The notes under the pieces are model-generated. The model worked only from the letters and a program-made list of their open reading frames with translations. It was not told where the DNA came from and did no database searches. Positions 1-32,000 of a stretch of 32,000 nt of DNA are shown one piece after another. Position 1 is the first letter of the stretch. Each line of letters starts with the position of its first letter. The position numbers and the translations under genes are program-made. Source of the DNA: Wallemia ichthyophaga EXF-994 (Eukaryota > Fungi > Basidiomycota); contig NW_008806286.1 of the NCBI RefSeq assembly GCF_000400465.1, forward strand, positions 233,865-265,864. The letters run 5' to 3'.

Positions 1-312
1 GAAGAAGTCTATAGATGCGATGATACCATGTTGATTTGTAGATTTAACTTTAGCAAGCAAGATTTCACCGATAAAAGGCCTAAAAACGAGTAAGTTGAAA
101 GTAACTTTGTAGTATACGTTGCCATTAGAGTGCTGTAGGTAGCCTTGACTAGATTGAATGATAGAATGTAAAGAAATGGATAAACCGACATCTTGTAATA
201 TTTTATTAGAATATTTAGAGTTAATGCTATCTCTAATAGCGATTGAAGGTTCTAAATTGAGATTTGAAGGGATAACAGGGATCGTGTCCTTGACTAGAGA
301 TAAGATGAACAT
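1..312 (-). CDS. RPC25: RNA polymerase III subunit C25 (RPC8), 5' part; runs off the window edge
   Basis: Manual translation from ATG at 312, open to position 1: MFILSLVKDTIPVIPSNLNLEPSIAIRDSINSKYSNKILQDVGLSISLHSIIQSSQGYLQHSNGNVYYKVTFNLLVFRPFIGEILLAKVKSTNQHGIIASIDFF. This matches the Rpc25/Rpb7-family N-terminus (MFILS..., N-K-I..VGL, V-F...VF[RK]PF-GEI). Not in the ORF track because there is no stop inside the window. Confidence 0.92.
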   Translation of the reverse strand, partial: MFILSLVKDTIPVIPSNLNLEPSIAIRDSINSKYSNKILQDVGLSISLHSIIQSSQGYLQHSNGNVYYKVTFNLLVFRPFIGEILLAKVKSTNQHGIIASIDFF

Positions 313-323
313 GGTAAGAGGAA

Positions 324-718
324 TCAAGAAGGGTTGTTTAGTAAATTGATAAAATAATTATGAAGCTCAGATTTTATTTGAGTTGGTAGAGCGTCTGTGG
401 GGCGATAAGTACTTGATATACTCTATAGCCCAAGCGAACCTTTAGCGTTTGAATGAATAAATTCAATCAAATTAAAAACATTTAAATTTGATTGGTTGGA
501 TAATTTGTCTGTAAGAATGAATAAAAGGCTTTAGAATAAATAATTAACTCACTTAGAACATCACACCTGACCTGATCATTCCATCCAAATGAGTTTAGCT
601 TGTCTTTTATAACGGATTGCAACCTGAACCACTCCCCGTTCTCGACCAATTTTCTAATTTATTGAGTAATTCGCTATAGCTAGCACAGTTGAACAAACCT
701 TTGTATATCAACATCCAT
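324..718 (-). CDS. SUS1: SAGA/TREX-2 subunit Sus1 (ENY2), 4 exons
   Basis: Exons 718-699, 653-553, 508-440 and 394-324, separated by phase-consistent GT-AG introns of 45, 44 and 45 nt. Product: MDVDIQRKLVENGEWFRLQSVIKDKLNSFGWNDQVRCDVLNKLSNQSNLNVFNLIEFIHSNAKDALPTQIKSELHNYFINLLNNPS. It carries the ENY2/Sus1 pattern LVE-G...L...L...GW-DQV...P..IK-EL. Confidence 0.88.
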
Positions 719-737
719 CACGGTGAACTGACTTGAA

Positions 738-2732
738 ATGGAATTATTGACGAATTTAGATGAAAATTATTTATTATCAGATGATTTCAATCTATCAAAG
801 TTCTTATTAACTAAGAATATAAATAAAATTGATGACTATGAGAAGGATCTAGTTGTGTTACAACATAATATCAGCATAAACACAGTAAATCAAATCTATA
901 GCAATTACAATAAATTAGTAAATAGCTCAAATATATTACAAGATGATAGAGTCTACTTGGATATCCTAAACAATCACATCAATCAGTTCAAAATTAGGTT
1001 GAAAGTGGGTCGATATCGTTGGATTTATCCTTTTAAACTTTTAACATTATCTTAGTCTAAGATACACGAAATCAAATCCAACAAGTCGGATGTCGAGATG
1101 AGTCTACAACATCGTCATTCTATAAAGATTGAAATTTCGAGATTAAATAATATTATAGACTTTACTAATTACAGCAACCACATAACCACACTCATCGACT
1201 CTGTTGATCAAGATAAACCAAAACATTTGAAAAGAATTTCACTTCAATTCAATCAATTGGTCTACTTGTTCAATAAATCATCTACCTATATTCAAAGCAA
1301 CTCAACTGAAACACTAAAGTCATCCTTATTAAACAAAATCGATCTTACTTTCATCCAACTACTGTTCAACTACGATAAATCTCTAGATAACGACTTGATT
1401 GAAATTATTAGATCATATGAGATTCTAAGCTGTCTAGATAGAGCTCAATTCACTTTCAAACAATTCTCGTATAAAGTTCTAAACTCACTCGATGATTCTC
1501 ATCTCTTTAATAACATCGTTAACTTGATCAAACAAAGAATATCCCCAATCACTAACCTATTCGAATCCTGTCACAACTCTACAAAGATACGTGAATCCTT
1601 GAATCCATCAAAAACATCCATCTCAAACTCTTCTGATGATCTCATAACTGATTATGACTTTTATGAAAACACTTTATACTCTCAAATTGAACTCATCATC
1701 TTAAACAGACTCGGATTAGACTTATTCGCTGTTGGTCGACCCAACGAATTCCAACACAACTACAAATCTTTCATTTCATTCCTTCAATCAATTGAATCTT
1801 TATCCCCTTCAATCGATTCTGTTATAAAATTGAGGCAGAACGCAAGAAAAGGTTTACTACAAAGATTTCAATTGAGTAGCTACTTTCAGCTAAGATTTAA
1901 GGAGGTAGTTGGTGTCGTTGAGGGTGCTTTTCATTCTCCACTTATTTATTGTCAACCAGGTGAAAGCTACACGATTAAACAATCTGAAAGATTAGATTGG
2001 GCTTTAAGTAGATGCTGGAATGATCAAGTCATCATTATTGATATTATTGGTAAATTTTGGAAACTCACTTTACAGTTGCTGTCGAGATATAAAGTCTGGC
2101 TAGATGATCAAATGAATCAATACTTATTACAAAAAAGCACTGAAGGCAGTGATGATGAGTTGTTCGACTTTCTAGTAAACTCTAGAGTCGATATCGATAG
2201 AATATGTGATACTATGATGAATTTATGGAACACCTTTATCAAACAAAAGATTCACTTAATAGTTCAAGATGAAATTGAAATCATGGAAGAGTCTTTAATT
2301 GAGTCAGTTGACCTAATCAAAGATGACTTTGGTCAGAGCTGTTTGAATCTGCTCACTTCAATACTCATCTCACGTTCGAGTAAACATCTAAGTGGAATAA
2401 AAGGAGTGTATAGGCTATCGTCTCCACAAAAGCAACAAGATAAGCCATCAGAATTTATCTATCTGATGATGAATGATATCAACCAATTCAATAAACTCGA
2501 TAAACTAAGTAGATACCACAATCAAATAAATCAAAGGGTGCTTAATGAATTAATGGAAAGATACGTCAACCAAATCAATGAAATTAAATCTCAGGAATCC
2601 AACTTAATGAAATACAAGCGGGGACTAGGTTCAACCAAAGATAGTAATCAAATAAATAAGCAAATAGAGCTTGATAAAGAATTTTTAAAAACTATTCTAC
2701 CACAATTTAACGTTTCAGTGGATAAATTGTAG
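738..2732 (+). CDS. COG2: Conserved oligomeric Golgi complex subunit 2-like
   Basis: ORFs 738-1055 and 1098-2732 join in frame through intron 1005-1055 (GTGGGT...TAG, 51 nt, phase 0). The N-terminus F-LSKFLL followed by a helical region, plus LFAVGRPNEFQHNYKSFISFL, FQLSSYFQLRFKE and WSRCWNDQVII...FWKLTLQLLSRYKVW, are typical of Cog2. Confidence 0.75.
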
Positions 2733-2924
2733 GAACTCAAAAGTGATGATGTGTACAATGCGTTCCTGAAGACGTAGTAACAAGAAATGATTGCATTGAT
2801 GATAAAGCATAAGTTGCGATTTTCATAAATTTTTTGTCGCAATTCAAGTAGATTTAGATTTCTGAACAATACTTTGGTTAGAATCGAATCATCAACGAAA
2901 TTTGAAATTATAAATAGAAGGCGT

Positions 2925-5900
2925 ATGCAAAGACATAATATTGATGAAAATAATAGACAAAGTGTGATTAGCTGGGATATTAAGGACGATTCCTACGTTC
3001 AGCACTTGGGTCGTGATACGCAACGATACTCAAATATCGCAAAAAGCTCAGTCAAACAACATTCTATCGATAACTACAATGAGCTTAAGCCAAGCTATCA
3101 ATGGTTTGAAAGACCAGATAAGGATAATCCACTTGAATTTGATAGCAAAGTTAAACTACTCTATCCGAAGGATTCAAATGACTTGGTCGATCAGTTAAGG
3201 TCCAAAATGTCTATCTCCTCACCAATTAGACTGTAAGATGTTGTTACAGATACGCACCCTTAATGCTAACAATGCTCTTCAGTCACAAATTTCATTACAA
3301 AGACGCAGCTCAAGTTAATGAAGAATTAGTTCCTATAAGACTTGATTTCGACTTGGATTACTTGAAATTGAAGGAAGTCTTTTGTTACAACCTCAAAGAA
3401 CCTCATCTCTCACCAAAATTATTGGCTGTTTCATTATGTCACGATTTCGGTTTAAATGAGGTTACCGCTGCTCATCTGATTGAAAAATCCATAAATGATC
3501 AACTCGATGAATGGAAATCTTTCGTACATGAATACTCATCGATACACAGTCCATCAACCTCCACCAATACTCAAGGTACGCTCAATAACTCCGACTGTGA
3601 ATGGTGGCAAGCTTTCAAGGACAACAATATACCCGAGAAATACGATGATCAAGTCAAATCCGTAAAGGATGAGAAATTCATCCACGAAGATATCAGAATT
3701 CTAATCAAGTTGGACATTATTCACACCCCTCATCACTTGATCGATCAATTTGAATGGCCACTTTTCACAACCCTTCAACCAAACGCGCCAGAGTTATTCG
3801 CAGTGAATTTTGCTGCAGAGATGGGCTTGCCGGGTGAATTCGTCACTTCAATATCTCATAATATACGAGAACAATCCTCATTCTACTTGAAATCTCTCTC
3901 AAGGTTGAATTACCCAATACTTAACGGAAATTCAGTTGAAGGAATACCAGATGACGAGTTGCGCAAGTCATTCTTACCACATTTGTCAGAGCATTCAATC
4001 GAACGTTCGACCAAAGATAGTATAGATCATACGCCGAAGTTGGACTTGCTTTCACACGAGGACATAATCAATTACGAAAAAGAGTTAGAAAAGGAGAGTA
4101 AAAGGAGAAAAAGAGCACAGAGAAATAGGAGATCAAATCTGACACTTCTTCCCCAAGACAGAGAGCCTATCAAAACTTACAGAACTCCGCCAAAGTTCCC
4201 AGAGACTTTCATATCTGTTCCTCACTCATTCCTTAAAGAGCAACCAATCGCTATCAACCAGCAAACCCAACAGAATCAACAATTGTCTACCAACTATCCA
4301 CGAAGAGCAGCTGCAGCTAAAGCAAGCTTGAACATTTCTTCATCAGCTCAAGCCGAGTTGGCGGAAATAGATAACAACGCAGAAGATGAAGATTATGGTG
4401 CAGACGATAGTCAATTCGATAACTTTACGTCAACTATGGAATTTGATGAGCATGAAAATAAATATGTTAAGAAACCTATGCAGTTACAACCCTTCGATCA
4501 ATCAAAGATGGCTATCACGAAAAGACCCAGATTCATTGAAAATATTCCAACCAAGCTTGAATACACACCTACATCTAGGTTGAGACCAGATGCAAAGATT
4601 TTCGTTTCAAACCAAGAAAAACCAAACAATTTAATGAAGTTTGGGCACGGTAAAGCTTTTAGAGGAGAATTGTCGCCGGGAACTGAAGTTAAGAAGCTAT
4701 CAGCGGCTACTTTGAGCATATATTCTTATTTCTCCACTGAGAATCAACACGAGAACATGATCAATGGAGTATGGCACTGTTCGAATTGTGGTGTACCTGA
4801 AATGTTCGCCATTGGTCGTAGGAAAGGACCTATGGGTGATAAGAGTTTGTGTGGGGATTGTGGAAAGTATTTGCATAAAATACGCAAGAACAAGCCTGTC
4901 ATTTACAATAATGATATTGAATATCATCGTAATCTACGCTTGCAAGTGGAAAAAGAGGCTGAAGAGAGACTTAATAACCAAAAAACTAATGCTCAACGCT
5001 ATAGAAAAGAACTCAAAGCTTCAAGACAAGCCCAGAAAGTTGCGAAAGAAGCTGAGCACCTAGATTATTACAGTCAAAACAAACGCAAGCAAATCATCGA
5101 TGATAGTGATGAAGATGATAGCTTCGATTTTGGCAAGCGCAATAAACATAAATCTTATGATGACGACGACGATGATGAGTCGTATAACGAAGATGATGAC
5201 AGTTAGTGTTCCATATATTAACAAAATCTTTCAACTAACACAAAGTAGGCGCACCATCACGTCCACAACGGGTTAGAAAAGTACCATCACACCAAGCAAG
5301 GTCACCATCAAGTAGTCAATCTGAAGCTAATGGTGATACAACGAGGCTGTCGGTAGATAGGCCAACACGTCAATCGGCATCAACTCCACAATGGTTAACA
5401 GATGCAGCGCGCTTACTTAGGCATCGGTATCCCAACGATCGATTCGTTATAATCGACAAGCCACCACAAAGCGCTGACGGATCTCCAGAATGGCGTATAA
5501 AATGTCTTGATTGTCCAGGAAAGATGTACACTCCAGGCCCAGGTTTGAATGTTGAGAATTTCGAAAAGCACTTAAAAAATCGTCAACATAAGCAGAAGGT
5601 TGGAATACGATTAGGCTTTCCGATGGGCAATAACGGTATCAGTCCAATTGGACAGCCAAGTGTACTCAGTCCAAGTCAACCTGTGATAAGTCCAATTTCT
5701 CATCCATTACAGTTGCAATCACAGCCTGCATCTAGACCACCATCTAGTCAACAGCAGCATCCTCAACACGTGCAACACCAGCAGCACTTGAAAGCGTCAC
5801 CAATGTACCCAACAATGGGTATGCCTATGTCTCAATCACCTGCACAGCAAACTGATGTATTGGCTGCTGCTATGTATCAATCTCATTCGCAGAACCTCAA

Positions 5901-6204
5901 CCATGGACATCATTCAATTCCACATTCACAATCAATTACACCGCAACCCCAACCGCCACCAATCCATCATCAACCACAGTCATCTATTCATGCAATGCAA
6001 GAAGCACCTACACAGTCTCAACATCATCACCTATACAACCATCAACAATTTGTTAATATCCCTCACGAAACGGCAAGACCTGCAGAGTCAATACCAAGCA
6101 GTCTAGACATATCCAGTATGGATATGAATTTGATTGGAATGCCTTCCTTCGATTTTGAAAGTGGTATTGGTGGTAATGAGCATGCTGGTTCAGGCACTTA
6201 CTAA
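2925..6204 (+). CDS. SNF5: SWI/SNF subunit Snf5 with GATA-like zinc finger and C-terminal zinc-binding domain, 3 exons
   Basis: Introns 3233-3282 and 5202-5248 join ORFs 2874-3236, 3263-5206 and 5524-6204 in frame. Snf5 repeats are present (EELVPIRLDFD; DIRILIKLDI...DQFEW...PELFA...EMGLPGEFVTSISHNIREQ), followed by CSNCG...CGDCG and WRIKCLDCPGKMYTPGPG...NFEKHLKNRQH. The start codon is uncertain; 2925 is the first ATG in frame. Confidence 0.9.
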
Positions 6205-6375
6205 TTTAGAGTCGAAACTTGTTGTAAACATATTTTTTTTTTCTCTTTGTAAAAGTCAATCATACTATTTCATAATTTTATAACAAAAGCGTAAGAGCGT
6301 AAATTTAAGCTTCAAAATGTTTTAACCGTATATTCGGGCGTTCTATGATAACACCTGGCATAATATGGGGATAGT

Positions 6376-8445
6376 CTATGCATTTGCTGCCATGATAGCA
6401 CCGATGAAAGTAAGAACCAACTTTTGTCTAACCTCGACAAGATCTTCAGGTACAACAAAGACAAGGCAACCAATCTTACGTGCTACACTGATAGCAAGCT
6501 TATTGTTCAAGAATGCATCATCGTCAGTTCTACCATCATTAACCAAACTGTAATCAACGTAGCCTGGTTTGAGCGCGTCAAGAAGATCAAGGAAGAAATG
6601 GCCTGATCTCAATGTAGAATCCTTGAATGAGCGCATAGAAGATTTCTTTCCAGCTTGTGCTACTCTCTCATTCGCCCATTTGACCATGTCAACATCAGTG
6701 ATTTGGCGACCATTCTTGCTAAGACTGCTGAGGGTGGCACCTATTGAAAGTCTCATAATCTATATCATTTGTATTAGTAAAAAATAACGTAACTGTGGTA
6801 GAACTTACCTGCCAAACAGTACCCAAGACAAGTGTACGTGTACCATCTACAATATCAGAACCTTGGATACCAACAAGGTGCATACCATTCTTAATGCAAA
6901 GTTCGCAAACATAATTGGTGTTCTCAACTTTTTTGAATCTACTCAATTCTGGACGTGTACTGTCTTCTTCAGAATAAGGGTTTGGCTTTGGCTTGGCAAC
7001 ACGCCTCCAAGCAACGGAGCCAGGTGCAATTTTATCAAATGCTTGTAATAATATGAGACCATCACTGAGATTATCAAAGAGGTTGTGAACAGTTGGATCA
7101 ACATTCAAGCTGTTTAACCAAAGTATGAATACTCTAGCTTCACGTTCACCTTCAGCATCAAACTCTTCTATCTCGGGAACTTCTTCAATGTTAATTGGTT
7201 CTAATCCTGGATGAGTGTTGAAGAGATGGGCAACAAACGCAAGATTAAGTTTTGAGTTACCGCCAATCATTGCATTAGGAGTAAGATATTTCCTCACACC
7301 AATTTTGTCAGCATTGTCAAGGATCATTTCCGCTCTTCTGTATAAATCGGATTGATTAAGTGGATCTCTTGAACATTGAGCTGGTTTGAGTTGATTAAGT
7401 AAAACAGTGTAATTTTCACCATCGCAAACATCCTTGCTGAAGTTGCCTACGCGTCTGTGCCAGCCAGCATTCTTGAGGTGGTAGTTGAACCATCTAAGAA
7501 GAATTTGGTCTGGTGGTAATCTCAAGAAATCTTCAAGCTGTTCATCTTGTTCCAAAAGTCTGTATAGCTCAGGGTGGTTCTTAATATCGATTCTAGAAAG
7601 TAAACCTTTTCTAATAATCTGCCAAATAAGACCAAGGATGAGGATTTCTCTACCTTCAACCAGGTCCTGTGAACCGATATTGACGACTTGACAGCCAATA
7701 GCTTTAGCAGATTGAATAACGATGTTGTTGTTCTCTGTGGCTTGGAAAGCGTTGAGTGTTGGTGTGCGAGTTTTTGGCTTGTTCAGGACACGCTCATCGA
7801 TAGTGTCTGGAACTGCGTCATTTATGAGTTTAGAAAGAATGAGACCGTCTCTAGTTTCATCGAAAAGTTGAAAGTTATCTGTAGGCAATGGCAACTTGTC
7901 TTTGACGTCAGCGTCACCGTCCAAGACCTGATTTATGTGTCTAGTGAATTCTGATCTTTCATCTTCGTTGATTGTATGTGAAACGTTCGAAGAAGTTCCT
8001 TTAACTGTTACTTTTCCTTTCTGAACAACACCTGCGTTGGCATTTTGTCCTGATCTAAGCTTAGAAATGAGCTAATTAAATGTTAAAAGTGAGTTAAATG
8101 GTTTTATATTCCAATAAGCTACTCACGTCCACGTAATCCTCAATTTCTACTCTTCCACTCGCATCCAAGCTAACATCCTTGAGTGTCTCTCTCACTTGAT
8201 CATAAGTTGCTTCATTCTGTAGTGATTTGATTACATCCTGCTGGGCAACGCCCTTTCCTTCAAGGTCAAGCTGTCTAGTAGCTTTGTGAGCTTTACACTC
8301 TCCACGTGCACAGCCCACTCACTGGAAAGAGTCAACGAGCTTGAGTACTTCCTCTTGGCTAAATTGTGGGTGCTTTCTTTGTAACTTTATCTGGTTTATT
8401 ATTAATTTTACCTTTCCGCTGTCAATAATCACTCACGGCGATCAT
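6376..8445 (-). CDS. SAC6: Fimbrin/plastin (EF-hand-like N-terminus plus four CH domains), multi-exon
   Basis: ATG ATC GCC at 8445, then a 46-nt intron, then IKLQRKHPQFSQEEV. ORFs 8094-8318, 6719-7924 and 6376-6756 give LSKLINDAVPDTIDERVLN, LLRWFNYHLKNAGW, NFSKDVCDGENYTVLLNQL and LAISVARKIGCLVFVVPEDLVEV. Confidence 0.97.
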
Positions 8446-8583
8446 AGTCGATGAAGTAAGAGCTCTGACGTGCTATGCATCGTGGGCGAGTGGAGATCGA
8501 TAAAACATTTTCAATAAACATTTAAACTTTTAATTGGAATTTTCCTACAAATGTAAAACTTTGCAATGCTAGCTCGGCATCAT

Positions 8584-9180
8584 CTAATTCGAGGAGAATT
8601 GCAAACCAGTCTAGGCTTTGTTAGGATGTATTGCTTGGATACTGGTAGCACTCACTTTTTCTTTACGCAGATAATTTGCTTCGCTTTCCAACACCTCAGC
8701 CTACATTATCATTCGATTAATTACTTTTTCGAACGATTGCTTCCACTGCTTTTTTCTATCTCTAGTTTTGATGTTTGCCGTATAAGAAGATTTCCCTTGA
8801 TAAACCAATGTGCACCTGAAGCTAATGTATTTTCTCGTCTTTTGTCGTCCTCTGTTGGAGCTTGAGGTGCGGTAGAGGCTGAAAATGCTGGAATGACTTT
8901 TCCTTTCTTACTTGTTACCGTTAATTTTGCTGTTGCTGTTGATGCTTGTGGTATAGATGAGGGTGCAAATGATAAATAATTATCGTACGCGTGGGGGTAT
9001 GGTATGACTAAATGATGAAGGCGTAAGGAATTATAAAGGATATTTAGACGGACTTGAACTCCTAATAATGTTCGGGTTCGATGTAACTGCGCTGTCAGGT
9101 CTCGTTAGTGAGAGTTTGCTGATTGTATCATCTTTAAGAGGTTGACGTGATTGAAATGATTGAAACGGAGAAATATTACC
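8584..9180 (-). CDS. bZIP-like transcription factor exons; 5' end and basic-region splicing unresolved, possibly a pseudogene or a fusion exon set
   Basis: Minus-strand segments EDDKRRENTLAS (about 8852-8816), KTRDRKKQWKQSFEK (about 8769-8725), AEVLESEANYLRKEK (8700-8656) and TGLQFSSN* (8610-8584) give a basic region plus an L-x6-L-x6-L zipper. Canonical introns: 9053-9008 (GTCCGT...TAG, 46 nt) and 8655-8611 (GTGAGT...TAG, 45 nt). No usable in-frame ATG was found, and there is an in-frame TAG at 8703-8701. Confidence 0.55.
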
Positions 9181-9188
9181 AAAATTAA

Positions 9189-10061
9189 TCAATTAAAGGT
9201 CAGATCAAACGTGGAATCGTTGATGTTGTGATAGAAAGAAGGTTGAATATTTTCACCTGGATTGTTATCATTCACCAATGATAGCATACCCCATGTAGCT
9301 AGATCTTCGTTGCTAAATTCTAATGAGGGCAGTTCCTCCTCAGTAGGTCTAAGCGGACAATCTGGATGAGCTCTTGAGTGACCAGTTTGATGACATCTTG
9401 AACATTTGATGGGCTTTCTCTTTGTTTGGGATTGTTGTGATTGATGAGTCGAAGGTGATTTGCGCTTTTTAGTGGATTCGGAAGTGTATTCTGATGAATT
9501 GTTATTCAAAGAAGCAACCAAAGATTCTAAACTATCTATGGTAGATTCCTTTGAATCCTTTGAATCTGTATTTGAAATGAACTTTTTCATTATATTATGA
9601 ACGTCTTTGATTGTAATTGGTGGTAGATCACTTGATTTGAAGTAATTCACTATCTCAATCGGCTTAGATCCTTCAGACCTCATCTTTTTAACCAACAACT
9701 TCTGATTTTCATCTAATCTTCTCAAAATAGAATGATCTTTAAGATTATTTGAAGGCGTATGATTATGATCAGATTCTAAGATACTCAATTGCCATTCACT
9801 GTCTTCCCCACTTAATTCCTTTCCTCTAAGCATGAATGGACATCCAGTGCACTTGCTATTAGGTTTACGCTTTCTAGTTTCCTCAGTTAAATTTCTATTA
9901 TTCTTGAATTGTCCGCCTTTATCACATTGCAAGTAAAGTAATCCTTTACGCGATGATCTAGTGACAACTGCATATCCTTGTAGTTGAGCGTGTTCTTGTA
10001 CTCTCTTAAACAATTCTTCTTTGCTTTGAAACTTTTCTTCTGCCGGGGGTTCCAAAGGCAT
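9189..10061 (-). CDS. FAR1/MULE-type (Mutator-derived) DNA-binding protein with C-terminal zinc knuckle, no DDE domain
   Basis: 290-aa ORF. The N-terminus (F.S..EL...VQ.HA...GYAVV.RSS...LYLQCDKGG...SKCTGCPF.L.G...W.L......HNH) is the FAR1/WRKY-GCM1-like fold of MULE transposases. CSRCHQTGHSRAHPDCP is a MULE-type zinc knuckle. The region between them is too short to hold a transposase catalytic core. Confidence 0.8.
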   Translation of the reverse strand: MPLEPPAEEKFQSKEELFKRVQEHAQLQGYAVVTRSSRKGLLYLQCDKGGQFKNNRNLTEETRKRKPNSKCTGCPFMLRGKELSGEDSEWQLSILESDHNHTPSNNLKDHSILRRLDENQKLLVKKMRSEGSKPIEIVNYFKSSDLPPITIKDVHNIMKKFISNTDSKDSKESTIDSLESLVASLNNNSSEYTSESTKKRKSPSTHQSQQSQTKRKPIKCSRCHQTGHSRAHPDCPLRPTEEELPSLEFSNEDLATWGMLSLVNDNNPGENIQPSFYHNINDSTFDLTFN

Positions 10062-10117
10062 TGATGATGTTCACTGTCTAATCGAAAGATATATTATATT
10101 CATTACAATCAATAACT

Positions 10118-12433
10118 TTACATTCTAAATGGATTTATTTGAGTGTTATTTGTTTTATTACTATCATTGTTGGTATATGGGTTGCTCAAATCAAATTGCT
10201 TTTCTAATGTTGTTCCAAATGAAGACGTTGGTTGGAACTTTTTGCTGCTTAAGTTTCCTTGCCCAGTCATTTGTCCTTGTAGTCCTGTCGTCTGTGATGG
10301 TAATCCTGTACTTTGTGCTTGAATTCCTGTTGCTTGAGATTGCAGTCCTGTGGGCTGCGGCTGTAATCCAAAGTTTCCAACATCAAAATTACCAAATGAG
10401 TTAAAAGCTTGCTGTTCTTGCTGCATCTGCATTTGCTGCTGCTGTTGCTGTTGCTCTTGTTTATTGAAAGCATTGAAAGCAAGACTGTTCAATGTGGGTC
10501 CTACATTATCATTAGAAAATGAATTCACTTGTTGAGGTCTGTCCTGTAAGCCATTAGAAAATGGGTTGCGTGATCCAGTTTTTTGCGCTGTAACTGGCTT
10601 AACAGTTTGAGGTGGAGTAGGTATCTGAGATTGAAATTGCGTTCTTAATGGGTTATTGGCATTCTGTTGTCCATCTCCATACGTGTTACCAGTCTGCATA
10701 GGCATTAAAGATGCCCTAAATGGATTAAATCCTGTTGTTTGAGTTTGTAGACCTGTCTGTTGAATACCCATACCTGTCCCTTGTGGTTGGAGTTGTTGAA
10801 TGCCTGTTTGTTGTTGCTGTAAAGGTGTAAATGGTGATTGCGGTTGTGGTTGTGGTTGTAATTGTTGCTGTTGCTGTTGCTGTTGTGGTTGCATTTGAGT
10901 TTGTAATTGTTGCTGGTATGGATTCTGCACACCAAATCCAGTAAATTGTGGTTGAATGGTTTGTGGTGGCGCAAATGGTAAGAATCCTGTATTTTGTGGT
11001 TGGATAAAGGATTGTTGTGGTTGGAAGAATGATGATTGTTGTTGAATGTTTTGTGATGGCATCTGTTGTTGAGGATAAGGTTGTTGATATTCATTCATGT
11101 TACCACCATTATCACTTTCAATAGAATCTAGGAAATCTTCTGTTTAAAATTAGTAAAGGAATTAAAGAGAGTATTTTTAACATACCTGCTGCTGGAAGTG
11201 CCTTATTAGTCTGAAGTTGAGGTTGAGGTTGAGGTTGTGATTGAGATTGAGATTGTGGTGAAGGTGCTTTAGGAGGAGCTTATGTAACGCTTCAGTTTAA
11301 ACAAGTATGATTAGGTATCACTCACGTTGATAACTAGTATGACTTGCACGATTTGAACTACCAGATTCACCATCAATGACAGATTTATTATGCTTATACT
11401 CAATTCTGTTCTGCTCAAAGTTAGGATCTTCCAAATACTCCTTTAAAGCACCATACAAAGATAGAGGTGCATGCTTGATATTTGGTACCATAACATTTAG
11501 AACATTATGAAGGCGTCTAGCAATACTGAGGTACTGAACAACACTTTCGGTTTGTCTACAGAAAGTTCTGTATATAGATAAAGCTTCAGTAGCGTCAACC
11601 TTACTCATTTCAAAGTAAGATTCAAGAACGTTAATAACGCCCTCATTAAGTGCAGTGAAAAGTTGAAGAAGATCCTTTACGTTGAGTTGGAGAGCAGCAA
11701 CAGTAACGTCATCCTCAAGGTCATCGAGGAAGAATCTACAAGCAGTAATAGAATCGATTAGCTTCTGGACATGCTTGACTTCACGTAGGAGACCCTTTTC
11801 AACAGTAAGTAACCGTAATTGAGAAGGTCTGCCAGTTGGATCAAAGGAAGATCGTGGACGTCGGCTGTTAGCGGAAGAGCCCCTTGTCTCAGATTGAACT
11901 TTAATAACGTCGTGTTTAAGATCACGATAAGCTTTTATGCGTAAATCCAAGTAAGTTGCATAAGCTTGGATGTTCTGCGGAGTAGTACGACCATCCCAGT
12001 CAATGGAAGCGACTCTACGTAACTTGAGGTGATCGTGATGAGAGAGAAGGTCTAAGATGTTATCAGTATCGCCATTTCTGAATAGAGAGTGGGCAATAAC
12101 GAGGGATTTGAAAACGATCTGGGGTGTTGGTGAGTGTGAGGGTGATGTACACAGAAACTGAGTTACTAACGATAGAATTTGGTTCACGGAGTCTATCCGA
12201 GAGGGCGCGTAGGATATCCGATAGAGTAGCTTGATCTGTGAAGGAAGCAGAAATGATTGGTTCAAGTACCTTTGAATGTAACTTAGATTAAATCACTAGT
12301 AAATAACGCTCTCCCACTTTAGATTTTGGTAAATGATTCTGATAGTAAAAAAGTGAATAACTCGCTATTAAATTATTAGTTTCCTTACCTTTGGCTTTGT
12401 TGCTGCTTTAACGAGCTTGTTGGCAGAGGACAT
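10118..12433 (-). CDS. YAP1801: ANTH-domain clathrin adaptor (AP180/CALM, Yap1801/Yap1802-like), multi-exon
   Basis: ATG at 12433 gives MSSANKLVKAATKPK. Further motifs: LSDRLREPNSI|VFKSLVIAHSLFRNG, IQAYATYLDLRIKAYRDLKHD and LFTALNEGVINVLESYFEMSKVDATEALSIYRTFCRQTE. The C-terminus is Q-rich with repeated QxTG and several NPF motifs, ending INPFRM*. Confidence 0.93.
10415..10925 (-). repeat. CAG/CAA-rich polyglutamine and QxTG low-complexity tracts within the AP180 CDS
   Basis: tgctgctgctgttgctgttg-type runs on the + strand at about 10430-10455 and 10860-10890 translate to poly-Q on the - strand. Confidence 0.85.
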
Positions 12434-12618
12434 GGCCGTGGGTGATAGAGAGTACAATAAATCAAGTAAAACACACATAACACATAATAACAGTCATTTG
12501 GATAATTTAAAACAAAGTAAACGTGCATTGCTTTGATTGGATGGGTTGCCTGTATTAAGACTCTTTCAAGTTATTTATCCTATCCACGCTACTCATCCAC
12601 TGAGTTACTTGCATACCA

Positions 12619-12748
12619 TTACTGTACGAATTGTTAGCATCTTTCCTCTTTAAATTTAACTCGTTTAACCCACCTTGGAACGTGCACGCATGGCACGACG
12701 CTTGCGGCGGAGACGGCGCATACGCTTCTTTGCCCACTTATCTCTCAT
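12619..12748 (-). CDS. RPL41: 60S ribosomal protein eL41 (25 aa)
   Basis: ATG at 12748 gives MRDKWAKKRMRRLRRKRRAMRARSK, followed by intron 12673-12622 (GTGGGT...GCTAAC...CAG, 52 nt) and TAA at 12621-12619. A probable 5'-UTR intron (about 12797-12749, GTGGGG...CTAAC...TAG) ends directly before the ATG. Too short for the ORF track. Confidence 0.96.
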
Positions 12749-13328
12749 CTATAAGCCTTGTTAGTATCCTATCATTGGAATTTATTCTTTTCCCCACTTT
12801 GCGAAAACTTCGAGCGTGTAGAGGAAAGAAGTTGAGATTCAAACAAAGTTTATTTGGGGCTAAATTTTCAGATGAAGATTTTAATTCACTGACAGTGTAT
12901 CTTCAATTCAAGCTGATTTCTACTAATTACACTACCCATTAAACTCTAATCTTTCTACTCTCTCTTTCAGTGACGTCGACGATGTCATCCTCATCAAATT
13001 CAAGTGAAATTGACTCTACAACTTCCTCTGATATTAATAGGCAAAGAGGTTGGCGCTTATTACCCATAATCACTCCCACTCACCCACTTTAAGAGTTCGA
13101 ACAGGCCATCGAGCAGCTTCAGCTAATCATTTCAGTTGTGGCATTACCTTTCTTTGGAAAATGGCTTGGTAGAAAGTTCAGCTTCTGGAGTTTGTAATCT
13201 TATCTTTGATATTCCTATCACTAACACATACCCAGTCTACTCACGCTTTAAACTATTCGGCTGGTCTTCGAATCTTCTGTTTGGTCCAAAGGTTGCATTA
13301 AGCTCAAAACTAAGTTAATTAAAGACTT

Positions 13329-14728
13329 TTAGTTTAGTCTTACAATTACAACTCCTCCACCTAATTTGGCATCTTGTATCGTCTCTTTTCCTTGATTGAG
13401 TGCCTTTGTTGGGAATGAAGTGGTCAATTCATATCCAATACCTCTCAAGCTAGGCGTGTTACTATATTTCATTTAAGATTAGTATGCTACATCTTTTTCA
13501 GCCCAACTCACCTTTCGATTTCCTGTCTGAGATTATCTATCGTATGATCTGTATTCAATCTAACTACTGTTCTGCTACCATCATTCAATCTTACTTGAAC
13601 TCGCGTCGTTGGTTTACTCTCATCAACCTTTACTTTTTCTCCTATACTTGTTGGTGCACTTGCTGATGCTCTCTCTGGTTGCCTAATTGATGCAGTAACT
13701 GGTGCACCCAATCTCTGTCCAGATGCTCCCTCGAATGGCTTAAAAACCTTTGGTGGTGCCACGTAATCCTCATCTGTCCTCTGACTAACGCCAAGGTTCA
13801 CTCTCTGTCCAAATCTTATGTTTAGCAATGAAAGTGGTGCACGCCCAGAGTTGAGCGCGTCTAATGTCTCTTGATGCTCATCGTAACGCATCAATGAACC
13901 ATCATCAATACTAAATCCATCTCTCCAGAATGTGAGACTTCTATTAACTGGTTCCTCGTCATCTACTTCCTCCCAATCATCATCGGTTTCAAATGAATTG
14001 CCTTGATTGCTATCGACAGGCTCTTCCTCTGAACCAAGTCTATTTCCTCTACCAGAAAAAGCATTAGGCTGTTCTTTGTTAGACTTTGTCAAAGTCTCGC
14101 TAGCTTCTTCATTTGAATCTGCTGCTTTCTTCATTATATCACCAACTATGTCATTCGGTCCTCTAGGGCCACCCTTTGAAGGTCCTTGAACACTCAGACC
14201 GCTAAGAACGTTTAGTGACGCTCGTTCGCCCTCCAATTAACTCACGATCTTTCACCACCAGCGTAGAGCTTCTCACGTTTACCAGGATCTTCCTCGTCAT
14301 CGCTGTCGTCGTCATTGTTGACATCTTTGAGTGTTGCGATACCAGACGATTTCTTTCCCTTCCTGAGGATAATGATGAGTAAAATTAAGCACTGAATATT
14401 GATGTACTCACTTGGAAGATTCCGGCTTCTGCTTACGTTGGCCCCATCCAGAAGGTAAAGGTTCAGCAGGTGCTCCACCGAGAGTGGTAGGACCTGAGTG
14501 CTGACGTTGTGTATCTCTAGATTCAGCCATAGGCTGTGGCTGTGCTGCAGCGCTGAAATCATCTGCGTAAAACAAATCCAACGCCGACTGTGCATCACCA
14601 TTCGTTGCTTCAAGGAGTTGCTCTGCGGTTTGTTGATCAGTTCCTGTGATTCCAATGATCTGGTCAATTGCTGTTTTTGTTGTTAGATGCGTGTTTGGCT
14701 TGAATGTGTGCTCACATGGAGAAGACAT
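13329..14728 (-). CDS. SHP1: Cdc48/p97 adaptor Shp1/p47 (UBA-like, SEP, UBX), multi-exon
   Basis: MSSP|[10 protein letters not shown]...[15 protein letters not shown] (UBA-like), KLYAGGE|[26 protein letters not shown]...[10 protein letters not shown] (SEP), [13 protein letters not shown]...LNTDHTI and a last exon [12 protein letters not shown]...[17 protein letters not shown] (UBX). Confidence 0.93.
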
Positions 14729-14800
14729 GATGGTAACTAATCAAGAGGACTTGTATATAATGATCAGATATCAATACATAGAAGACAAAACATATAAAAC

Positions 14801-15345
14801 TTATCCAAGCAATACCTGTGTGTTGGCTGATCCTTGTAAGAGCATAAACAGACACCCAATGGACCTTGATCTAAAACCAATATTAATCGTAGCATTTGAT
14901 CCAATCATACTTAAAATCTCCATTTCAAGTTCATTTAATCTGCATTAGTGTATATTTTGAATACTGGCACCATTAAGAGTTCCACAGCTGCGTGAAATTT
15001 TTCAGTCAACACTCTTTCCAAGCCATCGACCATACTTACAACTAAATTGGAGTATGATTTGTGTCCTAATATAATGACAGCTATTATCAGTTTTTAAACA
15101 CTACCAATTCTTGATTCCTCGCTGATGCTTATCATTTTGTGCAACTTCTCCAGTAAACAAACCGCGATCCAAATAAAGTCCATTGGAAAATTACTACCTT
15201 TCACTAACAGGAATAAGAATTCATGTGCAAGTGAGTCTTCGTGAGTATTAAAAGCTTTAGGTAATATGATTGAGATATAAAACGAGGCAACGTTACAAAC
15301 GCTTTTGAGATCTTCGTTGCCTGCAATTACATAATTATTCGCTCT
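14801..15345 (-). pseudogene. Divergent Pho80/Pcl-like cyclin-fold locus with in-frame stop(s)
   Basis: Translation gives HEFLFLLVKGSNFPMDFIWIAVCLLEKLHKMISISEESRIGSV*KLIIAVIILGHKSYSN ... LNELEMEILSMIG. This follows the cyclin N-domain order (L...YL.RL ... HR.....L..A.K ... LN.LE.EFL). There is a TAA at 15096-15094, and I could not build a stop-free model using only strong canonical introns. Confidence 0.4.
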
Positions 15346-16066
15346 TTACATTTCACAAGAAATTTCAGAGCTTCACTTAATTTGGAACCTTAATCAGCAG
15401 ACCATTAGCCAAAGATAAACATTGTCTCATCAAGGCTGAAACTGTTTCTTACTACTATATGGAGCTTAACTCACAAGCAAAGCTTACGCTTAATCTAATC
15501 TAACTTATAAAGTAAGTCACATGATTGATAACGACTTGGTTGACCATCGCTTAGCATTGCCAAGGTAATCGACTTGAGAGTTTAACCGCCTCATTTACGC
15601 ACTTTGATCTAAACATACCAACTCAGGTATGCTTCTTCTTAAGGAATGTCAAGACTGTTTGCTTCTACACAGATACTGCTTCACTCAATATACTGTGTCT
15701 TTTCGAACAACAATAAATTGAATACCCTTCAACTACAATCACAACTTAAATATAATTTATCCTCCTTCGCTCCTTTAACTCATAGTTTAAGATTTCTCAA
15801 AACTCAAAAATGTCTCATTCGATGCAAGCTACAAGTTTGAATTTTAGAGGTGGTTGTTTTAAGGGATATGTTTCACAAACGATATGAGCCAGGAACTTGA
15901 ATTAAGCCCTCTCTGTAGATGCAGGTACTGCAAATTATCCTATGAAATTGCTCGTGAAATTTGCAGAAACTAGTAAAATGTACATGAATCCCAGCGGAAA
16001 ATCGTTTACCAATCGTTGTCAACGTTAACTTTTGCGTCTTTTTTTTTTGTTACTATTTGGATCTAT

Positions 16067-17586
<1,520 letters not shown>

Positions 17587-17655
17587 TTAAATTTATTTCA
17601 TTAACACCAAATCATTAAATCCACCGAAATCCCATCTTACCCCCAAACAGCCAAC

Positions 17656-20603
17656 ATGCCGACGGTGAAACGGCGTCCAGTGGATCTAATCCCAAATCCA
17701 GCCAATGACGATCCACACGCTCAAGTATTTTTTATAGACAGTACTTCAGAGATATTCCTGGATTACACTTCATATCTTTCACGTATTCTTTTCTTAAGAG
17801 AGCACATATTCCAATGCTCTAATTCTGGCAAGAATAATCTCACTTATGCTGAGGCTTTGGCCTCCGAGTTATCCGAAGCTAAGAAGATGGAAGCTCGTTT
17901 CCAGCCAGCCATAAGAGGCCCAATCCTCCGCTCTGCTGCTTTTCGTGGGTTATTCAACAATCTAATCATTCACTCGCTTATCCTCCTCCAGAGGTCATGG
18001 GCCGTCTCGACAGCCTCGTCGATCATATCTTTGAACGCTTCAAGAATCGTTTCTGGCCAGGCGAGAGCTTATTCGTTGATTTACAAGGCCAAAAGTACTT
18101 TGCCAGAGTTATTAACGTCTATCCACCCAAGGAAATCGTCCATTACATCCAACAACATCGCGAGCCTGATGCTAAACGTGTCAAGACGGATCCTACTGAC
18201 GATTCTATAAGAGAAGCTAGCGGCCTCAAAACCTCTGAGCTACATAGAATGGGCGTTGACTTGGAAATCCCTCAAGCAGAAGCAGACGCTGCAGACCCTC
18301 CACTTTCCTATTACTACACTGTTCAATTAGCTGGAAAGGATGACAAATTTAGTGGCTCTTACATGGAGTTGAAAGCTGCTTCGTTATCGTAGGTAGATTT
18401 GGTCTTCATAATTTTCCCCTAACCTTCCTTCTAGACGTGATAGATTGATGTTCTCAAAGTCTATTCTTCGCAGATATCTTCGTGATACTCTCTATCGCTC
18501 AACGGCTGTAGGCGCCCCTTGGCGTGTCAAGCCTGAAATTGCCAGAACTTTCAATATACCTGAGGAAGTCACCCTTGAAGCAAAACATAAAAGTGATGTT
18601 GACCGTAAATTTAAGCTCGAAGAGATGAAGAAGCTTTTAGAAGGCAAGCCACGGGAGCCAATAATTGAACAGCCACAATTACCTGCTCCTGATCTAAAAC
18701 CACGTGCTAAACCGCGAACAAAGGCTGTCAAAAAAGAATATGGTATCCTCCCCGACGTAAAAACTGTAGTGGCTGCAGTCAGAGATAAGGAAAAGAAGAA
18801 ATCAACAAAATACCCCTGCGAAGATTTAGATATAATACTCACTACACGAGAGATCAACGCTAGATCAAAAGAGAATTCATTAGTTAGACCAACACCTACA
18901 ATCCCCATTTCTGCATCGCATAGCACATTTGATAAATTATTACAAGTATGGTCATTCTTAAATATATTCGAGATTCCACTGCATTTGTCAATCTTCACTT
19001 TGGATGATTTGACCAACGTTTTACAACTAACAACTACAGAACAGGGCGTACCTGAACTTTTGACGGAAATTCACGTATGTTTAGTTAACATGCTCATTCG
19101 CGAACGTGATCATGTTGAAGGTATGACAGAAGCTCCACTTAATGAAGAGGCTTCTGCCGATCAAGAATGGGTACTTGGGACTGTTGATAGATATGGTAAC
19201 GCTTGGACCCGCAAGCTTATCAGTGAACAATCCGAGCGTAAAGAACAATGGTTGAGGGCAACTGTGGGATGTCTGAGAGGAGTAAGTGCGCTTTGATTAC
19301 CTTGAAACACAATTTTAATATCATGTAGCATCTCACTAATGAGACACATGCTCAGTACAGGCGAATCTTTGCCCATCTTTTTCCTCCAAAGATCCTTGAC
19401 TCGAATTCTGATAAAAAACATGGTTCAACGTCTTCGTTGTCGTCAATGGAAGATGAAGCAAGGCCCGAAGAGAGATACTTTACTCTTTCATTCGATGACA
19501 AGCTCCTTCTGCTGTCGGCTTTAATCGATAGAGTAAAAATGACAAAACATATAAGGAACTTTGTCGACAAGGCTGAACCTCAATTGACAGAGCTTCGAAA
19601 GGAAAAGGTAGATCTTAACAGAGAGAAAAAGAAGTTGACGGAAAAGTTAGAAGGAAATGACAAGTCCAATTCGCAAGCACCACCTGCTGGAGCTGATGGG
19701 GCACCCGAGATTGCTCCTGATTCTGTTCCAGCGCAGCCATCTACTTCAGAACAAGCTTCCGAACCAGTAGCCGATAATCATTCTGAGGGTTTGAGCGAAC
19801 CTCCACCAGCCGACGAAGAAGCTAATGGAGAGGATGAAGATGACGAGGAGGTGGACCAGCTCGAATCTGACAGTAATGAAGACAAGGAAGAAAACGAAGT
19901 AGAAGATGATGCAATGGAAACTGAAGACAACACAAAAGCAGAACCAGAGCCAGTAGAGCTTACGCCGGAGGAAGAAGTCGTGCGCTTGTCTAACAGAGTT
20001 GAGGAAGTTGACAATGAATTTAGATCTACTCACGGAACTCTGCGCTTGAGACCACTTGGTGAAGACAGATTTTATAACACTTATTGGTTCTTTGATGGAC
20101 TTGGTAGTCGACCATTACAAGGTACGGCCTCAAAACCAGGAGATGGTTACGAGACGGGCAGACTGTTCGTTCATAGGCCACATCTGCCAGATCCTGCTGT
20201 TATGTCAGCGTCTCACGAGTTAATTTCACGCTTGATGGAGGACACAGAAAGTGATTTACGTAAAGACGAGAATCTCTATGCGCAAGTGGAGAAGGACATA
20301 ACGAATTTGCTGACCGATAGGAGGAAAGAGGAGGAAGGTGAGCCGGGTATGCTTCAACCAGGTGAATGGGGTGCATTTGACTCAATGGGTGAGATCAGGA
20401 GTCTCATGAACTGGTTTCAGCAGAAGGGTAATCGTGAGCTTGCACTAAGAAATTCGATACAAAGATGGTGGCCTTGGTTAGAGCGTAGCATCAATAGCCG
20501 TAGAGAGCATCTAGATGGAAATGCGCAAGATGTCAAGATGGAGATCGATGGCATGTCATCTTCTATGTCTTATCGCAGCTGGAAAAATAAGCGAAGAAAT
20601 TAG
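17656..20603 (+). CDS. ITC1: ISW2 complex subunit Itc1 (WAC, DDT, WHIM/WSD domains), 4 exons
   Basis: WAC domain (VFFI..T.EIF.DY..Y..R......FQCS.SGK.NLTY.EAL.SE), DDT (LLQVWSFLNIF...L.LS.FTLDDL), WHIM1 (YFTLSFDDKLLLLSALID) and WSD (RPLGEDRFYNTYWFFDG; KGNRELAL). The four ORFs of the track join through short introns. Confidence 0.92.
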
Positions 20604-21119
20604 TAATTCATTTTGTATACTAATTATTAGCTTAAAGGCTGTTTATGTATTTAATCGCTTGTCACGTATCTCACTTAGCCTGATTGTGTGCCGGCCAGAG
20701 GTACTAAAAGCAAAATTTTTCATAAAAAAATATAGGCAAAAGACGTAATTCAGTTCACGTTGTTTACATATTAGCATACCTAACAGATACCTGAGGTTTT
20801 TCAACTCATTTTAAATTAAAGTCCGGAAAAGGAAAGTCAAAACAGATGTGGAGCTTTTAGTGCGAAAGGGGTTTACTTCAGACTAGCAACACGCGCGACA
20901 GGCAAGTACAAGTATTTCGAAAAAGTAGACAGCCGGACTGTTTGTAAGTGCATTAATGTTGCGCGTGTACAATGAATTGATCGTGTATTGATTTAGATCA
21001 CTTACTCTCACTCACTTGAATCTCAAACACATCCGTATTTTTTAAAAGTCGTTGACCGACTCGAAACTATATATTACAGCATATCTAAATAACGCAGGAC
21101 GTTTACTTAATATCAAAGA

Positions 21120-22565
21120 ATGTACACTCAATACGAACAAGAATCGAGATTCCAGGAGCACTTCAAGACTCCACCCTCATACGACCCTAAAGCTGCGCTT
21201 GCAAAGGTCGATGAGATTATTGAATCCAATCAAAAAGCTTATGAGAGTCGTAAGGGCAAGGGGTTAGGATTGGGTTTCGAGATTGGTGATTATGACATGC
21301 AACGAAGTGTCTCACAAATGCAAGAGAAGGAGGATAACCTTAATGACGTTAGTGTTGTCAACAGTACCGCTCAAGACAGAAGCATGTCAGCAGATTCAGT
21401 CCCCACTCTCATTTCGGACTCTGACGCGTCTTTTTCGACTGACGAGAGCATGGCTATCACACCCGACAAACATGTCAACAAAACGATACGCCCTGTCGAG
21501 AAGCAAAGGCCTGTTACTATCAGTCTTCATCCTAACAACGAGTCCAAGTCGTCTTCTGAGAGTGAAGATGACGATGAAAAAGAGGAACTACAGAATGAAG
21601 ATGACGAAGTGCTTGACGGTCATGATCTTGCAAACTTTTACAGATCCCATTCACGTCAAACAACACCAACCAGCCCTACACCAACGAACAATCAACCATT
21701 CAAGTTCGAACAAGAGAGTGCAAAAGAGGACAATGTGGAAGAGCAAGAAACTTCCATTTATACTTCGTTCGTAGCTGCAAGAAGATCAAAGTGGTTGGAT
21801 AAGAGGGCAACAATAACGAGGTCGCTATCGATTCAAACACCATCCAAGCCAACAGCAATTGAGCAATCAAAACCAATCAAAGTAACGATTGAAGAAGAAG
21901 ATGAGGAAGAAGCTGATGATGATCTGAATTGGTTGGGACCGCTTATCGAGAAAGCAACTCCAGTGAAGAAAAACAGACCACCACCAATTTGGGCGCAATT
22001 TGCCAAGGTCAAGGGGTTAACAACAGATGACAATTCAGGAGCAAGTAAGGATGTACACTCGGTGTTAGATAGACCAAGACCTCGCACGTCGTCATATGCA
22101 TTTGGCAGTGGAACCGTGAAGACTGATTCGTCGCGTAAATGTTCCGAGAAGACGTCGGTTGTGGCGATGAAGAAAACACCACGTAAGCCAGATGCAAGAG
22201 AATTGTTCAAGACCAAGTCTAAAGACGAGCAACTTCCATTCCCTTCAAGCTACGCGAGTCTTCCAATGGGGCCAATGCCATCAGTTGATAGAAAGACGTC
22301 GTCCTCAACCGATACATTTGAAAGAATGCCAAAGGATGCCAGAAGATCAATAACACCAACAGAAATAGTAAAAACGCGTGTTAGTAAAGATCCAACGGTT
22401 CGCCTTGTCGGTCACAAGCATGGAGTAGATTTATCAAGGCACTCATCGACAGCAACGATGCCTTTAATGCCAGAATCCCAAGCATTGCGTGATTTAGAGA
22501 ATATGCTTGTCGCATATACAGAAGACGAAGTACTGATGCGTTTGTCGAATATGTTCCAAGCCTAG
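21120..22565 (+). CDS. Hypothetical 481-aa low-complexity (S/T/E/K/P-rich) protein
   Basis: Long uninterrupted ORF with acidic tracts and short helical N- and C-termini (ALAKVDEIIESNQKAYE; QALRDLENMLVAYTEDEVLMRLSNMF). No family recognised. Confidence 0.75.
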   Translation: MYTQYEQESRFQEHFKTPPSYDPKAALAKVDEIIESNQKAYESRKGKGLGLGFEIGDYDMQRSVSQMQEKEDNLNDVSVVNSTAQDRSMSADSVPTLISDSDASFSTDESMAITPDKHVNKTIRPVEKQRPVTISLHPNNESKSSSESEDDDEKEELQNEDDEVLDGHDLANFYRSHSRQTTPTSPTPTNNQPFKFEQESAKEDNVEEQETSIYTSFVAARRSKWLDKRATITRSLSIQTPSKPTAIEQSKPIKVTIEEEDEEEADDDLNWLGPLIEKATPVKKNRPPPIWAQFAKVKGLTTDDNSGASKDVHSVLDRPRPRTSSYAFGSGTVKTDSSRKCSEKTSVVAMKKTPRKPDARELFKTKSKDEQLPFPSSYASLPMGPMPSVDRKTSSSTDTFERMPKDARRSITPTEIVKTRVSKDPTVRLVGHKHGVDLSRHSSTATMPLMPESQALRDLENMLVAYTEDEVLMRLSNMFQA

Positions 22566-22667
22566 GGACAAATAAGAAATACTTGTACTTTAATTGATGA
22601 ATTAATTGTTGTTGTCTGAATATTTTGATATTTTTGCTGTTTTTGCTGTTTCCATAATACTTTCATC

Positions 22668-24159
22668 ATGGCCGCTCGACAAGCACCAATCGTAATAGAT
22701 AATGGAACTGGGTGAGTGAAATTATAAATTTTATTATCCCAATTAATACACGTACAGCTGGACAAAGATGGGGTTAGTATCCCTCTCCACGGCTTCATTA
22801 CCCTGCTGACGCAATTTGCAGTTTCGCTGGCAATTCGGAGCCCAGCTTGTGCGTTGGCTACTTAATATTTCAATTTATATCTTACATTTCCTTCAGCGTA
22901 TTTCCAACAGTCATGGGTCTCCCTCACTCTCAATCCGCTACTGGCTCCTCAGGTCCTGGCCGCCCAAGCGTTGCGGCTAAACCATCACACTTGGCTTCAA
23001 AGAGGGGAATTGACGATTTAGACTTCTACATTGGTGACGAAGCTATCAAAAACTCTAAAAGCTACGGCCTCAATTACCCTATTAGACATGGTCAGATTGA
23101 TAACTGGGATTTAATGGAAAGGTTCTGGGAGAAATCCATCTTCCAATACCTCAGAGCCGAGCCTGAAGATCACCATGTCCTGTTGACTGAACCTCCTCTT
23201 AACGCCCCAGAGAACAGAGAGTCGATGGCTGAAATCATGTTCGAATCTTTCAATGTTCAGGGTTTGTACATTGCCGTACAAGCTGTCTTGGCTTTGGCTG
23301 CAAGCTGGACATCCTCTAAAGTCACTGATCGTACTCTCACTGGTACCGTTGTCGATTCTGGTGACGGTGTTACTCACGTCATTCCAGTCGTAAGTCTAGT
23401 TATTCAATGTTAGTCTAAAAGCTGACGCTTTTACAGGCCGAAGGTTACGTTATCGGCTCATCCATTAAACACATCCCAATTGCAGGTAGAGATATTACCA
23501 ACTTCGTTCAACAACTGCTTAGAGAGCGTGGTGAAACTGTGAATATCCCTCCAGAAGACCAAATGAGAGTTAGTGAAAGGATCAAAGAAGACTACTCGTA
23601 CGTCTGCCAAGATATCGTTAAGGAATTCAGAAAGTACGATCAAGATCCTTACAACTGGTTCGAAAGATATCAGGGTGAGCATTCTGTGACAGGCAGACAA
23701 TACGGCGTGGATGTAGGATACGAAAGATTTTTAGCACCGGAGATTTTTTTTAATCCTGAAATATACTCGAGTGACTTCTTAACGCCATTACCAAATGTAG
23801 TCGATGAAGTCATTTCAAGCTCACCAATTGATGTCAGAAGAGGACTTTACAAGAACATAGTTTTATCCGGCGGATCAACAATGTTCGACCACTTTGGCGC
23901 CAGGCTGAAGAGAGATTTGCGTCAATTGGTCGATACCAGATTGACAAACTCGGAATTGCAGTCAGGAAACTTGCAAAAGTCATCTGGCGTTGAAGTCAAC
24001 GTTATTTCACACAAAAGACAGAGACACGCTGTCTGGTTTGGTGGTTCTCTGTTGGCTGGTTTGCCAGACTTCTATACGAGCTGCTATTCTAAAGCTGACT
24101 ATGATGAGATTGGGCCATCGATTTGTCGTCGCTATTCTATCTTTGGTAGCAGCACTTAG
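22668..24159 (+). CDS. ARP3: Actin-related protein 3, multi-exon
   Basis: [15 protein letters not shown]|WTKMG|FAGNSEPS|, [59 protein letters not shown] and [15 protein letters not shown]. Confidence 0.97.
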
Positions 24160-24212
24160 AGCTGATGACTATCACTAAAAGTATTTGATATCCAATTTCC
24201 CACTTGTTATGA

Positions 24213-24723
24213 AGAATACAAAATGAATCCGTATACTTGCTTATTGTGTTAAAATTGGGTGTTCATCTCCTACGACAATTGTCAAAAGTCATTTCTCTTG
24301 CATTGTACCACCCAAAAGCATTATCTGAGAATCTTCACATATCCGATGACTGCAAGATGTTTTTATGGGATGAAAAGGTACTTTTAGTAGTATTATTTGT
24401 ACAATTAAATGATACATTATTAAATTGAATTTAGTTTGCTCAAGGAACCCTAAAAATGACCAAACAAGTGAGAAGACGAACATAGGGATACCATGTACTG
24501 ACAATTTGAGCGATTGAGCTATGCTATCAATCTTGTTTTAGCTTCAGAATTTCAAATTCATCCTCATCTCAAGCCTCCGCTCAATATCCACCAATTTAGA
24601 ATTCTCCTCTGACACCTATCTCATCTCAGATGGTGAAATACGAGTTTTGATGATCTCCAAATTAATTGGCTTGATAGATAACTATGGCTGTAAGCATATT
24701 ATTTCGCCAGATTTAGATCCCTG
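24213..24723 (+). CDS. Unannotated 3-exon hypothetical protein, possibly a divergent cyclin fold; start codon uncertain
   Basis: Two phase-0 introns, 24378-24434 (GTACTT...TAG) and 24468-24510 (GTGAGA...ACTGAC...GAG), join stop-free exons: ...YLLIVLKLGVHLLRQLSKVISLALYHPKAL...MFLWDEK|FAQGTLKMTKQ|RLSYAINLVLASEFQIHPHLKPPLNIHQFRFSSDTYLISDGEIRVLMISKLIGLIDNYG... Confidence 0.45.
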
Positions 24724-25368
24724 ACGCTCCAATCGCGCGCTGCACGCTGATCGAAAGCAATGATTCAAAATCGCTCTAGAGCACGCTATAGGATATAAAT
24801 GGAGTATTTCACGCGTTTCATCGATATATACAATTCATTCTGACTTTTAAAAACTGCAAGTCCTACAAATATCATTTATTCGGCTCAATAAATGCGAAAA
24901 ACGTTTCACTTTGCTTGGCGTCTACAAGACTCAAACCTGGCACCAGGATATAAATATGGCTACTCCGCCTCATTTCGCAATTTAAAGAAGAGATTTAGCT
25001 AAAGAAAAGGGGGGGGCATCAAAACTCTGAAATCGGGGTTTTGGCTTTTGATCAGTAAGTTTCGAAATCCTAACCAGTGGGGGTAAAAGGGTTTTTGAAT
25101 TTGCATTAGAGTATTAGATGTCAGGATAGTAGGAACATTAATTTTCACGTTCAATATTCCTTTCTTTAAGACATGTCAAACTAACACTTTATAACTCTTC
25201 GCAAACCTAGTCGCTACAGAATGATATTAAGATTGCTCAAAGTCTGCACAAGAGTAGATATTAAATAACCAAATATGTATAAATAAGTAGCAAGTAAATA
25301 GCTTTATGATTAGTCCTTTAGGGTTTTTGCTTTTGGCTCTTCAATCTTGACTTTTCACTCTAATTAAT

Positions 25369-26467
25369 CTATTTGACTTCGACCAATTTGACTTCGAAAG
25401 TCATGTCAGCGTTCTTACCAATACCTGGCAAGGCTTGGTTACCGTAAGCCTGCTTTGATGGGATGTAAAGGGTTCTTTCACCTCCGACGCGCATTGGTTG
25501 GCCACCTTTACCATTGACAGCGCCCAACACACCAGTGTCCCAGCCCGAGATGACTTCACCGGTGCCAACACGGAAGCTGAAAGGCTTTCCACTGTGAACG
25601 AGTGTTAAAATTATGAGTCAAATGTCAGAGAAAAACGCACCTAGTGTTCTGGTCAAACACCTTCTTTTGTGGTTTGCCATCCTTTAGAACGCGACCGATA
25701 TATCTCATGCCAATTCTCTTACCAGATTTGGCGACAGGGCCATCACCGATCTTTGCATCTTTGTAGGAGACGCCGTTGGAGAGAGTTACACGTTTGTCTT
25801 CCTTCTTTTCATCTTTGTTTTCTTTCTTTTCGGTCTTCTCAATCTTCTCAGCCTTCTTTGGTTCTTCCTTCTTTTCAGCAGCAGCCTCCTTCTTCTCCTT
25901 CTTGGATGGCTTGGCTGGAGCTTCTTCCGCGGCGCGCTTCTTTGATGGCTTGGAGATAGGCTCGTCAGGAAGTTCCTCAATCTTAGGGCCATCTTCTTGA
26001 TCGTCGTCTTCCTCGTCATCATCCATGCTAACATCTTGACCGTAGAGGGCGCGCATTTCATCCTCATCCAAGTCACTCTCGTCATCATCGCTGTCGCCGT
26101 CTTGTGGGTGTGGGAGATTTGGAGAGACGAGGTTACCGAGGAGGTGAACTTCGTTGTTGCCGGTGACAGAGATAGAAACGAGATCGTTTGCGGTGATGGT
26201 GAGGTCAAGTGAGACTTGTTCGATTTGGCCAGGGATTAAAGAGCAAAGGACAACTTCTTGGGAAGTCTTATCAGCAGCTTGCTCTTCAGCTTCTTCATCG
26301 CTTTCAGAATCGTCTTGTGGCTCGTACATTAACTTGATAACAGATTTTGACTTGGAGGAAGAAGACTCAGAGAGAGCGACATTGGTTATTCTAATGTCGT
26401 CATCAATTTCCAAGATTGAGGGAGAGTTTGGGAGTAAAACTTGTGACCAGAGACCGAGAGTTGTCAT
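25369..26467 (-). CDS. FPR4: Nucleolar FKBP-type PPIase / histone chaperone (nucleoplasmin-like + acidic + FKBP), Fpr3/Fpr4 family
   Basis: N-terminal NPL domain (IRITNVAL...[17 protein letters not shown]...[10 protein letters not shown]) and acidic/basic linker. FKBP domain ([25 protein letters not shown]...FDQNT|[21 protein letters not shown]...[15 protein letters not shown]...FEVKLVEVK*) completed after one intron. Confidence 0.95.
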
Positions 26468-26628
26468 GTTGGTTGTTTCTAAAGGAGAAGATTTTAGACT
26501 TGTAGGTTTATAGTGTTAATTTGAATTTAATAGTAAAATGAGTTTTACAATTAAAATTAATTTCAAGCTAGTAATTTACTAGTGTCTGGTTAGGTATCAC
26601 CTTGGATTTCAACGTCACAGTCACAGCC

Positions 26629-27333
26629 ATGGTGGGATATAGGAATATAGAAATACGCAGCTAATCAACAACCCAAGTCAAACACACTTAGACCATATCT
26701 TGGTACAGTTAGAGCCTCACTCACTGCAGCACTCAACTTGTCCAATTTCAGTTCACAGGTATATAAATCTATTCATGGGATACACCAACTAACTCAATAA
26801 ACAGATCGTTGAGCGTCACAACAAGCCAGAGATTGAAATAACCAATTCCCGTGAAGTTATTCTCCAACCATTGCTTATCACTAGAACAGCAATGGAGAAG
26901 GTCTTAATAGAGCCTTCAGTAAACTCTGTTAGACTTTCTATTAAAATCAAGCAGGCTGATGATATTGAACGGATTTTGGCACATAAGTTTACACGTTTCA
27001 TGATGATGAGAGCTGAGGGATTTGTAGTTTTAAGAAGGAAGGCTATTCAAGTGAGTTTGGTGGTTGTTTATATACGTTATATAACTCAAAATACTTTTAA
27101 GGGCTACGATATTTCATTCTTAATCACAAATCAACACACTGAAACACTCTTAAAACATAAAATTGTTGATTTCATTATTCAGTAAGTACTCTTACTTGAG
27201 TTAGAAATCAAATTAAACAGCCTTTCACAGATTCATGGAAGACGTTGACAAAGAAATTAGTGAAATGAAACTTAGCTTGAACGCTAGAGCAAGAATCGTT
27301 GCAGAAACCTATTTGAGTACATTTGGAAACTAA
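26629..27333 (+). CDS. ARC19: Arp2/3 complex subunit 4 (ARPC4/p20), multi-exon
   Basis: ATG-only first exon at 26629, then [27 protein letters not shown]|[11 protein letters not shown]...[41 protein letters not shown]...[10 protein letters not shown]...|[28 protein letters not shown]. Confidence 0.97.
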
Positions 27334-27432
27334 ACTGATTAGATAAGCTCAATGCATATACCTTTGATTACTTGAACTGATTCCTATTATCAACAAACGC
27401 ACTGACCTCTACACCTTACCACTTTTACAATC

Positions 27433-28567
27433 ATGTCTCTCAATTTAGTTGACCCGAATATAAGCAAAGCACATAACAATCTATTAGATAATGGTGAAGG
27501 TAGTTGGTTTACACTAGGCTACCCTTCTGATTCAAAGGATCAGCTTGTTGTGATGTCTTGCGGAGAAGGTGGTTTGGATTCCATTAAGCATTCACTACCA
27601 GATGATCATATACTTTTCTTCATTCTTTGCCAACATACCAAACTAATTGAAATTCTCTGGTGTCCAGAAGTTGGCGGCGTGAAAAAGGCTAGAGCCATGG
27701 TACATGCAAGGGCTGTAGCTGCACACTTTAATGTGGGTTTCGTGAATTTTATTTTCTCTCAGCTTAACAAGAAAAACCCAACAGATATCAACTTCTAACA
27801 CACACTCCGCATCCTCGGTTGACGATTTAAGCGCAGCCAAAGCAAAGAATGACACAACTTTAAATGGATCTGCGCCACCTTCACGTCCGCCACCACAACC
27901 CAAGCAAGTTATAGAACCTCCAACAACTGTACAAAACTTGGACACAGAAGAAGATGATACCGATTCAATCGTAGATGGATACCACGATGTAGATGATACA
28001 CCGCAGGGAGTTGAGCAAGAGGACTTGGTTGAGAGGCAGAGGATAGAGGAAGCCAAACGTATTGAATTTGAGCTCGAGCAGAAGCGCAAGGGGGAAGTTG
28101 AGGAAAGGAGGAGAGTGGATGAAGAGAGGAGGAGAGTGGAACAAGAGCACAAGATTAGAGTGGAACAGGAGCAAAGGATGAGAGTGGATGCAGAGGATAA
28201 GCGTAAAGCTGGTATAGTGAAACAAAAGAGTTTAGAGCAAGAAAGGATGAATAAAATGATTAGTTCTGGTCAAGTTGCACTCATGGGGAAGCTTTCTGCT
28301 CTCACGAAATCTAATATCTGGCGCAGAAGATACTTTGAGCTCTCGTCGAAAGCATTGGTGCTGTATAAGGAGGATTTGAGTTCAAAGACGCCTATACAAG
28401 CGATACCGTTGAACAAGAGCACAGAGGTTGTGGACAGCTATGAAGAAGTACTCGTAAAGAACTCATTCAAGTTGTCTAACAAAGAGGAAGACCTGTTTGT
28501 GTACGTCGATGACGCTATTTCAAAGGCCAAGTTGATGGAAGCGGTACAATCAGCTGTCAATTGTTAG
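27433..28567 (+). CDS. ADF-H (coactosin/drebrin-like) + Pro-rich + charged helix + PH domain protein
   Basis: A phase-0 intron, 27733-27784, joins the two ORFs. The N-terminus WFTLGY......L.V...G.GGL......L.DD.I.F......K...I.W.P..G.VKKAR...H...VA is an ADF-H pattern. The C-terminus GKLSALTKSNIWRRRYFELS...L.LYK......IPL...SF.L......F..DD...K..LM.A is a PH pattern. Confidence 0.8.
28095..28200 (+). repeat. Imperfect coding repeat (R-V-[DE] units about 7-8 aa apart) encoding an E/R-rich charged helix
   Basis: agagtggatgaagag / agagtggaacaagag / agagtggaacaggag / agagtggatgcagag translate to RVDEERR-RVEQEHKI-RVEQEQRM-RVDAEDK. Confidence 0.7.
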
Positions 28568-28658
28568 AATTCGCTAAAATGATTTGGATATTGTAAAATA
28601 TTTTGAAGACCATCTCTTGAAACACAACAGCCATCGATTACGCACGATTACCCAGAAG

Positions 28659-31380
28659 ATGGACGATATAATATCAATTGGTTAGTTTCTTGATAGATTT
28701 AATAGCTCGACTCTAATAAATTACTAGTGAATCGCTTACAGTGAGTTGTACGCGTAAAATATCCAGCACTAACGAAATTACAGGGATACCTTCAACACTA
28801 TCGGTGAGCTAGTTATTCAACATTCAAGGCTATTATCTTACTAGTCTCCAATCTAAAGGCGGTAATTCAATCGATTTGCCTCAAATCGCCGTCGTTGGAT
28901 CACAGTCTTCTGGTAAATCGAGTGTATTGGAGACTATAGTTGGTAGAGACTTCCTTCCACGTGGATCAGGAATCGTTACACGCCGTCCACTCATTCTCCA
29001 ACTAATACACACCAATAAATCTCAAGATTACGCTGAATTCCTTCACATGGACAAGCGCTATACTGACTTTGAAGAGGTCAGAAGCGAAATCCAATCTGAA
29101 ACATTTAGAGTTGCTGGTCAGAATAAGGGCATCTCAAAACTACCTATAAACCTCAAAATATACTCCAATAACGTCGTTAACTTGACTTTGGTCGACTTGC
29201 CGGGATTAACAAAGATCCCGGTTGGTGATCAGCCATCTGATATTGAGAGGCAAATCAGACAACTCGTCCTAGATTTCATTCAAAAACCAAATTGGTAGGT
29301 TGTAGACTATGTCATACGTCATTCCTCCTACTCACACATTTCTAATCACTCTATAGCGTCATTCTCGCCGTCTCTCCCGCTAATGTTGACCTCGCTAACT
29401 CTGACTCCCTTAAACTTGCCCGCTCTGTCGATCCACAGGGCAGAAGAACTATCGGCGTTCTCACAAAGCTCGATTTGATGGATGCCGGCACACACGCTCT
29501 CGATGTTCTCAACGGTCGCGTCTACCCGCTCAAGCTTGGTTTCATTGGCGTCGTTAACCGCTCCCAACAAGACATCAACTCCAATTTAGACATTGGTGAA
29601 GCGCGCAAACGTGAAGAGGAATTCTTTGCCGAATCACCTTCCTATCGTAACATTGCGCACAGATGCGGTACAAAGTATCTCGCAAAGACACTCAACAATG
29701 TCCTCATGGCGCATATCCGGGAAAAGTTACCTGACATGAAGGCAAAATTGAACACTTTGATGGGTCAAACGCAGCAGGAGCTCAATGCTTTTGGTGATTC
29801 AACCTTTTTCGGCAAACCGCATAGAGCCTCGCTGATACTCAAGCTCATGACACAATTTGGTCGCGACTTTGTCTCATCGGTTGACGGCACATCGAGTGAA
29901 ATATCAACCAAGGAGCTTGGTGGAGGTGCTAGAATATACTATATATTCAATGATGTCTTCGGTCAAGCTCTCGAGTCTATCAACCCCAACCACAACCTCA
30001 GTAATCACGACATTAGGACCGCAATTCGCAACAGCACCGGCCCAAGACCTAGCCTGTTTGTACCAGAGGTAGCATTTGAGCTGCTTGTGAAGCCGCAAAT
30101 TAAGCTCCTCGAACCTCCTTCTTTGCGCTGTGTTGAATTGGTGTATGAGGAATTAATGAAGATGTGCCATAACAGCTCAAATGCTGAGCTCGCACGCTTC
30201 CCACGTCTCCATGCACAACTTATTGAGGTAGTTTCCGATCTACTCAGAGAGAGACTCGGACCTACGGCGGAATACGTTCAGTCACTCATCGCAATCCAGT
30301 CTGCGTACATCAACACCAATCATCCATCATTTGCGCCCGGTACAGCGCAGTACGCAGCCGAGGCGCAGAAGGAGAAGCAAAAGCAACAGCAGCTCAAATA
30401 CGCATCTATGACAAGCAGTATTGACGAGGAGAGGGAAAGGGAGAGTGAAGGGGAGCGTTCGAGTGGTGCAGTAGACGACAGCATGGCGATTGAAGCTAGA
30501 CCTGGTAACAATGCGCAGAATGATGCTCGTCATCAATCGCTTACGGCGCAACTTCTTAGTGGTGGTGGAGAGGAGAGTGCTTTTGGACAGTCGCAGTCAC
30601 AAGGACAGTCGCAGTCACACCTCCAGTCTCAACCTCACACTCAATCAAGGAGGAGACACGGTATGCAGCACCCTCACGCACACACCCATGCGCCATCACA
30701 GAGTCAGACAGCGCGCGATACATTTCTCAACTACTTCTTCGGCGGTGCAGACGCCGCAAGCTCCGTAAGCAATGGCGCATCTAATACACGCACACCCGTT
30801 AGAGATGTGGACGGAGAGGCGCGTGAGCAGCGTAATTACACTCACTCTCACACCCCCTCCAAATCTCACACTAATCCCCTCAACGGCCGCAGCGGACTTG
30901 AGGGCTCAGCTGCGGCTTATGACATGAAGAGTCTCGGCAGGCACCTCGAGCCTGTGCCCACTATTGACGAGGGCGGCAGTGCTGTTTCCGAGAGAGAGGA
31001 TATGGAGACGACTCTTATTCGCAGCCTCATTGCGTCATATTTCGCTATCGTTAGGCAGTCGATTGAGGACCTCGTACCTAAGGCTATCATGCATCTCTTG
31101 GTGAATTTCTCTAAAGATCTCATTCAAGATAGGTTGGTTGCCTCGCTATATAATCCTGATGTGAGTATGAAGAGTACACCGTTTGCGAGCATGCTTTCTA
31201 ATTTTGTTAAAGATATTCGACGAGCTCCTCTACGAGGATGAGAATATCGTGAATGAACGCAACCGCGTTAAGAACCTCATGGATGCTTATAAACAGGCTT
31301 TCACTGTCCTCGCTGAAGTTAATATGCCAAAGAGTGGCGCGGACAGTGTAAGCAGTACCACTATGAACAGTACCGTGTAG
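28659..31380 (+). CDS. DNM1: Dynamin-related GTPase Dnm1/Drp1 (organelle fission), multi-exon
   Basis: MDDIISI|VNRLQ|DTFNTI...[75 protein letters not shown]-insert [11 protein letters not shown] and [17 protein letters not shown]...[13 protein letters not shown]. These favour Dnm1 over Vps1. Confidence 0.92.
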
Positions 31381-31449
31381 ATCATATGTACACTCTTATG
31401 TAACTATTCAACCTCTATGGATTTCACTCTTCTTTAAATACACAAAATG

Positions 31450-32000
31450 TTACGATTCCATCTCACCCTCTTCGACACTATCATCAGTACGAGCTTTCTA
31501 CGGGACATGTCAGTACATTCGCACACACACAAGCACCTATACTCACCTTTATCTCCCTTTCGTCTGGATGCGGACTCTTAGATCTGCGTCTCTCAGCCCT
31601 CCTCTCATCCCTTTCCTTTTCTCTCTCCTTATCTTTAAGCGATGTGCTATCTCTCCTCTCTCGCCTTCTGGAATCAGCCCTGTCACGCTCTCTATCTTTG
31701 AGGCGTTTCATAAAACGTTCGAAAGCTGTCTGGAATGCCTCTGTGTCATCCTGGAGGTGTCTCCCTTCAGGCAGCTCCTTGAGACGTGGGAGGACATCAA
31801 TGAAGGCGTCATCAGCATCCAGTGGTGGATCCAAGTAGCGCATCGCACTGCGCATGTCATCAATCATTATTCGACGCTTGCGTTCGGCTTGCTGCGTCGC
31901 CTCTAACTTCTGTGCTGCATATTGCTGATTTATCTGCACATCACGTTAGTTGAGTGTTTGTGTGTATGTATGTGGAGTACTCCCAACTCACCACTCGGTG
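31450..32000 (-). CDS. PRP40: U1 snRNP factor Prp40 (last FF domain and R/D/E-rich tail), 3' part
   Basis: ERKRRIMIDDMRSAMRYLDPPLDADDAF..V.PRL..L.E......E....AFERFMKRLKDRERDR, then an intron (GTGAGT...CTGAC...TAG), then KARTDDSVEEGEMES*. The upstream intron (about 31945-31990) and earlier exons extend beyond the window. Confidence 0.8.

Follow-up and report, generated by a model that had tools for sequence, protein, structure and literature searches.

The SUS1-RPC25 region of Wallemia is a genuine, conserved example of transcription units that overlap in a compacted genome. In the window, the 32,000-nt stretch of Wallemia ichthyophaga EXF-994 DNA that was analyzed, SUS1 takes up the entire stretch from one divergent start codon, that of COG2, to the other, that of RPC25, an interval that would normally be the shared promoter region of those two genes. 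The distance from the SUS1 stop codon to the RPC25 start codon ranges from -1 to 32 nt among the lineages compared, and RNA from a relative is continuous across the gene borders. We consider it probable that the locus consists of overlapping, nested transcription units that result from genome compaction and that it is not an operon-like translational unit. Units of this kind are already known from compacted eukaryotic genomes, and SUS1-RPC25 is a further case.

SUS1 (EnY2) lies on the minus strand from 718 to 324 in four exons, with an ATG at 718 to 716 and a TGA at 326 to 324, and encodes a protein of 86 amino acids. Scripted splicing placed exon 1, which contains the ATG, at 699 to 718 and exon 3 at 440 to 508, while exon 2 (553 to 653) encodes the ENGEWF...FGWND core of the EnY2 domain and exon 4 (324 to 394) includes the stop codon. 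The three introns on this strand all have GT..AG borders: intron 1 (654 to 698, 45 nt) lies 40 to 84 nt ahead of the opposite-strand COG2 ATG, intron 2 (509 to 552, 44 nt) is the poorly conserved middle intron, and intron 3 (395 to 439, 45 nt) is located 83 to 127 nt upstream of the RPC25 ATG. A spacer of 11 nt, TTCCTCTTACC (313 to 323, minus strand), separates the SUS1 stop codon from the RPC25 ATG at 312 to 310, with 14 nt between the T of the TGA and the A of the ATG, and the RPC25 frame differs from that of SUS1. A Sus1-Rpc25 fusion generated by stop codon read-through was ruled out, as the two open reading frames (ORFs) are in different frames.

The first 104 codons of RPC25, which encodes the RNA polymerase III (Pol III) stalk subunit C25/RPC8, occupy positions 1 to 312 of the minus strand, and the gene continues past the window start. 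The product begins MFILSLVKDT, with the same MFIL start as in the W. mellicola annotation, and matches the Pfam domain SHS2_Rpb7-N (PF03876; E = 1e-8). Only this N-terminal domain is visible, since the window edge cuts the gene; full-length orthologues from W. mellicola and from the relative represented by Logan contig L005 (SRR25399871) carry SHS2_Rpb7-N followed by RNA_pol_Rbc25 (E = 5.5e-29 in L005). On the other side of SUS1, a gap of 19 nt (719 to 737) separates its start codon from that of the divergent, plus-strand COG2-like gene (738 to 2732). This gene comprises exon 1 from the ATG at 738, an intron near 1040 to 1097, and a second ORF from 1098 to 2732, and its product matches Pfam COG2_C (E = 1e-41). 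The W. mellicola COG2 orthologue (P0127) begins MEIINNLNQEYLL, resembling the MELLTNLDENYLL of the window. Reading of the minus strand, scripted splicing, and the Pfam matches bear out the gene identities, coordinates, 11-nt spacer, and difference in frame given in an earlier, sequence-only reading of this DNA. Its argument that 11 nt is too little to hold a 3' untranslated region (UTR) and poly(A) site as well as a promoter and 5' UTR is also upheld.

The predicted SUS1 product of the window matches Pfam EnY2 (PF10163) over residues 4 to 75 (E = 4e-15; 56.3 bits against a cutoff of 27), and the orthologues from L005 and W. mellicola score 51.1 and 65.6 bits against the same cutoff. In every Wallemia locus modeled, representing three lineages, the three intron positions are identical and the product is 84 to 86 amino acids long. 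Comparison of the window with L005 gave a dS of ~0.9 and a dN/dS of ~0.19 for SUS1, rates which indicate that the gene is under purifying selection. The EnY2 match in three lineages and this dN/dS show that SUS1 is a real gene. We regard it as very improbable that SUS1 is mis-modeled or a decaying remnant and that the interval is merely a bidirectional promoter for COG2 and RPC25. Such a reading could appeal to the lack of a SUS1 annotation in every W. mellicola record examined and to a search in which spliced Sus1 proteins from four lineages, together with C-terminal fragments, had no exact match in a collection of 15 billion proteins. However, the frame is intact, the introns are kept at conserved positions, the EnY2 matches of 51 to 66 bits far exceed the cutoff of 27 in all three lineages, the dN/dS is ~0.19 with a dS of ~0.9, and SUS1 intron 3 has been seen spliced in RNA, as described below.

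The order of divergent COG2 and SUS1 with RPC25 downstream of SUS1 was kept in every Wallemia relative fetched. The wider locus contains an FGGY kinase gene, followed in the opposite orientation by a GNAT-like gene, RPC25, and SUS1, and then by COG2 and SNF5 in the first orientation. The SUS1 stop codon and the RPC25 ATG are separated by 11 nt in the window and by 32 nt in L005, and the distance is -1 nt in the W. mellicola group, which comprises that species and its close relatives and was sampled through four NCBI assemblies, two ENA contigs, and about twelve Logan contigs. In this group the junction reads TAATG, so that the last A of the stop codon doubles as the A of the RPC25 ATG. The SUS1 and COG2 ATGs are ~18 nt apart in L005, and in the W. 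mellicola group these two codons share 2 nt (CCATGG). Since the same gene order, with the 32-nt or the -1-nt spacer, recurs in over 15 independent assemblies from Wallemia relatives, the arrangement is neither an assembly accident nor a one-off. The substitution rates of SUS1 between the window and L005 show that the arrangement is old and the gene constrained. COG2, SUS1, and RPC25 have thus kept their places in Wallemia lineages that are close to saturation at synonymous sites.

SUS1 was not found upstream of RPC25 at loci L001 to L003, L004, and L026 or in the P0002 record, as judged from gene tables and, for L001 to L004, also by tblastn; at L026, a divergent RNase PH gene lies 40 nt from RPC25 in place of SUS1. 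Alignment of RPC25 to JGI metagenome contigs and a search of them with a degenerate DNA pattern for HSNGNVYYK..FN revealed no further relatives. The SUS1-RPC25 pairing looks specific to Wallemia as far as sampled, in a comparison with few non-Wallemia loci. The conserved adjacency proposed as a check in the sequence-only reading was found inside Wallemia and was missing from the few non-Wallemia loci available, and the length of the spacer varied (-1, 11, and 32 nt). Searches of the literature turned up neither a description of a SUS1-RPC25 pair nor one of polycistronic RNAs in Wallemia, and nothing relevant on Sus1 as part of a bicistronic unit.

The 11-nt spacer between SUS1 and RPC25 is the extreme of an already compact distribution of spacers in the window, where the other same-strand stop-to-ATG spacers that could be defined measure 56, ~192, and 317 nt. 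The 56-nt tandem spacer (window positions 10118/10061) measures 49 nt in L005. RPC25 is separated from the next gene by 71 to 82 nt, and a convergent gap measures 58 nt. Wallemia genomes have a size of 9.6 to 9.8 Mb, with 68 to 74% coding sequence and ~2.4 introns per gene (PMC3849046). SUS1, with its three introns, spans ~395 to 400 bp.

RNA evidence across the junction was provided by a Logan contig of 3,321 nt (L012; SRR23314750) from a species of the W. mellicola group, which carries RPC25. Compared with the genomic contig L011, L012 is missing four introns from three genes on both strands, namely, SUS1 intron 3, two introns of the GNAT-like gene, and one intron of the opposite-strand FGGY kinase gene, and is therefore RNA derived. 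Ten further W. mellicola contigs screened for splicing were all genomic, and L009, L010, L011, L013, L014, and L025 were likewise genomic. In L012, CAAAGTTTAG is joined directly to ATAAAGTACC, and this spliced junction of exons 3 and 4 confirms the model of SUS1 intron 3. The contig then proceeds through TAATG into RPC25 and beyond, and is unbroken from SUS1 exon 3 onward, taking in RPC25, the gene after it, and the antisense FGGY kinase gene. In a W. mellicola-group relative, RNA thus spans the SUS1/RPC25 junction with no interruption, and neighboring transcripts at the locus overlap, including convergent ones. L012 is a short-read assembly that merges convergent genes, and it represents overlapping transcripts and not a single molecule; it therefore cannot separate one dicistronic mRNA from two overlapping mRNAs. 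A structurally dicistronic SUS1-RPC25 RNA probably exists.

The sequence-only reading had offered two routes to Rpc25: leaky scanning or reinitiation on a dicistronic mRNA, or expression from a promoter inside SUS1, with a SUS1 3' UTR that extends into RPC25. We consider it unlikely that the mRNA is obligately dicistronic, with Rpc25 made either by coupled termination-reinitiation at the SUS1 stop codon or by leaky scanning past the SUS1 AUG, the latter possibly helped by reinitiation after tiny out-of-frame ORFs within SUS1. The short stop-to-start distance in all lineages and the continuity of RNA across the junction, with SUS1 intron 3 spliced, are in keeping with this route. So may be the start codon contexts. 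At the SUS1 ATG, position -3 is G, G, or T in the three lineages and position +4 is G, so that A at -3 is missing in every one, whereas position -3 of the RPC25 ATG is A, T, or A, with A in two of three; the context of SUS1 is additionally constrained by the abutting COG2 start. In the window, moreover, the AUGs inside SUS1 are all out of frame and open ORFs of 2 to 20 codons, all of which close 109 nt or more ahead of the RPC25 AUG. However, the spliced SUS1 of four lineages holds 5, 8, 7, and 6 internal AUGs, and the shuffle means are 4.2 to 5.4, so there has been no depletion of AUGs of the kind that leaky scanning would favor. For reinitiation, the permissive upstream ORFs of yeast are usually shorter than 10 codons (PMC5972666), compared with the 84 to 86 codons of SUS1. 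Rpc25 is also a core subunit of Pol III, for which restart at a level of a few percent would seem a poor supply.

A cellular parallel for dicistronic translation is found in green algae, which have exclusively bicistronic nuclear loci translated by leaky scanning (PMC7896298, PMC11291117). In those loci the median length of ORF1 is 291 to 357 nt and the median inter-ORF distance is 40 to 183 nt; the median is 40 nt in Auxenochlorella, and some stop and start codons overlap (PMC11291117). SUS1-RPC25 resembles them in its short ORF1 (255 to 261 nt), in an inter-ORF distance that is tiny or overlapping (-1, 11, or 32 nt), in the keeping of the pair among relatives, and in an ORF1 of a kind often missed by annotation. 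This likeness of architecture to genuinely bicistronic loci counts against our preferred reading of nested transcription units. A locus of this type would be expected to have few or no AUGs between the two ORF starts, and SUS1 contains 5 to 8. The algal loci are sensitive to upstream AUGs: restoration of one ORF1 AUG in an algal reporter reduced ORF2 output to background (PMC11291117). They also differ in that a single transcript was proven by long reads and translation by proteomics and reporters, whereas SUS1-RPC25 is known from sequence and a short-read contig.

The pentanucleotide UAAUG is the classic stop-restart sequence, and its presence at the W. mellicola junction also counts against our preferred reading. 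Coupled termination-reinitiation at UAAUG or AUGA is used by caliciviruses, influenza B virus segment 7, and hypovirus CHV1 (PMC5972666, PMC2699510), and UAAUG coupling operates for a fungal virus in a fungal host (PMC2699510). After long ORFs, such restart involves overlapping or nearby codons together with motif 1, UGGGA, which is complementary to helix 26 of the 18S rRNA and has a flanking stem (PMC5972666). The Wallemia junction resembles these cases in the UAAUG overlap after a long upstream ORF in W. mellicola and in the restart codon that lies 11 nt downstream in the window. However, the spliced SUS1 mRNAs from three lineages contain no UGGGA (TGGGA) motif of the termination upstream ribosomal binding site (TURBS) at any position, and the junction folds no better than shuffled sequences (z = -1.1). 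The spacer length is not conserved, and although those of W. mellicola and the window are within the typical limit of ≤14 nt, the 32-nt spacer of L005 exceeds it. Furthermore, SUS1 and RPC25 are cellular genes with a plausible independent promoter, unlike the viral ORFs. We consider it unlikely that the pair forms a conserved cellular bicistronic mRNA on which ribosomes that finish the 84 to 86 codons of Sus1 restart at the RPC25 AUG without a TURBS, an arrangement that would couple production of a SAGA/TREX-2 subunit to that of a Pol III subunit at a fixed ratio. Judged from these features of the DNA, translation of Rpc25 from a dicistronic RNA looks unlikely as the main route.

If Rpc25 is not made from a dicistronic RNA, the transcripts of SUS1 must still end somewhere. 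One possibility, to which we give a modest but real chance, is two short mRNAs with minimal overlap, in which SUS1 would be polyadenylated ~100 to 200 nt into RPC25, at AAUAAA- or UAUAAA-like motifs within the codons for SINxKYSNK, and RPC25 transcripts would escape this poly(A) site through its closeness to their own start. AATAAA, TATAAA, or ATTAAA motifs are located 86 to 173 nt past the SUS1 stop codon in all three lineages, the SUS1 mRNA would stay small, and the overlap of neighboring transcripts is supported by L012. On the other hand, AT-rich coding DNA should contain motifs of this kind by chance, and those seen here are a consequence of the conserved peptide. A functional poly(A) site inside RPC25 should also truncate the RPC25 mRNA, and we know of no documented case of promoter-proximal suppression of poly(A) sites in these fungi. 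Because of this expected truncation, SUS1 transcripts would more probably run on to the RPC25 poly(A) site.

In order for RPC25 to be transcribed from its own start site, a promoter and leader must be accommodated within SUS1. Upstream of the RPC25 ATG, the genomic DNA is free of ATG for 166, 155, and 120 nt in the window, L005, and W. mellicola, respectively. The corresponding stretches are 145, 98, and 124 nt from the SUS1 ATG into COG2 and 146, 265, and 161 nt from the COG2 ATG into SUS1. In the window, only 5 to 8% of the gaps between one ATG and the next are as long as its three stretches (145 to 166 nt), although each stretch is only a 5 to 15% event and the three lineages are not independent samples. 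The AUG-free stretches match the expectation for three separate leaders embedded in neighboring genes and provide a small-sample hint to that effect.

The introns of SUS1 offer a second line of evidence. Introns 1 and 3, which adjoin the COG2 and RPC25 start codons, respectively, show 91.5 and 91.8% identity, respectively, between W. mellicola and a sister species. Three other local introns in the same comparison are 79 to 84% identical, two spacers 78 to 84%, and the RPC25 coding sequence 94%; for SUS1 intron 2, W. mellicola and the L011 species differ by indels and share 72% identity. Introns 1 and 3 jointly have 8 differences versus ~17 expected (binomial P = 0.007), a test that is based on a small sample. 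A conserved TATA-like element in SUS1 intron 3 was considered and dropped, the AATATATC of W. mellicola being AATCTATC in the sister species. Intron 3 falls within the AUG-free stretch ahead of RPC25 and may house the core promoter or the transcript start of that gene, while intron 1 is candidate promoter or leader DNA for COG2. The promoter and leader of SUS1 itself must be held by the coding DNA of COG2.

These observations suggest the following arrangement for the nested transcription units. Most RPC25 mRNA would begin at its own start site inside SUS1, within roughly 120 to 165 nt of the RPC25 ATG and hence in exon 3, intron 3, or exon 4, and would be translated by ordinary cap-dependent scanning along the AUG-free leader. 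SUS1 transcripts, which would be unable to end before RPC25 begins, would run into that gene and probably reach its poly(A) site. The result would be a structurally dicistronic RNA that yields essentially only Sus1 and within which the shorter RPC25 mRNA is nested. When SUS1 is transcribed, passage of the polymerase across the start region of RPC25 may dampen the latter gene through transcriptional interference. Of the two branches raised by the sequence-only reading, the AUG-free stretches of 120 to 166 nt ahead of RPC25 and the conserved intron 3 favor an RPC25 promoter and start site inside SUS1, whereas the 5 to 8 internal AUGs, the lack of a TURBS and of significant structure, and the unequal spacers speak against leaky scanning or reinitiation on a dicistronic mRNA. 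The pairing of a SAGA/TREX-2 gene with a Pol III gene is most likely an accident of compaction and not a functional coupling.

In compacted eukaryotic genomes, transcripts extend into or start inside a neighboring gene, and regulatory DNA is embedded in coding sequence. Overlapping transcripts have been discussed for Encephalitozoon (PMC3629993). The Wallemia locus is similar to those of microsporidia and nucleomorphs in that the intergenic DNA is too short for separate UTRs and promoters. In contrast to them, Wallemia is a free-living basidiomycete with a genome of 9.6 to 9.8 Mb and normal intron density, and the squeezed SUS1 keeps three introns.

The earlier statement that polycistronic transcripts have been reported in basidiomycetes was correct: in Agaricomycetes, same-strand neighbors are found on one read-through RNA but have independent transcription as well, and the downstream gene may suffer interference from read-through (Gordon et al. 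2015, PMC4503453). Both systems are basidiomycete and both place same-strand neighbors on one RNA, in Wallemia probably so, and the nested-unit model agrees with the finding that cotranscribed genes are independently transcribed as well. The Agaricomycete transcripts differ in that they were established from long reads, a minimum ORF length of 100 amino acids was required, and conservation fell outside Agaricomycetes (PMC4503453). The main text of that study mentions no SUS1-RPC25 pair and does not show polycistronic transcripts in Wallemiomycetes.

If our preferred reading of nested units is true, the locus is a clean natural example of how one complete gene can be fitted into ~400 bp together with promoters and leaders for three, with regulatory DNA sitting in the introns and coding sequence of neighbors in a free-living fungus with normal introns. 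For annotation, the consequence is already visible in the absence of SUS1 from the W. mellicola records examined. At such loci short-read expression counts mix the transcripts of different genes, and the arrangement also bears on how gene order may freeze once neighbors share essential DNA. If instead the minority reading of dicistronic translation is true, SUS1-RPC25 would be a rare cellular instance in fungi of stop-restart translation after a long ORF. With its natural spacer variants of -1, 11, and 32 nt, this small locus is a convenient test case for stop-restart.

The remainder of the window has a fungal set of Pfam matches, to AFT, DUF1720, fimbrin, Rio2, an Itc1-like protein, and dynamin. 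The dynamin and COG2 identities that follow place the window in a Wallemia-type fungus (Wallemiomycetes) that falls outside the W. sebi/mellicola group. The dynamin ORF is 77% identical to W. mellicola Dnm1, 85% identical to a Logan contig, and ~60% or less identical, over its full length, to other basidiomycete sequences. The COG2 product of the window is 53% identical to that of W. mellicola and 75% identical to that of a Logan relative.

In the window, the start codons of the divergent genes SUS1 and COG2 are separated by 19 nt (716-740), and in W. mellicola (locus record L006, 8275-8278) they share 2 nt (CCATGG). With the start codons this close, or overlapping, either each gene must house the leader and promoter of its neighbor, or the mRNAs must be almost leaderless. 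The 397-nt gap between RPC25 and COG2 in W. mellicola, which appears as intergenic, is a complete SUS1 gene with four exons (L006 7878-8277; 1104-1500 in a second locus record, L016). SUS1 is unannotated in the W. mellicola records examined, namely, GCA_004918525, GCA_004918155, GCA_004917935, and GCA_000263375.

Two W. mellicola gene models (L006 10406-13478 and 13604-16598) resemble fusions of adjacent genes. One is an SNF5 model of 992 amino acids, the counterpart of which in the window is a 647-amino-acid SNF5 open reading frame and a separate open reading frame of 226 amino acids. The other, of 817 amino acids, combines bZIP_2 and CH (fimbrin) domains. Gene predictors may have been misled by short spacers into these fusion models.

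A second very tight tandem pair was observed on the minus strand of the window (10059-10120), where 56 nt separate the stop codon of an ANTH/DUF1720 (AP180-like) gene, at 10118, from the ATG of a downstream AFT/FAR1-domain gene, at 10061. The corresponding spacer is 49 nt in L005 (18459-18509), a contig from a Wallemia relative. Transcripts from four genes, on both strands, are merged in L012 (1-3275), an RNA-derived contig from a species of the W. mellicola group, and these include one convergent pair with a gap of 58 nt. Since the contig joins the transcripts of this pair, RNAs of convergent genes in this fungus overlap at their 3' ends. In L026, a locus from an unrelated eukaryote, a divergently oriented gene for RNase PH lies just 40 nt away from the RPC25 ATG (2661-2702); this is a further very compact genome, with a different RPC25 neighbor.

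RPC25 of the L005 relative carries an intron after codon 8 (8301-8348, minus strand; GTTAGTG...AAATTAAAG) that is absent from the window and from W. mellicola, so closely related lineages have either acquired or shed this intron. In the predicted W. mellicola gene model, SUS1 intron 2 (L006 8055-8103) ends in a putative AAG acceptor (TATCAAG/AT) downstream of a canonical TACTAAC branch site. The matching position in a sister species is occupied by an ordinary CAG (genomic contig L011, 2281-2324).

Across the window (1-32000), the G+C content climbs steadily: it is 0.32 over the initial 2 kb and reaches 0.50 over the final 2 kb.
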